A DNA stretch of 64,000 nucleotides from a virus (lineage: Duplodnaviria > Caudoviricetes): the IMG/VR virus record IMGVR_UViG_651053002_000003, positions 2,520 to 66,519 of that record. One strand, written 5' to 3'. Numbering within the stretch: the first letter of the stretch is position 1; the number at the start of each line of letters is the position of its first letter. The position numbers were made by a program, and so were the translations under genes. The notes under the pieces were generated by a model. It made no database searches. It saw only the letters and a program-made list of their open reading frames with translations, and was not told the DNA's origin. Below, in pieces: positions 1 to 64,000 of the stretch.

Positions 1-172
1 TACCGTCAATAACCGCTGTACTAAAAAGAGATAGTCCTTTCGGTAAATCTTCTTTATCTTCCCAAGTTTTCACTCCAGTTTGATCTGCATCTTGAGCTTT
101 CACTGGTACAGTAGTAGTGAGTAACAGGCTTGAAAAAATGAGAAATAAAACTATAATTAGGTTTTTATTCAA
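1..172 (-). CDS. Secreted protein, N-terminus only (runs off window edge)
   Basis: Read manually: GGAG RBS, TTG start, MNKNLIIVLFLIFSSLLLTTTVPVKA-QDADQ signal peptide; open to position 1. Confidence 0.65.
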   Translation of the reverse strand, partial: MNKNLIIVLFLIFSSLLLTTTVPVKAQDADQTGVKTWEDKEDLPKGLSLFSTAVIDG

Positions 173-216
173 AGAAATCACTCTCCAAAAAGTTAATCTA
201 GAAAAGAACAATACTA

Positions 217-243
217 TTATCGGTTAATTTTTAAACTTGTTTA
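217..243 (-). promoter_or_regulatory. SigD-type promoter
   Basis: TAAA-N15-ACCGATAA on minus strand upstream of the 1..172 ORF; SigD consensus is TAAA-N15-GCCGATAT. Confidence 0.55.
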
Positions 244-349
244 TAAATAATGTTCTTCACTTTGTAAAGTATTAGTTCTGCTACCAACCTATTTATAAAC
301 CTGAAACTTTCCAAACGGAATTTTCCGTTTTTATGGGACATTTCCACCT

Positions 350-603
350 TCTGATTTCATTGAAGACATTGTAGCCAATGAATACTTGAAATTGATTTAA
401 GAAGTATTGGATGGTTCTATTGAAGAATATAAGATTCAATTAAACACCACCCCATAGCATATATAAAAGAAGATCAAACAGTCATAGAACACCTTTATTC
501 AGAAAGTGAAAACGATAAAAGCTCCATGGAAACAGAAAAATTCAAAGAACTTATGCTCGTCTGGAGAGACAAGATCCCACAAAGGTATAAGAGTGATGAT
601 TGA
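350..603 (+). pseudogene. Degenerate paralog of the EndoU immunity gene at 13796..14131
   Basis: SDFIEDI...(stop, frameshift)...METEKFKELMLVWRDKIPQ aligns with SDFIENI...IETDQFKELLLIWRNKIPE. Confidence 0.7.
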
Positions 604-703
604 AACTTTAGGTTCCTTGAAATTTAAGGGATCTTTTTATTACTTCAATACCGCTTCAAGTTTCGCTTTGTTTTCGATCCATAAATATAATCTGAAGAAC
701 TAA

Positions 704-886
704 TTAGGAACCGTCTGACACAAGGCACGTATCTTCTTGTTTTATCTGTACCCTCTGTAATAACTCTTCATCAGTCTTACCGATATGTCTATCAATTAGA
801 TGCCCGTCTTTTGCTTCATGAGCAGCTAATCCACCGCCGGGTGCCAGAGGCGTACTATCACCTTGTTTGACATTACCTATGCCCAT
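704..886 (-). pseudogene. Fragment of bacterial RNase A-like polymorphic toxin domain
   Basis: GGGLAAHEAKDGHLIDRHIGKTDEELLQR motif typical of CdiA-CT RNase A-like toxins; truncated. Confidence 0.6.
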
Positions 887-1175
887 GTTGTTAGAAGTTT
901 CAGATCTTCTGAGAACAATAAAACCTTAACTTTAACACCAAATCATTATGTAGACGGACCGATTATTGATGTTGCATGATGGAAAAATAATCTGAGTGTT
1001 CAAAAAAATGCAAACGGTGAGCAGGTATACATCAAAATATATTCAATTTGTTTTTAAAATACCGGATTGCCTCATCTTGCTCTTTATTTAAAATGTTAAT
1101 CATTAAATCATGCTCCCTTAAGTATAATGTTTAAGTGTTTTTATATGGGGGAATACGTGTTAGGAGGTGGTTTAT

Positions 1176-1412
1176 TTGGAAAATAATCAGAAAATAACGC
1201 TAAACTCTTCTTTCGCGTTATCCACTCTTATTGTCTTACTTATAGCATTGTTCCCGGCCTATTCCTCTTGGTTTGTCACGATATTCTTTTTAGGATTTGC
1301 ACTAATATACACATTTGAAAAAAATAAGAGTAAATCCTCAAAATTAATTGCCATTATCTCTTATCCATTGTTTGTTGTTGCATTGGTTTACAGCATAATA
1401 AACAGTATGTAA
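1176..1412 (+). CDS. Small multi-pass membrane protein
   Basis: AGGAGG RBS, hydrophobic ORF of ~78 aa. Confidence 0.65.
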   Translation: MENNQKITLNSSFALSTLIVLLIALFPAYSSWFVTIFFLGFALIYTFEKNKSKSSKLIAIISYPLFVVALVYSIINSM

Positions 1413-1749
1413 TAATCCTCCCATCTATAGGGAGTTAGAAAACTTTCCAGTTCATACGATTCTCAATCTTCAGGAATGTAAACAGAATAACGTTCCGCAT
1501 CATCCTCTGAAATCCGGATCCATTTATAATCCCCTACAAACCAAAACCGCGGTGCAGCTTAAGAGTCAGTATTTTGTGTTTTCAACTCTTGCTGAAGTTC
1601 TTTTAAAAACTGAATATCTTAATTCATTCGTTCCTCCTATTCATCTATTTAAAATCACGATTTTAATTTAATTTTAATGTGTTTCATCTTGAGAAAATCC
1701 CCTTTAATTGGTAAACTCGTACCTAACTTACATACGAGTGGGTGTTGCC

Positions 1750-2124
1750 TTGAATAAAACAATCGGAATTACTGGATTAATCATTAGCCTAGCAGTGCAA
1801 TCATTTTCGGCTGATGAATCGCTATCCCACAAGATTGCTACGGCTTTGTTATTTGTATCAATAATGATTTATAACTTTGAACATGCTAAAGATTATTCTA
1901 AAAAGTCACTTGTAATTTTAGGAGTTACCTTTATTCTTTTTATGCTAGGAATTTATCAACTTCTCTCTTTTACCAGCGATTACTTTGAAAAGCTTAATGT
2001 GAATTTTAGATATATCCTCTTATTTGAAATAGCATTAATTATTGCATTGGTAACGATTGCAGTAAACGTAATGAAGTACATTGCGAATCGGTTAAGGAAA
2101 TCACCTAATGGTAAAGGGTTATAA
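1750..2124 (+). CDS. Multi-pass membrane protein
   Basis: About four hydrophobic segments, basic C-terminus. Confidence 0.6.
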   Translation: MNKTIGITGLIISLAVQSFSADESLSHKIATALLFVSIMIYNFEHAKDYSKKSLVILGVTFILFMLGIYQLLSFTSDYFEKLNVNFRYILLFEIALIIALVTIAVNVMKYIANRLRKSPNGKGL

Positions 2125-2137
2125 CTCTTTGGCTTTT

Positions 2138-2347
2138 TTATGCTAAATGCTTCTTTCTATGCGATCTTTTATGTTCAAATGCGATATCAACTTTTACCGG
2201 TTCCTGCTCTTTTGCTACTCGTTCCGTAACAACAATCAGTTGTCCATTTGCCTGGCGGTCAACGCTATGAACTGAATATCCTTTGGCAGCGTAATATTCA
2301 CCAATAACCTCATCAACGTGGTTGCTAAGTAGATTTGTCTTAATCAT
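2138..2347 (-). CDS. Hypothetical phage-related protein
   Basis: GGAGG RBS, 69 aa ORF. Confidence 0.55.
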   Translation of the reverse strand: MIKTNLLSNHVDEVIGEYYAAKGYSVHSVDRQANGQLIVVTERVAKEQEPVKVDIAFEHKRSHRKKHLA

Positions 2348-2797
2348 CTAAATAACCTCCATTTATTGTATTTTTATTCTCTATTTGTTTATATTTATTC
2401 CATCTTCAGCCACACTCTAATCCATCTCTAGTACAGTTTCCGGGTCTATCACAACCTTTTTGATTTCGCCTTCTTTCAATTCTCAATAAATTCACTATAA
2501 TTGCTCAGCTGAAATAAGAAGATTGTCTTTAAGGCAAAGCATTTCCTCTATCTGTTTACCATGTGATCTAAAGTGAAAATCAAAAATTTCTATAGATTCT
2601 TATTATATATTGCAACTACCATAACTCCCCTTACAAATTTCAAAAGTAATAATTCTTAAAACATCTTAATATTCGCATTCAAATGACATTAGTTGACACA
2701 AAAATTCCATATATATGGTAATAACTTCGCTATTTCTCTAATAACTTAAACCATATAATGGAATTGCAAGAAAAAATATATGAAATGGGGGATTTAC

Positions 2798-3073
2798 ATG
2801 AGTTACAAAAAAGTATTAACAGGTGTTGCATTATCGGTTGGTTTACTTGTTTCAGGATCTCCTGCGTTCGCTGCAAGCGCAAGCACGGATCAAGAAATAG
2901 CAAATGTTGCAAGTGATGATTTTAAAGCTCAAGCTATCACTTGGGATCTACCTAGCACTACAGGTATTTTTGCCAACACATTTGATCGAGACGGAATCCG
3001 CTGGTATTTAAAAGGTATTACAAAAGTCTCGGAAGGCCATTGGATTGGTCATTACGAAGGTGTACGATTATAA
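2798..3073 (+). CDS. LCI-family antimicrobial peptide precursor
   Basis: Signal peptide (AFA), acidic pro-region, mature AITWDLPSTTGIFANTFDRDGIRWYLKG...HWIGHYEG resembling LCI (SPNGNFAASFVLDGTKWIFK...YWVGIYE); terminator at 3085-3107. Confidence 0.75.
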   Translation: MSYKKVLTGVALSVGLLVSGSPAFAASASTDQEIANVASDDFKAQAITWDLPSTTGIFANTFDRDGIRWYLKGITKVSEGHWIGHYEGVRL

Positions 3074-3539
3074 AGATTGCAATTGGGGGCTTCTAGCTCC
3101 CTTTTTTAACTTCAAAAACCACTTCTTCGAGTAATATTAAAATATGAACTTACTATAGCGTTTTATTATTGATTATTTTGCCCAGTCCTCTCTGAATAAA
3201 AAAATCCTTTTATTGTGATTCTGTTGCCTTAATTAAAAATCTCATTCTTTCCTTCTTTGTTTTGGTGAAATCGTTGCATTTTTTCAAAATGTCCTGAAAC
3301 AAGTGAAATGGAATTGGATTTAAACCAAGGATTCTGACCTTATTACAATAGCCCCCGTAATAGGCTTACTCGTATTCCTTCTGCTCTGATCTTGAAGTAA
3401 ATGGATTCACTTGTCTTCTCCCTTCTGACTAACTAAATATCTTAATAACATTCTTTAATTCAACATTTAAATTCTGCGCCAAACAATGAAATGGCTTATC
3501 ATGTTGGTTCAAATGTTTATTCTCAAAGTGCGCTACGAA

Positions 3540-3830
3540 ATCTTAGCTCGTATTCGAATAACTGTACTATCGGGATTGAAATGGGCCAAAACGATATGAC
3601 AGGTAAGCCTCAGGCGCAACATATGAAAAAACATTAGAGCTAGCTTGCTCCCTCTTGAAAAAATACGGCCTGACACACGAAAACCTTTGGACTCACCATC
3701 AGGTTGTTGGGTGGAAAGATTGTCATAGATACTTCACTAACAATCCATCAGATTGGGTTCGATTTGTGCAAGACGCTTCTAAAATTCTAACTGGAAATCT
3801 GTCACGATTCCTACCCCTACTCCAACCAAC
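3540..3830 (+). pseudogene. N-acetylmuramoyl-L-alanine amidase fragment
   Basis: NNCTIGIEM...KKYGLTHENLWTHHQVVGWKDCHRY = Amidase_2 C-terminal motifs; frameshifted, no start. Confidence 0.6.
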
Positions 3831-4115
3831 ATCAGTTGAAACTCTGATGAAAAGTTTCATTTGCGGATTTACTATGTGAATTCTTGGATCATCTGGAATC
3901 TCAAATAACCGGGAGCCAGTCTTGATTCCATAATCTTTTTTAAGTGCAGGAGACGCTGCTAAGACAACACTTCCCTGTCTATCCGTGTTTCCGACTACAG
4001 CGAGATAACATGTCATTGGATTCAATCCCATTGTTACAGCTGAAACCGAAGCATAAAAGGATTTCATATCTACACAAAGTATATTTTTACGTGGAAACTG
4101 TGAGTAATCAATCAT
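3830..4115 (-). pseudogene. uvrX: Truncated UvrX/YobH Y-family DNA polymerase (N-terminus only)
   Basis: ILCVDMKSFYASV and SVVLAASPALKK motifs; similarity ends after ~95 aa at the junction with the amidase fragment. Confidence 0.8.
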
Positions 4116-4437
4116 TGTAAGCAACTCCTATGATGTCATTCATGGTGATGTATACGATTTGATCGTGATGATCTTTTATGTGTAATTTGTGTTGTTCGTA
4201 ATTGAGATATTGAACTGTACCGATTAAATCCTCAGCAACCCCTTCTTTAAAGAGCTTAAACTTTAGTTCTTTATTCAGTGCCATTGCTTCAGAAACCAAG
4301 ATGTCAATCTCCTCAATTTGTTGTTCATCTAAAGATGGCTCCATTTTCGAAACATCCAACAAGTCATGTTTTAGTTGCGTTAAATATTCTGGAAGCATCA
4401 TGGAAGTCCAATTGATTGTTCCTCGATCTCTAAGCAT
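4108..4437 (-). CDS. YolD-like protein
   Basis: MLRDRGTINWTSMMLPE signature; directly upstream of uvrX. Confidence 0.85.
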   Translation of the reverse strand: MLRDRGTINWTSMMLPEYLTQLKHDLLDVSKMEPSLDEQQIEEIDILVSEAMALNKELKFKLFKEGVAEDLIGTVQYLNYEQHKLHIKDHHDQIVYITMNDIIGVAYND

Positions 4438-4470
4438 TTTGAATCACTCCTTTATCGATCTAACATTAAC

Positions 4471-4514
4471 AGAACAAACGTTCTTTATTCAATATAAATA
4501 AGAACAATAGTTCG
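4471..4514. promoter_or_regulatory. Two LexA/DinR SOS boxes
   Basis: AGAACAAACGTTCT (4471-4484) and AGAACAATAGTTCG (4501-4514) upstream of yolD-uvrX. Confidence 0.75.
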
Positions 4515-4596
4515 ATGTAGTTGTTGGAAATAAAGTATAAAGTTCAATGATATATGTAATATTACATAGGAGAATTTCTTTTCGTACAAAGAGAAT

Positions 4597-4755
4597 ATGA
4601 AGGTGAATGAAGCAAAGCTCCATGAATATTTAAAAGAAAATCTGTCTAGAGAAGCAAAGGAAAAATATAAGATTTATATATTCACAGATGAGGAGGATCA
4701 TTTGTTCAGAGAAGATCATCGAAAATATTTTCAAAAAAACAAATTTGATAAGTGA
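4597..4755 (+). pseudogene. C-terminal fragment of a YozM-like protein
   Basis: EAKLHEYLKENLSREAKEKYKIYIF is similar to the C-terminus of 9278..9613. Confidence 0.6.
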
Positions 4756-4890
4756 AAACGCCCAGCAATTAAACTGGACGTTAATTCGCTCCTATTTCAA
4801 AGCTACCCTATAATGTATTAAATTATAGGGTAATTTTTAAAAATGCTTCGATGGATATATAGATTACTCCTAATGAACATTAATTATTCT

Positions 4891-7800
4891 TTATTTTTTT
4901 TTAGTATTCACGCGTAATTTCTTTCCGCTTTCTTCTTTAACAGAGGATACATAGTTTTTCGACTTTAATGCAGTTGCCAACGCTTTATTAGTTCTATTAT
5001 TTAAGATCTTTATTCGCCTACCTTTTTCAACTATTTCGGAGTAAGGTTTCCCCATTTTAGTTAAATATTCAGTAATTAAATCATTATCGATATACTTTAT
5101 TTGTCCCGTTAGCAATGATAACCTAGTATCCATTGTTGCGGGTGATTCAAGTAAAAAGTCAAGTAGATCATTGGTTATTTTCAGGTTATGCTCATTAATG
5201 AAATAAATTGTATCTTCAAGGATGTCTTTATTTCCATCTGTCATAAAGTTAGATTTTAACTGCTGTACAAAGTATTCTTTGTTAAATTGAGAAAAGTCTT
5301 TGCTATCTATGAGTTGCTTTACATCATTTGCATCAAGCGGAAAATCTCCTTGTTTTTTAATAAACTCATCAGAATTTCTTACAACAAGTCGAGTATGAAG
5401 TGCATCGAAATTTAATTTTAACTCTTTAAAATTTTCGAATGTTAGAGATAACAAATCATTCTCAATCATTAATTTTGCTCTTGTTTCAGTGACATTTCCG
5501 AACGGAAAGTGATCCCAAGAGTGGATGCTAGGAATCAACATCTCGAATGTTTTGTCTGTTATATCTCTACTATTAACGATTTCTTCTGAAATATCTTCTA
5601 AAATCACTTCGTCAAATCTATCATTAAGTGCCTCTATATTACTCTCAGAAAGCACACGCCAATTATCTGGATCATTTAGGAAATCTGTCAGGAAGTTCGG
5701 AATTGTTTTGTTGTACTCGATATAAGATGTAATAACATTTGACCAGTCTGCAATCATTTTATTTTCTTGAATCACTATAGGCCACAATTCTTTAGGTAAT
5801 TCACCGATATTCGAGATGGTAAAACTTTTTTTCATGATAATTGAATGTTTAACTTCCACATCTAGCCCTTCCCAATTTAATAGTTCCAGTACACTTTCCT
5901 CTGGTTCCTCAGTTTCCTCAGTAAGTAGAACTTTTTTAACAAATACTGCAATATTTTCATTTACGTAATCAATGACAGCCTGTTGACCAGAATTTTTAAC
6001 TGCAGCATACGTTACACTGGGAGTATTATTTAAAATAACCGATAAATTATTGGTATTGATTTCGTACAGATTATGTTGAACAACAAAGTCGTATATTGTT
6101 TCTGAGTTTAGTATATGCTCCAAACGTTTAAATTTAACTGAAAGTTTTATAAGTAGTTCTTTCGTTTTCCTTTCTTCAGGTACTAGCGCAAGAAAATCGG
6201 AGTGCTTTGATAATTTACAAGATATAGCTGACTCTTTATCCATTCGGATAATATCATCAGTATCAACATATGCGAGTATATCTGCCAAGTATTCATTTTT
6301 TTTCTGTTCTGTATAATCGGATTTATGTTCAATATAATTCCAAAAATCATCCCACTTATTAGATATCGATTGAATAAATGTAGCTTTTATTGTCGCTCTT
6401 TCTTTAAAACCATCTATGAAGGTAAGAGATGCTCCTCTTCCATTTACCAATTGTTCAATTATATGGTCATAACAACTTTGATAATCAGGATGTTCCATTA
6501 TATAATTCAAAAGATCATAGTTGAGTACCTCTACTTGCTTAAATTCATCACCAGCAAGCTTCTTCATAATTTTAGTTTTATTCTCTAATGGATATTCAAA
6601 AGGTAGTGATTCATGGTTTTTAATACTAAATACAAATTGAATATCGGATAGGCTCAAATTTTCCGGATAAAAATAAGTAATATAATGGTTATACAATTCA
6701 TCAATATATCCATGGCGCAACAAGTAAACAAGTAACTTTTTCTCGTAGATTTCATCCGAAAAAACGGTTTTCGATTCGCTTTTAGCAATTAGTGTTTGTA
6801 AAGATTGTACACTTATTTCTTGTTTTTCTTTTTTTAATTGTGATAGTTCTTTTTTTAGCTCTTGGATTTTATTTTGCTCTATAACTCTAACGGCTTCTTC
6901 TCTTTCAAAATAGTTTGGTTTCCTATTGAAAACGGTTGCAATATCTTTAATTGTCGCTGTACCATTCTTGTCTCTTAAATAACAATGGACAGTATCGGCA
7001 TTTTTCAACTTTTCAAAAAATTGATCTGTATTAGCTGTGTTGCTTCTAAATCGCTCGCCATCTATCTGAATATAATAACTATTAGGTGAATTCAAATTTG
7101 ATATCCCTAATTCGCCCAAGTATATAAAATTTAATTCAGCAATTGATTTTAATGGTTCAACTTCTGCACTCGCTATTGTCATCTCTATTTGTTGTATTTT
7201 TGCATCAATTAAGTTAATTTGTTCCTTAATTATGCGTTGTTTTTTTGAAAGAGTTCATATACCAACCCTTTATTATATTGTAATTTAGAAAAATCCACGG
7301 GATAAATATTCTTGTAGATTATCATTGCCAACAATTTGTTAGCATCAAGATCAATAGCACTTAATTTTTGTTGGTATATTACAAATTCATTAAAAATATT
7401 CTTTAATACTCTCATGTCATCAATGTAAATTGTTACATCTTCTAGAAAATAATCGTTTACCAATTCCGAGTAAGGTGAATATTTTATTTTCTTTTTAAGC
7501 AAATCTCCTGAATTAGATGCATTAATAATAGGTATTACTGGGATTATAAAATCAAAAAATTTCGTACGGTCTTTAGTTAACTTATCTGAATCTACATCTC
7601 CAAAAATATCATCTTTTATCGCATATATAAAAACCACACGTCTATCTATTTGTTCTGAATTATTTATAAGTTCATTCAATTCCCTCAGTTTTTCAAAAAT
7701 ATCGATAATATCAAAGCGATCTAAATCTTCAAAAATTACAACATTATATTTGGAGGCTTCAAAAAAATACAATATTTCATCTAAATATTTATCAAATATT

Positions 7801-8504
7801 GAGGAGCTCTCTTCTCCTGAATTCTTTTCTAACGTTGCGTTAGCAATTGTCACCTTATTTAGTTTTAAGTTAGCGTGAACAAAATGATAAATTCTTTTAC
7901 ATACAAATAAAGGATATATTATAAAAAAAAGTGTTAATAATGTAGTTAGTATTATTTGTTGCCGATCTCCACCACCAAGACTCCTTGAAATTAATGTCTC
8001 AGCATATATGTCTTTAAGTACATCAGGATTAATAAGGTATGTACCAACTATAATGAATGTAAAAAAGGAAATCAATTTTAGGATTATACTCTTCGTTCTT
8101 ATATGCTTAATTCTTTTAAACCTTGAGAAAGGAAGGGTTCGGTCTTGTACCCGGTATATCATTTGTTGCAGGATGCTTTTCTCTAATTTATTTTCCACAT
8201 CATTGTTATCTGTGTGGAATGTAGCTAAGGATATATTTAAGAAACTATATTCCTTACTATGTTGTTCCTGATAGGTATTTAATATGCTACTTTTTCCAGA
8301 TCCATAAGGGCCAGTCAGTGCGATATTTTTCACTTTTTTATTTTTTAACCCCCAACTTAGTGCTTCTGAATATTTCCCATCAGTATCAACATCATTGCTA
8401 GGAGTAAGATCTTCAAAGAGACTCTCTGCCTTAACATTGGATTCATCTAATTTAATCTGAAGTTTCTGTAACCAGTTCATAATTTTTTGTTTGAATTTCC
8501 CCAA
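4891..8504 (-). pseudogene. yobI: YobI-like (KAP-family) P-loop NTPase split by a 1-nt frameshift
   Basis: Walker A GPYGSGKSS, two TM segments, Walker B VVIFEDLDRF, RTKFFDFIIPV; one extra A in the A7 run (7240-7246) joins the 424 aa and 763 aa ORFs into ~1200 aa. Confidence 0.8.
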
Positions 8505-8913
8505 AAAAATATTTCCTTTCTATGCAATTTTTAGATTATTAAATTAGCAAGTTGCAAATGCCAGTCGAGATGAAAATTAATTACATGGTATCTTTAACTG
8601 ACCTTAGTTCTATCTCTACAATTGACTTTCATATTTTAAATTGTAACATGAGAGGCAAAATATGTGTTTAATTAAGTATGTAATTAAATCTCTCTTTGAG
8701 TTTAAACCATCTTAAAAATTAAGTCTCTTAAAATGACCATTAACATAAAAAAAGAACTTGCAAAATGCAGGTTCTTTTTTTATTGTCAATTTATTGTGAA
8801 TTTTTAACGACAAGGGCATTTTATGTATAGTATAATATTTCCTGTACATTAAAGCATGCTCACTCAAGGGAGTCTTGCTCACCTCCATGTCTCAAACAGA
8901 GGAGGTGAGGCCA

Positions 8914-8994
8914 ATGTCAACTTTTCAAGTATTAGTACTCATGCTTGGATTTGGGTCATTTATAATTGCATTGTTGACCTATATAAAAAAATAG
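8914..8994 (+). CDS. bsrE: BsrE-like type I toxin peptide (26 aa)
   Basis: MSTFQVLVLMLGFGSFIIALLTYIKK; GGAGG RBS with complementary CCTCC upstream; TATAAT near 8831. Confidence 0.85.
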   Translation: MSTFQVLVLMLGFGSFIIALLTYIKK

Positions 8995-9170
8995 ACCTCC
9001 CTTGAGCCCTGGAAAAGTTTAAGGGATGGTCTATTCGGTAGATCTGAGCAAGCCCTTTTGTGGGCAGCTTTAGTACAAACAATGACCTGTGGGTGTTGGC
9101 GCACCCCTGGTCTTCTTTTATTTTATGCATTTTTTAAGAAAGAAATACGCAACCAATCAAATGTCTTACA
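8985..9170 (-). ncRNA. SR5-like antitoxin RNA
   Basis: Convergent extended -10 TGtTATAAT (9177-9185, minus); overlaps the toxin 3' region as in bsrE/SR5; ends approximate. Confidence 0.6.
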
Positions 9171-9277
9171 GTTCTGATTATAACACATTAAGCGAAACCA
9201 TTGAAATAATTTGCAAAACTTTTGTTTTATGGATAAAACTATTATTTTATTTGGACTCGATAAGTATCTTTAATGTA

Positions 9278-9613
9278 TCAATGTGCTTTATTACTTTCCA
9301 AATACTTTTCATGTTGTCTTTCTAAAACATTAATATCCTCTTTAATAATCTTAACTTCATATTTTTCTTTATCTTCATCGGATAAGTTGTCGTTTAAATA
9401 GCGCCGTAATTCTTCTTCACTTTTTGTTTTATCCATCCCAATTGATATGACTGGGTCTGTTTCTCCAATTCCAAAGCTAAATAAGCCAAATTCATCCCAT
9501 GCACTTTCTAATACTTCCTCAGTGGATCTTTGATTTTTAAGAGGATGTGAAACTATGCTATACATGATCACAGAACAAACAATAACCAAGACTCCAATTA
9601 ATTTCTTTTTCAT
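9278..9613 (-). CDS. YozM-like membrane-anchored protein
   Basis: N-terminal TM; EVLESAWDEFGLFSF motif. Confidence 0.7.
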   Translation of the reverse strand: MKKKLIGVLVIVCSVIMYSIVSHPLKNQRSTEEVLESAWDEFGLFSFGIGETDPVISIGMDKTKSEEELRRYLNDNLSDEDKEKYEVKIIKEDINVLERQHEKYLESNKAH

Positions 9614-9816
9614 TGTCTCCTCCTTTTCATTTCAAGATTACCACAAAATACAATAAATGGAAAAATAATTCCTTACCAACAGTATCTTATTCATTACGGG
9701 TTGGTTTTGAGAGGATAAATGCTAATCCGTATCTTAAAAACGATCTAAATAGATTAGCATAAGTTTACCGTCAATCACCGTTTGCGAGAGTAACCTCTCA
9801 TACATTCACGGGAATT

Positions 9817-10278
9817 CTATTTTAATTTTTTTAGGAGTTTTACATATTCACCATATTCGTCTTCGCCAAGAAATAAAACGGTTGTAAAGCCCTTCTTTTC
9901 ATATAGATGTCTTGCGTTTAAGTTATCTGTATCTACACCGAGTGTTATTTCCTCATATCCAAGGTGTTTTGCATAATCAATCAAATAATCAACAATAATA
10001 CCGCCTATCCCACGATTTCGATATCCTTCTTTAACAATCATACGAGATAGATAAATGCGTTTATCTGGAATAGTATAATCTGGGTCATTTTTTTGAAAAA
10101 CTAATGATCCTTCTCCTATAAACTCGTCATTCACTGAATAAATAAAAGTAATTCTGTTTCCGCTTACTAATTCGTCGTAAAACATCTTAGCCATTTTCTT
10201 TTTCTTTTCCACATCCCAAATATTGCCACACTTATTGTAGTCTTCGGGTTTTAATTTCTTTATTTGGTACGAATCCAT
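9817..10278 (-). CDS. GNAT acetyltransferase
   Basis: YRNRGIGG acetyl-CoA motif, NLNARHLYEKKGF. Confidence 0.85.
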   Translation of the reverse strand: MDSYQIKKLKPEDYNKCGNIWDVEKKKKMAKMFYDELVSGNRITFIYSVNDEFIGEGSLVFQKNDPDYTIPDKRIYLSRMIVKEGYRNRGIGGIIVDYLIDYAKHLGYEEITLGVDTDNLNARHLYEKKGFTTVLFLGEDEYGEYVKLLKKLK

Positions 10279-10389
10279 AGCCTCTCTCCCTTTTTAAAAT
10301 TATTTAAGAAAAAAGCTCTCTTTCTGAGAGCTTACCTTTGCAATACTTTTGTTTAACTGTTTAGTAATCATCATCTAAATATCCCATCA

Positions 10390-10850
10390 TCTTCTTCAAT
10401 AATCAAACCATGAAGTCAGAAAAAGAATTAGCGACCAAAAATGTGTCTTTCACTCCATCTGTCATTTCATGATCCAAAAAATAAACCTTTCCTGTTGCTT
10501 CTTCTTTCACACCCAGACAAATTTGATCTCCTCCGTCAGCATCAGCAATCGGAATAATCCAGTCTGGCATTTGTTCTTCATAAGCTACTGTCATTGATTT
10601 AACATCAAAGTCTTTATCATCCACGCCAAATCCGTAAAACAACCCCAGTCTTAAAAGATTATTGCTGGCTAAAGGATTTTAAGAGTGGGAATAACACATT
10701 GTCAGCTTGTATCGTGCTTCCACCATATCTTATTACAAAATCTTTGTACACCTCATCAAGGTTTATGTTTAATTCGTTTTCAAATGCTTAAATTTTTCTT
10801 TTGCTTTCTGATTCATTGCTTGAAGCGTTGCCCATCCAAAACAGGACGGG
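10390..10850 (-). pseudogene. Degenerate SMI1/KNR4 immunity protein
   Basis: IPIADADGGDQICL...VYFLDHE...VANSFSDF; N-terminal part frameshifted; limits approximate. Confidence 0.7.
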
Positions 10851-10933
10851 GGTTTACGTTTTATTTCACAATCGTGATATTATATTGAATTTATAAGAGT
10901 AATTTGGTAGATATACATTTTATAAGAGAATTA

Positions 10934-11878
10934 CTAACGATTGACCTCATCTCTATACTTAGAAGTTGATCGTTTTTGAAGGTCGTCCAAATTTGGAGTT
11001 GATATATTCGCTTCCTTTTTCAATTCATCAAATGTTTCATATAAGGCTATAATCTCGCTAAAGGAGCACTCAAAAAATTTAGCCATCTGAAGTTTGTGAA
11101 ATATTCTCAAACCGTGGTAGACAAAATTTCGATGGTTACGAACCATATTCAGTTGAAATGCTGGGTCAATTCGATATCCCAGTTTTTCTAAAACCATAAA
11201 CCCCTCATCCATTACAGAAATCATCTGCATTAATGCATTCTTATCCTTCGCTATTTTTTTAAAGTCAAAGTTATTGATATAATGGATTGAGTTCATAGCA
11301 ATAATCGGTATGAAGTGACTTTTAAGCCAACCATCAATATTTTCATTAAAACTTAGTTTATGTTTCGCTTCCTTAAAAGCCTTCTCTAATATAGATTTAA
11401 ATGATAAGTCACCGTCTAAGCTACCGATTACCATTTGTCCTCCCCCCCGAATAAAAATAACACGACCATTTTCTTCCCTCCTCCCCCCACTAATTTGAAA
11501 ACCAAACGCAATATTTTTTTTAACTTTGCTATTTTTATTTAGGAATGTTTGCATATTTGCAGCATCAGCGTTATTCCCAACAATCACAATATTGTTACTT
11601 ATATTTTCAGCTAGAATCGGGAGAACCGATGAAAATTGATTGTATTTCATCACCACAAATATGAGATCGTAGTGTTCTTCAGGTTGTAGTTTATCAATTA
11701 CATTTACTGCATCGACAGTATTTTTTCGTTGGAAACGATGTCGAATAACAATTCCATCTTCTTTCAATTGTTCATACCGCCTCCCTCTAGCTAAAATGGA
11801 AACATTGTTTCCTCCTCGTAATAATGAGTGGGCAAGATAACTTCCCAAAACACCAGCACCATAAACCAATACTTTCAT
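10934..11878 (-). CDS. Ketopantoate reductase (PanE/ApbA)-family oxidoreductase
   Basis: MKVLVYGAGVLGS Rossmann motif, YDLIFVVMK. Confidence 0.75.
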   Translation of the reverse strand: MKVLVYGAGVLGSYLAHSLLRGGNNVSILARGRRYEQLKEDGIVIRHRFQRKNTVDAVNVIDKLQPEEHYDLIFVVMKYNQFSSVLPILAENISNNIVIVGNNADAANMQTFLNKNSKVKKNIAFGFQISGGRREENGRVIFIRGGGQMVIGSLDGDLSFKSILEKAFKEAKHKLSFNENIDGWLKSHFIPIIAMNSIHYINNFDFKKIAKDKNALMQMISVMDEGFMVLEKLGYRIDPAFQLNMVRNHRNFVYHGLRIFHKLQMAKFFECSFSEIIALYETFDELKKEANISTPNLDDLQKRSTSKYRDEVNR

Positions 11879-11950
11879 CTCCGTCCCCTTTCCACTTATT
11901 CTCATCTAAATTTCACCATAGCCTTATTAACTGATTAACAGAAAATGGTT

Positions 11951-12523
11951 TTATCTCGTTCTGTAATAATTTTTAGCTGTATAGTATTTCCAGTCCCAAA
12001 AAGCATCCCCGTTCGACATAATATATCGGTCTAAAAATATTTCAAAGTTTAAATTTAATGGATTATATTCTGAACCACTTTCAAATATAAATAGATAGTT
12101 AGGGTCACCATGATTCACTCTATCCTTGTCGATCATTAAATGACATTCTTCCAACAAATAGCCAATAGGTATTCCATTGATACCTTCAAACAAATCCTCA
12201 TACTTTAGTTCTTCTTCTATATCTTCAAGGCTGAATAGATGAAGTCCTCCACCAATATTCTCACCCTCTGCAAGAATTTCGAAAATTTTCGCACCATTAT
12301 GCTGAGAAATAAACTTCAGATAATCCTCAGGAAGTGTGAATTTATGATTCGACTGAAAGTTTTGGATTTCATTAAGAGAGGCTTTGGTCGGAGAAAAAGT
12401 CACAAGGCCCTCTATAATATATCCTTCAGAACAAAACAATTTAATGGCTCCTTTTTCATCTAAAAGACTTTTCAAACCGTTTATAGTCTTATGGACAAAG
12501 TTAGTCAATAAAATCGCCCCCAT
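11951..12523 (-). CDS. SMI1/KNR4 immunity protein (YokH-like), orphan
   Basis: [15 protein letters not shown] motif; no toxin upstream. Confidence 0.75.
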
Positions 12524-12557
12524 ATTTTCAGAATAAAACACCGAGAATACGAATTTG

Positions 12558-12812
12558 TTAATCAGTAACAATTTTATTCATAATTGAAGCAGCATTAGAA
12601 GTAAACAAAATATAAGTGTTTTTTGCTGTTTTAATTACTATCCTATCCGTAGAGCCATAAGGAAACCCTATCCTTACTGCACTTTTCTCTTGTCCTCCAT
12701 AGTTCGGATCCAGAAATACACCGTTGATTTCTTTGATTGGAATTTCAATTTTAGATAGTTGCCAATTGATAATTAACTTTCCATCAGATTTTTTAACTTT
12801 AATCCCAAGCAA
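12558..12812 (-). CDS. SunI/YnzG-family small protein
   Basis: WQLSKIEIP...[16 protein letters not shown]...YILFT pattern. Confidence 0.6.
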
Positions 12813-13149
12813 AATTGCATTCTCCTTTCAACTATACGGTCAGTTAAATTTTAACATATTAGACTTTTCCTTGATATTAACATGTTGAGCAAACTTCAAT
12901 TTATAATATTTGGTTTTTTTTTTATAATTAGGAAGGTTTGTCCGATATAGAGACAGAACAAACAATTTGGAGGAATTACATTGAAGAAATGGTTATTAGG
13001 TATTGGCCACTCATACTCTAAAAATCACCCTGAATCCACCATATCATCAGGATTAATAATCGCCTTATGATATGCATAAAAGATGGATTATTAAAAGCGA
13101 CACTGTATATATTATTGTTTACGCCGGCATATTCCGCAACCGCTCCTCT

Positions 13150-13254
13150 GAATTTTGGTTAGCGATTTCTTTCGGGCTTAGACAAGGTGAAATTTTAGGT
13201 ATACGTTTCAAGGATATAGACTTCAATACTGGGGTTTTAAGATTCGAAAAATAA
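13150..13254 (+). pseudogene. Tyrosine integrase fragment
   Basis: LAISFGLRQGEILGIRFKDIDF (box I). Confidence 0.7.
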
Positions 13255-13306
13255 GTATGAACCCGCACTTGCCGGAATAGCGCAGGATATTGAAAATACT
13301 CACAAT

Positions 13307-13774
13307 GTGAAGAATACTCCTTTATTGAAAAATATTATTGAAGGTCAAAAAGAGAGTGTGCTCAGCAAGTCTGTGACTTCAAATTTTAGTACAGGAAATA
13401 GCAAGTATACCACAGGTACAATGAAACATATTTATCATGGAGAAATTAATAAACGCGGTAAAGCAGTTGGCTACCACCATGAAAGTATGATGGGCGGAAA
13501 GATTATACCAGGTACAGAAAAGAAGCCTGACAAAAATGGAGTATATATGGCGAAAGTTGAAGTCGAGTCTGTAAAAAAAATAGCGGATTCAAGTTTCTTT
13601 CCAAGAGAATGGAACCGCGCTGACGTATTAAAAGCAATTGACGAAGCTTATCATACCAGAAAACAAGTACGTTCAAATAAGTATAGAGGAATCACTTCAA
13701 CAGGAATTAAAATTGAAATGTATTTAAATAATGACGGAACAATAGCAACAGCATATCCGTTATATAAAAAATAA
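13307..13774 (+). CDS. Orphan EndoU ribonuclease toxin tip
   Basis: HIYHGE..GKAVGYHH, SFFPREW, IATAYP; preceded by an LXG-type junction peptide. Confidence 0.8.
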   Translation: MKNTPLLKNIIEGQKESVLSKSVTSNFSTGNSKYTTGTMKHIYHGEINKRGKAVGYHHESMMGGKIIPGTEKKPDKNGVYMAKVEVESVKKIADSSFFPREWNRADVLKAIDEAYHTRKQVRSNKYRGITSTGIKIEMYLNNDGTIATAYPLYKK

Positions 13775-13795
13775 TCTTAAAGGTGACCAGAGCAC

Positions 13796-14131
13796 ATGAA
13801 ATATTTATACAAGTTTGATAAAGATCCATTTGGTGATATAAAAATAGTTTTACCAGAAGAAATCAGTCTTTTCTCTGACTTCATTGAAAATATTACAACA
13901 ATAGAACAAACTGATGAGTATATAGAATACATTCAGAATGTTTTAAATGGGATACATGAGGATTTTGAAATTGATTTAAATGGGATAAGTGTATTGATAA
14001 AAAAAGATGTTACCGATGTTGAAAACCCTTTTTTGATCGACGACCCTTATAAAAACTCAATAGAAACAGACCAATTTAAAGAGCTATTATTAATATGGAG
14101 AAACAAAATTCCTGAGATATTTAAAGGTTAA
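13796..14131 (+). CDS. Cognate immunity protein for the EndoU toxin
   Basis: Small acidic protein immediately downstream of the toxin. Confidence 0.7.
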   Translation: MKYLYKFDKDPFGDIKIVLPEEISLFSDFIENITTIEQTDEYIEYIQNVLNGIHEDFEIDLNGISVLIKKDVTDVENPFLIDDPYKNSIETDQFKELLLIWRNKIPEIFKG

Positions 14132-14408
14132 GTACATTCATTATTCTACGCGGTGAAATTTGGTTCTTAACCTTTATTGAGCCGGTATTTAAATTTCCCA
14201 GAGACCAAGATATTAAGGCCTTTCTCATAAGAGATGGACTTTATCTATGTTTTCAATAGGATAGACTGTCTTCAGTCCGAGATCCCATCAACATCAGGCT
14301 GGCGACAAAGAACCTTGCATTATACAGCGAATTATTCAAATTCAGCTCAAAAAAATAATTTCGTCCCCAATTCGATGAATGATGACAAAATCAATAAATA
14401 AACAAAGT

Positions 14409-14434
14409 AAAAAACCCTTGCTACGCAAGGGTTT
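14409..14434 (-). terminator. tRNA downstream terminator
   Basis: AAACCCTTG-CTACG-CAAGGGTTT with T-run on the minus strand. Confidence 0.7.
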
Positions 14435-14440
14435 CGGCTA

Positions 14441-14489
14441 TGATTCCGACTGGGCTCGAACCAGCGACCTCTACCCTGTCAAGGTAGCG
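14441..14489 (-). tRNA. 3' half of tRNA-Val(GAC); prophage att core duplicate, not a full gene
   Basis: CTACCTTGACAGGGTAG anticodon arm, GCTGGTTCGAGCCCAGTCGGAATCA T-arm and acceptor; D-arm and 5' acceptor absent. Confidence 0.9.
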
Positions 14490-14600
14490 ATTATCTTCTG
14501 ATGCGAACAGACGTTTTATTTAGAAACCTTATTTTATAAGGTTTGCTGACAAGTCTTTATGATAAAAAATCTTCTGTTTTGGCTAAAAATGAACAAGTTG

Positions 14601-14630
14601 GTCCCCAATTCGTCCCCATCTGTCCCCATA
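14601..14630 (+). repeat. Triple GTCCCCA repeat, probable integrase arm-type sites
   Basis: GTCCCCAATTC-GTCCCCATCT-GTCCCCATA; a further GTCCCCAATTCG at 14363-14374 on the other side of att. Confidence 0.6.
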
Positions 14631-14640
14631 AACTTTCACC

Positions 14641-14670
14641 TTGACAAACAAACATATGTTCGTTTATAAT
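14641..14670 (+). promoter_or_regulatory. SigA promoter with embedded SOS box
   Basis: TTGACA-N18-TATAAT; CAAACATATGTTCG at 14649-14662. Confidence 0.65.
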
Positions 14671-14716
14671 ATTATTAAGCATTAAAAAAGCTCACCTTTT
14701 GGCGGGCTTTGATAAC

Positions 14717-15754
14717 TTATAATTCATCTTCATCTTCAATTTCGAGGTCATCTAGGTCATCTAGGTCATCATATTCTTCAATTCCTGACGCCAATTGTCC
14801 ATTTTCCTGTTCGATTCTTCTTAAAACTTCCTCAACTTTTGTTCTAATTATATTTCCCAATCTCTGTACAAAATCAATTTTTAGTTGAGGTGACCAATGA
14901 TCTCTTTCGCAATTTTCTTCATAACAACTTATCAATAATGGAATGATCGTGTTAAAAATGTATATAGCTATAGCATTATTTTTACGCGTTCCCGTTAGTT
15001 GCATAAAAGCATGGCCCCTATACTCTTGCGGCCATGTTTTAAAGGTTCCTGTTAGCCCTATTTCTAATAGTACTCTTTCAAATCCATACTGGATTGCAGG
15101 TCTAATAGCTTTCAACTCTTCATTATTGAATAGAAAAGTTAGTGTTCCTAAGATAGTAGATATTCTACTTCCTTCCCCTCTCATTGCATTTACCCTATCT
15201 CTAGTTTTCCCCATATAGCTTTCTAGCGCCGTTATATATACTTGTTGACCTTCAGACAGAGGCTCTCTTGGAGTATCTATAAATCGTTTAAATATCCAAT
15301 ACAACAAGTCTTCTGAAATATTAAATTCTAGCGGTGTTACATGTCCCCAACATTCTACAGTAAAAATATCTTTAACAATGGCTTTAGCTCTATTAATACC
15401 TGCAAAAACTATGCCATATAAACAATTATTCATTTCAACAACAAGAATATCAATAATAGTGGAGTTTATTCTAAGATCCTTACTTTTTAAAGTGCCGTCA
15501 GCATTATACCACTCTGCTTCATTTTTTTTTCTTTCGGTATACCCTTGAAAAAATAAATACTGGAGAGTTTGATTTTCAATTTGAACTCTTTCAAACTCCT
15601 CTAAACTAAAACCATTCACAACCCTTACTTCAGAAATTAGATCTTCAGTCCATCCACGAACACTTCTTCTTACTTCAGCACCTCGTTGAATTCTCTGACT
15701 GAATTCCTCTATATTTTGGAATGAATGGAATTCGAATATAGAAAAACTTAGCAA
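14717..15754 (-). CDS. Hypothetical protein with acidic tail; gene 3 of candidate defence operon
   Basis: 345 aa ORF, AGAGG RBS, C-terminus EEYDDLDDLDDLEIEDEDEL. Confidence 0.8.
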   Translation of the reverse strand: MLSFSIFEFHSFQNIEEFSQRIQRGAEVRRSVRGWTEDLISEVRVVNGFSLEEFERVQIENQTLQYLFFQGYTERKKNEAEWYNADGTLKSKDLRINSTIIDILVVEMNNCLYGIVFAGINRAKAIVKDIFTVECWGHVTPLEFNISEDLLYWIFKRFIDTPREPLSEGQQVYITALESYMGKTRDRVNAMRGEGSRISTILGTLTFLFNNEELKAIRPAIQYGFERVLLEIGLTGTFKTWPQEYRGHAFMQLTGTRKNNAIAIYIFNTIIPLLISCYEENCERDHWSPQLKIDFVQRLGNIIRTKVEEVLRRIEQENGQLASGIEEYDDLDDLDDLEIEDEDEL

Positions 15755-15772
15755 GTTAGATACCTCTTTCTC

Positions 15773-16495
15773 CTAGAAAATATCATTTCTAGCTTCAACT
15801 TTATAATTATTAGCTTTTATATCAAAGAACAACCATATAACTATGTAAAGAAAGAATCTTTTGATTTTCTTTTTAGAGATCGGTTCTACAGTTGGGATTA
15901 TGCTCCCGTAATTCAAATCAAAAGATTTAGATAAGATTAAAACTTTAATATATAAAAGACTTTCAACTTTTTTTCGTTGAATAGCTCGATCAATGTCTAC
16001 CTGAAATTTCATTTTTTCTTGAAGCAGTATTTTCCCTTTCAAATCCTGTTCATTGTCAATCTTATAGTCTAACCATTCAGGGATTTCAACATTTAATGAC
16101 AATCCACCAAGTTTATAAATAAATGTACGCAAAAAAAGATTTTTATAATTAAGTTTACAATCTATATGGACAGTGATATGCCTATCGCTACCTTGCCTAA
16201 CATAAAAATAACTATCTGACTTTCTGCTGTTATTTTCCAACCCTATTTCAAACTTACCGGGATATTTTAAAAACTCGATAATTAAACTGATAATAATTAA
16301 GACTATTGCTGAATTAATCGTAAATCCTAAATTAGGTTTATCTTTTATTTCATTTGCCAAAGTATCTAAAAAACGCGAAAGAAAAACAACGATGTCTATC
16401 TTTAAAAAGTAAACTATAAATATTGTAATAGCAGGACTAAAAATTGTCAAAAATTTTAATATTTTCTTTCTTATTTCGACTAGAGATTTTAACAT
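15773..16495 (-). CDS. Membrane protein (2 N-terminal TM, beta-rich domain); gene 2 of candidate defence operon
   Basis: 240 aa, AAGGA RBS, hydrophobic segments. Confidence 0.8.
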   Translation of the reverse strand: MLKSLVEIRKKILKFLTIFSPAITIFIVYFLKIDIVVFLSRFLDTLANEIKDKPNLGFTINSAIVLIIISLIIEFLKYPGKFEIGLENNSRKSDSYFYVRQGSDRHITVHIDCKLNYKNLFLRTFIYKLGGLSLNVEIPEWLDYKIDNEQDLKGKILLQEKMKFQVDIDRAIQRKKVESLLYIKVLILSKSFDLNYGSIIPTVEPISKKKIKRFFLYIVIWLFFDIKANNYKVEARNDIF

Positions 16496-16511
16496 AAACT
16501 TGCTTTCCTTT

Positions 16512-17060
16512 TTATAGAGAGATCTCTTTAATTAAATTTGTAACTTCACTAAGAATTGAAATATCGTCGATTAAAAGAACACCGTTATTATACAGTTGGA
16601 CATTTGTGTAGATCCCTATTTTATCTGTTATTTGTAAAGATACAAACTGAATATCTATGCATTCATCTAATATAATCCAATCAATTTCTTTAAATAAATT
16701 TATTTTGCTCTTCTCTTTTTCTATTCCAGTTGATCGATTAATTTTTTGAATATAGTCATCAACATATTCAATACTTTCAGCAGGAATAGGATCAATAAAT
16801 TTCAATTTGTTTATAAAAAGATTTCCTTTAACGCAACTATCTATTAATCTCATGAATTTACTAGATGAGATAATAACCTGCCTTAGATTTAGATTCTTAA
16901 CTTTTTTAAGAAGATCCACATAATCATTTAACCCATAATCATAAGTGATCCCGATGATGCTTTCAGAAAAATAGATAAGAGAATCTTCTTTAAAAATTTC
17001 TTTTAGATGTTCAAAAGTTTCTTCGTTATTAAATAACTCAAATAATTTCATCTGCAACAT
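16512..17060 (-). CDS. Hypothetical protein; gene 1 of candidate defence operon
   Basis: ~182 aa, GAGGAG RBS. Confidence 0.8.
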   Translation of the reverse strand: MLQMKLFELFNNEETFEHLKEIFKEDSLIYFSESIIGITYDYGLNDYVDLLKKVKNLNLRQVIISSSKFMRLIDSCVKGNLFINKLKFIDPIPAESIEYVDDYIQKINRSTGIEKEKSKINLFKEIDWIILDECIDIQFVSLQITDKIGIYTNVQLYNNGVLLIDDISILSEVTNLIKEISL

Positions 17061-17404
17061 CAGGATCACTCCTCTCAAAATTTTGTAGCTATTAGTATAT
17101 ATTAATCCAATTAGATGAAAATGTCATCAAAATAAATCTCCGAAATATTGGTTTATATATAGGTGGCAAACATAGGACTAAAATGCTTAAATATCTCGTA
17201 TAATCTGCTTAACTTTTGTAAGAAGCACGTCGATCTCTTAGTGCTGTACTTGCTGAAATTCTTTCATTCGAAAATGGATGAGTTACAGTATACCGCAATA
17301 CGTTTTTGCGGCATACCGCAATCACTTTTGATGTATACTGAGTGTATATTCGAGGAAACAGGGGGTTTCCCCCCTTGAAAACCTTGAAACCTGCAGTTGC
17401 GCTT

Positions 17405-17539
17405 CTAGCTTTGCCGGCGGAAGCGCTTTTTCTCCTTTTCTCCTCGCTGCTTCTTTTCATTTTGGAAAATGTCATAAAACTGTTTGCAAATTGTGACAAT
17501 CCCTGCAATGGAAAGAACCCAGTTTCTAAACTCATCCAC
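17405..17539 (-). CDS. Small TM plus basic-tail peptide, YonT-like type I toxin candidate
   Basis: Read manually: TGgTATAAT promoter, AGGAGG RBS, GTG start, MDEFRNWVLSIAGIVTICKQFYDIFQNEKKQRGEKEKKRFRRQS. Confidence 0.65.
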   Translation of the reverse strand: MDEFRNWVLSIAGIVTICKQFYDIFQNEKKQRGEKEKKRFRRQS

Positions 17540-17813
17540 TTAACCACCTCCTAACACAAGAATTATACCATTTTCATCCTAAACACCAATATATTTCATA
17601 TAAAAATTACTCTAAAGAGACGGATGCTCCGCTAGTCATTTTTACCCAACCACATCAAATCTCTGCTTTCTCTTATCTCTATTCAAGGGCAAAACAGGGA
17701 ATAAAGATGCAGACCAAATGATTCATTTTTCCTTTTCAATCGTACAGCGACCATTTTCTTCATTCTTCCATGGTAATATCTTGTTGAAGATTTTCAAAAG
17801 AAAGGATATGGTC

Positions 17814-19634
17814 ATGAAAGTTTTTGAAGCAAACAGCTTGTTGACCGCTGCCAAACAGCGTGCGAGTGAATACAAAGAACTGCGCGGCCAGATGGTCAAT
17901 CTAAAAAAAGCGTTTCAAGGTATGGCTGACCTCGGTGACAACGACTTTTCAGGCCGGGGCGCTGACAACATCAAAGCCTTTTTCCAAGACCACGCCGGCG
18001 TCACAGACAGCTGGCTTGATCTGATCGATATGAAAATCGCATTTCTCACAAGCCTTCCCGGTAAGGTCGAAGATGCCGGACTTTCCAATTCGCATGTGGA
18101 GGAATCATTTCTGGAGCATGAGCTCACCCACGCCCTCAGTAAATCAAAGGCGATTATGGAAGAGCAGAAAAAAGACATGCGCTCCATCCTCGGTGAGATC
18201 GAAGACATCATCTCGCTCGAATTGTTTTCAACCGAAAACACGGATCAGAAGCTCTCTTCAGCAGACAAAAAAAGAAGCGAAACAATACATAAGCTCGGCA
18301 AGCTCGATCACGATCTAATGAATGAATACGCAGAAACCGAAGCGAACGAACAGTTCATCCAAGCTGACTTCCAGCAACTTCAAAATGCCACGGGCAAAGG
18401 AAAAAGCGCCACGCCGCTTCACTACAACGCCAAAGCGTACCGTGAAAGCGACATCCATAAGAAAAAAGGCGATATCGCAAGACATTCGGATGCTTATTTG
18501 ACGATTAAAAAGGAAGAAGCGAAAGAGCGTGAAATCAAGGATCTGAAGAAAAAGCTGGCTGATGGCGTCACCGATCCGGATGAGTATTTGGAAATCGCCA
18601 AAAAGGTTGGCTATGAGAATCTCACCCCTGAACAGCTTGAATTTGTTTCATTTCTGGAACAGCGTAAAGCTTTCATGGATAACGGAAAAGAAGCATTGCA
18701 AATCATAGGTGATGGCGCCAAAGGTCTGCTTGTTGGTGTATACGATCTTGCCAAGGATACCGGTGAAGGAGCACTTCAACTCGGACGGAATATCGGTTGG
18801 ACAATTGACAACTTAAACAAAGATCCTCAAAAAGTTCTGGATACTGTTCTGGAATACGATTATCTAGGTGTCTATCAAAGTATGGTTGACACATTGAAGG
18901 ATGATTGGGATAAAAAGATGATTCACGGGGATGCATATACACGGATGCACTATGTTACTTACTTGGGCGGAAGTCTTCTGTTATTGAAAGGCGGAAAGTC
19001 CTCTGTCTCAACAGGCTCAAAAGATCTTGCTAAAGTTGGGAAGGCGGCTAGCGAAAAGATTAAAAATGGCAATTCATCTGTCAAGCCTTATGCCAATAGA
19101 TATACCCCGGCATTAGAAGGGATTTTACAAGACGCCGGGAATACTATTAATGTTAAAAATACGCCGCTTTTAAAGAGATTAGTTCAATCAAAGGATGATT
19201 TGTTTACTAAAGCCGCACCTTATACTTACAGAGATGAATACGGAAACCTCAAAACAGTTAACTTAAAAATGGGCCATCTTAAAAACCAAAAACATCCTAA
19301 AACTGGAGTTCCATATAATAAAGACGGTTTCCCAATTTTCAAAGCCAAATTTGATACGAAGATTGATTCTAAACTTTATAAGGAAAGCGATTATTTACAA
19401 TTTAAAGATGCAACCTTAAAATTAAAAGAAGAAATTGAAAGAGATCCTTTACTTAGAAATCAATTCAATGACCTTCAAATCGAAATGATAAAAGCTGGTG
19501 AAACACCAGACGGATATACTTGGCATCATCACCAAGATTCAGGGAGAATGCAATTAGTTGACCAAAAGGTGCATCGGCAAACAGGCCATACAGGAGGTCG
19601 GCACCTTTGGGGTGGTGGAAGTAAGAACAGATAG
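17814..19634 (+). CDS. LXG-domain T7SS polymorphic toxin with WHH/HNH nuclease tip (YobL/YokI-like)
   Basis: MKVFEA...[17 protein letters not shown]-terminus; [12 protein letters not shown]...[16 protein letters not shown]...HTGG. Confidence 0.9.
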
Positions 19635-19646
19635 GAGTTGGTCAAT

Positions 19647-20087
19647 ATGACAGAGTGGAGATTTGCCGAAGAACCCATCGGGGAAACAACTGTTAAAAAA
19701 ATCGAAAAGGCTTTAGATATTAAGTTTCCAAACGACTACATTTCAACTATATTAAACAACAATGGAGCACGCCCAAGTAAAAAGATTTTTGACTATGAAA
19801 ATACAAAAGGCGCGGTTTTTAATCGATTACATGGCCTAACTGAGGATAGTTCAAGTTTTATTTTAGAGATCTTAGAAGATTATCAGGATGGAAGAATGCT
19901 TTCAGGGATAGTCCCTTTCGCCTCTGATCCTTTCGGTAATGAAATCTGTTTCGATTATCGTCAGAATAAAGAGAATCCCTCTGTGGTTTTCTGGGATCAT
20001 GAAATTGCTTATGAAGACCCTGATGGAGCTTTGAGTCATATATGTGATTCATTTACGGAATTGGTAGATAAGCTCTACGAAGAATAG
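19647..20087 (+). CDS. SMI1/KNR4 immunity protein
   Basis: FPNDY..NNGARP; PFASDPFGNEICFDY; VVFWDHE; directly downstream of the toxin. Confidence 0.9.
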   Translation: MTEWRFAEEPIGETTVKKIEKALDIKFPNDYISTILNNNGARPSKKIFDYENTKGAVFNRLHGLTEDSSSFILEILEDYQDGRMLSGIVPFASDPFGNEICFDYRQNKENPSVVFWDHEIAYEDPDGALSHICDSFTELVDKLYEE

Positions 20088-20252
20088 AATCAAAAAGTCC
20101 GTATAAACAAAGCCCTTCCCTTTTAAAAAGGGCTTTGTTTATCCTTCCAGTTTGCCTTTCGTTTATCGGTCCGAATATACCGCAGCAGTCAGGAAATTGG
20201 AACAGATTAAAATTAAATTACAAAAAAAGCCCGCTTATAAACAAGTGGGCTT

Positions 20253-20483
20253 TTACTGATCATACGGCCGGTACTTCTTCCGCTCGGCGTCTAATTCTTT
20301 TTTAACTGCTTGTACATGTTCCCGCAAGAACAAAGCCACAGTTCCCACCTTTTTAATCGCCTTAAGCCGACCGCCGCTGACAAGCTGGCTTACGCGCTGT
20401 CGGATAACAGAAAGCAGCTCGGCAACTTCAGTAGCCGTCAAAACTTCATCTTGGATAAACCTAATTTTTTCACTTTCTTTCAT
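20253..20483 (-). CDS. Helix-turn-helix DNA-binding protein
   Basis: VLTATEVAELLSVIRQRVSQLVSGGRL. Confidence 0.75.
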   Translation of the reverse strand: MKESEKIRFIQDEVLTATEVAELLSVIRQRVSQLVSGGRLKAIKKVGTVALFLREHVQAVKKELDAERKKYRPYDQ

Positions 20484-20715
20484 ATCGGCTTTCTCTCCAC
20501 ATCATGAAAATTCCTTTTAACAAAATAAACATTACAGCCAGGTATAAAACAAATGCTGTGATTTTCCCAAGGGCACCAGCTGTTTCGTAATCAATAGTCA
20601 CAATACCAGCAATAATGATAATAAGTGTGATTCATATCCATGTTCAGTTCTCGCTTTTCGCTTTCCTTCGTCGATTTGTCGTAGATGTATTCAATCGTAA
20701 TCACCATGCCAGTTA
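20484..20715 (-). pseudogene. Degenerate small peptide and membrane genes upstream of the HTH gene
   Basis: Fragments GMVITIEYIYDK (cf. GIVTICKQFYDI at 17405..17539) and IIIIAGIVTIDYETAGALGKITAFV. Confidence 0.4.
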
Positions 20716-20952
20716 TAGAAGAATCTAGATCTTACCCTCGTCCACTTCAGTGCCTCTTTTCTTCCCACAGTCAATAGATAGAGAAAATAAACTCCTTCTT
20801 CTTAAAAAAGTTACTTTTCTTAATAATTTAGTTTATTAAGGAAAATTTAAGGTAATCACCAGCAAAATTATGGTATTATAGTTCCTATTACTTTATACCT
20901 TATATTATAAGGGTCAAAAGTAATAGAATTAACAAGAATTGAGGTAATAAGA

Positions 20953-21828
20953 ATGAAAAAGCGCAGTATTATTCTAATTTTAATGCTCGTATCTATTTGC
21001 TCTGTTATAATACCAATGCACACTAGAGCAGAAGAACAAATTGATTATAAAGCAATCTATAATCAAGCAATTAAAGAAGGAGTAATAAATCAATTTGAAT
21101 TAAGTTATGATGATTGGTTAAAAGAAAATGTAGGTTTTAAAAAAATTTACGATGAAGGCATTCAAGAAGATGTTTTAGAACCCACCCTTAGCTACGAACA
21201 ATGGATTAAACTAAATAATTATGGGCAAGAACCTAAAGATGACAATACAGAGCTCGTATCATATACAATAAAGGGATCACCCAACGCCAAAGTAACTCTA
21301 TTGTCAACAAACAGCTCAAATGTTAAGGTAACATCATTGTCCAGTTTTTCAGTAAAACCAGGAGACATTTTCATTACAAATTCTACCTCATCAGCTGGAA
21401 TTATAGGCCACAGTGCTATTGCTAATGGCTCAAATCACATCTTAGATATGCCTGGTTATGGAAACAAAAGTGATAATAATAGACAGCTTACTGTGTCACA
21501 ATGGGTATCAAAATATAACAATGGTTGGATCAAAGTTTATCGATTAAAAAATAGTAGCTTAGCAGCCCAAGTAGGAAAATATGCGGACAGACATTATTGG
21601 TCTACTACAGGGTCTTCAAAAAAAAATATACATATTCCTTATAAATTAACTCCGCATCTTTATAGTGTATCGCCCAGTTATTGTTCAAAATTAATCTATG
21701 ATGCCTATTGGTTTGGTTCTGGTTCAGCAAGTGTTCTAGTGAAACGTTCTGGATATGTTATGCCATTTAATTTAATCGATAATGATTTTACTTCGAAGTA
21801 CAGACCGTCCTTAGTTCATAGATATTAA
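20953..21828 (+). CDS. Secreted permuted papain-like amidase (YaeF/YiiX-like, NlpC/P60 superfamily)
   Basis: Signal peptide; KPGDIFIT...GHSAI...YCSKLIYDAY (His before Cys). Confidence 0.75.
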   Translation: MKKRSIILILMLVSICSVIIPMHTRAEEQIDYKAIYNQAIKEGVINQFELSYDDWLKENVGFKKIYDEGIQEDVLEPTLSYEQWIKLNNYGQEPKDDNTELVSYTIKGSPNAKVTLLSTNSSNVKVTSLSSFSVKPGDIFITNSTSSAGIIGHSAIANGSNHILDMPGYGNKSDNNRQLTVSQWVSKYNNGWIKVYRLKNSSLAAQVGKYADRHYWSTTGSSKKNIHIPYKLTPHLYSVSPSYCSKLIYDAYWFGSGSASVLVKRSGYVMPFNLIDNDFTSKYRPSLVHRY

Positions 21829-21843
21829 ATGGAGGAACATAAA

Positions 21844-22221
21844 ATGTTTAAAAAAATAGCTCTTGTTCTTTTAACATTAGTTGTTATAATTGGTGGCATT
21901 TCTTTAATTGTTCATTTTCACAATAGAAAAGTGGCCGAAGATAAAATTGATCAATACATTTCGGATTATGGTATCCCCAAAAATGAGATTCAATCTGAAG
22001 AGTATCCTTTATTTACATCTGTCAGTGCACCAGCTGGCTTTTTCAAAACTGTTTATGTGAAAAATGAAAATGATAAACAAAATTATTATATTTTTCACTA
22101 TGATCCATCTAGCAAAAAAGTAAAGTTTTCAGCAGTAGTAGAAGGAAATGAAATATCCATGCATGATAAGTTGATCAAAAAATTGAAATACCAACCTTCT
22201 GATAAAGTATTGAATCAATAA
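21844..22221 (+). CDS. Small membrane-anchored protein, possible partner or immunity protein
   Basis: Single N-terminal TM, GGAGG RBS, co-transcribed. Confidence 0.7.
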   Translation: MFKKIALVLLTLVVIIGGISLIVHFHNRKVAEDKIDQYISDYGIPKNEIQSEEYPLFTSVSAPAGFFKTVYVKNENDKQNYYIFHYDPSSKKVKFSAVVEGNEISMHDKLIKKLKYQPSDKVLNQ

Positions 22222-22234
22222 ATTAAGTGAAATA

Positions 22235-22260
22235 AAAAGCCCTCATCTGAGGGCTTTTTT
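22235..22260. terminator. Bidirectional terminator
   Basis: AAAAAGCCCTC-ATCT-GAGGGCTTTTT. Confidence 0.8.
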
Positions 22261-22261
22261 A

Positions 22262-23419
22262 TTAGACTATTAATAATGCAAGCTTCGTTTTTGTTTTAGG
22301 CCCATAAATCCCATCAGCTTTTAATCCATTCATCAATTGGAATCGCCTTACTGCACCCGCCGTCTTCGCGCCATATGCGCCGTCGATTCCGAAATTCTTT
22401 GCATTCTTATCCGGGTAATAGCGGAGCGCCGCCAGCGCCGTTTGAATCTGTTTTACGGCCTCCCCTCGGGTCAATGGGCTTGTGACTTTAAAAGTACCCG
22501 CAGGCAGGCTAAATTTTGATTTTTGAGTGGATTTAGGCTTTGACGATGTTGCTTTCTTCTTGTTGCCGCTTTTCAGCTCGTTATCGCTTTTGATATAGGA
22601 AACATTCACATATCCGTGGAATGTCTTGCCTTTTGAATTGGTGTATTCAACATATCCCCATCCGTTGACAGTTGATCCAAGCTGATATTTTACAATCGTG
22701 CCATTCGGCAGGTTAAGCACCATGGAAGAAGAGGCGCTCCGTTGTGTACGTAAAACAAGGCCATCGCTTGAAACCACCGTGTTTTTGATGAATCTTCCTG
22801 TGTCTGTATGGGTAACGTCCGGATTTGATACAGGCGCCGTTACAACCACACCATCCATTCGCTTTTCAACACGGGTCTTAAAATCGGCAAACCCTTTAGA
22901 GTTGCTTACCCACGGCTCCGGGCAGATTTTATGTGTAATGTCGTAATGTCGAACAATGTCATTGATTGGATCGAGTTTATACATTTTGCACAACTCGGCA
23001 CAAACTTGTTCTGCACGAGCGATGGTATCCGGATGGAAAGTGCCGTTCTTTTCAATGCAAAGCTCCACGCCGATAGATAAGAAATTTGCATTCGGTTTCA
23101 GCGCCGCGACACCCCGGTAAGGCTGCCCGTTAACAAATTGCTGAACGTCATTCGCATGATAGGCCACCTCATTCAACGGAATGATGCAAATAGCCTCTGT
23201 ACGATCGACAAAAATATGTGCAGATGCAAACGTCTGTTTCTTCTCAGACAGATTTCTGTTCTGTGCGGGGAGCGTTTGACCAAAGTATCTATAATGATTG
23301 GCAACAGACGCGCCAGGGTTTGCCGTGTAATGTACGGCCAGTTTCTTCACGCCGTTGTTTTTAATTCCCGGCCGCGTCCATTTATTAATATCAATATATT
23401 GGTTTTTAAATGCTGACAT
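22262..23419 (-). CDS. Endolysin: Amidase_2, SH3 and PG-binding domains
   Basis: AVHYTAN, SIGVELC, RHYDITHKICP; DGIYGPKT repeats. Confidence 0.92.
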   Translation of the reverse strand: MSAFKNQYIDINKWTRPGIKNNGVKKLAVHYTANPGASVANHYRYFGQTLPAQNRNLSEKKQTFASAHIFVDRTEAICIIPLNEVAYHANDVQQFVNGQPYRGVAALKPNANFLSIGVELCIEKNGTFHPDTIARAEQVCAELCKMYKLDPINDIVRHYDITHKICPEPWVSNSKGFADFKTRVEKRMDGVVVTAPVSNPDVTHTDTGRFIKNTVVSSDGLVLRTQRSASSSMVLNLPNGTIVKYQLGSTVNGWGYVEYTNSKGKTFHGYVNVSYIKSDNELKSGNKKKATSSKPKSTQKSKFSLPAGTFKVTSPLTRGEAVKQIQTALAALRYYPDKNAKNFGIDGAYGAKTAGAVRRFQLMNGLKADGIYGPKTKTKLALLIV

Positions 23420-23473
23420 AAAAATCTCTCCTATTCTGTTTTGAAATATAAAAAGGCCGCCGAACGGCAGCCC

Positions 23474-23737
23474 TTACTTGGTTAAATCGTGCTGTTTTAA
23501 AACGGCTTTTTGCTTATGGCCTTTTTCAGTCACATAGTTGTTTTTGAACCATGCTACCAGTGACATGATGATCGTAAACCCGATGGAGCCGCCTAAATAA
23601 ACCGCGTCCGCAAGGTCATTCACTTGATCATCTGCAATCGGTAGCACATCTTTACCAAACATCACTAAAACTTGGTTTACCAGAGCAATAAAAAGAAGCA
23701 CAGTCCGGACGACTGTACCTTTGTCGAATTTTTTCAT
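23474..23737 (-). CDS. Holin (SPP1/XhlB family)
   Basis: [18 protein letters not shown]...WFKNNYVT. Confidence 0.9.
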
Positions 23738-23752
23738 ATGTTATTTTCCTCC

Positions 23753-24031
23753 TTATTTTTGCAACAGGTTATACATGATCGCGATAGCCCCGCCGATAAA
23801 ACCGGTGCTAACTGCCGTTATTATAGCCCCTGTGATGGTCCGCTTGATCCAAGTCGTATTTTCATCAATTTTGTTCAGCTTTTCGTTTAATGAAATGATT
23901 TGCTGATCATGCCTGTCTGAAGAACGTTCAAGGACACTTACCCGCTGTTCAAGAGTCTTTTGCCCGGCTTTAACCTCTGTAATTTCTTTTTGTAAAGCAT
24001 TCACTTCCGGTACCTCCGTCATTTGTGACAT
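23753..24031 (-). CDS. XhlA-like lysis accessory protein
   Basis: Coiled coil, IDENTTWIKR, C-terminal TM. Confidence 0.85.
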   Translation of the reverse strand: MSQMTEVPEVNALQKEITEVKAGQKTLEQRVSVLERSSDRHDQQIISLNEKLNKIDENTTWIKRTITGAIITAVSTGFIGGAIAIMYNLLQK

Positions 24032-24094
24032 TAGTACGCCCCCCTTTTATCTATCTCATACGTTTCACCTCCTTCGAGGCAAAATAAAAAAGCC

Positions 24095-24289
24095 TTATTT
24101 ATTGGCTTCTGTTTGTTCCTCGTATGGTTGCCCTGTTACTTCCTGAAACTGATCCGGTGTAACATACGCAGCAGCCACACCCTCTTTCATATCGTCGATG
24201 GTACAATCGTTAAAACCCATTGCCTGCTTTACCATTGCGGTTGTCGCCCACTTGTAGAACAAGGCATAAACCCAGAAATTAAGATTCAC
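24095..24289 (-). CDS. XkdX-family protein
   Basis: YVTPDQFQEVTGQPY motif. Confidence 0.75.
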   Translation of the reverse strand: MNLNFWVYALFYKWATTAMVKQAMGFNDCTIDDMKEGVAAAYVTPDQFQEVTGQPYEEQTEANK

Positions 24290-24743
24290 TGGTCACCCCT
24301 CCTTCCAATTCCAATACTTTAAGCTTTAAGGCAGCAAGCTGTTTACCCATTGAAACATTTACTGCTTCAGCCTGCTTTCGTGCTATGATTTCATTTGTAA
24401 GCTGCATCCCAAGAGCTTGCTGGCCTTCTTCAGCTTGCTTTCTTGCAAGCTCTTCGACCGAAAGTTGTTGCCCGATCTTGTAAAGCTGATCTTTAACTGG
24501 ATCGGGATCGGTAACTATCTCTTTTTTCAAGCTGTCTTTATATTCTTGATCAGCCGTTTCGATCCAAGTATTCTTTTCTTTATCAAATTTAGGCCGCCAC
24601 ATTCCCGCACCATCAGCCGATAATGGTGGGATGTCCGTAGCGTTATCAGGCATCTTATACTCTCCGGTTTCCGGATCGAGTGATAATTCAGCCGGCTTTC
24701 CAATATAAATATTGTCGCTTCCGTAAGGGAATATCAGTTTCAT
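24279..24743 (-). CDS. Tail fibre assembly/chaperone-like protein
   Basis: PDNATDIPP...PKFD..W motif, coiled coil; follows the fibre gene. Confidence 0.6.
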   Translation of the reverse strand: MKLIFPYGSDNIYIGKPAELSLDPETGEYKMPDNATDIPPLSADGAGMWRPKFDKEKNTWIETADQEYKDSLKKEIVTDPDPVKDQLYKIGQQLSVEELARKQAEEGQQALGMQLTNEIIARKQAEAVNVSMGKQLAALKLKVLELEGGVTSES

Positions 24744-24761
24744 GAAATCACCTTCCTTTCT

Positions 24762-25991
24762 TTAAGTTAGTGGAATATTTATGTCGATATAGTAACCGTT
24801 GGCCTTTGATTCGGTTGTTGCCATAATACCAGTAATTTTCATGTCGCCTGAAGCGTATACAATTATCTTGCTGTACCCAGTTGTTCCGCTGGTTGCAACC
24901 AATTTCACCACACCTTTACTTGGAGCGCAGGAAGTGGGTATGCTGCCGAAGACAATTTCCCTGTCAGTAAGAACATGACCATTTAAGTGAAGCGTATTCC
25001 CTACTTTTCGATATTGAACAGGTCGATCCCCTGTTTTGGCACCGTTTTTGTACGTCACATCTAACCAAGGAATATCAATGTCAGTAATAAGCTCCCGCCA
25101 ACCCGTAAACTCACCTTCCTTGTGAATTGTTGAAATCCATGTACGGTTATCATAAGAGCGTGTGGCAACTATTTTTTTTAATCCTTGTGGCGGAGCCAAG
25201 TCAGCAGGCACATCCGATATATCATAATAATACCAAGCTGCATCATCATCACCAGGATGGTTTACAACGCCGGCACCAAAATAAAAGCCTGTCGGATAAT
25301 CAAAAAGATTCTGCCCTTTCATTATTTTTATTCGTTGCCCGTCTTGTGTTGTCAGGGGATAGAGTTGCCCGCCATTCCACTTGTCCCTTTCCACTTGAGA
25401 AATATGGCGAATGCCGTTGTTATCGTGTTGGCGAAACGCATAATAGTCGGCCTGTTTCACATTATCAACGTTACTAAGCCCGATCTGCTCCTTTGTAACC
25501 TCATGTGGATTATCTCTTCGGGCAGCCAGTTCATCAGTATATGCTTTAGCGTTTTTTTCAGCCGCATCAGCTTTGTTTTGGGCTCCTGTTGTCGTTTCCT
25601 TCGCATTCCAGTTAGTGCGCTCTGTGGCTGTAATATGACGGTCATTATCCTTTGTATGGGCGTCAAAATCTGCTTTGGAAGCCTGAAGTACATTGTCAAC
25701 GTTACCGAGCCCCACTTGTGCTTTGGTTGTCTTATGTGGGTTGTCAATTCGTTTTTCGTGCTTGTCAGTATAAGCTTTGGCATCAGATACAGCAGAAGAA
25801 ACATCTTCCTTCGTTGCTCCGATCGTTTGCAACTCTTTCAAAGCCTGATAGGCCGTATATTGATACCAGTTAAACCAATCGGCCGGCGGGTGGTCCATCG
25901 GCTTATACCCTTGATCAATGGACGTTTGCGGCGGCCGCTGACCGGGGTTCCCCCATTCTGGTAATTCTTTTATAAAAGGCATATGCTTCAC
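24762..25991 (-). CDS. Tail fibre / receptor-binding protein
   Basis: Two NPH..TK.Q.GL.NVDNV repeats; position after baseplate genes. Confidence 0.8.
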   Translation of the reverse strand: MKHMPFIKELPEWGNPGQRPPQTSIDQGYKPMDHPPADWFNWYQYTAYQALKELQTIGATKEDVSSAVSDAKAYTDKHEKRIDNPHKTTKAQVGLGNVDNVLQASKADFDAHTKDNDRHITATERTNWNAKETTTGAQNKADAAEKNAKAYTDELAARRDNPHEVTKEQIGLSNVDNVKQADYYAFRQHDNNGIRHISQVERDKWNGGQLYPLTTQDGQRIKIMKGQNLFDYPTGFYFGAGVVNHPGDDDAAWYYYDISDVPADLAPPQGLKKIVATRSYDNRTWISTIHKEGEFTGWRELITDIDIPWLDVTYKNGAKTGDRPVQYRKVGNTLHLNGHVLTDREIVFGSIPTSCAPSKGVVKLVATSGTTGYSKIIVYASGDMKITGIMATTESKANGYYIDINIPLT

Positions 25992-25996
25992 ACTCC

Positions 25997-26626
25997 TTAA
26001 ATTGGTAACGGGTAATCATCTTCTGGCCGGAAGATGCCCCCCAGGGTCCCGCCGTCTTTTCCATCAGAAGAAAACCCATATTCGCTTGTTTCTATGGTGC
26101 TGGCTGATGATGAAAAACAGAAAGTGCCGTTTAAATCCACATAAGCAACTCGAACCCCCGCAGCCACCGTTTTTTGAACGATGTTCGAAAATTGCGTTTC
26201 GCTCATTCCTACCTTACTTAATGCCTCGATCGGCGCCTTTTTCACAATGATTGCAGCTGGTTCATCCTGGTTGTTTTCTTTGCTGCTCACAATGTTTATT
26301 TCACTCGGCTTGCAGTTCAATGTTTTCGCCAGCGCTTCAATAATCCGGTTTGTTGTCCCGTCTGACGCATTCCGGGCTACCTTTCCACGAATGAGCACGC
26401 GGTATATTTCATCAGTAGCCCGGCCCCGATCCTGGGCCACGTTATCCCCGAGAAGGTCCAACGATTTCCCGCGCGCCGCGTCAATATCCCGCCATAGTTC
26501 CGCCGTTGTCAGTGAATTTTTTAATGCTGTCAATTGTTCATCAACAATTAAAAAAAGCTTCCCGATATTGCTCTTTTCATCTTTCAAGAACGCATCAGTA
26601 AGCTTTCCTATTAAATCCTTGATCAT
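25997..26626 (-). CDS. Baseplate wedge protein
   Basis: DIDAARGKSLDLLG, AAGVR motifs; follows baseplate J. Confidence 0.75.
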   Translation of the reverse strand: MIKDLIGKLTDAFLKDEKSNIGKLFLIVDEQLTALKNSLTTAELWRDIDAARGKSLDLLGDNVAQDRGRATDEIYRVLIRGKVARNASDGTTNRIIEALAKTLNCKPSEINIVSSKENNQDEPAAIIVKKAPIEALSKVGMSETQFSNIVQKTVAAGVRVAYVDLNGTFCFSSSASTIETSEYGFSSDGKDGGTLGGIFRPEDDYPLPI

Positions 26627-27798
26627 ATCAGATTCACCACTATTTCAGAGAAGTGAACTTGCGCAACTTCTCTCGGTTCAATGGTGATATTTGACTGACC
26701 GAGAACCGCCTCATCCTTCCCGATTTGTATAGTCACATCTGAAACCCCATTCACCTGATATACAGCGTTAAAAAGTTGCGACAGAATAACGTCGTCACCC
26801 ATCTGCGATCCGGTAAAAGATGAACCATTTTCATCAATCCCGCCAATTTTATATACGAGATTGTTTTTGATCTGACTCACGCCGTCAGCAGGGAATGAAG
26901 CGTTTGTTTTTAAATCGAGCTGCACATAAATTTTCACTTCTTTAGCAAAATCAAATTTGACATCGTGATCCAAACCACTTGCATCTGTAATGACAACCGA
27001 TTGTTCTCCGACTGTTTCAATACCGGCCGCCACGCTATCAAATAGAGCTTGGGCCACGTCTATTTTTGTTCCCCCGAGAACATAAGCATGAATGCTTTTC
27101 GGTGGATTGCCGTCTGCATCCGTTTGCATGGTATTATTCGCGACTATATTCGCTGAACGAACGCCCGAAACGGCAAGCAATGCCGAAATGATGCCGCTAT
27201 TCGTAGAAGCAGAACTGCCTTCAACTGATTTTTTAATTCGCGCCCGAAATTCCGGATCAGATTCCTCGTCAGTGCCGCCGGAAGCAGCTTCCGGATTATT
27301 CACTGAATAAACTCCCTCTAACGTCTCAGCCTGTTCAGTAATGGTATTGGCCGCGACATTGTTAATAATCCCTTTAGACAGCGATACAGCCGCCCCTGTG
27401 CCCGTTCCATCATCCCCGATTACAACATCTTCGATTAGTTCAAAATAAATACCGGATTCCGTTGTATATTGGGTTTGTTCTTCTATGACGAATCCAGGTT
27501 CCCCGGTAAAAAACAGAGTTGTGACCGCCTCAGCCGCCGGCTCCCGGCTTATACCGAAATTACTTCCCAACCTGTCCAACTGAACGCCCTCCGATTTACT
27601 GACAAAGCCGCTATTATAAACCCGCTCTGCAATGTCCCAAATTCCCGCCAAAAACCAAGCAAAGATACGTAGGATAATGCCTAATGGCGTTTTGCTTGAC
27701 GTGTTTATATCTTCGCCAAACAGCTCCTTCGCTTTATCCTCCATGCCGTCAAGAAGCTCCGAATAGGTCTGCCGTTGGAATCCTGTTTCATTAAGCAA
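26623..27798 (-). CDS. Baseplate J/gp47-family protein
   Basis: GVQLDRLG, GGTDEESDPEFRARI. Confidence 0.9.
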   Translation of the reverse strand: MLNETGFQRQTYSELLDGMEDKAKELFGEDINTSSKTPLGIILRIFAWFLAGIWDIAERVYNSGFVSKSEGVQLDRLGSNFGISREPAAEAVTTLFFTGEPGFVIEEQTQYTTESGIYFELIEDVVIGDDGTGTGAAVSLSKGIINNVAANTITEQAETLEGVYSVNNPEAASGGTDEESDPEFRARIKKSVEGSSASTNSGIISALLAVSGVRSANIVANNTMQTDADGNPPKSIHAYVLGGTKIDVAQALFDSVAAGIETVGEQSVVITDASGLDHDVKFDFAKEVKIYVQLDLKTNASFPADGVSQIKNNLVYKIGGIDENGSSFTGSQMGDDVILSQLFNAVYQVNGVSDVTIQIGKDEAVLGQSNITIEPREVAQVHFSEIVVNLI

Positions 27799-28147
27799 GA
27801 TCAACACCCCTAAGCTCGATTGTTTGATCATCCTCTTTATTCATTTTCAAGTGGACAGATAGATTTCGTGTCTCTTTATCGTGAGAAAACTCAACTGATT
27901 CAACGCTAGCAATTCGCTCGTCTTGTGTTACAGCATTAATAATGTCGTATTGCGCCTCTTCTTGATCAAAGCCTTTCCCGAGAATGTTACTCCGATCCAA
28001 GCCGAAATGTTCATCCAGAGTAAATTCCCCTAACCGTGTTTTTAAGGTTAATTCGACTGATTGAGCAATTTCCTCGTTCCCCTCAACCATCTGAAGAGTA
28101 CCGTTTTCAAAACATAGATCACCGTCTACAAGCTTGAGCGTTTTCAT
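27791..28147 (-). CDS. Baseplate/sheath initiator (gp25-like)
   Basis: LKTRLGEF.LD..FG pattern; synteny. Confidence 0.75.
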   Translation of the reverse strand: MKTLKLVDGDLCFENGTLQMVEGNEEIAQSVELTLKTRLGEFTLDEHFGLDRSNILGKGFDQEEAQYDIINAVTQDERIASVESVEFSHDKETRNLSVHLKMNKEDDQTIELRGVDLA

Positions 28148-28491
28148 CCTTCCCACACTCCTATGACCACCGGATCATTGATACTGTGCGTTCGTCGAGA
28201 ATCAGGATCAAACGTTTTGTTCCCATCCAAGTTATCAAGAGATCTTTCAGCGAATGAAACAAAAACCGAGGAACCAACCTTTATATTAGGCTCAACATGC
28301 TTTAAAACTGGTGCATGTTCGATCAACGGGTATTCATGAAGGTATTCACCATCATTCATAAGAAACAACAATTGCAGATCAGCAGTATGCTTTTCTGAAT
28401 TGTATTTCACAACGCGAGCCGGAGCCAGTGTATGGATGGATAGTTTGATTCTTTTCTCAAAAGCATCGAAAAACCTCGTCGCTTTACTCAT
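28144..28491 (-). CDS. Baseplate spike-like protein (Gp138 N-terminal type)
   Basis: PARVVKY...VFVSFAERSLD...RTHSINDPVVIG. Confidence 0.7.
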   Translation of the reverse strand: MSKATRFFDAFEKRIKLSIHTLAPARVVKYNSEKHTADLQLLFLMNDGEYLHEYPLIEHAPVLKHVEPNIKVGSSVFVSFAERSLDNLDGNKTFDPDSRRTHSINDPVVIGVWEG

Positions 28492-29459
28492 TACATCACC
28501 TTGCATTCTGTGAAAAAGTCTCTTCCATCAAACGAATGAGTACCCTCTTTCACTCGATATTTTCCTTTTGCTGTTTTGCTGTTGATTTCAATAATTGAAG
28601 CAACAGCGATACGGTGCTGAAGAAGACACTTCGCCTTATAACCTTTGAAATTATCTTCCTCAACCTGCTCAGGTGTCTCAATTAGTCCGGTGGCCTCTTC
28701 TAATTTGAAACGCTCATCATCGCCCTGATTAAGTGGGCGAATAACCGGTTTCCCTCGTCGATAGTACATAACGGCTCCTGCATCATGTATGACTTCTTCT
28801 AAATTATTTTCTATTAAGCCAGTCACCCGGTAACCCTTTTTGTACACCTTATTTTTCGGCAGGATAATATTTTTCACTTTAATTCCGAGAACGCGCAGCA
28901 GTTTATCTACAATTTGCCTCGATGTGGTTCCTGCTTTAAAAGTAATCTTCATGTATCGTTTGCGATACCTAACCTCTTCCCGCGTCCCGTAATTCCTGAC
29001 AGTCTTGTACGTTCGGCCGTTTTTGTCTTTCCTGACAGTAACAACCGGTTTTGCAAGCTTATATCTTTTTTTGACATAATATTTCTCAGCAGGATCAGCA
29101 TTGGCAGTTGTCACTTTCATATGGGTATAATCGTCACCGTCTTTTGAATAGATCGACGTCACCTTATCCAAGCCGCTCCAGTTATTCAGAACCTTTGTCA
29201 CTTTGCCAATCGTCAAAACGCCGTAGTCGTCTCGATAACCCGCCTGAACCGTTATCGTGCTGCCTTTTTTTATCTTGTTGATCGAATCCTTGCTAAGATT
29301 GTAAATCTCAACTTTTGTTTCATTGGGTTTGAAATCATCGTCGAAGGGCACTTCAAAATGAATTTCTAAATCCTTGTAATCAAATGTGATCTGCGAACTG
29401 CCGTTATCAATGGTTATCTTGACGACCCGGCCAAACAGTTTTTTATTCGTCGTCGCCAA
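28491..29459 (-). CDS. Baseplate hub protein
   Basis: IYNLS...AGY motif; synteny. Confidence 0.7.
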   Translation of the reverse strand: MATTNKKLFGRVVKITIDNGSSQITFDYKDLEIHFEVPFDDDFKPNETKVEIYNLSKDSINKIKKGSTITVQAGYRDDYGVLTIGKVTKVLNNWSGLDKVTSIYSKDGDDYTHMKVTTANADPAEKYYVKKRYKLAKPVVTVRKDKNGRTYKTVRNYGTREEVRYRKRYMKITFKAGTTSRQIVDKLLRVLGIKVKNIILPKNKVYKKGYRVTGLIENNLEEVIHDAGAVMYYRRGKPVIRPLNQGDDERFKLEEATGLIETPEQVEEDNFKGYKAKCLLQHRIAVASIIEINSKTAKGKYRVKEGTHSFDGRDFFTECKVM

Positions 29460-29802
29460 TGTCATCCCCCTCCGATCCATCAGCTACATCATCAATATAA
29501 AGAAACACGGTTTCCATGAAATTCTTATATGTAACCCGTGTTTCTGAATTTGATTCATCTAAAGGGATAAGGGCGGGAGCCGGCAGATTTTCATTTACAA
29601 TGTCATCCCATAAAGGAACATTGAGTATAAGCTTCTCGCCCAGAACGATAGGCGTCATATCCTGCTCATATAAATCCAGTGAAAAACTATCATCGGATTG
29701 ATTGTAATTTATGCGCAGAATAAACGTGTCATCCGCTAAATCAAATTCGAACTGCTGCGGAATATCCTCTTTATCAAAAGGAATATAGTCCCTCGTAGCC
29801 AT
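29443..29802 (-). CDS. Baseplate plug-like protein
   Basis: Small acidic protein between the LysM and hub genes. Confidence 0.6.
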   Translation of the reverse strand: MATRDYIPFDKEDIPQQFEFDLADDTFILRINYNQSDDSFSLDLYEQDMTPIVLGEKLILNVPLWDDIVNENLPAPALIPLDESNSETRVTYKNFMETVFLYIDDVADGSEGDDIGDDE

Positions 29803-29816
29803 TTCCCGTACCCTCC

Positions 29817-30374
29817 CTATTTAATCCGCATCTTTACCCCTATAGGTATTCTTCTGTCAGGCCATGGATTGAGCCGCCTCAATGCGCTGACAGTAGTTCC
29901 GTATTTGCGGGCGCAGCCCCAATACGTATCACCCTTTTTCACCTTGTGATAAACCTTATTGGATTTTTTTGTGGTTTTTTTCTTGTTGGCCTTTTTCTTT
30001 TTCCCGGCTGTTTTCACTTTCTTCTTAACCCACGGGCTTTTTGCAATACGGATTTCTTGTAAAGAGATTGTTATCGCAAACCCGTTTGAAAATTCCCCTG
30101 TATCGCGGTCGATTTTCGTAATGATCACGTCTTTTGCGACCTTTCGCCCGGTATAGGTTAGGAGATTGCCGGCATATGCTTGCTTTTTTAAATATTCATA
30201 GTCGCTGTTTGCCGTCTTCCCAAGCAAATAACCGGAAACACTTGTGGTTTCCGGTTTTCTCTGCACATGGTCGGTAATCGGCACGCCTTTTTCAACGGGA
30301 TAAGATGTGACTTCCACATCCGCCCCGTCTGATTCTTTTTCGTTAACAAGATTGACCTTCCCAAGCTTCGCCAA
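29817..30374 (-). CDS. Tail tube initiator with LysM domain
   Basis: YPVEKG..ITDH; HKVKKGDTYW...LRRLN LysM. Confidence 0.8.
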   Translation of the reverse strand: MAKLGKVNLVNEKESDGADVEVTSYPVEKGVPITDHVQRKPETTSVSGYLLGKTANSDYEYLKKQAYAGNLLTYTGRKVAKDVIITKIDRDTGEFSNGFAITISLQEIRIAKSPWVKKKVKTAGKKKKANKKKTTKKSNKVYHKVKKGDTYWGCARKYGTTVSALRRLNPWPDRRIPIGVKMRIK

Positions 30375-33300
30375 TTAATAAACCCCCTCCGCTTGAAAAA
30401 GAGCCGCCAGGCTGTCGTAAGAGTCTTCCAGTGATTGGGTGATAGCCTTTGAAATATCAGTTTCAACTTTTGCACTTCCGCCCTCAACTTTTACATTGAT
30501 AGACGGGCTGAATGTAATATTTACAGACGTTCCACCGCTGCTGCTTGCTGCTTTTTCTGGTGTATATCCAGTTTCAGCCCCAAGCTCTTTGCCGAGCGCA
30601 GCATACATTCCCAGTGATTGATTCCGGTAACGCGGTTCAGTCGTGATGACATATTCCCGCCAGCCGTTTTCCCCGAGTGCCGCAACCTGCGGGCTATTGA
30701 TTACGCCGCCTGTCGCATACCCTCTGTACGGCCCGCCGTGCGCCATTGATACCAAGCCGGGATGTTTCATGATGCCGCCGTATCTGCTGTTCAGATAGTT
30801 AATAGACGCTAGAATTTGATCAACCGGATTTTTAATATTTCCGTGTCCTGGTTCTTTATGGGCGTTAAAGGTGCTTGGGATGAACTGCATTAACCCCTGT
30901 GACGGGTGGCCGGCTTTTGCATTGGAATCCCAATTGTTAACAACATTGGGGTTTCCGCCGGATTCTTTCATTGCGATTGTTTCGAGTGCTCCGGCATATT
31001 TAGGGCCCAATCCTTTAATATTCAGAGCTTGAGCAACCCATTTTTTCACCGCTTTGCTTCCGCCGCCCGAGAAACTTTCAGCATAACTGGACAACTTACC
31101 CTTCACAAAGCCCACGGCCTTATCCTTGATGAATGTAAAAGCGCCTTTTGCTACATCACCAAAGGCCCCGCCCATAGTAGGCGCTGACACACCCAACTGT
31201 TTCAGAACTTTATTAAGCAGCTTTGATGGATGACCTACATAATCAAATACATCTAATGCAATATCTTTCGCCTTGCTAACAACATGTTTTACGCCTTCCA
31301 CTGCTGAGGTTGCTTTATCTTTAACCCATCCAAGCGCACCCGAAATACCACCGCCGACATTCCCCTTACTGTAAGCAGGAAGGGCCGCTAATGCAGCTCT
31401 TGTCTGTTTCGCAGAAAGAACCTCCGTTCCTTTTGGAAGGTTCATCATGGTATCCCTCGCTGGGCTCAAGCCCATTTGTCCGGATGGTGTTCGATAAAGC
31501 TCAGGGCCCGCATTTGATCCTGTGCCATCCCCAAGAATGGCCGGGCCTCCCGGATGGGAGCCTGTACCTTGTGCGTATTTTGGCACTTTGAAATGCGCCG
31601 GCTTCCATTCAGGAATTGTAGGCACACCGACCTTCTCAAGGACCCAGTTCACTCCGCCGATTACTCCGTTTACTGCATCAGCCATTTTATCGGTCATTGA
31701 GTTGCTGAGCGAGATAATTCCACTCAAAGCATGTTTTGCCATGCTCTTGATTCCGTCACCCATTTTGCCCGGTAACGCCTTGGCTCCCTCGACTATATCA
31801 GAAAATTTGTCTGTGACTTTCTTCCATAGACTGTGAGCCAGATCACCAACCTTATCTCTAATATAATGCCATCCTTTGATAATTCCATCTGCTGAATTGG
31901 ATACTAATTTTGTAACCATTCCGACCGCGCTAGAAAATATCTGTTTCACGCCGTCCCACATCATACTGAAATTCCCAGTGAAAAGACCCTTGAAGATTTT
32001 CACAATCCCCATTATTATCCCTATCGCTCCGTTGATAATGGCAATGATGTTAGTAAGGGCAGTCTGCACAATAATAAGCACTACTGGAAAAACTGCATTT
32101 ATGATGTTCAGGATAAAACGAATTGCTGGAATTACAACAGTGGTGATGATATTTGCCAAGGCTTGCAGTAGTGAAACGACAATAGGTAGCACCATCTGAA
32201 TGATCTGCACAATTTGCGGAAAGACCTGCTGGACTACCTGAATTAAAATTGGTAAAGCCGCCTGCGCAAGCTGCAAAATAATATTTGCTGCTAAAGTAAG
32301 AAGCTGGGCGACAACCGGGAGGACCGCCAGAATGACCTGCCCTATGATCGGAAACACCTGCTGCACCGCCGTTAAAATCAACGGCAAAATTTGAATGGCA
32401 ATTTGTCCGATCGTTGATCCGAGTAATTGAATCAGTTGAACCACAATCGGCAGAGCCTGCTGAATGATATTCATAATCAAAGGAAAGACCATCTGAATTG
32501 TCTGAACCAGGATAGGCAGAACAGTCTGGATGATCGTAACGATAACCCCTGAAAAACTGCTGACTAATTGAATGATGATAGGTAAGACCGCATTTATCAC
32601 GCTGAGAATAACCGGAAAAACAGTCTGAAATCCTTGAACAAGTAACGGCAAAATCGAACTGACAATTTGCAATACACTCGTCATTAATTGCCCTGATACC
32701 TGCATCCATGCAGTTAATAGCTGCTGGATCAATGGAATCAATTGTGGGCCAATCGTTGAAAGTGTTTGTGAAACGGCTGCGGCTAAAAGAACCAGATTTC
32801 CTGCAAGCTGAATGAACGTCTGTTGCATTTGGCCGGCTAATTGCTGAAATTGCGGTGTCAGTTGTGCTACCAGTTGACCGAAAACCTGTTGTACTGTCGT
32901 GATAATCGGCTGAATGGCCGTGAATACCGTTGTCAGCACAGATTGAACAGTCGTCCACGCCGAATGAATTGCACTGCTGACCACTTGGTTTGCATCTTTC
33001 AGACGATACAAATATCCCGCAAAACTGAGGATCGCCCCAATTGCTATTCCTATCGGTCCGGATACTCCCAAGAAAGAAAGACCAATCGACGCAATAATAG
33101 GAGCAATTATTGACACAATCCCTTGAAAGCTTGATAAACCGATCTTGAGTTGATTTATGAAGCCTTTAAAAAAGCTGTTCAACCCTTCGGTTAATCCCTT
33201 TCCGAAAAAGTCAGTCACTCGTTTTCCTGCATTCTGAACAAATGAGGAAACAGTATCAACAGCCGTTTTGTAAGCAGCCTCAATTCCGGCGACTAAATGA

Positions 33301-35030
33301 GGGTGTGACTCGCCCAACCGATCCCATAATTTTAAAGATTCGGCTTGCATCTTATGAATTGCGGATACAGCAACCTTTTGTGAATCCTCGAATCCTTTCA
33401 TAAATGCAGGTTTAAGCCCCTGCACCTCTTTAATCATGGTATGGAAGGCACTGACTACCGCAGTTTTTCCGGTATCCGCAAAGCGCTTCATGGCATCTGT
33501 AGCCGGTTTGAATCGCTCTTGAAGCTTGTCAAAATTCTTGTAAAGCATATAAACGCCTGTTACAAGCAAGACAATTGAGCCTGCGACTACATAGACTGTT
33601 CCGGACATGGCAGCAAGCCCCGTTACTACCGGGCCAATGAACATCCAAAGACTGCTCAGAGCCCCGAGAAACCCATTAAATAACCCCACTCCTATTGCCA
33701 AAGGCGATAAAAGCAGGGTTAAAACAGGGATGAGCAATAAAAATCCTTGGATCATTTTCGCCACCACTGGATGAGCTTTATTGAACTGAATGATCATCTT
33801 TCCGATTGCGGTAACGCCTTTATAAATTGACATGGCCACGGTTCCGAATACTTCAAGGGCTGGCTGAATTGCTTTTAAAAGAGTGCTGCACATCTGTTCC
33901 CAAGCCTTTGAATAACCGGGAACGGTCTGTGTGGCTGCCTTATGCAACCCTTGGAATAGGAAAAAGTTTGTGAAGGCCGCGCCAAGCGCTACCATCTGAA
34001 AACGCATATACCCCTGTGTTATCATGGCTGTCATATCTTGAAGCTGTTTCATATTTGCGGTAGGCCCGAGCATCTTCAAGGCCAAATGTGCCGCAGTTCC
34101 CTGCTTCGCCATATTTTCAAGGGTATTTGAGACGGCAAGCCCCGCTTTGTTGACTTGGTATAACGGGTTCGCCATCCTGTCATAATTGGCAGCGATCTTT
34201 TCCGATTGGGTTGACATTGCCATAATCGTTCCGATGGACTGCAACATGCTCATGCGCATCATTTTATTATTCTTGATCATGTTGTCAGTAACCGCTTTAT
34301 GCTCCCGGCCTAGCCTGTACACTTCATCCATGAACTGTTCATTTGTCCCGGTCCAGTTGTCCATTTCTTGGCCTAACTGAAAGAAGCCATATCTTGCCCG
34401 TATCAGCTCATTACGGAAACCGTTCATTCCGTATCTTTCCTCATTCCAAGCCCGTCGCATTTCATTAACCATTTGAATTGTATCCGCTTCAAGTCCGCGT
34501 GTTGAGCCGCGCAAAAAGTCCATTTCCCGCCCATAATAACGCATACCCCTGTAATCAGGTGCAGGCATGTCCGCCGCGCTTTGTGATGATCCCCCGTTAA
34601 CCCGGCGCATGTCCACATTATGCAAATTGTTTCGCAGCCTATCAACTTGATCATTTGCATTGTTCAATGATGATTGGTCAACGTCGATGCTCACGCGTGA
34701 CGGTATATTTTGCACTAATCTGTTCGTTTGTTGAATGGTCCGGTTTAGGCTTTCCACATGAGACGTCATAAGGTCAAATGCGGGGCCGAGATTCTCAATT
34801 GTCCGCGCAGCAGTTTGTAAAGAAGAACTGTCCAGAATCATACTCATGTTCCTGAATCTTCGCTGCTCCCTGTGCATATTGGACATTTGCGTTCGCATTT
34901 GAGAAAAATGGCCGGCCGCATTATCTGTATGTTCAACAAGTCTATCAATCTGACGATTCGCTCGTTCAAGAGGGGAGGTGTCAACGTTTAATTCCACATC
35001 AATATGCGTGCTCCGCAAAGCATCTGTCAA
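30375..35030 (-). CDS. Tape measure protein with lytic transglycosylase domain
   Basis: 1551 aa, periodic QQVFP-type repeats; ESGGNP...GLMQF SLT motif. Confidence 0.92.
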   Translation of the reverse strand: MTDALRSTHIDVELNVDTSPLERANRQIDRLVEHTDNAAGHFSQMRTQMSNMHREQRRFRNMSMILDSSSLQTAARTIENLGPAFDLMTSHVESLNRTIQQTNRLVQNIPSRVSIDVDQSSLNNANDQVDRLRNNLHNVDMRRVNGGSSQSAADMPAPDYRGMRYYGREMDFLRGSTRGLEADTIQMVNEMRRAWNEERYGMNGFRNELIRARYGFFQLGQEMDNWTGTNEQFMDEVYRLGREHKAVTDNMIKNNKMMRMSMLQSIGTIMAMSTQSEKIAANYDRMANPLYQVNKAGLAVSNTLENMAKQGTAAHLALKMLGPTANMKQLQDMTAMITQGYMRFQMVALGAAFTNFFLFQGLHKAATQTVPGYSKAWEQMCSTLLKAIQPALEVFGTVAMSIYKGVTAIGKMIIQFNKAHPVVAKMIQGFLLLIPVLTLLLSPLAIGVGLFNGFLGALSSLWMFIGPVVTGLAAMSGTVYVVAGSIVLLVTGVYMLYKNFDKLQERFKPATDAMKRFADTGKTAVVSAFHTMIKEVQGLKPAFMKGFEDSQKVAVSAIHKMQAESLKLWDRLGESHPHLVAGIEAAYKTAVDTVSSFVQNAGKRVTDFFGKGLTEGLNSFFKGFINQLKIGLSSFQGIVSIIAPIIASIGLSFLGVSGPIGIAIGAILSFAGYLYRLKDANQVVSSAIHSAWTTVQSVLTTVFTAIQPIITTVQQVFGQLVAQLTPQFQQLAGQMQQTFIQLAGNLVLLAAAVSQTLSTIGPQLIPLIQQLLTAWMQVSGQLMTSVLQIVSSILPLLVQGFQTVFPVILSVINAVLPIIIQLVSSFSGVIVTIIQTVLPILVQTIQMVFPLIMNIIQQALPIVVQLIQLLGSTIGQIAIQILPLILTAVQQVFPIIGQVILAVLPVVAQLLTLAANIILQLAQAALPILIQVVQQVFPQIVQIIQMVLPIVVSLLQALANIITTVVIPAIRFILNIINAVFPVVLIIVQTALTNIIAIINGAIGIIMGIVKIFKGLFTGNFSMMWDGVKQIFSSAVGMVTKLVSNSADGIIKGWHYIRDKVGDLAHSLWKKVTDKFSDIVEGAKALPGKMGDGIKSMAKHALSGIISLSNSMTDKMADAVNGVIGGVNWVLEKVGVPTIPEWKPAHFKVPKYAQGTGSHPGGPAILGDGTGSNAGPELYRTPSGQMGLSPARDTMMNLPKGTEVLSAKQTRAALAALPAYSKGNVGGGISGALGWVKDKATSAVEGVKHVVSKAKDIALDVFDYVGHPSKLLNKVLKQLGVSAPTMGGAFGDVAKGAFTFIKDKAVGFVKGKLSSYAESFSGGGSKAVKKWVAQALNIKGLGPKYAGALETIAMKESGGNPNVVNNWDSNAKAGHPSQGLMQFIPSTFNAHKEPGHGNIKNPVDQILASINYLNSRYGGIMKHPGLVSMAHGGPYRGYATGGVINSPQVAALGENGWREYVITTEPRYRNQSLGMYAALGKELGAETGYTPEKAASSSGGTSVNITFSPSINVKVEGGSAKVETDISKAITQSLEDSYDSLAALFQAEGVY

Positions 35031-35043
35031 CGTTTAACCCCCC

Positions 35044-35246
35044 TTATTTCTTTTTGTTTCGTTTGTTTTCTTCGGCCAGGTGAATGTCCAAAGCCGCATT
35101 GGCTTCGAGTAACGTATCAAGGTCCATAGCTGCAACCTCCGTGAAAGAAAACTTCTCAGACATCACAAGCCGATACATAGGCCAGTTGTCACTCGCCCTC
35201 TTTTTGTAAAACTGCTTTGGTTTCGACGGTTTCATCGCTAAGAAAG
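35044..35246 (-). CDS. Tail assembly chaperone C-terminal extension (frameshift product)
   Basis: Overlaps the chaperone 3' end in the +1 frame, directly before the tape measure gene. Confidence 0.6.
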
Positions 35247-35488
35247 GTAGAAACCTCATACATTAATTCATTGAATCCAGCATGTTCATCGAAATATTCG
35301 AAGTTTACTTTTGGATTTACCACAACTTCTTTCATGTACAGCTCATACAATTGTGAAGAAGTTGGGCGGCCTGTGTTAATGTTAATTGCTTCATCTTGAA
35401 TTTCTACCATCCGTCTTGTTCCTGGGTGCTGAAGAGTGTACTCGATTCCTTGGATTTTAACTGTTTTTTGTTTACCGAATTTTGACAT
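35189..35488 (-). CDS. Tail assembly chaperone
   Basis: GGAGG RBS; between tube and tape measure genes. Confidence 0.75.
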   Translation of the reverse strand: MSKFGKQKTVKIQGIEYTLQHPGTRRMVEIQDEAININTGRPTSSQLYELYMKEVVVNPKVNFEYFDEHAGFNELMYEVSTFLSDETVETKAVLQKEGE

Positions 35489-35588
35489 AGGTTTTCCCTC
35501 CGATTGTTTGGTTTGCATATATTGAAAAGCAGCCCGAGTGGACTGCTTTTTTGCATTTGATTTTTTTCTTTTCGACATGATTAATACC

Positions 35589-35984
35589 TTACTGCTCTAA
35601 AACTGTATAATCGAAAACTTGAATTTCAAATTCACGATCCCCGATTTCGTCACTGAATTCTGCATCAGCAGGCTTTTTCACCATGGCTTCAGTGCCGCCG
35701 ATTTTCTCTTGTCCGCCAGTAACCCAGATCGGAAAGGTTTTGGCCGTGTTTGCCAATCCATTTAAATAAGGCACAAACGGCGAACCCATGGAAAGAGTAA
35801 GCGTAATTGTGCCTAACGGATTGTTTTTTGTTGCAACGCTCACATCACCTTTAGCGCTGACTTTTGTTGAAAACTTTTCTTCGTCTTTAGCACACGAAAC
35901 CATGGTACCCTCTGAATAACCAGTAACGATTTTCCCGTCTATATTCGTGTTGACCTCGTTCGCATCGTAAACATAAGCAGCCAT
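35589..35984 (-). CDS. Tail tube protein
   Basis: 131 aa, follows sheath; GTITLTL motif. Confidence 0.8.
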   Translation of the reverse strand: MAAYVYDANEVNTNIDGKIVTGYSEGTMVSCAKDEEKFSTKVSAKGDVSVATKNNPLGTITLTLSMGSPFVPYLNGLANTAKTFPIWVTGGQEKIGGTEAMVKKPADAEFSDEIGDREFEIQVFDYTVLEQ

Positions 35985-36000
35985 TGACTATTCTCCCCCT

Positions 36001-37035
36001 TTAGATTGAAATTTCGCCTGTAATTGAGGCGGAATGAACCGCGCCGGCTAATTCGAACGTGAAAGAAAGGCCGTCATACACGCGATTTTTTCTGTTCTCG
36101 TCTGATACTTCAGAGCGTTTTTTTGTGCTGATGGTGTAAACGGGCAAACCATCTTCATCAGAAGCGACAATCCCATTTGAAAAGGCTTTTTGAAGTACAT
36201 TCGTAACCTGAACACTCAACAATGAAAAACCGGCATTCGAGAACGGGATTTTACCGTTATTTGAGAATGCCGATTGAATGGATGTTTCAATATTTAATTT
36301 CACCCAGTCCTTGCCGTGCAGGACGTCAATGTACTCACCTGAAGCAGTAATGCCCTCTGACGTCTCGCTGTGGCCTGCTTTGGTCACATAAGCGATAGCT
36401 CCCTCTTTGTGGAGCTTTTGCAGCTCGTCCGCTTTCAGGTCTTGCGGGGTGACTCCCACAATGTTTTTGAACTTCCAAGTAACTGAACCCACTGTCAAGG
36501 AGCCGACGGCACCAACCAGTCCGGCGTCTGGATGCTCGCTTGTTATCGGGTGATAAAAAACGATTGTCCGGTCCTTCCCGGTATAGGAAGTGACTTCTTC
36601 CCGATCTGTTACTTGCAGAACAAGGAATTTGTATGATTTTTCTTCCATCGCTTTTGCTGCTTCCAGCTTCTCGTCTGCCGTCGCATCAGCAAGAATGAGG
36701 AAGTGCCAATCATTATCAAAATACTCGTCAAAAGCATTCCGAATCGTAAATGTGGCAGCTGCTCCCGCTCCGTCGCTTTCCCCGTTTTCCGGGTTACCTC
36801 CGTAAGTACCGATGGCTACTTTTGATGGAGCATTGTCGCCCTGTGCATAAATAGCAGCAGCCTTTTTATATGCGGGTGTTCCTTCTGGGTAATCCGCTTT
36901 GACAGCTTCTATTGAGCCATATTCTTTATAGGTGTTGTGTCCGGCAACCTTCGCAAGAATTAGGGGTGTTCCTAACCCTTTAAGATTCGACGGTTTCACT
37001 AGGTCGATTTTGACCGTTACATCACTAAGTGGCAT
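36001..37035 (-). CDS. Tail sheath protein
   Basis: GSVTWKFK, GEYIDVLHGKDW, LAGAVHS. Confidence 0.85.
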   Translation of the reverse strand: MPLSDVTVKIDLVKPSNLKGLGTPLILAKVAGHNTYKEYGSIEAVKADYPEGTPAYKKAAAIYAQGDNAPSKVAIGTYGGNPENGESDGAGAAATFTIRNAFDEYFDNDWHFLILADATADEKLEAAKAMEEKSYKFLVLQVTDREEVTSYTGKDRTIVFYHPITSEHPDAGLVGAVGSLTVGSVTWKFKNIVGVTPQDLKADELQKLHKEGAIAYVTKAGHSETSEGITASGEYIDVLHGKDWVKLNIETSIQSAFSNNGKIPFSNAGFSLLSVQVTNVLQKAFSNGIVASDEDGLPVYTISTKKRSEVSDENRKNRVYDGLSFTFELAGAVHSASITGEISI

Positions 37036-37039
37036 GTGT

Positions 37040-37510
37040 TTAACCTCCTATGGTTTCTATTTGCGCGGAATCAAAAAACTCCGCTTGTGTCTCGCCATAA
37101 GCCGCTCGCGTTCTAAGACGCATATCAAAGCCGTGACGGCGTTCTGTGTCTATCGTGATAAATGTATCCCGATTACCGAAACCGTCGTTTCTCACCCACG
37201 CCAAGCCGTTGTCATGAAGCGTCTGGCGCGCGTCAGCAGTTTTGAAGTAAGAGGCTGTTTCTTGAGCAAGAGAAATGACTTCAATGTGACTATTTGAAAT
37301 CCATGTAAAAGAAAAAACCAGCTCAATGTCTTCCGTTAACACTCCTTGTTCCTCAACACCCCTGTGTTGCGGCAAATACGGAGAAGTAACGGTATACGTG
37401 CAAAAAGGGTATTCAGGCTGTTTACCTGTCCCGTTTGCTTCGATAACGACATGGCCGGTTTTCTCTTTAATCATTCTGAGAACCGTTCTGATTATGCTGT
37501 TGTAATCCAT
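37040..37510 (-). CDS. Tail terminator / neck protein
   Basis: Synteny upstream of sheath. Confidence 0.65.
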   Translation of the reverse strand: MDYNSIIRTVLRMIKEKTGHVVIEANGTGKQPEYPFCTYTVTSPYLPQHRGVEEQGVLTEDIELVFSFTWISNSHIEVISLAQETASYFKTADARQTLHDNGLAWVRNDGFGNRDTFITIDTERRHGFDMRLRTRAAYGETQAEFFDSAQIETIGG

Positions 37511-37856
37511 CTGAATTGCTCACCGCCTTTAAGATATAGGAATTGAAATCGGCGTATGTCCCGTATGGCGTCATTGCTTCCACCAAAAAGGTTACTCCAT
37601 CAAAAACCACTTGAGCCTTGAAAGGGATTTTCTTCTGGAAGTACAGTTGCCTGTCCATCTGCGTAAGCCGTCCGCCAGATTGATAAATTAATTGCGCCTG
37701 TAATGGGACAATAGCGCCTTTTTCTTCCGATTCCACCGGCTTGCCCTCTACCCATTTTCCGAGATCGTCATAAAACCCCTCAGACGCCGGGAGCAACAAT
37801 GTAAAATCAACGCTGTATTTCTCAATCAGATCACCGAACTGAAAGTGATTTTTCAT
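37467..37856 (-). CDS. Head closure / adaptor protein
   Basis: Synteny. Confidence 0.6.
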   Translation of the reverse strand: MKNHFQFGDLIEKYSVDFTLLLPASEGFYDDLGKWVEGKPVESEEKGAIVPLQAQLIYQSGGRLTQMDRQLYFQKKIPFKAQVVFDGVTFLVEAMTPYGTYADFNSYILKAVSNSDGLQQHNQNGSQND

Positions 37857-38359
37857 TAGCTTTCAACCTCGTAATCCATAGAACCGATCATTTCCCCGGT
37901 ATCTACTAACGGATTTGAAGAGCCTTTTCCCTCCGTTGTAAAAGGATGATTGGCAGGGCTCCGTAAGTCTCTTGCATACGTCTGCAGCCGGCCCTTTGCC
38001 AACAATCCGACCGCGTTCATGATGTCATTAATAGAATCGCCGTTCTCTATGGCTCTGTTGACCAGTTCCTCTACCTTTTGTACAATCTCGGCTTCATTTT
38101 CATCCCAACCAGCCCTTAAGAATGACCGTTCAGGGATATTAATAAACTGTGTATCCTTCTTGAGATAAAGACCTTTGGCAGCAAGATAATTCCGCATGCG
38201 ATCAGTTACAGCAATACGGCAGCCGAATTCATGAACAGCCGCGATCATTTGGCGGTCGCCGTCCAGAACACCGACTTTCATTTTCCCTTTTGACTCAAGG
38301 TTCCTCAGTAATTCCGGTATACGGTTTGTATCCCGCACCCGGATATTTCGGCGCCCCAT
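37856..38359 (-). CDS. Neck / tail completion protein
   Basis: HEFG, IPERSFLR, KGSSNPLVDTG. Confidence 0.75.
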   Translation of the reverse strand: MGRRNIRVRDTNRIPELLRNLESKGKMKVGVLDGDRQMIAAVHEFGCRIAVTDRMRNYLAAKGLYLKKDTQFINIPERSFLRAGWDENEAEIVQKVEELVNRAIENGDSINDIMNAVGLLAKGRLQTYARDLRSPANHPFTTEGKGSSNPLVDTGEMIGSMDYEVES

Positions 38360-38363
38360 CTGA

Positions 38364-38699
38364 TCACCTCAATGGTTTAAAACGAATTTTTTTGTATGGC
38401 CGGAAAAGATCAAACGCGGGTTTATACCTTACGTCATCCGCCGTGTATGTCTTGCTCATTCCGCCAATTGATTCAGCTTGGACGCCTTTCGGGCTATCCC
38501 GGTCTATTTCAATCATGAGGGCAATTCCTTTTTTCACGGGGCCCGGTAATAATTCAACTCCATCCGGCCCCACAAAAGAGTTATTGCAATCCTCCTTAAC
38601 AAAAGAAATTGCGTCTTCAAGGTCAATTTGTAGCTTTGCATCCTGCGAGGTGTCATCCTCGGGGATTCCCAATCGTATTTTTAATTCTGACAGGTCCAT
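38364..38699 (-). CDS. Head-tail connector protein
   Basis: GVQAESIGGMSKTY. Confidence 0.75.
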   Translation of the reverse strand: MDLSELKIRLGIPEDDTSQDAKLQIDLEDAISFVKEDCNNSFVGPDGVELLPGPVKKGIALMIEIDRDSPKGVQAESIGGMSKTYTADDVRYKPAFDLFRPYKKIRFKPLR

Positions 38700-38713
38700 T
38701 TCTCTCAGCCCTT

Positions 38714-39583
38714 TCAAAGCACGGGTTCATATGTCGCGAAGCACCTGCAATTTATATCATTTGAAGGATCTCCGCTTTGTCCCGGTGCCGGCGCCCTCAC
38801 AGACTTGCCGTTTTTATCTTGACCGAGATCAAACAGCTCATTTACAAACCTGGCCTGGCCTTCTAAATGAACATGATCCGCGTTTCTTCCCTCACGAACC
38901 CGCTCGTCACCCATGTTGTGCCATATCTTTTTCATGGCAATACCATTGGAATCAGCTTTCGTAGCTGCGTCCAGTGTAGCTTTCTCCCGCACTCGATGCA
39001 TTTCTGTTCTGACAATGCGCTGCGCGCGGTTATAACTGACACCCACATCAGCTTGCAGTTCCTTCGCTACCTGAACAAAGCGTTTCCGCTCAATAAAGCC
39101 GCGTTCAATCGTATGATTGATCTTCTGAACTGTCTTTTTACGGTCCGTTTCGATTGCTTTGAGCATATTTTCACTTGTGATAGTCTGCGAGATTGACGCG
39201 GGCGCCGCCCATGCGACAGGCAATTTCCCTTTCGATGAACGGGACAATTTAAAGCCGACGGCCGATAAGATACCAAGCATGAGCCAGTTATACGATGACT
39301 CATAGGTTTCAGTCAGAAAATCAAGAACAGCCGTTTTAACCTTTGCAGAAAGGGCAGTAATCAATGATGCTATATCCTTCTTAATCTGAGAAAGATCATT
39401 ACTCCGATTCGCGTCAGCAAGGCTGATTTCGCGCCCTTTATCAAGCTTGACAAACAGGGCAGTCAACTTGGAAAGTATTTTTTCGGAAGTACCACGAAAA
39501 AGCCGCTTCAGCTTCCGTAAAAACTCCTGCATCTTACGGGTTAACGGCTTCAAAAGCTCTTTTTCAGTTTGTTCTTTATCCAC
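38714..39583 (-). CDS. Head morphogenesis / minor capsid protein (SPP1 gp7-like)
   Basis: RAQRIVRTE, DERVR...H, INCRC. Confidence 0.85.
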   Translation of the reverse strand: MDKEQTEKELLKPLTRKMQEFLRKLKRLFRGTSEKILSKLTALFVKLDKGREISLADANRSNDLSQIKKDIASLITALSAKVKTAVLDFLTETYESSYNWLMLGILSAVGFKLSRSSKGKLPVAWAAPASISQTITSENMLKAIETDRKKTVQKINHTIERGFIERKRFVQVAKELQADVGVSYNRAQRIVRTEMHRVREKATLDAATKADSNGIAMKKIWHNMGDERVREGRNADHVHLEGQARFVNELFDLGQDKNGKSVRAPAPGQSGDPSNDINCRCFATYEPVL

Positions 39584-39594
39584 CGCTATCCCTC

Positions 39595-39798
39595 CTATTC
39601 GTCAGATGCTTTTTCACCAGCGTCAGCAGATTCTTGATTCTCTTCATCTGTTGTTTTGTCCGCTGCCTTTTTGCTGTTTTTTTCAGCTTTTTTAATGGGC
39701 GACTGTACTTTTTTGTATCTGTCCTCTTTCAAAAGCTTATTACCGTGTTCATCCTCAACAAACCAAGTTGAACCGGTATCAGTATTTTGAATCCACAT
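39595..39798 (-). CDS. Small head-associated hypothetical protein
   Basis: 67 aa ORF after the capsid gene. Confidence 0.55.
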   Translation of the reverse strand: MWIQNTDTGSTWFVEDEHGNKLLKEDRYKKVQSPIKKAEKNSKKAADKTTDEENQESADAGEKASDE

Positions 39799-39811
39799 AA
39801 AAAAGCCCCTC

Positions 39812-40672
39812 CTATTGTGGACGGGCTGCGCTTAATACCGCGAGCGCTTCCGGTCTTGTTACTTTGGCGCCGTACAAGTGAAGCCCTTTTACTGCATCAG
39901 CAAAACGTTTCTCAGGGCGATACGCCTCGACTTGGGTTGCTTGGTCTGCATAAGACCACGCCATGCCATGACCAGCAATAATCTTATGATTTTCTGTGCC
40001 ACCCTCTGGTTTAGATAGTGGAGCATTGTTTGATTTTAATACCGTGAATCCGGCCGCTTGTCCGATAACACCATTTAAAAGGCGTTGTTCTGAAGACATG
40101 TTCCCAGCCTTTACAAAACGGTCATCTTTTAGCATTAATCCTTCATACCAAGGCGTTACAACTACCCAGCGTCCCTGTTCCGGCACGTCTGCTTCATCCA
40201 ATTTCACCGAAAGATCAACCAGATATTCGTACGCGTCGTTTTTTGTTGGTGAAACAACTTTTGTATCGCTGCCGATCGTATGAGCTGCATCCACATAATG
40301 AGAAGCAATATATGAATCAGCAGTATTTTTCAGAGCGTATGCTGCCTCTTGCATAGCCGCGTCCATCAACTTTGGATTTTGTTGAATTTTATCAACGTCA
40401 TCAATCTGAAAGTTGAAATATTTTGACTGGTCAATGAGAAGCTTACGGCTTGTAGAATCAAGTGTTTGCGCGTTATCCATGTCTTGATTTTTAGTGTAGT
40501 CGCCCACACTAACGCGCCCCATATTGTTGATTGTCACAGAGTCACCAGCAGCAGTGATTTCTCCCTCGTAATCTCTGTTAATGACTCCCGTTTGACCATA
40601 AACCAAAGTTCTTTGTAAATTGCTCAGCAGTCTTGCACTCCATAATACCGGAATAAAATTATCTAATGCCAT
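39812..40672 (-). CDS. Major capsid protein
   Basis: FIPVLWSARLL, NRDYEGEI, GLHLYGAKV. Confidence 0.88.
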   Translation of the reverse strand: MALDNFIPVLWSARLLSNLQRTLVYGQTGVINRDYEGEITAAGDSVTINNMGRVSVGDYTKNQDMDNAQTLDSTSRKLLIDQSKYFNFQIDDVDKIQQNPKLMDAAMQEAAYALKNTADSYIASHYVDAAHTIGSDTKVVSPTKNDAYEYLVDLSVKLDEADVPEQGRWVVVTPWYEGLMLKDDRFVKAGNMSSEQRLLNGVIGQAAGFTVLKSNNAPLSKPEGGTENHKIIAGHGMAWSYADQATQVEAYRPEKRFADAVKGLHLYGAKVTRPEALAVLSAARPQ

Positions 40673-40686
40673 GTGTTTTTATCCTC

Positions 40687-41406
40687 CTATTGATTCTTAT
40701 AAAGAGCTTGGATGCGATCCCAGTTTTGATTGACTTCCTCGGTACTCATCTTTTTAATGTCTTCTTCTGTTAACGGGGCTGATGCTCCGCCTGATGGTGT
40801 CGGCGTGCTACCGTTCTTTTTGAAATGATCGTTTACGATGCTTTGTTCAAAAGTCTTGAAGGCTTCGGCCAAGGTATTCAAATTTTGTTCTGTGGTCGCA
40901 TCGTCCTGACCGATAAAAAAGTCAACAAGATTAGTAGGCAAGCCCTTTTCCGTTGCAATTGAAAGGGCCGTATTTCTCAACGACTCCCGCGTTTTCTCTT
41001 GCTCAAGGTTCTGGAATTTTTCCTGCAACTCACGTAATTGCTTTTGTTCCTCTGTTTCAGGAGGAAACCGCTTTGAAATCTCTTCCTCAAGTTTCTTGGG
41101 CAACGTATTTTTCTCATACGTCTTGATCGCCTCTGTCACCCTTGCATCAGATGTTGATTGAAGCAGCTTCTTTCCCTCATCATTTGTTTCTAGGAAAGCC
41201 CGTACTGCATCCAGCGAGAGTTCTCCGCCGCTCGGCTGCGGTGCCGGATCGGTACCGGTTCCAGCTGCTGGCTGGGCCCCCGGTGTTGGATCAGCCGCGC
41301 CCCCAGGTTCGGAAAAATGCTGAAGGTTAATGCGCAGTGGCAGCCTTTCTTTTTTCATGAAATTCATTGACGGACTGACTGACTTATCCGTGTTTAATCG
41401 TTTCAT
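40687..41406 (-). CDS. Capsid scaffolding protein
   Basis: LRINLQHFSE motif, coiled coil; upstream of capsid gene. Confidence 0.85.
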   Translation of the reverse strand: MKRLNTDKSVSPSMNFMKKERLPLRINLQHFSEPGGAADPTPGAQPAAGTGTDPAPQPSGGELSLDAVRAFLETNDEGKKLLQSTSDARVTEAIKTYEKNTLPKKLEEEISKRFPPETEEQKQLRELQEKFQNLEQEKTRESLRNTALSIATEKGLPTNLVDFFIGQDDATTEQNLNTLAEAFKTFEQSIVNDHFKKNGSTPTPSGGASAPLTEEDIKKMSTEEVNQNWDRIQALYKNQ

Positions 41407-41673
41407 TTCTGTGTGTCCTCCTTGCCCTTATCAGTTGCCGAAGCCCCTAACAAGTTCAAAAGTATTTCGGTTGCTCTTTAACGCCTACAACGCGAAAAAA
41501 AGGCATAAAAAAAAGCCACTCAAAAGAGTAGCTTTCTGCTCAATTAGTCAGAAACGTTATCCTTCTTCCTGTTTAGAAACAGAGACTTTTTCACTTCAGC
41601 ATATATTTCTTCTGATTCATGTAGCAGGTTTTCGTTTTCCAGCATCCTCAACAAAGAATTAATCCTCAACTCT

Positions 41674-43107
41674 TCATTCAGATGGCTGTTTTTTTCTTTC
41701 GTCCTTTTGAAAAGCTTCATCATCCTCATTCGCCTCCTGTTCCTCGTCTTCATCCTGATTATCATCAATGGTGTAAGCATCTGCTTCCGCTCTCATTCTT
41801 TCAATCTCAAAACGCACATCATCAATGAACGATAGTAGAGCAAGCCGCGTTTCTTCGCTTACCAGTCCTTTGAGTTCCGCAGATGCTTGAGCCTCTTCGA
41901 GAATGTTCGCAGGAAGATTCCGCTTGAATTGAAACCATAGTTTCAGATACGCGTCTTTGCCGGCCAGTATCCTTTTGGACCATGCCGAGCAGAGTATTTT
42001 ATACTGATACCGGAATGCCGCGGTCATTTTGCGTTCCATAGTAATTGCCTTGTGTTCCAGCGCCATAAGCTTATACCGCATGGCAACGCCTGTAATAGTG
42101 CCCCCGAAAGAGCCGTCAGAAAAATTGACTGTCTTCGCAAAACGCAAAATATTTTCTTCCAGCCGGTTCAAATGATTTTCGATCATGGCGTCGTTTATTT
42201 CCTTGGTTAAAAATTTCACGTCGCCGTTATCGTCGAAGACTTCAAACACGCCATTCTTTTTCAACTTTTCCATATCCTCATCATCGAGTGAAGCCCCTTT
42301 TACAATCAAGTATGCAAGCCGAAACTGTTCGATTTCGTTCGATGCGTCAGACAAAGTTCTGTCATATGCATCAATTAAAGAAATGACTTTTTCAGTGTCG
42401 CCTTTCATTTCTTTATTGTTCGGAACACCAAACAACGGGCATCCATTGAAAAGATGGGGCTTCGTCTCAATAAGATCGTACTTCGCTTTATCAGACGACT
42501 TAAACGAATAAATGAACGTTTCATCGTAGAAATCAGCCCGATATGACTCGACTTTTTTGCCGCTCACCCACTCAAACACTGAATAATAGCGCAAAGCATA
42601 TGTGGGCTCTGTTATATCGTCTAAAGCGAGAATAATGCATTCCCACGGATCAACGTTTCGCAGGCATTCGTTTCCGTCTTCATTAACAAACAGCAGGCGG
42701 GCGCCGTAACCGCAGATGGAAGCCATTTTCCCGAGTTCGGAATCGGCGTCCTCAATGTTATTTCTCGTATTGAAAATACTCACTTGGTCTTTCAATTGCT
42801 TATCTTCAGTTTCATAAGAAATGGGGTGTCCAAACATATAGCCTGTCTTAGTATCAATGATTTCAGAGTCAAATGAGTTGTTCAGCTTATTGTTTACCTT
42901 GTCATCAATACGTTGCACCTTATCGGTTCCCGCGCTTCCATAATCAATGATGGACCGTGTTAATATGGGAACGCCGGCCGGATCAGCCTTATATCTTGCA
43001 TATAGCTTCATCAATTTTTCACGAACAGGGACGTGTTCATTAATCATCATCTTGATAATGTCACCGTTGATTCCACTCTGGCGAATTAGATTTATATATT
43101 CCTTCAT
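41674..43107 (-). CDS. Portal protein (SPP1 gp6-like)
   Basis: GYMFGHPISY, LIDAYD..LSD, SGVA/TGVAMRYKL-type motif. Confidence 0.9.
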   Translation of the reverse strand: MKEYINLIRQSGINGDIIKMMINEHVPVREKLMKLYARYKADPAGVPILTRSIIDYGSAGTDKVQRIDDKVNNKLNNSFDSEIIDTKTGYMFGHPISYETEDKQLKDQVSIFNTRNNIEDADSELGKMASICGYGARLLFVNEDGNECLRNVDPWECIILALDDITEPTYALRYYSVFEWVSGKKVESYRADFYDETFIYSFKSSDKAKYDLIETKPHLFNGCPLFGVPNNKEMKGDTEKVISLIDAYDRTLSDASNEIEQFRLAYLIVKGASLDDEDMEKLKKNGVFEVFDDNGDVKFLTKEINDAMIENHLNRLEENILRFAKTVNFSDGSFGGTITGVAMRYKLMALEHKAITMERKMTAAFRYQYKILCSAWSKRILAGKDAYLKLWFQFKRNLPANILEEAQASAELKGLVSEETRLALLSFIDDVRFEIERMRAEADAYTIDDNQDEDEEQEANEDDEAFQKDERKKQPSE

Positions 43108-43110
43108 TGG

Positions 43111-44322
43111 TCACTCCCCCTTTCTGTGTTTCGGCTTGTTGTGGGTATACAGAGCGTACCGGAGAGCATCCAGCACGTCGTCCCATTCCTTCACAGGGTC
43201 GCCGGTCTTGGGATTCCATACATACATGAAAATTTCTTTTTTGAAGCGCTCAACCTTGTCTTTCACGACGAATAACTCATTTCGTTTAAACAGCCGGGCC
43301 ACTTCTTCAATACCGGATATGATCGCCTTATCGGCGTTCAGGGCTCGCAACTTCTCCCGCCTAAAGCGCTGCACATGCTCTGGCCGCGCAGAATCGCAGT
43401 AGAAATTAATATTGCCGTACCGCTCCTTTACGCCTTTCGCTACTTTCACCCAGTAGTCAATTTCCTCATGCTGCTTGGCATGTTCTTCGAGCAAATAAAA
43501 ACACCCTTGGTCATCTTGCCCGATTACGACAATAGAACCCGGGTGCTCATATCCCCAGTCAACGCCGGCGAAATACTTCTTGAAGTTGACGCGCCTGTTC
43601 TCCAATTCCTCAGAACTGATATAGTGAATGTCCTTATTGAAGTCCCGGTAAATGACTCCTTCAGACGCCACCCAATAACCGTTTATATCTCGATCGGTAA
43701 ACATGCCGCTGGGCGTCGATGCCACGATACTCTCCACATATTCCGGATCAAGAAAATTGTTATCGAACAGCGAGAAATGAAATGACCGGATGTTCAGCCG
43801 GCCGCTCTTCAACTTTTGCCCGTCTTTGTCGATATAATCGGTTTTAACGGTGTGCATCGGGTTTTCGGGGTTTGTATCCATCATGACCACAGCGCCTTTA
43901 TAAGAGCACCGGGAAATGACTTCTTTTACAAATGAATCATGCAGGGCGGTCGCCTCATTCAGAAACGCGCCGGCTGACGTGAACCCCCGCGCCTTTTTCC
44001 ATGAATTTGCGTTTGCTCCGTCAAAGCAATATACCTGATTACCGAATATCTCAACGGCGCTCGACTTATTGAGTTTCAATTCCTTGCCGAGAATCTGTTC
44101 TAAATCATTCAGAACGTTCCGCCTGATAGTCCCCAGGTTCGCCCCGCCAATAACAAAATTCAATCCCATGTTTTGATACTTGCTGACGTGAGCAAGAAAC
44201 GCCAATAGGAGCACGAATGTTTTTCCTGCCCTCTTTGCGCCGCTACAAATTAAAATTTTGGGCTGCTCTTTTATGAAGCTGTCCCAAACTTCCTTTTGCT
44301 TTTTATTCAGTTCCATCGGCAT
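43111..44322 (-). CDS. Terminase large subunit (PBSX family)
   Basis: [28 protein letters not shown]. Confidence 0.92.
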
Positions 44323-45058
44323 CCACCATTTTTCTTAACATTGTAGCAATCTCATTTTCTTTGGTGTTTTCGTCGCCGCCGTTAATAGCCTTCTTGGTCT
44401 TCTCGATATTCAAGCGCATTTGTTCCAATTTAAGGCGCCGCTCATCTTGCTCATGCGCCAGCTGGTCAAATTGCTTGATCAAGCTCCGGAGCTCCCCCAT
44501 TGCCCGAGATTGAGCATTCAGGAATGCCGCCTGCTTATCCCATGCGAATTGTATATCGTGCTGCAGCTCTTCCACAAAGTGAGCTTTTGAAAGACTGCCG
44601 TCCTCATTTATGCTGAGGTCACCTTTTATTTTAGAGACAATTTTCGTAGTGTCGTTTTTATCCTGCACAAACATAATGCGTTGTGCCCGCAGAATGGCCG
44701 CGTATTGAATCTGAATTTGATCCCATATCATATCAGCAGGGGAACGCTCCTGAATCTCTTCCATGATTTCAAGCGTTTCTTCTGGCAGATACTTTGAGAA
44801 AAACCCATGCGAAACCGCGTTTCGATTTCTCTCCGGGGCGCCGCCGTTGTTCCCCAATGCATTTTTATTACCGGGTGGGGCGCCTGCTTTTTTTGTGTGC
44901 ACACTTTTTTCAGAGGGTGCACCCTTTTTTCGTTCCCAACCATGCCGCTGCTTCCATGATTTAATGGTGTTCACTGACACCCCGTACTTTTCGGCAAGGT
45001 CCTTGTATTTCATGCCTTTGGCGTAATCCTTATACGCCTGAATGTGCTTTTCAGCCAT
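44303..45058 (-). CDS. Terminase small subunit (YqaS-like)
   Basis: N-terminal [12 protein letters not shown] repeats. Confidence 0.88.
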
Positions 45059-45235
45059 CTACATCCACCGCCGCCTCCTTTTGAATTGAGTTGTTTTGGA
45101 AAAAGATATTCTCTCTAAACCGACGCCGCACTCAGACCGTTAACCGCCAATAGTTTTTCTGAGATTTACCGGAATCGGTTTACAGAGAACATAAAAAAGC
45201 GCCCCCAAAAGGAAAGCGCTACATGCTTGTTTTAT

Positions 45236-45547
45236 TTATTCTTCAGATACAAAATGCTCAGGAACAGGTTCTCTCTTCAGATTTCCCCAAGGAGTTACTA
45301 ACTTTTGGTCACGTACATCGTCTGACATGATAGTCACTATTTCATATTTTTTTACTTTATCCAGATTTTGTTTTCCAATTTCGAACAACCACTCATGAAT
45401 ATTAATATTTCGTAGATTACATGGTCCATTTGCTTGTGCTACATACGAAACCCGGACTTCCAATAAATAACGGCCGTCCTTTTTTAAATAAACCCCATCA
45501 TAGGAGCTTAATCGATCACTAATTTCATATTCAACACTTGAAGTCAT
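45236..45547 (-). CDS. Moron hypothetical protein
   Basis: Own TATAAT, GGAGG RBS and downstream terminator; TGTCGAA (0A box) at 45613-45619. Confidence 0.7.
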   Translation of the reverse strand: MTSSVEYEISDRLSSYDGVYLKKDGRYLLEVRVSYVAQANGPCNLRNINIHEWLFEIGKQNLDKVKKYEIVTIMSDDVRDQKLVTPWGNLKREPVPEHFVSEE

Positions 45548-45675
45548 TTTGTCACCCCTCCCCTACCAAATTATAGGTGATAACAAGGGACAAAGGAACA
45601 ATCTGCAAAATTTGTCGAACGAAAGCGTCCTTCATAAATAGGTGGCATTCACATTACAAAAAATTCAAAAGGTGA

Positions 45676-46314
45676 TTATTTTTTAATAATAATTATTTTT
45701 TTTGATGTATCGCAAACTTCATGAATTTTAATATCACTATAATTATTTAAGTTCAAGAAACCATATTCTTTTTCATTCAACGCTGCTAATTCCTTCGAAT
45801 GTTTTTTCTTTTTTTCAATGCACTCATTAATAAGCACTTCAATAAGGTTAAACTTTGCTGATCTTCCTTTTGTAGTAAACTCGATTACCTGGTAAAAAGC
45901 AAAAATTAAAATAAAAAAGGTACAAATGGCATAAACGAGAACTGAATATAAATCTGGACTTATCCTTAGAATGGTAGTGTCTTTAGTAATTGAATCAATC
46001 ATTGCATTTGATATTGTTACTGTCACCGTACAAACGGATAACAAAATAGTAAAAGGTATACTGATCAAACTTCTTATATCGCCCTCAACTTTTCTATTTG
46101 CTTTTAAACGATTAGACATTTCAATAAGTTGATCAAGAGAATGGTCATTCGTAACTTTCTGTTTGAATTTATCCTGTTTTCCGTTATTTTTTTTATATGC
46201 CTTTCCGTAATTTCTTTGCAAATAAACAGTTACACTTTTTGCTTTTTTATATTCTATTTTTCTTCTCCAGAAAAAAATGTACTTGCTAATCATACTCCAT
46301 TTCATAATCATCAC
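45676..46314 (-). CDS. AT-rich moron membrane protein (2 TM)
   Basis: 212 aa with two hydrophobic segments. Confidence 0.7.
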   Translation of the reverse strand: MMIMKWSMISKYIFFWRRKIEYKKAKSVTVYLQRNYGKAYKKNNGKQDKFKQKVTNDHSLDQLIEMSNRLKANRKVEGDIRSLISIPFTILLSVCTVTVTISNAMIDSITKDTTILRISPDLYSVLVYAICTFFILIFAFYQVIEFTTKGRSAKFNLIEVLINECIEKKKKHSKELAALNEKEYGFLNLNNYSDIKIHEVCDTSKKIIIIKK

Positions 46315-46323
46315 CTATGAAGT

Positions 46324-46350
46324 GTATCGGCAAACAAGAGTCATTTTTTA
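46324..46350 (-). promoter_or_regulatory. SigD-type promoter
   Basis: TAAA-N15-GCCGATAC. Confidence 0.65.
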
Positions 46351-46451
46351 GAAACAAATAAAAAGCTCTATACGAAATAAGAGCTTTTTGTTCACTATAT
46401 GAAATTGGTGGGGACGCAGGAATATTTCGCCTCCCCGTCCTGCCTTCCAGT

Positions 46452-46913
46452 TTACACTGCGGATTTTATCTGATTCAACAATTGCAAAAGCTGACACGTT
46501 TCGCACATTTGGCACAAATGGCACACAATATCATTTTTAATGCGTCTGACTGTTTCGCGGGAAACACCAAGATGCAGCGCGATTTCACGAAACTTCATCC
46601 CTTCTAACATGCAATCAAAGACAATCCGGTTTTTTTCGTCTTCTATTTCTTCAGTAGAGCGCTCAAGAAAATCAACGATAGTTTCGTATTTACGGAGCCG
46701 CTTTTCCCGACGATTCATCTGACGTAATTCCGCCTGGCTTATTCCGGCTGATCCTCTCGGCATTCCTGCTTCGTCACCGTAAGTAGCCACAAGCTTCTGC
46801 CCGGCAAACTCCACCTTGTTGAGAATGCGGCTCAATCGACTGATCTCCCGCAGCATAAAATTATAATCACGAATCCATTCTTCGATTTCCCAAGCCATCA
46901 TTTGATCAGACAT
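46452..46913 (-). CDS. Late-gene activator with sigma70 region 4-like HTH (YqaQ-like)
   Basis: [22 protein letters not shown]; end of the early region. Confidence 0.8.
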
Positions 46914-47119
46914 TATAAACTCTCCTTTTGTCCGTAAATAGAATATTTCTCATTCCAACCGTTCTTTTTTTGTTCTGCCAGATATTCGGTTTTAGATACT
47001 TCCTGAATTGTTAGGCTGCACTTTTCCATCAAGAAACTTTTCATATTCTCGAATAAATCTTCTTTTCCGCACAAAAGATTCACGATTTTCCCATTTTGAT
47101 TGGCGAATCCATACTTCAC
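46913..47119 (-). CDS. Hypothetical phage protein
   Basis: GGAG RBS and GTG start; coupled to the next gene. Confidence 0.55.
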
Positions 47120-47133
47120 ACCAAACACTCCCT

Positions 47134-47262
47134 TTATTTGCGTCTCAAAGCGCCACCCTTGCCTCTTTTCAGAGTTTGCATATTTTGTCCCATCATCCGC
47201 TGCCAAAAGCGATCTGATCGCTCAGAAACGTTTTTATCTGGCTCCTTTTTCTTCCGCTTCAT
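47134..47262 (-). CDS. Small basic phage protein (42 aa)
   Basis: Read manually: AGGAGG RBS, MKRKKKEPDKNVSERSDRFWQRMMGQNMQTLKRGKGGALRRK. Confidence 0.65.
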   Translation of the reverse strand: MKRKKKEPDKNVSERSDRFWQRMMGQNMQTLKRGKGGALRRK

Positions 47263-47277
47263 GTCATCCCTCCTGAT

Positions 47278-47357
47278 AACAAAAAACGGACACCAACCAG
47301 AGCGCAGAAAAAATTCTTGTGCAATGATCAGTGTCCGCAGGCTTTCCGTCTTGGACG
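47278..47357 (-). promoter_or_regulatory. Structured terminator-associated RNA motif, copy 1
   Basis: GTCCAAGACGGAAAGCCTGCGGACACTGA...TGGTGTCCGTTTTTT. Confidence 0.65.
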
Positions 47358-47463
47358 TATTTATTTTTAAGCTCTCTGGCTGCGTAATGCCAGCAGGCTC
47401 ATTTTTAACTCTTCATATGCTTATATTTTACCATAATCCGGGTTCAATAGGGTTACCAAATCA

Positions 47464-47754
47464 TTAAAGGCCGGCTTTCTCTTTATATTGCTCCCAAAAG
47501 CCGTTCACTTCATCCAAGTACCTTGTGGCCTCGGAGCTTTTGGTTTCAGCCTCTTCTCGAATTGCGTCAAAAGCCTCTTCGAATTCATCGGCAGGCGTCT
47601 TTAATATCTGATATTCGTTGGTAGCGAGGGCAGTTGCAAGAGCGACAGGATCAAGACGGTTTAACGGGGCCCATTCTCCCTGCCAATTCCCTAAGCTAAC
47701 GCTTTTCCGTAAGCTCTCAAAAGCCGCAGCCTGTTCTTTTGTTAATTGTAGCAT
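47464..47754 (-). CDS. Hypothetical phage protein
   Basis: GGAGG RBS, 96 aa. Confidence 0.65.
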   Translation of the reverse strand: MLQLTKEQAAAFESLRKSVSLGNWQGEWAPLNRLDPVALATALATNEYQILKTPADEFEEAFDAIREEAETKSSEATRYLDEVNGFWEQYKEKAGL

Positions 47755-47787
47755 TGTATTTTCCTCCGATTCTTCTTTGAATTTATC

Positions 47788-47868
47788 TTACTTCACAATG
47801 AATTTTGCCGATTCAAATGTTCCGATGTAGTTCCGCTTGCCAGAATCAGAGTAGCAGTCCAGCTGGAT
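47788..47868 (-). repeat. Diverged duplicate of the 3' end of gene 49643..50077
   Basis: Encodes IQLDCYSDSGKRNYIGTFESAKFIVK* versus ...ESAKFQIK*. Confidence 0.85.
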
Positions 47869-47882
47869 ACATTAGTTAGTCG

Positions 47883-47955
47883 AAACAAAAAACGGACACC
47901 AAACAAACAGCATTAAAGCTGGAAGTTCAGTGTCCGCAGGCTTTCCGTCTAAGAC
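47883..47955 (-). promoter_or_regulatory. Structured terminator-associated RNA motif, copy 2
   Basis: GTCTTAGACGGAAAGCCTGCGGACACTGA...TGGTGTCCGTTTTTT. Confidence 0.65.
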
Positions 47956-47959
47956 CCAT

Positions 47960-48598
47960 TTAATTAAAAATAAAAAAAGATGTAGAAATCAAAGTATAAA
48001 AAATCATGATTAACAAAGAATAAAAAATAAATTTTAAAGAGAGATTAACGCGTCTAGCTTTGTTTTCTCTTATTAATGAAACACTCCTCAATTCAGTAAG
48101 TAGAATTGACGTAATATCTTCAATGCTTAAATTATTAAACCTATTTCTGAAATCATTTGCTTTTTCGTTGTGTATTAATTTGGTTGAATCAGCAAATAAA
48201 TTATAAATAGTTGATCTTGGTTTTATACTTGCAATAAAGAATATGTTTTTCTGACGATCAGACAAAACTGTATCTTCACTTTCAAAGTATCTAGGTACAA
48301 TTGCTTTTAGAGACAACGTTACAGATAATAACATAAATATAATCCCGCAAAAAAATAAAAATATTAAACCGGAATGTATGGTTGAAGAAAAATGCGAATG
48401 CTCAGTTATCTTAAATAACCTTTTGTTAAAATCAATTATTTTTTCATTTATCGCACCAATATAGGCTAAAATTATTCCGACTAGAACCAAAACTGAAGCA
48501 GCTTTCGTATCTAAAAACCTAATTGTATTTTGCGTATCTTCCAATGCTTTATATAAAAAATCAAGCTTTGTTTGTTCAGTTGCTTGCTCGGTATCCAA
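47960..48598 (-). CDS. Pycsar transmembrane effector (PycTM-like)
   Basis: TIRFLDTKAASVL N-terminal motif, TM helices, SLIRENKARRV before the last TM. Confidence 0.8.
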   Translation of the reverse strand: MDTEQATEQTKLDFLYKALEDTQNTIRFLDTKAASVLVLVGIILAYIGAINEKIIDFNKRLFKITEHSHFSSTIHSGLIFLFFCGIIFMLLSVTLSLKAIVPRYFESEDTVLSDRQKNIFFIASIKPRSTIYNLFADSTKLIHNEKANDFRNRFNNLSIEDITSILLTELRSVSLIRENKARRVNLSLKFIFYSLLIMIFYTLISTSFFIFN

Positions 48599-48607
48599 AA
48601 ATAAACC

Positions 48608-49369
48608 CTACTTTCTATTTATCATGTATCCATTATAATCATTGTTCAACTTTATTTGAGAGAAAGATATTCTTCCGTTTTTACTTGATGGCCATAGGTC
48701 TTTAACCTTTTTACTTAGTAAGACGGACCCTCCTTCCCCGCTAGATAATTTACTAGCATCATTTATACAGCTCCCGAAAGCTTTAACATCATAAGTTTCA
48801 TTAGTACCAATCTTTGTTACTATTACATCACCATAATCAATTCCAATCCCACATTTAAACTCCCACAGTATGTTATCATTCTTTATTAAGGGGTTAACAA
48901 TCTGATCCAGCGCTTCTTGTATCTTCAAACCACACAATCCCGCATTTTGAGCTGAAATTGCTCTGGCTTCCCCAGAAAAACGCCCTCCAAAAAAGGCCAT
49001 AACTCCATCGCCAGTAAAATCAAGAACAACACCCTTATATTGTTCTATTATGTATGCTACAGCCGGATAAAAAGCATGATAGGATAGAAAAGTATTATTA
49101 GGTCCTAATTTCTTAGCTCTTTTTGTTGAATTTCTAATATCAACAAACATCACGCTAAAATTGTCGCGGTCATAAGAGCCAAAATTAAGTTTCTTTGAAT
49201 CATAACCAGGCACTGCATCTGAGATTGCAGAATTTGCTTCGTAGTGAACTTTTTTAAGTTCAACACTTTTTTTCGCAGCTGCATAGTTCTTCTTAACAAT
49301 TCCTTCTGCTTCGAGCAAAATTTTGTCCAAAATATCACTACCTTGTAGGTCTTTTACATTATTGTACAA
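48608..49369 (-). CDS. Class III nucleotidyl cyclase (Pycsar PycC-like)
   Basis: VMFVDIRNST, DFTGDGVMAFF, GIGIDYG, FGSCINDASKL; start codon uncertain. Confidence 0.85.
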   Translation of the reverse strand: MYNNVKDLQGSDILDKILLEAEGIVKKNYAAAKKSVELKKVHYEANSAISDAVPGYDSKKLNFGSYDRDNFSVMFVDIRNSTKRAKKLGPNNTFLSYHAFYPAVAYIIEQYKGVVLDFTGDGVMAFFGGRFSGEARAISAQNAGLCGLKIQEALDQIVNPLIKNDNILWEFKCGIGIDYGDVIVTKIGTNETYDVKAFGSCINDASKLSSGEGGSVLLSKKVKDLWPSSKNGRISFSQIKLNNDYNGYMINRK

Positions 49370-49461
49370 CTATTCAAGACTTTTAAAAACTCCTTTTCTA
49401 TTTTTTTGTTTTTTAAAACCCAGTAAAACGAGTTAATTCTGTTTACTACTTTTATGTTAAA

Positions 49462-49632
49462 TTATTTCTTTTTGTCTAAATACTTATCGATATCTTTAAA
49501 GTAAGCCGCAGCCGTAAATGAAATGATTGCCCCGATCAAAGCCATGTTCCCCTTCATATCCGCCCTATATTCGTCCTGGAAATAAAACCAGAATCCTAAC
49601 CCCATCATCATAAAAACTATTCTCAGCGCCAT
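49462..49632 (-). CDS. Small 2-TM membrane protein
   Basis: AGGGGG RBS, 56 aa. Confidence 0.55.
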   Translation of the reverse strand: MALRIVFMMMGLGFWFYFQDEYRADMKGNMALIGAIISFTAAAYFKDIDKYLDKKK

Positions 49633-49642
49633 CGAATCCCCC

Positions 49643-50077
49643 TTATTTAATTTGAAATTTAGCCGATTCAAATGTTCCGATATAGTTCCTCTTGCCGGAA
49701 TCAGAATAGCAGTCCAGCTGAATGACATAGGTTCCCTTTCCGGTCTTATTCCGGATCGTTTTCACGTTGAATGATTTCAGAGGCGTTGCCGTTTTGAAGC
49801 TGCCCCGCTGTACTAAGTTCGTATCAGTCAGCCCGCCGCCGCTTCGCTTCTTGTATACGCCGGCCGTGTAATAAAGTGTGCTTGATCCTTTTTTCTCGGC
49901 TTTCCAGTCCACCGTTGAGGCGCCGGCCGTGTAAGTCGCGGCATCCGTAAACACCCGGCCGCTGTACCCAGATTCATTTTGCCAGCCTGACCATGCTGCG
50001 GAAGCAGACGGCGCAACCGCCACCGCTCCCGTAAGTAATGCAGCTGATAGAATGATTGATTTGAATAGTTTTTTCAT
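49643..50077 (-). CDS. Secreted hypothetical protein
   Basis: Signal peptide ending ASA. Confidence 0.75.
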   Translation of the reverse strand: MKKLFKSIILSAALLTGAVAVAPSASAAWSGWQNESGYSGRVFTDAATYTAGASTVDWKAEKKGSSTLYYTAGVYKKRSGGGLTDTNLVQRGSFKTATPLKSFNVKTIRNKTGKGTYVIQLDCYSDSGKRNYIGTFESAKFQIK

Positions 50078-50211
50078 GACTGTTCCCCTTTCTTCATATA
50101 ACAAGCCCTTCTTTGTTCACAAATAATTAACATTTATTTACAAGGAAAATAATTACTTTCTGGTGTATATATTATGAGCAACACAAAAAACTTGAGAAGG
50201 AGTGTTTCAAA

Positions 50212-50562
50212 ATGAATTTCAAAAAAACGTTGGTTTCTGCTTTAACAGTATCAGCATTAGCTTTGGCGGTTAGTGGTGCAGCCTCTGCAAAAGAAGTACA
50301 GATTTCTCCAAGTAATACAGTGGAAAGCGTTGCGACTGTTTCCGGTCCTATCAAAGTACAAGACTATTCAGTTGATGTGGCAGTAGGTAAAACTGTAAGT
50401 GTAGCTAATCCAGTAGCTGAAACTTACTCTTCTGATGCTAGTGGAATAGCCAAAGTAGATAAATATGGTGTTGTTACTGGTGTTAGTAAAGGGACTGCCC
50501 ACATTACTTTATTTAAGTCTGATAGATCAATACTCGGAGTCGTAACTGTAAATGTAAAATAA
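50212..50562 (+). CDS. Secreted Ig-like (Big_2) protein, YjdB-like
   Basis: MNFKKTLVSAL signal; SSDASGIAKVDKYGVVTGVSKGTAHIT. Confidence 0.75.
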   Translation: MNFKKTLVSALTVSALALAVSGAASAKEVQISPSNTVESVATVSGPIKVQDYSVDVAVGKTVSVANPVAETYSSDASGIAKVDKYGVVTGVSKGTAHITLFKSDRSILGVVTVNVK

Positions 50563-50776
50563 TCTTTTTAATATTTCCAACCATCAAGAAGGGCCAAATA
50601 TTGGCTCTTCTTTTGGTTAGAATAACCTTTTGCCTCTTCACCTTACTCTCCCATTTATCCACACAAATTTCCTCCTCAGCGCCCATGACGCGCCCGCAAT
50701 GCGGGCAACAGGCATCTGCGCGGATTTCTAAATCAAATTTGGTGTAATCGCAGTCCGGGCAATGGTATTCGATCAT
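50513..50776 (-). CDS. Small zinc-ribbon protein
   Basis: CPDC...CPHC; C-terminal extension may be spurious. Confidence 0.5.
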   Translation of the reverse strand: MIEYHCPDCDYTKFDLEIRADACCPHCGRVMGAEEEICVDKWESKVKRQKVILTKRRANIWPFLMVGNIKKIILHLQLRLRVLIYQT

Positions 50777-51186
50777 TTACTATCCGCCCATTCATCAAAG
50801 CTGTAGGGGTAATCAACACTTTCAATGAAACCGATCTCCTTCGCCTTCTGACGGATTTTCATACAACCTTCATAGCTGTAAGCCCATATTTCTTTATAAT
50901 CCCTCAGCTCGCCGTATTTCCCTGTTATGATGAATTTTCTAAAGCTGTTGACCAGTTGCCACATGTTGCCTCCATGCGAAAAGCCGTTTGCACGCCCATA
51001 TCCCAATTCATACGGGTAAACATCACTCCCAGTGTAATCATCAACGAAGAACAGTTTTTTCTTAAACCTGAAATACGCTATCCGATTCTTTGACTTACAG
51101 TAGAAAATACATCTATCAATACTTGCGATAAGCTTGATCAAATCGTTTATGTCGTTCATTCGTTTCAATTGCTCTGCTGTTGCCAT
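50773..51186 (-). CDS. Hypothetical phage protein
   Basis: GGAGG RBS, GFSHGG motif. Confidence 0.7.
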   Translation of the reverse strand: MATAEQLKRMNDINDLIKLIASIDRCIFYCKSKNRIAYFRFKKKLFFVDDYTGSDVYPYELGYGRANGFSHGGNMWQLVNSFRKFIITGKYGELRDYKEIWAYSYEGCMKIRQKAKEIGFIESVDYPYSFDEWADSK

Positions 51187-51267
51187 GAGATTCCCTCCTA
51201 ATTAGCCTTTAGCCTTGTAAACTTGGTCATATGTTCACTTATTCATGGTTTTGTATATGAATTTCCC

Positions 51268-52107
51268 TTAAACGCCACACATGCCCTCACATTCATTCAA
51301 AAAGTGATCTATATCAAGCTGATCCTCATTGAAATTTACTTCCTCCAATGGCCGGCCTGACTTATGGAGAAAAGCATTATTTTTAAATCGCGGCAGCTTT
51401 CGGATAAGCCGGTCAATTTCCACTGCGTCTTGCCAGGAGGACGGGTCTTTCATCTTCATATCACGCCAGGCGTTGAAGTCATGGAAAGGGCAGCCGATGC
51501 AGCTGGACTTTGCCGGCGTTCCGAGTCCCTCACGCTCAACGTATGTAATGCAGCGCGACCGATCTATGAAGGCCACATCAACCAAAGGATGCTCTGCAAC
51601 TTGCCAGCTTTCCCTGCTTGGTTTAACTCGCTGGATTTCATCAGTGCTGATCCCTTTCCAGAGGTGAACAACTTCTTTGATGCGCTGCCTCGGCTTGTAC
51701 CCGAGCAATGAACGGATTTTCCGGTTAACCGGTAATATTTTGTATTCGTTTGTACATTGCCGACGGGCGATGCCTATTTCACCTTTTGAATCCCGCGTGA
51801 AGAATGGGATACTGGCGAAACGGTCACCTGTCTCAGCGCCTTGCACAATGTCATCACGAATGTTCCCATTATCAGTGAAGATGATCTCCCGCCCGTAAGT
51901 TGCCTTGATATGCTCGTTTATTTTCTCGATCCAGTTGTAAACGTGTTGCGGCTCCCATCCGGTATCCGAGAAAATAATGTAATCGGGTATAACGCCGTTT
52001 ATCTCACCTTTCAACGCCATGAGAAGAAGGGCCGTTGATTGTGTGCCTCCCCCGTAGGAGAGGACGTGAATATGTTTTTTGCCATCGTCGTACTGCTGTT
52101 TAATCAT
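51268..52107 (-). CDS. PAPS-reductase-like (PP-loop) phage protein
   Basis: LSYGGGTQS, FSDTGWE, RQCT..YKI, SSCIGCPF, C-terminal CEGMCGV. Confidence 0.75.
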   Translation of the reverse strand: MIKQQYDDGKKHIHVLSYGGGTQSTALLLMALKGEINGVIPDYIIFSDTGWEPQHVYNWIEKINEHIKATYGREIIFTDNGNIRDDIVQGAETGDRFASIPFFTRDSKGEIGIARRQCTNEYKILPVNRKIRSLLGYKPRQRIKEVVHLWKGISTDEIQRVKPSRESWQVAEHPLVDVAFIDRSRCITYVEREGLGTPAKSSCIGCPFHDFNAWRDMKMKDPSSWQDAVEIDRLIRKLPRFKNNAFLHKSGRPLEEVNFNEDQLDIDHFLNECEGMCGV

Positions 52108-52110
52108 CCC

Positions 52111-52368
52111 TTAACCCCCGATCAAATTCGGCAGCACGGAGATAGCGAAGAAGATGAGCCCCACGCATGCCCCGACCAGCCAGATATTTGTTTTATCCCG
52201 TTTAGCGATAATGGTATCGCCGATCATTTTCAGATCGTCAGACCGAGCGACAAGCGTCGGGATGTAGTCCGGGTGAACCTTCAAAAGCTCGGCCGCCTGC
52301 TCGACGGTCATTGCTTCGTCCTTCGTGGCCTTCACGTTCCGTTGTAGTTCTACTTGTAATGGCATCAT
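52111..52368 (-). CDS. HTH plus C-terminal TM hypothetical protein
   Basis: MTVEQAAELLKV; hydrophobic tail. Confidence 0.6.
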   Translation of the reverse strand: MMPLQVELQRNVKATKDEAMTVEQAAELLKVHPDYIPTLVARSDDLKMIGDTIIAKRDKTNIWLVGACVGLIFFAISVLPNLIGG

Positions 52369-52381
52369 TTTTCTTCCCCCC

Positions 52382-52783
52382 TTATATGACTGAAGCCGAT
52401 ACTAAAACTGTCTCCTCGACGCTTATGGTCGCTGCTTTTCTGTGAAATGTCTCACCATCTATAACAATTGATGTTTTTCTTGCTTCCTCGTATAACGACG
52501 GGAATTTTTCAACAGATGATTCAGGAACAAGCCCCCATACTTTCCATTCATCCATTGAGTTCTCAAGATCCTCAGCCTCGCAATAATGCCCCTCCCGAAA
52601 TTCCTGGTCTAACCATTCGTCTAATTCTAAGGAATTTTCAAATATATAGGCTTCGTCACATTCATGTTCATGAAAAACAAAGAAATATTCGAAAAAAGCG
52701 CCAGTACCGTTTGACTTAACAAAATCAACAAATTCCCGCCAGTTACTTTTCAAACCACCTTGATCAACATATTTCACTTTCAT
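52382..52783 (-). CDS. Acidic hypothetical phage protein
   Basis: Coupled ORF in the early operon. Confidence 0.6.
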   Translation of the reverse strand: MKVKYVDQGGLKSNWREFVDFVKSNGTGAFFEYFFVFHEHECDEAYIFENSLELDEWLDQEFREGHYCEAEDLENSMDEWKVWGLVPESSVEKFPSLYEEARKTSIVIDGETFHRKAATISVEETVLVSASVI

Positions 52784-53010
52784 TCCGCGTCACCTACAAT
52801 CTGAAGTTTTTTATAATGAGCTACATGTCCGCAGGGATTTTCCCAAGTATGAACTTGTCCGAAGAATCCGTCCTCAGCGTGCTGCGTGAGCTGAGGATTT
52901 CCCATTTCCCCGCCACAAGTAGGGCATTCCCAAAGTACATTAACTTCCTTGAACCCGATCAGGAAATCATTGGTATCGCGGGCGGGAATCGTTACTTTTT
53001 TTGTCTTCAT
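52780..53010 (-). CDS. Zinc-ribbon hypothetical protein
   Basis: WECPTCG...NPCGH. Confidence 0.6.
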   Translation of the reverse strand: MKTKKVTIPARDTNDFLIGFKEVNVLWECPTCGGEMGNPQLTQHAEDGFFGQVHTWENPCGHVAHYKKLQIVGDAE

Positions 53011-53474
53011 TCCGCAGCCCCCTTTGGTGTAAATGCTTTGATCACTTTCAAAATATAAGCTGTTTCCCCGTTATCTAATCCATCCATAGCGCACTCAAAA
53101 TCTTTTCCCGCGCTTTTCATTGTGCCGTGGAACTGTACATCTTCGCTTTGCGTGTCATATACCATATAAGTATCATTCATTCCGCTTTCTTCTTTCTGTT
53201 CCTCAACTTTTGATTTTAATTCTTGGTTCTCCGCCTGCAGCAACTTAATATCTTCCTGCGCCTGCCGAAACTGGTTTACCGTGACTTCCTGCTGGCGCTG
53301 GTGTTCCTCAATGATTGCCTGCTGTTTTCTCATGTAGCCGATCATTATGTCTTTGACATAACTCTGCTCGATGATGTAACAAGGTCCTGCATTTATATCG
53401 AGTGGCTTCAATTCCTCTTTTGAAGCTAAATGCCACAATGACAAGTCACTTATAATTTCCTGTAATTTATCCAT
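53007..53474 (-). CDS. Coiled-coil hypothetical protein
   Basis: GGAGG RBS. Confidence 0.6.
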   Translation of the reverse strand: MDKLQEIISDLSLWHLASKEELKPLDINAGPCYIIEQSYVKDIMIGYMRKQQAIIEEHQRQQEVTVNQFRQAQEDIKLLQAENQELKSKVEEQKEESGMNDTYMVYDTQSEDVQFHGTMKSAGKDFECAMDGLDNGETAYILKVIKAFTPKGAAE

Positions 53475-53505
53475 GCCCGTTCCTCCCCCGCAGGGGAAAC
53501 CCCTG

Positions 53506-53709
53506 CTATTTGAATTTGTGGCCGATCTCGTAATCACAACGAGCCAGGCCGCCTTTTATTGTTTGAATGATTGTTTTACCGTGTTCCGGGGCGTCCATTA
53601 AGTGGGCTGTCCCTTCAGTGCCATCTAAAACAATGATGCGGACTTTCCCCGGCTCGATGCTTTGCTGAATAGTTGTTTCATGATTTTTTATTTCTGTTGG
53701 CTTGTTCAC
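53506..53709 (-). CDS. XtrA/YqaO-family protein
   Basis: IIVLDG...APEHGKTIIQT.KG. Confidence 0.8.
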   Translation of the reverse strand: MNKPTEIKNHETTIQQSIEPGKVRIIVLDGTEGTAHLMDAPEHGKTIIQTIKGGLARCDYEIGHKFK

Positions 53710-53790
53710 TCTGGCCGCCCCCTGTGCTATGATAGAAGTACCAGTTCATATCAGAGCATCGGGGCCACGGCTTCGGTGCTTTTTTACGTT

Positions 53791-53943
53791 TTACGACGGC
53801 AGCCGCATCGTTAAGCCGGCAGATGGCTTTAATTCCTCGCGGTAGATGATCGGATGCTTTTCGACGTATGCCGCCAACTGCTCCGGCGTCATTTTCCACT
53901 CCTTAACTGGACCAGGCTTGTATGGATCGATTTTTTCTTGCAT
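53791..53943 (-). CDS. Small phage protein
   Basis: AGGAGG RBS; GPVKEWKMTPEQL. Confidence 0.6.
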   Translation of the reverse strand: MQEKIDPYKPGPVKEWKMTPEQLAAYVEKHPIIYREELKPSAGLTMRLPS

Positions 53944-54000
53944 AGCGATAACCTCCTGAATTGATTTAGTTTTCAAGCATCAAACTTTGGCCTCAAAGCG

Positions 54001-54429
54001 TTATGGCAGGATTTCCGTTATCATGACTTCCACCCGGGGCTCTTCACTGTAAAACTTGCTAACTTTCAGATCGACTACCTGGCTATCATCCCGGTAAATC
54101 AGATGATTCAGCGCGTCTTTAACTCCCTTTACATAGTTATCAACGTCCGGCTTTGTTACGGGGCGCAGCAGGCCCTTTTCCGCATTCTCTCTTTTTGTCT
54201 TGGATTTAGAAATTTCTTTCGTCATTGGTCTGAATACTCTGACATCCATTGCCACAGGTCCCGTAATAACTTGTTTTGGACGATACTGTGACGCCACCAG
54301 CGCAACATATTGTTTAAAGTTCTTTGATTTCAAAGGATCACGCATTTTAACCTTGCCATTTATAACAGATCCCCTCGGCCTCCCCTGTGCAACAGGCTCG
54401 CCGTAAACTATAAACTGAATGGAATCCAA
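54001..54429 (-). CDS. rusA: RusA Holliday junction resolvase
   Basis: PVAQGRPR, KPDVDNYVKGVKDAL, DDSQV. Confidence 0.9.
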   Translation of the reverse strand: MDSIQFIVYGEPVAQGRPRGSVINGKVKMRDPLKSKNFKQYVALVASQYRPKQVITGPVAMDVRVFRPMTKEISKSKTKRENAEKGLLRPVTKPDVDNYVKGVKDALNHLIYRDDSQVVDLKVSKFYSEEPRVEVMITEILP

Positions 54430-54523
54430 CCGTCATTACCTCCCGTCAATTTGTTCCCAGTGCTGAATCTGCTTTTCCTTGTACGGCGCTGTGAGGATGA
54501 TGGCCGGCAGCAGGATAACCGCT

Positions 54524-54667
54524 TTAAGCACTGTGCATCAGCTCCATTTGTTTGATTTTTTCCTCAAGCACCCGGATCGCCGGGGTAAGGTCCTGGCCGG
54601 CCGTTTGCTCGGCGGGCCCGAACAGATACATGCCGCCGGATGCCGTGAAATTTACCTGTTTATCCAT
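54524..54667 (-). CDS. Small phage protein (47 aa)
   Basis: Read manually: [18 protein letters not shown]...; overlaps the loader stop codon. Confidence 0.5.
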   Translation of the reverse strand: MDKQVNFTASGGMYLFGPAEQTAGQDLTPAIRVLEEKIKQMELMHSA

Positions 54668-55493
54668 TTCTCAATCCCGCCAATCTATGATTTAACAGCA
54701 TTCTGTCTCCCTTGATGATCACAACATAATCCGCACACATTTCGTAAATCCGGGTGCCGAGCGCCTCGTCTATCTTTACGATCTGCTCGATATTCAACTC
54801 GCTTGAAATCAAGATCGGTTTATGGTTCAGATAGCGATAGTTGATAACAGAGTATGTTTGCTCGACCTGCCAATCGGTAGCCCGTGGCTTCCCATTCAGA
54901 GGCTTGAACAGATCATCTATAAACAGGACTTCAACCTCTTTCATTCGCTTGAGCTTTTCTTCCAGCTTGTCAAAATCATCTTTCAGATCGTTGAATCCTT
55001 CGACGTATGGAAAATACTGAACCGCGATATTTTTTGATTTAATCAGCTTGTTAGATATTGCAGTAAGCAGATGTGTTTTGCCTGCCCCCGGCTGCCCGAG
55101 CAGGGCGATGCTGTTGTTTCGAGTACCGCGTATGTTATCAAACTCCTTGTAGTATTCGACCGCTGTATCGTAAGTCACTTTCACCATTTCCGGCTTCCCT
55201 TCGGTTACAAAATTCTTGAATTGCAACCTTTCAAATTCTGGGGTGATGTCACTGGAATTCATTAATTTCCGGATGCGGCGCCGCTCAATGCATCCACACC
55301 GTACCCACACTTGATAACCGTCCTTGTTTTCGAGATAGCCGAGTTCGTCTTTGCATACCTGACAGTCATACTCAGCCTTTTCTTCTGAGGCGGCCGACTT
55401 GTCCGCCGAAAATTGAGCCGACCTTTCCTGAAGTTCTTTCATGACTGCCGCCATCGCCTCGTCCGTACTTTGTGTTCTGTTGTTTGTTGGCAT
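54660..55493 (-). CDS. DnaC/IstB-like helicase loader (YqaM-like)
   Basis: CQVC zinc site, [14 protein letters not shown]. Confidence 0.88.
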
Positions 55494-56088
55494 ACTGCTG
55501 TTTCTCCTTTCGTCTCTGGCTGAATGGGTTTGAGAGGATTGCTTCAATATAATTTAGATTGACGTTGTTTCCCTTGCTTCTGAAAGCCTGTTTCATCGCC
55601 TCCATGACTTTCTCTTCGCCGTAATCATCCACCATATACCCAAGCCGCTGAACCTCCATCGTGCCAATGGTGCGGGCTGTTTTGTTTTCGAATAGTTCAA
55701 ATGCGTTTTTCATTTTTTCGTCAACCTCCTGCTGTCCTAAAGGTATTGGAGCCGGGTCTATCTTCTTGTTGTAATTTCCAAGCTGTATGTACTCGGCATA
55801 ATTCAACACCGTCACAATGAAACCACGTTTTTGCGGCAGGCGATCCAGCTTCAAATACTCTTTCTTTACCATCCGATCTAACGAGTATTTGATCTGATCA
55901 GAAGACCAGTTGAAGCGCCTGGCTAAATCTACAAGCTTAATGATTGTCTGCCCGAGCTTTAGTTCTTGATCTGCCCTGTACTCCGCCCGTTTGAATAAAT
56001 AATCGTATATTGTCTCGTCTCGTGAATCTTTAAATGGCAGCCGGGGCAGGACCACATACCCCAAACCTTGCATATCCATGCCGCTCAC
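55372..56088 (-). CDS. Replication initiator with DnaD domain (YqaL-like)
   Basis: N-terminal winged helix; NLNYIEAIL DnaD motif. Confidence 0.8.
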
Positions 56089-56277
56089 CTACTTCCTTTC
56101 ACACAGTGCTGTCAGAGCCTTGAAATCTATTTCTACTAATCTCAGAGACGGCTCATTTGTCTTTAAGTAGTCAGTCGTGTACCGGGTATACAAGTCCTTT
56201 CTCATGTCGCACTGAACCGTTTTGACCAGCCAAAGATAACAATGCGGGATAGGAATCCTGATCAGCTCCCTTTTCAT
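56089..56277 (-). CDS. Hypothetical phage protein
   Basis: Coupled ORF. Confidence 0.55.
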   Translation of the reverse strand: MKRELIRIPIPHCYLWLVKTVQCDMRKDLYTRYTTDYLKTNEPSLRLVEIDFKALTALCERK

Positions 56278-57074
56278 CAGCTCACCAACTCCGAAAAATG
56301 GATGATACTGTTCAGTTGATTAGTGGCCCGGCAATACTTGCATTTTTCGCATCGCTCCGGCTTCTCTCCGCCGTGTTTCACTTGCAAAATTCGGTCCATC
56401 CGCTGCTCAATCTCTTCAAGTTCTACTTCCATTCGGTTTTCATCTATATTGATCACCGCTTTGTCCGGCGGGTCCTCTTTAGACACCCCTACGATCAGGG
56501 GCTCAAGCCATTCGCTCCGTCCAGTCATTCTTTTTTCAAGCTCAGCATACAGTGCCATTTGTGCAATATAGCCATTTGCCTCGACGAATGAGCAATAGCC
56601 TATTTCCGGGTCCCAAACTTTCTCCCGCAATGACCGCGCTGTTTTCAGATCGGAGAAACGGCCGCCAGCTGGGTTGTATACGTCCAGCTTTCCTTTCCAC
56701 GGAACACCGAACAATTCAGCAGTTACGATGACTTCCTTTTCTCCTTGCAAAACGAACATACAGAGTTCGTCATGTTGAATCGCCTCAATCATCAGATCAG
56801 CTAACTGATACTGCTTGTACAGCTGGCCCTTTTGTGTAAAAAGTGATGGGGTGTTCTTTTTAAATTCATCAAAAGCCTGTTCACCTTCAAGCCAGGCATG
56901 AACGTATTGGCCGAAGAGGAGCGCCTCCGATGTGGGCGGTGTCCATTCTCCGTTCAACTTTGCCATCGTAGCAGCCTCGCATTGCAAAAAGCTTTTATAT
57001 TGAGAATTTGACATGTAGTATCTATCAATCTCGTTAGAGTAATAGTTCTCCTTGTTCAGTGCCGGTATCCGCAT
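56277..57074 (-). CDS. PD-(D/E)XK exonuclease (RecE-like)
   Basis: YMSNSQYKSF, WKGKLD...DLKT, QMALY. Confidence 0.8.
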   Translation of the reverse strand: MRIPALNKENYYSNEIDRYYMSNSQYKSFLQCEAATMAKLNGEWTPPTSEALLFGQYVHAWLEGEQAFDEFKKNTPSLFTQKGQLYKQYQLADLMIEAIQHDELCMFVLQGEKEVIVTAELFGVPWKGKLDVYNPAGGRFSDLKTARSLREKVWDPEIGYCSFVEANGYIAQMALYAELEKRMTGRSEWLEPLIVGVSKEDPPDKAVINIDENRMEVELEEIEQRMDRILQVKHGGEKPERCEKCKYCRATNQLNSIIHFSELVS

Positions 57075-57951
57075 TAGCAGGATCACCCGCCTTTTCTTTA
57101 CTATCAGCAGGCTTGTCAGCTTGCTCTTTCAGCTTTTTGAATTCTTCCTCAGCCTTTGATTTAGTCGCGCTAGCGGCCTTCACATTGAAGTAATCCTCTT
57201 TCTTTGCCATCCCATCACGCAGGGCCGTGTAAATACGACCAATTTTCAGGAAATCTTGCTCAGTGAAGGCATCAACATTACTGCCGATGTACTCCTGAAT
57301 CATTTCCTTAGTGATGCCAAACTCTTTTTTAAAAAGGGAGAAGGCACTTCTGAGTCGGTCTTCCAGTGGTTCCTTATGTCCACTAATCAATGTTTTTTGA
57401 CACATATCTACCGCCGCATCAACGATGTCGCCCGGAATCACTCCAAGTATGCAAGCACGAACCCGGCGGGCTCCTTGATTGGCAACCATTTCGTAAATAT
57501 CCCTTGGATCATCAAGTTTGGTAATGGCGCCCCGTGCCTTCCGTTCATGCTTCACAGTGAAAATTTTGGTTTGCCGGGTATTCGTTTCAAGATCCCAAGC
57601 GTAAGCCATGACAGATGATTCACCGGCCTTTTGTTCCAACTCCATAATTCCGTAATCAATGTTCCCCCAATTTTGAGCCAAGGCCTCTGCCAGCCGGATA
57701 GATGGACCGGAAACCTTTGTGCCGCCGCGAGGATATTCATACACCGCATTCTCGGCCAAGAGCCTCCGTTCGCATGCTTTTTTAATCCGGTCAAACGCTG
57801 CGTATACGTCCCGTGGGAATTTCTTTGCGATGACCATTGCCGCCTGTACTTCTTGAGCCTGTCGGCTTACCAGCGCTTCCGTAGTTACGCCAGTAGCCTG
57901 CTGAGGGGCTGGCATGTAATCTGAGTAATCTACCTGAGATAGTCCGTTCAT
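57034..57951 (-). CDS. Putative single-strand annealing / recombination protein
   Basis: Directly upstream of the exonuclease; family inferred from synteny only. Confidence 0.55.
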   Translation of the reverse strand: MNGLSQVDYSDYMPAPQQATGVTTEALVSRQAQEVQAAMVIAKKFPRDVYAAFDRIKKACERRLLAENAVYEYPRGGTKVSGPSIRLAEALAQNWGNIDYGIMELEQKAGESSVMAYAWDLETNTRQTKIFTVKHERKARGAITKLDDPRDIYEMVANQGARRVRACILGVIPGDIVDAAVDMCQKTLISGHKEPLEDRLRSAFSLFKKEFGITKEMIQEYIGSNVDAFTEQDFLKIGRIYTALRDGMAKKEDYFNVKAASATKSKAEEEFKKLKEQADKPADSKEKAGDPANADTGTEQGELLL

Positions 57952-58136
57952 TATGCTTCTGCCACCTTTCTCAAATAAGCTTCTGTGCCGAGCCGCTGCC
58001 ATTCTCGGTATGCATCCATTGACGGGAAGGAAAATACCGGTTTGCCTTTACTGAACATGATCGAGCCGCCGACTTGTCTCAGACGCTTCTGATCGTCCGC
58101 CCGGTCACTGAAAGATGCTGTTATTCGTTTTGCCAT
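57951..58136 (-). CDS. Small phage protein
   Basis: GGAGG RBS. Confidence 0.6.
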   Translation of the reverse strand: MAKRITASFSDRADDQKRLRQVGGSIMFSKGKPVFSFPSMDAYREWQRLGTEAYLRKVAEA

Positions 58137-58238
58137 GTGTAAAACCTCCATTGTCTTTTATGAGGTAATTTGGTATAATAAAGGAACTAATCTTTACCAA
58201 AAGACCTTTTGAAGTCCACTCTGCCAAGTGGGCTTTTT

Positions 58239-58451
58239 TTATTGCTCATTTTTAAATTCAAAACCAAGATGCTCCTTCAGATACCGCTCAAGGTTTTCCC
58301 TCAAGATGACTTCTCCTTCAGCACTATCTATCACGTAATCATCGAAAGCCGTTACTTCATCCCCAAAGAAATCTTTTTGCGTTTCCGGCTCAGTCAGCTT
58401 GTCATGCCAGTTATTCAAGACCATCGGATTTTCAATATTCATCGCGAACAC
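58239..58451 (-). CDS. YqaI-family protein
   Basis: IENPMV...DFFGDEV. Confidence 0.7.
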   Translation of the reverse strand: MFAMNIENPMVLNNWHDKLTEPETQKDFFGDEVTAFDDYVIDSAEGEVILRENLERYLKEHLGFEFKNEQ

Positions 58452-58696
58452 CTGCCCACAACACTCAAGTGAATTCCGCGGGCTGCCATATTTAAAACAG
58501 TTTGATGTAAGTGCCCTTTATTAGCCAGCCTATTAATATCCTCCGCAATAACCTTGATGCTCCCTGCAAGACTGATAGCTTCTTCGTAATCGCCATCCCG
58601 TAACGCCTCCGAAAGCAAGGTAGAGAGCTCTTCCGCCGACTCGATTTTTCTTTTTGCTGAATCTGCATCCGATTTAAGAAATTGATGGATTTTCAT
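58439..58696 (-). CDS. YqaH-family protein
   Basis: FLKSD...[15 protein letters not shown]. Confidence 0.7.
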
Positions 58697-59265
58697 ACCA
58701 ACAATGCCTGCCTTTCCTCTGTTTTTGCCATCGCAACCTGATTTACTAGCGCTTTACGGGTCCATCTTTCGGCCAGCTCTTTCATATTCAGACCATGACT
58801 GCGGGCCAGCGAATATATCAGCGTTTTGTTTGCTGGGATCAGATCAAAAATCTGTTTAATATCGGCCATGGGCAGTTCTTCTGCCTGTCCGCTCGGTCTA
58901 TCATTTGCCAACCAGCGCGCTAAATGCTTTGTGGCTTGCAATGCTTCTTCAAGCTGGTGAACCATGTTGATTACCGCTGCGCTTGCGCTCTCGTTAAGAG
59001 CTGGGTCTATTGGAGCCGCCGTTGTCGGGTGCAGCCGAAAAAGATAATGTACGAGATCAATATGTTCATAGGCCTCACACGCCTCAAACCATCTGATGCA
59101 TAATTCGGGGGTCAGCTTACAAAAACCATTTTCAACATCGGAAACGTAACGTTGATCCTTCCCGCCTATCAAACTGCCGATCTGATATTGTGTAAACCCG
59201 GCCTCTTTACGAACACAGCGCATGATCTTCGGTAAATTCCGCAAGTTGTACGGATTGTTCTCCAT
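58693..59265 (-). CDS. XRE-family HTH protein (YqaG-like)
   Basis: [12 protein letters not shown]...YVSDVENG. Confidence 0.75.
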
Positions 59266-59306
59266 ATGTTTGCCTCCTGATATATTCAGCTGTTTGCTGT
59301 TAAAAT

Positions 59307-59414
59307 TTAATTAGGGTCAAAAGATGTTTTATTGTATTGGCTTATGATTTTTCGAATATCCGGCCTTCTGGCTCTAAACTTCGCTTTGTGGCCACAATAA
59401 AAACAAATATTCAC
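59307..59414 (-). CDS. Possible 35-aa peptide with CxxC
   Basis: Read manually: GTG start, [17 protein letters not shown]... Confidence 0.35.
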
Positions 59415-59415
59415 T

Positions 59416-59607
59416 CTAGAGAGCCTCTTTCATGATTGCTTGTTCTTGAGCTTCGATCCATGCATCAATATTGTGTTTGGTAAAGAAAATCCGATTTCGC
59501 ACACGAAAGTGAGGAATTTGTTTTTCTCGAACCATTGTGTAAATTGTGTCATGATGAACACCCAGGTAATCAGCAGTTTCCTGAACAGTAAGTGTATTGC
59601 GTGTCAT
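59416..59607 (-). CDS. Excisionase-like HTH protein
   Basis: LTVQETADYLGV..TIY...IPHFRV. Confidence 0.8.
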   Translation of the reverse strand: MTRNTLTVQETADYLGVHHDTIYTMVREKQIPHFRVRNRIFFTKHNIDAWIEAQEQAIMKEAL

Positions 59608-59617
59608 TTTTGACCTC

Positions 59618-59842
59618 CTATGCTGTGCTTGTATGAGATTCTTGTCCTTTTTGATTAAAAAAAAGTTCTTTAATATCACAATCTAGAATTTCAGCAACCT
59701 TAAAAGCATCTTCCATTTTAGGGGTAGAATAACCATTTTCCCAATTTGAAATAGTTGATTTTTTATACATAAGTTTTTCGGCTAAATTCTCCTGTGTTAA
59801 GCCTTTAGCTTTCCTTGCATTCACAAGTTTATAATTTTTCAT
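59618..59842 (-). CDS. Cro-like XRE regulator
   Basis: GLTQENLA...TISNWENG; divergent from the repressor. Confidence 0.85.
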   Translation of the reverse strand: MKNYKLVNARKAKGLTQENLAEKLMYKKSTISNWENGYSTPKMEDAFKVAEILDCDIKELFFNQKGQESHTSTA

Positions 59843-59855
59843 TGAGTCACCTCCT

Positions 59856-59979
59856 GTATAAGGAACTTGTACTTCATGACCTCATTATAGGTATAAGAAT
59901 CTTGTATGTCAATAATAATGTATGAAAAACTTGTACAAAAGCGTAATTTTTTTCTTTTTGTTGTACAATTACCTTGTAC
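59856..59979. promoter_or_regulatory. Lysis/lysogeny switch: four operators and the early promoter
   Basis: GTA(T/C)RAN-N3-CTTGTA(C/T) at 59856, 59891, 59920, 59963 (fifth at 59631); TTGACA-N17-TATAAT on minus strand at 59884-59912. Confidence 0.8.
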
Positions 59980-59999
59980 TAATTATGGAGGAAATCCAC

Positions 60000-60386
60000 A
60001 TGTTATCTAAAAGATTAAAAATTTGTCGTAAGCAAAAAAAACTTACTCAAACGGAGTTAGCTCAAAAGGTAAAAACCACTAAAGGTACTATAAGCAATTA
60101 TGAGAACGGACATAGCACGCCTTCTAATGAAATGCTTCGTGACCTTGCTGACGCCCTCGATACAACTACTGACTATCTATTAGGCAGGATTGATAATCAT
60201 ATGAACTTCATTAGGGAGTCATCTGAATTTTATGATACGTTTGGAGATGATGACTTACAACTCGCCTTTAGAGAAGCACGTGATTTCTCAGAAGAAAGTC
60301 AAAAACAAGCAATTGACTTTATAAAGTATCTCAAAGAGAAAGAAGAACGCGAAGGACGAAAAAGCCGAAAAAACAATAACGACTAA
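60000..60386 (+). CDS. Prophage repressor (XRE/ImmR-like)
   Basis: LTQTELA..TISNYENG..TTTDYLLGR. Confidence 0.88.
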   Translation: MLSKRLKICRKQKKLTQTELAQKVKTTKGTISNYENGHSTPSNEMLRDLADALDTTTDYLLGRIDNHMNFIRESSEFYDTFGDDDLQLAFREARDFSEESQKQAIDFIKYLKEKEEREGRKSRKNNND

Positions 60387-60638
60387 CAAGTGATAAAAAT
60401 AATGATATAACCGAGATTATTGCTCCTATTATTTCTATTATGTTTATTCAGTTTAAATTCTGTTTACTAATAAGATCTGAATTCTCTTCCGGATTGGTCC
60501 TGAACCCCTTCTGGAAAGGTAATATTTACAAGCCCTTCCCCCCTTATAAAACAAAGGTTTCAGTATTTAATCTCATCCGGATTTCCTTCCGAACTGATTC
60601 GGAATTCTCTTCGGGATAAAAACTTGAAAAAATTTGAT

Positions 60639-60665
60639 TAAAACCCAGAAATAACTAACCGATAA
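60639..60665 (+). promoter_or_regulatory. SigD-type promoter
   Basis: TAAA-N15-ACCGATAA upstream of the nuclease gene. Confidence 0.55.
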
Positions 60666-60704
60666 TATATCTAGAAGACATTTCAATAAAAAGGGGAAAT
60701 TATT

Positions 60705-61679
60705 TTGAAAAAATGGTTGTTATGTATCGGTGCTTTATCTTTGAGTTTTTCTTTAGCAGCGTGCGGGTCTGATTCAGCTTCAACTGATAAAACAGATTCG
60801 GATAGCAATAAGACAACGCAGCAAGAAGACAAAGGTAAACAAGAGACAAAGACAGATCAGAAAACAGAGACAGAAAAGCAATCAAATAACAAAAGTGCTG
60901 ATGAGTCAAAAAAATCCTCAGCTAAAGAGACACCTGATAAGAAAAAGCTGGTGGATGTAACACTAAACAAAACAGTTGATGGAGATACAATTAAAGTCAA
61001 TTATAAAGGCGAAGTTAAAACTGTTCGTTATTTGCTCATTGATACTCCTGAAACTAAAAAACCAAATTCTTGTGTCCAACCATATGGAGAAGATGCTTCG
61101 GCGCGAAATAAACAGCTGGTGAACAGTGGTAAGCTACAATTAGAATTTGATAAAGGTGACCGTACTGATAAGTATGGAAGAATGCTAGCTTACGTTTATG
61201 TTGATGGAAAATCAGTACAAGAAACATTACTTAAAGAAGGATTAGCTCGAGTTGCTTATGTATATGAACCAAACACGAAGTATTTAGGTACTTATGAAAA
61301 AGATCAGGAAGTTGCCAAAAATAAGGACTTGAAAATTTGGAGTAAGAATGGCTATACAACTGATAAAGGATTTAATGGTTGTGTAACAAAGCCTAAAAAA
61401 TCAGTAACTGCTTCTAAACCTGTTGAAAAATCGGCTACAACTCATAAATCGACTACTTCACATAAATCAAGCTCAAACAGTTCAAATTCTAGCGAAAGTA
61501 GCTCAACAGCAAGCAGTTCTTCTAACTCTACACAAGCCTCCACATCTACTGGTGGAACAGAACACTTTGCAAACTGCACAGAATTAAGAAAGAAATATCC
61601 TCATGGTGTCCCGAGTTCTCATCCGGCATACCAATCGAAAATGGATCGTGATCACGACAACTATGCTTGTGAGCGATGA
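60705..61679 (+). CDS. Thermonuclease lipoprotein with Excalibur domain (YokF/YncB-like)
   Basis: LAAC lipobox; VDGDT, DTPE, DKYGRMLAYVY; DRDHDNYACE. Confidence 0.9.
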   Translation: MKKWLLCIGALSLSFSLAACGSDSASTDKTDSDSNKTTQQEDKGKQETKTDQKTETEKQSNNKSADESKKSSAKETPDKKKLVDVTLNKTVDGDTIKVNYKGEVKTVRYLLIDTPETKKPNSCVQPYGEDASARNKQLVNSGKLQLEFDKGDRTDKYGRMLAYVYVDGKSVQETLLKEGLARVAYVYEPNTKYLGTYEKDQEVAKNKDLKIWSKNGYTTDKGFNGCVTKPKKSVTASKPVEKSATTHKSTTSHKSSSNSSNSSESSSTASSSSNSTQASTSTGGTEHFANCTELRKKYPHGVPSSHPAYQSKMDRDHDNYACER

Positions 61680-61692
61680 ATAGAGGAGATTA

Positions 61693-62178
61693 GTGATGGC
61701 ACAAAAATTTCAAAAACTAAACTATAAGTATGGAATCATAGACTATCCAATATTTCTTAAAGAGCTTGAATCTATCATTCAAGAATTCCCTAAATCAGAA
61801 AGAAAGTTTTACGAATATGCAATTAAAGCTTTAAAAAAAGAAGTTGATAAAAAGGAAAAGATTCTACATATAACTTCTGCCGATCCGAAGTTGACTAAGT
61901 TTGGTTTTATGGTTATCACTGAAAAGAAACTTTTATTTGTCATTATGAAAGGCGGTATTTTCGGTGGTGCCGATACTGAAGTTGTTGAATTTAAAAGTAT
62001 CAAAGAAGTTGACTTTGACATTGCCCCAACTCCATTAGGAATGGCTACAATGCAATTGGGAATTCTCCATTTAAAAATCAAAGGTAAGCTTGGAATGAGT
62101 AACAAGCGCACCATTAGAAATATTGATGAACATTCACTTGATAGAATAGTATCTATCCTAAGAGACCAAATAAAATAA
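61693..62178 (+). CDS. Bacterial PH-domain protein (YokE-like)
   Basis: GFMVITEKKLLFV pattern; follows the YokF-like gene. Confidence 0.6.
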   Translation: MMAQKFQKLNYKYGIIDYPIFLKELESIIQEFPKSERKFYEYAIKALKKEVDKKEKILHITSADPKLTKFGFMVITEKKLLFVIMKGGIFGGADTEVVEFKSIKEVDFDIAPTPLGMATMQLGILHLKIKGKLGMSNKRTIRNIDEHSLDRIVSILRDQIK

Positions 62179-62244
62179 GCCCGGTTTGGGCTTTTCTTTC
62201 ACACCAAAAACAGAACATACATTCCCTATATGGTGGTGTTTTTT

Positions 62245-62766
62245 ATGTCAATCCAGTTATCGCACCTTGAAGAAGAAGTGAAAAAAATCTATCACAAATT
62301 AAATATTGAAACTCCTGAAGACATTGATTTAGAAAGGATTGCCGCGGCATTTCGTATCTGGCTGCATTACGAGCAAAGAGAAAGCTGCATGTTCCAAATT
62401 AACGGTGAGTATAGCGTCGTTCTTGATGCTCGTGCCTCTCCACAAGAACAATGGCAGGACTTTGTGCATGAGCTATGCCATGTCTTAAAACATACTGGAA
62501 ACCAATTTCACATGAATAGAATGTTCAGGCAGCTTCAGGAATACCAGGCGAACAGTTTCATGTATCACTTCTGCGTACCAACGTTCATGCTCATAAAAAT
62601 GCAGCTGCCCCGTCTTAAATCAGAGGCCATTAAATTAATAGGAGATACATTTAATGTGACATATTCCTTGGCCGCTAAACGGCTAGAAATATTCAACAGA
62701 AAACAGTTTTCAATTCTCTGGCATAAAAAGCTCCATCAAATAAGTAAATTGAATGTTAGGAGGTAG
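62245..62766 (+). CDS. ImmA/IrrE-family metallopeptidase (antirepressor)
   Basis: HELCH (HExxH), EYQAN. Confidence 0.88.
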   Translation: MSIQLSHLEEEVKKIYHKLNIETPEDIDLERIAAAFRIWLHYEQRESCMFQINGEYSVVLDARASPQEQWQDFVHELCHVLKHTGNQFHMNRMFRQLQEYQANSFMYHFCVPTFMLIKMQLPRLKSEAIKLIGDTFNVTYSLAAKRLEIFNRKQFSILWHKKLHQISKLNVRR

Positions 62767-62770
62767 CCAA

Positions 62771-64000
62771 ATGGCTAGTATAGAGCCCCGTGGAAAAAAC
62801 TCTTTTAGATTAATTGTTGAGAATGGTTACGATGCCAAAGGTAAAAGGGATAGAAGAAAGAAAACAATTCGTATAGAAGACCCAAAGCTATTAAAGACTA
62901 AACGAAAATTACAAGAGTATCTTGAGGACCAGCTGCACCGTTTCAGAATTGAAGTAGAGGCCGGCGAATATATTGCACCGGAAAAAGCTACTTTTGAATC
63001 ATTTGTAGAGAAGTGGGTTGAAAAGAAACTCTTTAATAAGAATGGTAAGCCTTACTCTTATACAACATCTGTCAAATATTCAAATCACTTAAAAAATCAC
63101 ATTCTTCCAGCATTAGGTCATAAAAAAATAGACAAAATAAAAAGCCTTCATATTGTTGATTTTATAGATGATTTATCTAAAGATGGGGCTAGAAAAGATG
63201 GAAAGCCTGGCGGATTAGGTGATCAAACAATCAAAGATATATTTAAAATCTTACAAGCATTATTTAAAACTGCCACAGAGGAATGGAAATTGATAAAAGA
63301 CGACCCTATTGAGGGATTGAGTTCGCCAGAAGCTGAGAATAAAGAAATGAATTTTCTTGAATCTGACGAAGCAGCTGAATGTATTAAAGTGTTGTATGAA
63401 ATAGATATTAAATGGCGCTTATATTATCTTGCAGCTCTGATCGGGGGGCTTCGTAGAGGGGAAGCTCTTGCCTGTGAATGGCACTTGGATGTAGATTGGG
63501 ACAAAGGTGGAATATATGTAAATAGATCAATTTCTAAAACAATTAACGGAGAGCCTCATGTCAAAAGCCCAAAGTCAAAAAGTTCTCAACGGTTCGTCAA
63601 AATGCCTGATTTTTATATGAATGAGTTGGCTAAATTTTATCGCATATGGAAAAAAGAAAAATTGTTGCTTGGCGATGTATGGGAAGGCGGAGAACATCAA
63701 TATGTGTTTCACAGTGGTAAAGGAAAACCTTACTACTATACAACCCCTACCGCAAAATGGACTAAAATAAAAAAGAAGTACGGTCTAAAAGATGTTCGTC
63801 TTCATGACTTGCGGCATACTATGGTGGCTCTCCTTATGGAAGCTGGCGAAAGTCTCAGTGCTATTCAACGAAGAGCTGGACATGCCAGTGCTCGAACAAC
63901 TAGTGATATTTATGGTCATGTTACCGAGAAACTCGAAAATAGCACAGTAAATCACTTTAACAAGTTCGACCCTAGAAACCTAGCACAAAAACAGAGCTGA
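62771..64000 (+). CDS. Tyrosine integrase
   Basis: GLRRGEALA, HDLRH, RAGHAS..TT..IYGH; stop codon at 63998-64000. Confidence 0.95.
   Translation: MASIEPRGKNSFRLIVENGYDAKGKRDRRKKTIRIEDPKLLKTKRKLQEYLEDQLHRFRIEVEAGEYIAPEKATFESFVEKWVEKKLFNKNGKPYSYTTSVKYSNHLKNHILPALGHKKIDKIKSLHIVDFIDDLSKDGARKDGKPGGLGDQTIKDIFKILQALFKTATEEWKLIKDDPIEGLSSPEAENKEMNFLESDEAAECIKVLYEIDIKWRLYYLAALIGGLRRGEALACEWHLDVDWDKGGIYVNRSISKTINGEPHVKSPKSKSSQRFVKMPDFYMNELAKFYRIWKKEKLLLGDVWEGGEHQYVFHSGKGKPYYYTTPTAKWTKIKKKYGLKDVRLHDLRHTMVALLMEAGESLSAIQRRAGHASARTTSDIYGHVTEKLENSTVNHFNKFDPRNLAQKQS

Follow-up and report, generated by a model that had tools for sequence, protein, structure and literature searches.

The window, by which we mean the whole 64,000-nucleotide stretch of provirus DNA analysed here, carries three co-oriented genes, A, B and C (Table 1). 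Their surroundings are AT-rich and are bounded by the lysis genes of the prophage and by an island in which toxin and immunity genes are grouped, comprising the LXG toxin gene with its SUKH immunity gene, the EndoU ORF, the SUKH and SunI-like pair, a YobI NTPase gene and the BsrG-like RNA. The intergenic gaps measure 16 and 18 nt, each of the three starts is preceded by a purine-rich ribosome-binding site, and the GC contents of A, B and C (0.257, 0.267 and 0.335, respectively) stand against 0.449 in the phage body and 0.424 in the adjacent LXG toxin gene. The ORF list shows no further gene in the operon, and the TTG start of C is backed by the matching N-termini of its homologs. Coordinates, base composition, ORFs, hydrophobicity and charge bear out the anatomy described in the first-pass annotation, namely three tightly spaced AT-rich genes with their own ribosome-binding sites, the sizes of the three products, two N-terminal transmembrane segments in B and an acidic tail in C.

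Table 1. Features of the trio and its surroundings in the window
Feature	Position	Strand	Details and basis
Gene A	16512-17060	minus	182 aa from ATG; ORF list
Gene B	15773-16495	minus	240 aa; ORF list
Gene C	14717-15754	minus	345 aa, TTG start; ORF list
Candidate operon terminator	14682-14707	minus	Imperfect hairpin and T-run right after the C stop; read by eye
Upstream zone, possible leader/promoter	17061-17600	minus	Read from sequence; Rfam; RNA contig
tRNA-like fragment	14441-14504	minus	Rfam tRNA, 25.2 bits, E 0.036; threshold 29 bits
LXG-colicin DNase/WHH toxin gene and SUKH/SMI1-KNR4 immunity gene	17718-20087	plus	
Amidase (lysis)	22262-23419		
XhlA (lysis)	23753-24031		
Orphan EndoU nuclease toxin domain ORF	13307-13774	plus	155 aa
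SUKH gene and SunI-like bPH gene	11951-12812	minus	
BsrG type I toxin RNA	8847-9098	plus	Full-length match, Rfam RF01412, 128 bits

The hairpin that follows the C stop codon is likely the operon terminator and is absent from the terminator-scan listing. At the other end of the operon, the zone upstream of A shows on the minus strand an extended −10-like motif near 17562-17570, as well as a low-complexity GTG ORF of 112 aa with a strong ribosome-binding site (17209-17547), which we doubt to be a real gene. The ∼500 nt between 17079 and 17600 display a raised GC content and several palindromes, and a terminator-like hairpin lies on the plus strand at 17306-17321. No Rfam family matched the zone at E ≤ 1, and it could represent a leader, a small gene or a set of operators.

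Homologs of the three products were recovered with E values from 1e-35 to 1e-137, all of them annotated as hypothetical, and a search of 5.8 billion proteins yielded 22 homolog clusters for C, 11 for A and 6 for B. In contigs assembled from single-organism RNA-seq (X9), which give neither strand nor expression level and come from a type of library that DNA may contaminate, the summed depth was 39-100 over 14706-18034 and 0-7 over 13000-14601. The X9 contig covering C ended at 14706, in coincidence with the hairpin and T-run after the C stop, while a single contig (15866-18034) spanned the zone upstream of A. A metatranscriptome (X17) offered a similar coverage picture, its contigs over C stopping at 14689. 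This strongly uneven depth fits transcription of the trio and, together with the strong homologs, indicates that A, B and C are more than chance ORFs. Among the runs searched as raw RNA reads, X21 gave 0 reads on the stretch, and X24 gave reads on the EndoU cassette only; the latter run is uninformative on the expression of the trio, since its strain probably lacks the three genes.

The trio is conserved as a unit. The order A-B-C was kept in 11 out of 11 testable loci, even where the identity of C had dropped to ∼20-25%, these loci taking in Bacillales genomes, one Enterococcus plasmid and metagenomes, with two contigs cut at C left out. In every case a soluble ORF of 160-187 aa was followed by an ORF of 194-243 aa with N-terminal hydrophobic segments and then by C, most of these ORFs overlapping or sitting within ∼20 nt of each other. 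The homologs hence occur together as a triplet, as had been anticipated from the window. A profile of A detected the first gene in seven of the eight non-training loci at E ≤ 1.4e-4 and in the remaining one (L016) at 0.055; the profile of B found the middle gene in five of the eight at E ≤ 2.9e-4, the other values being 0.011 (L016) and 0.33 (L015), with no match in L005. An HMM of C retrieved 238 representatives at 50% identity, mostly of 300-350 aa, at E ≤ 0.001, with 149 of them at 1e-10 and 49 at 1e-30. Their distribution is sporadic: C homologs were present in 7 of 401 sampled Bacilli genomes (five new and two already known), in named genomes of Cytobacillus, Sporosarcina and Ornithinibacillus, on four E. 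faecium plasmids (one of which was examined) and on four metagenome contigs. Among 50,697 deposited phage records C had no tblastn match, and megablast of the window segment 12000-36000 returned only short pieces of SPbeta or rho14, all outside the trio. A second IMG/VR provirus (L004) bears a block comprising the trio and the LXG pair that is 98.8% identical to that of the window and was therefore not counted as independent.

The first-pass annotation had also expected the homologs to lie near defence genes, and this was observed in at least three loci, the PADLOC scan having covered 10 neighbour proteins from five loci. In Cytobacillus (L001, 3684-7859), a DISARM-type DrmD helicase gene (1120.7 bits) and an Mrr-like PDC-S02 gene (451 bits) are found just upstream of the trio, with a tyrosine integrase gene downstream. 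In Ornithinibacillus (L003, 5572-8342), the trio is preceded by a DRT type 8 reverse transcriptase gene (Drt8, 477.6 bits) with an unannotated 395-aa partner and followed by PDC-S05 and RhuM. Because of the defence genes just upstream, both loci appear to be compact defence islands. A Type III restriction enzyme gene (1098.7 bits) is located directly upstream of the trio in L019. Other relatives reside in elements of a different kind. In L026, a myovirus-type prophage unrelated to the window in which C is ∼25% identical, the trio comes directly after baseplate J (E 3e-101), holin-like ORFs and an endolysin gene (E 3e-49), so that it follows a prophage lysis cassette in two loci. A gene for a capsid-protease fusion lies 2 kb upstream of the trio in L015, IS256 and recombinase genes sit next to it on the plasmid L005, and its neighbours in L018 resemble housekeeping genes. 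For the neighbours L017:6665-7633 and L016:10839-11834, no match to phages was obtained.

In the window, the divergent LXG toxin gene lies 640 nt from the trio, and its true start is probably near 17814, since the LXG domain begins at residue 34; the second provirus contains an extra copy of the N-terminal part of this gene (92% identity). On the other side, the small plus-strand ORF downstream of EndoU, within 13307-14131, is probably its immunity gene, and the X24 reads over this cassette fell on one strand only (first mate on plus, depth 13-39). Next to this cassette, the SUKH gene of the 11951-12812 pair shares 84% DNA identity with yokH of SPbeta. A minus-strand region (4891-8504) encodes a YobI-like P-loop NTPase of 424 aa (E 1e-126) followed by a co-directional ORF of 763 aa with no Pfam match, and a stop or frameshift may have divided what is a single long gene. 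Finally, an IMS/UmuC-type fragment and a YolD-like gene occupy 3723-4437.

The proposal that the trio sits directly inside an att site was not confirmed. What is found there is the sub-threshold, single-copy tRNA-like fragment, 213 nt downstream of C and followed by a terminator-like hairpin. The fragment retains a recognisable anticodon arm, T arm and 3′ acceptor, and its 5′ portion is degenerate. It is not among the ARAGORN calls, a second copy of its 29-nt core (with up to three mismatches) was found neither in the window nor in the two provirus records, no direct repeat of at least 13 nt to the 14380-14720 zone was found, and a repeat finder gave only chance-level pairs. It is possible that the fragment is an att remnant ending the conserved cassette, and the block shared with L004 stops at 14440, at the boundary of the fragment. 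A phage tyrosine integrase gene is present at the far end, cut by the window end; such an arrangement would be in line with an element that integrates at a tRNA and has its distal att just beyond the trio, although the second tRNA-like copy was not found. Just beyond the tRNA-like piece, a plus-strand ORF of 60 aa (13072-13254) resembles, by eye, the internal part of a tyrosine recombinase and hints at repeated integrations there.

Comparison with the second provirus bears on whether the trio is prophage cargo, as was first suggested. The segment 14440-20086 is 98.8% identical between both records and the lysis genes are only 88.8-93% identical, suggesting that the cassette has a history of its own. 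Of the DNA separating the block with the trio from the lysis genes, the segment 20087-22279 alone lacks a counterpart in the second provirus, and it is probably where the prophage has its variable junction or a slot for cargo; the segment contains a 291-aa ORF with a weak Peptidase_C92 match (E 0.0035) and a 130-aa DUF3139-like ORF. From the sequence comparison, the cassette may be either cargo open to exchange or an island residing beside the phage, and that it belongs to the prophage appears doubtful.

At the sequence level, A, B and C gave nothing but noise in PADLOC, Pfam, NCBIfam and PHROGs (E ≤ 1), and in a wide alignment of 126 C-family members no Pfam or PADLOC family recurred, each being hit by one member at most. 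Against PDB sequence profiles, C retrieved nothing, RdgC included, B had no match, and A produced only weak rows (best E 0.03). The model of C (pLDDT 82.3, pTM 0.80) displays an RdgC-type fold, with its three domains, over residues 1 to ∼280, followed by two long C-terminal helices and a disordered tail. It matched RdgC of E. coli and P. aeruginosa with a Foldseek E value of 1.3e-7 over ∼245 residues, nearly the whole RdgC chain (PDB 2OWL, 2OWY), and its best matches among viral models were phage proteins labelled RdgC or recombination-associated (E 2.5e-9 to 2e-6). Iml3, CENP-L and CENP-N were also matched. On these predicted grounds C is a putative DNA-binding sensor. Its acidic tail, 25 residues (321-345) with a net charge of −14, occurs in 20 of 21 close members and in 18 of the 126 of the wide alignment, and marks the subfamily of C to which the window's protein belongs.

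Protein A is acidic (net charge −9) and soluble, and its model shows a two-domain alpha/beta fold whose sole full-length structural matches are Iml3 and CENP-L. Homology between A and C was considered and rejected (hhalign probability 1.2%). The predicted Iml3/CENP-L-like fold of A would be of the same class as that of C and would suit a two-subunit DNA sensor. Protein B is basic (net +12), with hydrophobic peaks at residues 22-40 and 58-76 corresponding to the two transmembrane segments and a C-terminal soluble domain of ∼160 aa. As both its N-terminus (+4) and its C-terminal domain (+9) are basic, the two should be cytoplasmic, and B is a putative effector or anchor.

Taking the gene anatomy, the conservation of the trio, its genomic contexts, the RNA coverage and the predicted folds of A and C together, we tentatively consider the trio a Rex-type DNA-sensing phage-exclusion system with a membrane effector, a reading to which we give somewhat less than even weight. 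The first-pass annotation had likewise pictured a sensor with a membrane effector in defence-type cargo, and this part of the picture fits the conservation, the sporadic spread, the neighbours and the folds. The module would then provide an abortive-infection-like phage exclusion on mobile DNA of Bacillota. C, as a putative protein of the RdgC/RexA class, might clamp DNA as a homodimer, or else together with the Iml3-like A in a pairing modelled on that of Iml3 with Chl4, and the resulting sensor in the cytoplasm would detect phage DNA or intermediates of replication or recombination. Once bound to DNA, it would act on B, whose two transmembrane segments would leave the basic C-terminal domain facing the cytoplasm, and B would damage or permeabilise the membrane so that the infection is stopped. 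In the window's subfamily, the acidic tail of C may hold the sensor or B off until DNA displaces it. A bolder version, possible though we hold it with considerable reserve, is that the trio is the first representative of a tripartite immune system, so far undescribed, in mobile elements of Bacillota. The RdgC-fold C and the Iml3-fold A would here form a kinetochore-like heterodimeric clamp, which on sensing invading DNA would turn on a two-transmembrane effector of a new kind, with the DNA-mimicking acidic tail of C as a safety catch.

The trio could also be a module for DNA transactions or maintenance of mobile elements with no part in phage defence, C together with A acting in an RdgC-like manner and B serving as a membrane tether. 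A ring on double-stranded DNA would in this case restrain RecA or recombination, or influence the stability or induction of the prophage or plasmid. We regard this as unlikely, because RdgC lacks a strictly conserved membrane partner, because a rare and patchy family is unlike a core maintenance function, and because the trio occupies accessory cargo sites beside DISARM, DRT and restriction genes rather than replication or recombination modules. Somewhat different is the idea of a non-suicidal superinfection exclusion or block of DNA entry, in which an A-C clamp anchored by B would capture incoming linear phage or plasmid DNA at the membrane and the cell would survive. It draws on the very anatomy invoked for the Rex-type reading, on the likely cytoplasmic orientation of the basic domain of B and on the post-lysis 'moron' position of the trio in two different prophages; besides, membrane depolarisation was not seen with the P. 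putida RexAB-type system (PMC12894663). The present data fit the Rex-type reading equally, and we consider a block of entry distinctly unlikely. It is very improbable that the trio serves the LXG polymorphic-toxin locus, in immunity, in regulation or as a helper of secretion, or that it times the lysis of the prophage through a holin- or antiholin-like B: the divergent toxin and immunity pair lies nearby and was inherited with the trio as one block in the second record, and lysis genes precede the trio in two prophages, but neighbours scanned at six other loci (L001-L003, L015-L019 in part) have no LXG or polymorphic-toxin Pfam match and the GC content differs (0.26-0.33 in the trio, 0.42 in the LXG gene), which largely rejects the toxin part, while plasmids and defence islands that have no phage lysis genes carry the trio as well, and its RNA contigs came from a library made with no selection for prophage induction.

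Neither Pfam nor PADLOC-DB 2.0.0 includes the family, and no published description of the trio appeared in the literature searched (titles and starts of abstracts), where a listing in supplementary material is possible. The question of how Rex works dates back to the 1950s and is still open. Few Rex-type systems indeed have been described, and those in the literature searched come from Proteobacteria and Actinobacteria phages. If the trio is a relative of Rex, this compact three-gene system would afford a tractable Gram-positive model in Bacillus and its kin, with a sensor much closer, as predicted, to the structurally understood RdgC ring and with an additional subunit. Questions to address with it would be which DNA feature such sensors read and how the membrane is signalled, and defence annotation would gain a missing family, with the 238 representatives counted above. 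Should it be an RdgC-like recombination or maintenance module instead, it would represent an RdgC-fold family in Bacillota, of which we know none. The tripartite immune system, if true, would imply that the RdgC, RexA and CENP-L/N folds are one ancient DNA-sensing scaffold reused in immunity.

Two known systems had initially been put forward as relatives, Azaca (ZacABC), which like the trio was described as a three-gene Bacillus system, and CBASS with Cap15, a small membrane effector, as B may be. PADLOC-DB 2.0.0 contains models of both, and neither kinship was upheld: A, B and C match no PADLOC family at E ≤ 1, the three proteins have no Pfam match either, and the operon has no cyclase. Iml3/CENP-L with Chl4/CENP-N form the DNA-contacting heterodimer of the eukaryotic inner kinetochore, and the resemblance of A to Iml3/CENP-L, and of C to Iml3, CENP-L and CENP-N, suggests a two-subunit DNA-contacting assembly of like folds. 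With RdgC, C shares the predicted fold, yet no sequence-level family membership; RdgC is a stand-alone chromosomal gene, whereas C is mobile and patchy, always shares its operon with a membrane protein and with a further small subunit, and has extra C-terminal helices and the acidic tail. As for Rex, lambda RexA/RexB, gp30/31 of mycobacteriophage Sbash and PP_5643/5644 of P. putida are operons borne by prophages or other mobile elements, as the trio is, and pair a cytoplasmic protein of the RexA/RdgC/Iml3 class (in the trio putatively, by predicted fold) with a small membrane protein; the trio likewise appears to be expressed from a resident element. According to the P. putida study, the RexAB-type class is recognised by a DNA binder of the RexA fold with an unrelated membrane partner, accepted partners lack sequence similarity to RexB, and the sensor can trigger partner-dependent membrane damage (PMC12894663). 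In contrast to RexA, C has no Pfam family at E ≤ 1 and the 126-member alignment reached an hhalign probability of 0.2% against the lambda protein, a value also obtained for B against RexB; RexB is a small polytopic protein with four transmembrane segments, whereas B combines two hydrophobic segments with its large soluble domain. Rex is a two-gene operon beside the immunity repressor, while the trio has three genes (14.7-17.1 kb) and lies ∼42 kb from HTH genes at 58.7-60.4 kb that by eye resemble repressors. A third subunit, another membrane partner and a sensor that, in its predicted model, sits structurally between RdgC and RexA are thus what would be new with respect to Rex.

Follow-up and report, generated by a model that had tools for sequence, protein, structure and literature searches.

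An RNA element that lies as a leader ahead of the late-activator gene is real and widespread in temperate phages of the Bacillales and in PBSX-like elements, and it is apparently new to the literature. We propose that the element is probably a conditional terminator, off by default and released by a putative factor, that gates the switch from early to late transcription.

The two copies in the window and their terminators

The window that we analyzed, the whole stretch of 64,000 nucleotides, holds two copies of this element on its minus strand, as an earlier reading of the letters alone (here called the sequence-only reading) had noticed. Copy A is at 47883..47955 and starts 4 nt past the stop codon of a PycTM-like gene, and copy B, the leader of the late-regulator module, is at 47278..47357 and ends 18 nt before the ATG of a 42-aa basic ORF. 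The 20-mer GGAAAGCCTGCGGACACTGA occurs at exactly two sites in the window, 47328–47347 and 47927–47946, where none is expected with up to three mismatches allowed (100 dinucleotide-preserving shuffles), and the entire 66.5-kb provirus record holds no further copies of the element. We used two covariance models, R1 from 88 of the 89 distinct type I sequences (see below for types) and R2 from a more diverse alignment; copy A scores 91.1 bits with R1 and 88.2 bits with R2, and copy B scores 86.0 and 85.8 bits.

The pairing of CGGACAC with GTGTCCG ahead of a U-run, which had been proposed from the letters, is the base of a long hairpin in both copies, and in each the hairpin is followed by a 6-nt U-run (UUUUUU). 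The copy B intrinsic terminator (47281..47337, minus strand) has its stem at 47337–47287 and its U-run at 47286–47281, and the copy A terminator on the same strand has its stem at 47936–47893 and its U-run at 47892–47887. The hairpin energies of the two copies are −33.3 kcal/mol (z −4.4) and −35.0 kcal/mol (z −6.4), and none of 200 shuffles gave a fold as stable as either copy. Both copies thus have what defines an intrinsic terminator, a stable G+C-based hairpin directly 5′ of a U-run. The insert that the sequence-only reading had called variable is present and is the apical part of this hairpin. In a family alignment that was fitted to the terminator helix, pairing is kept in 96.3% of 938 cells, and both sides have changed in 137, compared with 30–39% paired when the partner is slid by 1–3 columns. 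The terminator helix of the element is beyond doubt, and its 3′ arm ends in ...GUCC(G)UUUUUU. With this fold and the position of the family at the entry to the late-activator module, the earlier description of a structured RNA fused to a terminator is borne out.

The element has no match in Rfam 15, either at gathering thresholds over the entire window or at E values up to 10 over 47150–48050. The only Rfam 15 match in the window is BsrG, at 8847–9098. We found no description of the element in the literature available as full text, a scope that leaves supplements and the 1990s subscription-journal work on PBSX and phi105 outside.

The 5′ hairpin and its overlap with the terminator

Within the B. 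subtilis group, the 5′ part of the element is nearly invariant, which is partly an effect of the search pattern, and the near-identity of the type I 5′ part among these phages could owe much to recombination at the module boundary. We used diverged members of the family to read the 5′ structure, and four sequence types were seen: type I (GUCC-AAGAC-GG-ARAG-CC-UGC-GGACAC), type II (GUCC-AAGAC-CG-AAAG-CG-UGA-GGACAC), type III (GUUC-UA-CCAG-CCMA-CUGG-A-GGACAC), and a GCCU type (GCCU-..-CCG-....-CGG-A-GGGC). A single hairpin fits all four types, in which an outer helix, P0 (GUYC × GGRC), encloses an internal loop and a short helix, P1. In copy B, this antiterminator hairpin is placed at 47333..47356 by the MFE of the isolated 5′ segment and by pair counts, with P0 between GUCC (47356–47353) and GGAC (47336–47333) and P1 between GG (47347–47346) and CC (47341–47340), all on the minus strand; in copy A, P0 on the same strand is between GUCU (47955–47952) and GGAC (47935–47932). 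When the 5′ segment is folded in isolation, a P0-closed hairpin is obtained in five of the seven variants tested.

The sequence-only reading had taken the conserved 5′ part to be unpaired, and this did not survive the diverged members, which show the P0/P1 hairpin there. It had also described a GTC-nnA-GAC mini-hairpin, the letters of which are present and the helix of which is broken in type III and in one other locus (L223). A different mini-hairpin, UCC/GGA, which RNAalifold gives for type I sequences, was rejected because type II has the G→C change without a compensating change.

P0 was outside the structure of both covariance models, so its pairing was not fitted. Over 59 distinct sequences, P0 is 96.6% paired, compared with 36–46% in slid controls, and every change within it leaves the two strands able to pair as RNA (opposite G, C becomes U; U-A becomes U-G or C-G). 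P1 covaries between members as GG/CC, CG/CG, CCAG/CUGG, CAAG/CUUG, CGG/CCG, and CUGG/UCAG, and the inner P1 pair is GC in 25 cases, AU in 21, CG in 8, and GU in 3. In 500 shuffles, neither the percentage paired nor the covariation score ever came up to the observed value, and the pair-count result was similar with a less diverse set. P0 is only 4 bp long, and the terminator places a constraint of its own on the P0 3′ strand; in the machine alignment, only one of the 59 rows has P0 fully changed on both sides, and a second case, L281, is in a row misregistered by one column, as is the row of L253.

The pattern of substitution bears on whether the element works as DNA, that is, as an operator, as a promoter for a phage sigma factor, or as a recombination linker by which cargo and late modules are swapped. 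Such a feature would fit with the place of the element at the edge of a cargo hotspot and with its presence in duplicate around inserted cassettes, and recombination here is real. In the window, an 80-bp duplicate of the 3′ end of a 153-aa secreted-protein gene lies just after copy A (47788..47868, minus strand) and is a recombination scar, with the full copy of the gene preceding the cargo (49643..50104, minus strand) and a 96-aa ORF lying between copies A and B (47464..47754, minus strand, phrog_4224); two copies of the element are also present in L009, L013, and L023. However, the substitutions preserve pairing at the RNA level, with G-U wobble among them, and C-A or A-G opposite the partner strand never arises. 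Between members, the apical stem differs by some 20 nt in length, which is incompatible with a fixed half-site spacing. In addition, the phage's own operators are different repeats, at 59855–59980, and a 14-nt phi105 operator motif is at chance level in the window (8 matches compared with 6.5 expected). We consider a DNA-level function quite unlikely, and a linker role can coexist with an RNA function.

In types I–III and in the GCCU type, the terminator 5′ arm opens with the same four bases that make up the P0 3′ strand, and thus P0 and the terminator are mutually exclusive. In L258 and L281, the middle strand is GGGC, P0 is GCCU/GGGC, and the terminator 3′ arm is GCUC; both partner strands go along with the altered middle strand, and each has its own wobble pair. 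In L288, where the element lies directly 5′ of an Xpf-like gene, UCCU/AGGA and UCUG/CAGA make the 5′ hairpin, and AGGA is common to it and the GGAGC/GCUCC terminator. An attenuator is expected to have a conserved second helix built in part from nucleotides of the terminator stem, and such a helix is therefore found in types I–III, the GCCU type, and the L288 type. RNA with P0 enforced is less stable than the terminator state by a median of 7.0 kcal/mol (0.8–15.0, n = 59), a gap of a size that a bound factor could close; for the two copies in the window, the gap is 12–13 kcal/mol, partly inflated by pairing of the A-tract with the U-run.

An overlap of this kind is also found in ON riboswitches such as the adenine-responsive pbuE leader, where a closing helix competes with the terminator 5′ arm and the outcome is decided during transcription. 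The closing helix of the element likewise shares bases with the terminator 5′ arm, and P0/P1 would then be an aptamer of very small size whose ligand, a metabolite or a nucleotide, signals the state of the host. However, the domain is only about 24 nt, and its loops and bulges differ wholly by type (AAGAC...ARAG...UGC compared with UA...CCMA...A and A...AAAAC), leaving no common pocket; the conserved unpaired nucleotides that a ligand pocket would need were not found across types I/II, type III, and L288. With no Rfam family match either, we regard a riboswitch as highly improbable.

Distribution, gene neighborhood, and proposed mechanism

Two deposited phages match the region, phi105 (KY197768) and PBP180, a PBSX-like defective phage of B. 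pumilus (KC847113). In PBP180, the element is between ORF5, which is XtrA-like, and ORF6, annotated as a “positive control sigma-like factor,” and in phi105 a secreted-protein gene precedes it and a small basic ORF follows it, with an ArpU-type gene next. An exact-pattern scan of IMG/VR found the element on at least 120 viral contigs, and adding the window and both phage records to these contigs gives a viral set of 127 instances with 105 distinct sequences. The conservation in other phages on which the sequence-only reading had staked its case is thus found. When one genome per species was scanned with a 19-mer, 94 stretches were obtained, and nearly all came from the groups of B. subtilis, B. 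pumilus, and B. licheniformis; 14 of the listed 19-mer matches are in unrelated MAGs or genera, where about 9 chance matches are expected in 596 Gb, and the one of these that was tested (L201) has no covariance-model match. In one family, searches with R1 place the element in at least 63 of 91 genomes, and a single genome can have as many as 10 copies; searches with R2 place it in at least 34 of 151 genomes sampled from the order, both counts being lower bounds because Infernal's stricter filters were used.

A homologue of a late regulator is encoded within 1.5 kb downstream on the same strand in 120 of the 127 listed instances, and of the other seven, four have less than 900 nt of downstream sequence and three have none. 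The regulators fall into three groups: Xpf-like proteins (NF005385, “positive control sigma-like factor,” with PBP180 ORF6 at 206 bits), ArpU proteins (TIGR01637, 84–149 bits), and sigma-r4/GerE proteins of 137–153 aa. The window has a member of the third group, a 153-aa sigma-like protein and candidate late activator (46913..46452, minus strand; Sigma70_r4 at 25 bits, phrog_1058 and phrog_36 as a transcriptional regulator, and TIGR02937 at 30.8 bits, which is under that model's cut-off). Copy B lies ahead of the 42-aa Lys/Arg-rich ORF directly 3′ of it (47262..47134, minus strand), then a 67-aa ORF (46913..47116, minus strand), which has 61–62-aa homologues downstream of the element in other loci, and then the activator candidate, in agreement with the order that had been noted before.

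The ribosome site begins 10–30 nt past the U-run, and where the regulator or the basic ORF is the first downstream gene, the start codon is 14–31 nt past the U-run. We found no sigma-A-like site between the copy B terminator and the next gene, and promoter-like sites in 45000–51500 are not above chance (14 compared with 17.8 expected). Every early gene, starting with the cro-like gene (59842) and running to the late genes, is encoded on the minus strand, as is the element, and therefore transcription of the activator must cross both copies. In RNA contigs from two runs (X1 and X4), the region is covered in pieces that are broken inside the repeated motif, and at the level of raw reads one run (X21) gave 0 reads over the region and another (X24) gave 4, from a relative.

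Upstream of the element, the genes are highly diverse. The upstream ORFs form 71 clusters among the 202 instances that have one (of 221, a set that includes chance 19-mer matches); the largest cluster, with 66 members, is XtrA, and the rest are clusters of membrane, defense-like, and unknown proteins. Upstream of copy A in the window is a Pycsar-like defense pair (47960..49369, minus strand), made up of a class III nucleotidyl cyclase (48608..49369, minus strand; Guanylate_cyc, 39.4 bits) and a PycTM-like membrane protein (47960..48598, minus strand; PycTM, 18.1 bits, under the cut-off).

With no candidate promoter between the terminator and the gene, and with a 5′ part that is predicted to antagonize the terminator by pairing with its 5′ base, conditional termination is the best reading. 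In the mechanism that we propose, each copy is a cis-acting RNA switch in the transcript that leads from the early operon, and from any cargo genes, to the late-activator module. The 5′ hairpin, P0 with P1 inside it, would form first during transcription, and the 5′ GUCC of P0 and the GUCC of the terminator 3′ arm would then compete for one GGAC. The predicted energies suggest that the terminator wins in undisturbed RNA, so RNA polymerase would halt 10–30 nt short of the ribosome site of the late-activator module. The lethal late program would thus stay silent in the lysogen while the upstream cargo, here the Pycsar-like pair, is expressed, and default termination would shield the lysogen from read-through out of the cargo genes. 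During lytic growth, some factor, most likely an early protein of the phage, would keep P0/P1 closed, the last 4–5 bp by the U-run could not form, and the resulting read-through would allow the activator to be made. The sequence-only reading had also assigned the element to a conditional terminator at the early-to-late transition, and structural overlap and position still favor that assignment; the analysis shows the family, its position, the terminator and P0/P1 helices, and their overlap, and from these we infer that termination is the default and that a factor regulates read-through. Attenuation coupled to translation through the upstream stop codon was rejected as a general mechanism, with a stop-to-element gap of 19–45 nt in PBSX-like elements. 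In B. subtilis, transcription and translation are uncoupled.

The same neighborhood might be explained by an insulating terminator that is constitutive and needs no factor, where the activator is made from a fixed leak and the 5′ hairpin either sets that leak or serves the 3′ stability or processing of the upstream mRNA. The terminator helix is strong and favored by a median of 7 kcal/mol, no factor could be pinned down, and hypervariable cargo whose stop codons are mostly 0–25 nt before the element fits with a terminator at the end of a cassette; a strong constitutive terminator that leaks a little also fits the position. On the other hand, a constitutive terminator could do without a conserved strand upstream that imitates its 3′ arm, but this strand is kept in four sequence types and changes together with the base of the terminator. 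PBSX-like elements carry the element between xtrA and xpf, without cargo, and a fixed leak from lysogen-active cargo promoters into a lethal activator would be costly. We view a constitutive terminator as possible but doubtful, and we continue with conditional termination as the reading that we favor.

Candidate factors and related systems

An XtrA/YqaO-family gene (53506..53709, minus strand; PF17356) is located in the early operon of the window, 6.1 kb upstream of copy B. Where the sequence of a viral instance reaches at least 5 kb upstream, an XtrA-like ORF is found there on the same strand in 47 of 51, the exceptions being L019, L069, L081, and L107, and where it reaches at least 8 kb, in 28 of 30; the XtrA-like ORF is within 60 nt of the element in 39 of 87 cases. 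At order-level loci, XtrA is found in 26 of 27, 15 of them within 1.5 kb and 11 more within 8 kb, with two of these 11 farther matches being weak (18.6 and 23.7 bits). When longer upstream stretches were fetched, XtrA was found in 12 of 13, one of the 13 being a family-level locus. Of the 151 order genomes, 34 have the element, 34 have a Pfam XtrA, and 26 have both; of the eight with XtrA only, six proved to have the element once they were searched without filters, and in L289 and L287, searched with filters off to 8.2 kb and 2.6 kb downstream of the XtrA gene, respectively, no element was found. Any two components of a single prophage family would be expected to show such linkage. By gene order only, XtrA is our leading candidate for the factor, and a speculative one.

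The structure of XtrA adds little. By sequence, the protein has no solved relative and its only Pfam match is PF17356, and by residue count it is not basic. The AlphaFold model has five strands (pLDDT 79); a Foldseek comparison with the PDB gave no match (best E 3.4), and a wide VIA-align search gave a best Z of 3.5 and matched no known RNA-binding fold. A search of the ESM Atlas with XtrA returned XtrA/YqaO, DUF3954, and DUF2292 clusters only. The predicted fold is thus uninformative, and the lack of fold matches is no evidence for a new fold. We also made a quick tree of XtrA, of which we use the topology, with 18 rows whose regex element is false and the rows without a regex element left out. 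It has two well-supported clades, and clade B contains the XtrAs beside type III and GCCU elements together with six XtrAs of the B. subtilis group that lie 11–13 nt before type I elements. Clade B therefore spans element types, and the type of 5′ domain follows the host group and not the XtrA clade. That the 5′-domain type tracks the host group points to a host factor, to recognition of a shape common to the types, or to homogenization by recombination.

A second candidate is the Arg/Lys-rich peptide encoded downstream, which the sequence-only reading had named as a candidate RNA binder beside its nut/put-like terminator, and which would in that case drive antitermination, possibly with positive feedback. 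The 42-aa ORF belongs to a family of 40–70-aa basic proteins with a conserved C-terminal motif, it follows the element directly in 61 of the 127 listed instances and in several other genera, and a feedback loop driven by leak is conceivable. However, the peptide is encoded downstream of the terminator, and it is absent in 66 of the 127 listed instances, including all that are PBSX-like and all in which an Xpf-like gene is directly next. Its C-terminal motif is the same beside type I, type III, and GCCU-type 5′ domains, and it has no detectable relative by family or fold, with no match in Pfam, PHROGs, NCBIfam, or the PDB and no lead from the ESM Atlas. We think it improbable that the basic peptide is the factor that holds the hairpin; a host factor, or no factor at all, takes up the rest of the probability that is not given to XtrA or to the peptide.

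The nut/put comparison itself fares no better. The nut sites of the lambda nut/N system and the put sites of HK022 lie close to the promoter and alter polymerase, which can then run through many terminators at a distance; nut is a bipartite boxA-boxB site bound by an N-type protein, and put RNA is two stem-loops that act in cis on polymerase without a protein. The element is like them in being a phage RNA element in an early transcript that is proposed to let polymerase reach later genes, but it is fused to and overlaps a single terminator and is repeated once per terminator, two times in the window, which is attenuator-like and unlike a processive, distant-acting site. Its architecture also differs from that of HK022 put. 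No relative of boxA/boxB or put was detected in Rfam at E values up to 10, and no N-like family was found among the early ORFs. Taken together with the distribution of the peptide, this makes a nut/put-like site served by the peptide improbable as well.

The closest likeness is to the RAT/terminator attenuators of the BglG/SacY/LicT type, in which a short imperfect 5′ hairpin overlaps the terminator 5′ arm, termination is the default, and stabilization of the hairpin gives local, non-processive read-through. The element has the same architecture, a small hairpin that shares bases with the terminator 5′ arm, but RAT attenuators serve sugar catabolism whereas the element would serve a phage early-to-late switch, and there is no likeness in sequence. 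No CAT_RBD or PRD domain was found by Pfam in 22 early ORFs and 11 neighboring ORFs. By analogy, the element appears to act locally through an overlapping helix, as RAT attenuators and ON riboswitches do and unlike nut/put, and it is a member of none of these by the features tested. The genes that the element precedes include those of the RinA/ArpU/Ltr super-family and Xpf of PBSX. In the parts of the study of this super-family of Gram-positive phage late regulators that we consulted (Quiles-Puchalt et al. 2013, PMC3753634), a terminator is described after the regulator gene, and a structured leader upstream of the regulator gene is not described.

The late activators RinA, ArpU, and Xpf are known, but the control of their expression is not, and the element offers a concrete and conserved control point for it, which precedes three activator families and is present in classical systems of the B. 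subtilis group, phi105 and PBSX-like. The element also offers an explanation of genome architecture, where the slot upstream is a hotspot for variable cargo, including defense systems, which has to be transcribed in the lysogen while the late program stays off. In Bacillales prophages, a match to the covariance model shows where cargo gives way to late genes, and the RNA of the element is a candidate portable conditional terminator. We put forward, as a tentative idea with the odds against it, that XtrA, a 65-aa all-beta protein whose gene is retained close upstream of the leader in prophages across the Bacillales, is a new kind of RNA-binding antiterminator that would clamp P0/P1 and time the early-to-late switch in PBSX, skin-like, and phi105-like elements. 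If this is true, XtrA and the attenuator would be a Gram-positive counterpart of the Q/N logic of lambda, built on a local attenuator, and the same switch would be an insulator that permits defense cargo to be carried ahead of a lethal late activator.

The small basic protein gene behind the element

The conserved hairpin and U-run RNA element, a candidate switchable terminator, can be followed by a small basic-protein gene; wherever this gene occurs, the leader precedes it and the late regulator comes after it. The encoded proteins form a Lys/Arg-rich family of 40–70 aa, whose members are the window protein (47134–47262, minus strand), the protein at 3192–3365 of locus L003, and those of loci L231, L242–L244, L252, L253, L258 and L259. 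They have in common the C-terminal motif ..L.ERD..ELMG.NRPTY.R..GA.RQ., and the family has no relative in Pfam, PHROGs, NCBIfam or PDB.

When contigs of RNA-library run X4 were placed on the window, one contig (47128–47286) spanned the basic ORF, and its edge fell exactly on the first U of the copy B U-run, while 47287–48081 was without any assembled contig. The depth of this contig was 7, and given this depth the edge may reflect patchy assembly; alternatively, RNA processing or a start site at the U-run may have created a 5′ end here.

One Bacillus genome (G001, C1) carries two diverged element copies (L223, 183626–183713, and L225, 244103–244190; 50.3 bits) that are identical to each other and 60 kb apart, each with a small basic ORF about 280 nt to its 3′ side. 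These copies are possibly prophage remnants.

Other features of the window

A BsrG RNA lies at 8847–9098 on the plus strand (Rfam RF01412, 128 bits); in the SPbeta prophage, BsrG is known as the RNA component of a type I toxin-antitoxin locus. Direct repeats of a 19–21-nt GTATAAG.A.CTTGTAC-like motif, in 3–5 copies at 59855–59980, separate a divergent cro-like gene (59842..59618) and repressor gene (59922..60386) and probably serve as operators for the immunity switch. The N-terminal domain of a 279-aa early protein (51268–52107, minus strand) resembles PAPS reductase (26 bits), and an ORF related to this protein sits upstream of the element at L256.

Cargo upstream of the element

By domain matches, a two-gene Pycsar-like defence cassette occupies 47960–49369 on the minus strand. 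One gene encodes a 253-aa class III nucleotidyl cyclase, the other a 212-aa membrane protein that is PycTM-like, with a PycTM match under the Pfam cut-off. The pair is cargo, with the early genes on one side of it and the leader of the late regulator on the other. Directly after copy A, an 80-bp duplicate (47788–47868, minus strand) of the 3′ end of a 153-aa secreted-protein gene (50104..49643, phrog_8287) is the scar from the recombination that introduced this cargo.

Across loci L005–L218, the 202 ORFs upstream of the element fall into 71 protein clusters, and many are membrane or defence-like proteins of 200–460 aa; in several phages (L009, L013, L023) two element copies flank an inserted gene. 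The slot immediately 5′ of the element is a hotspot for cargo.
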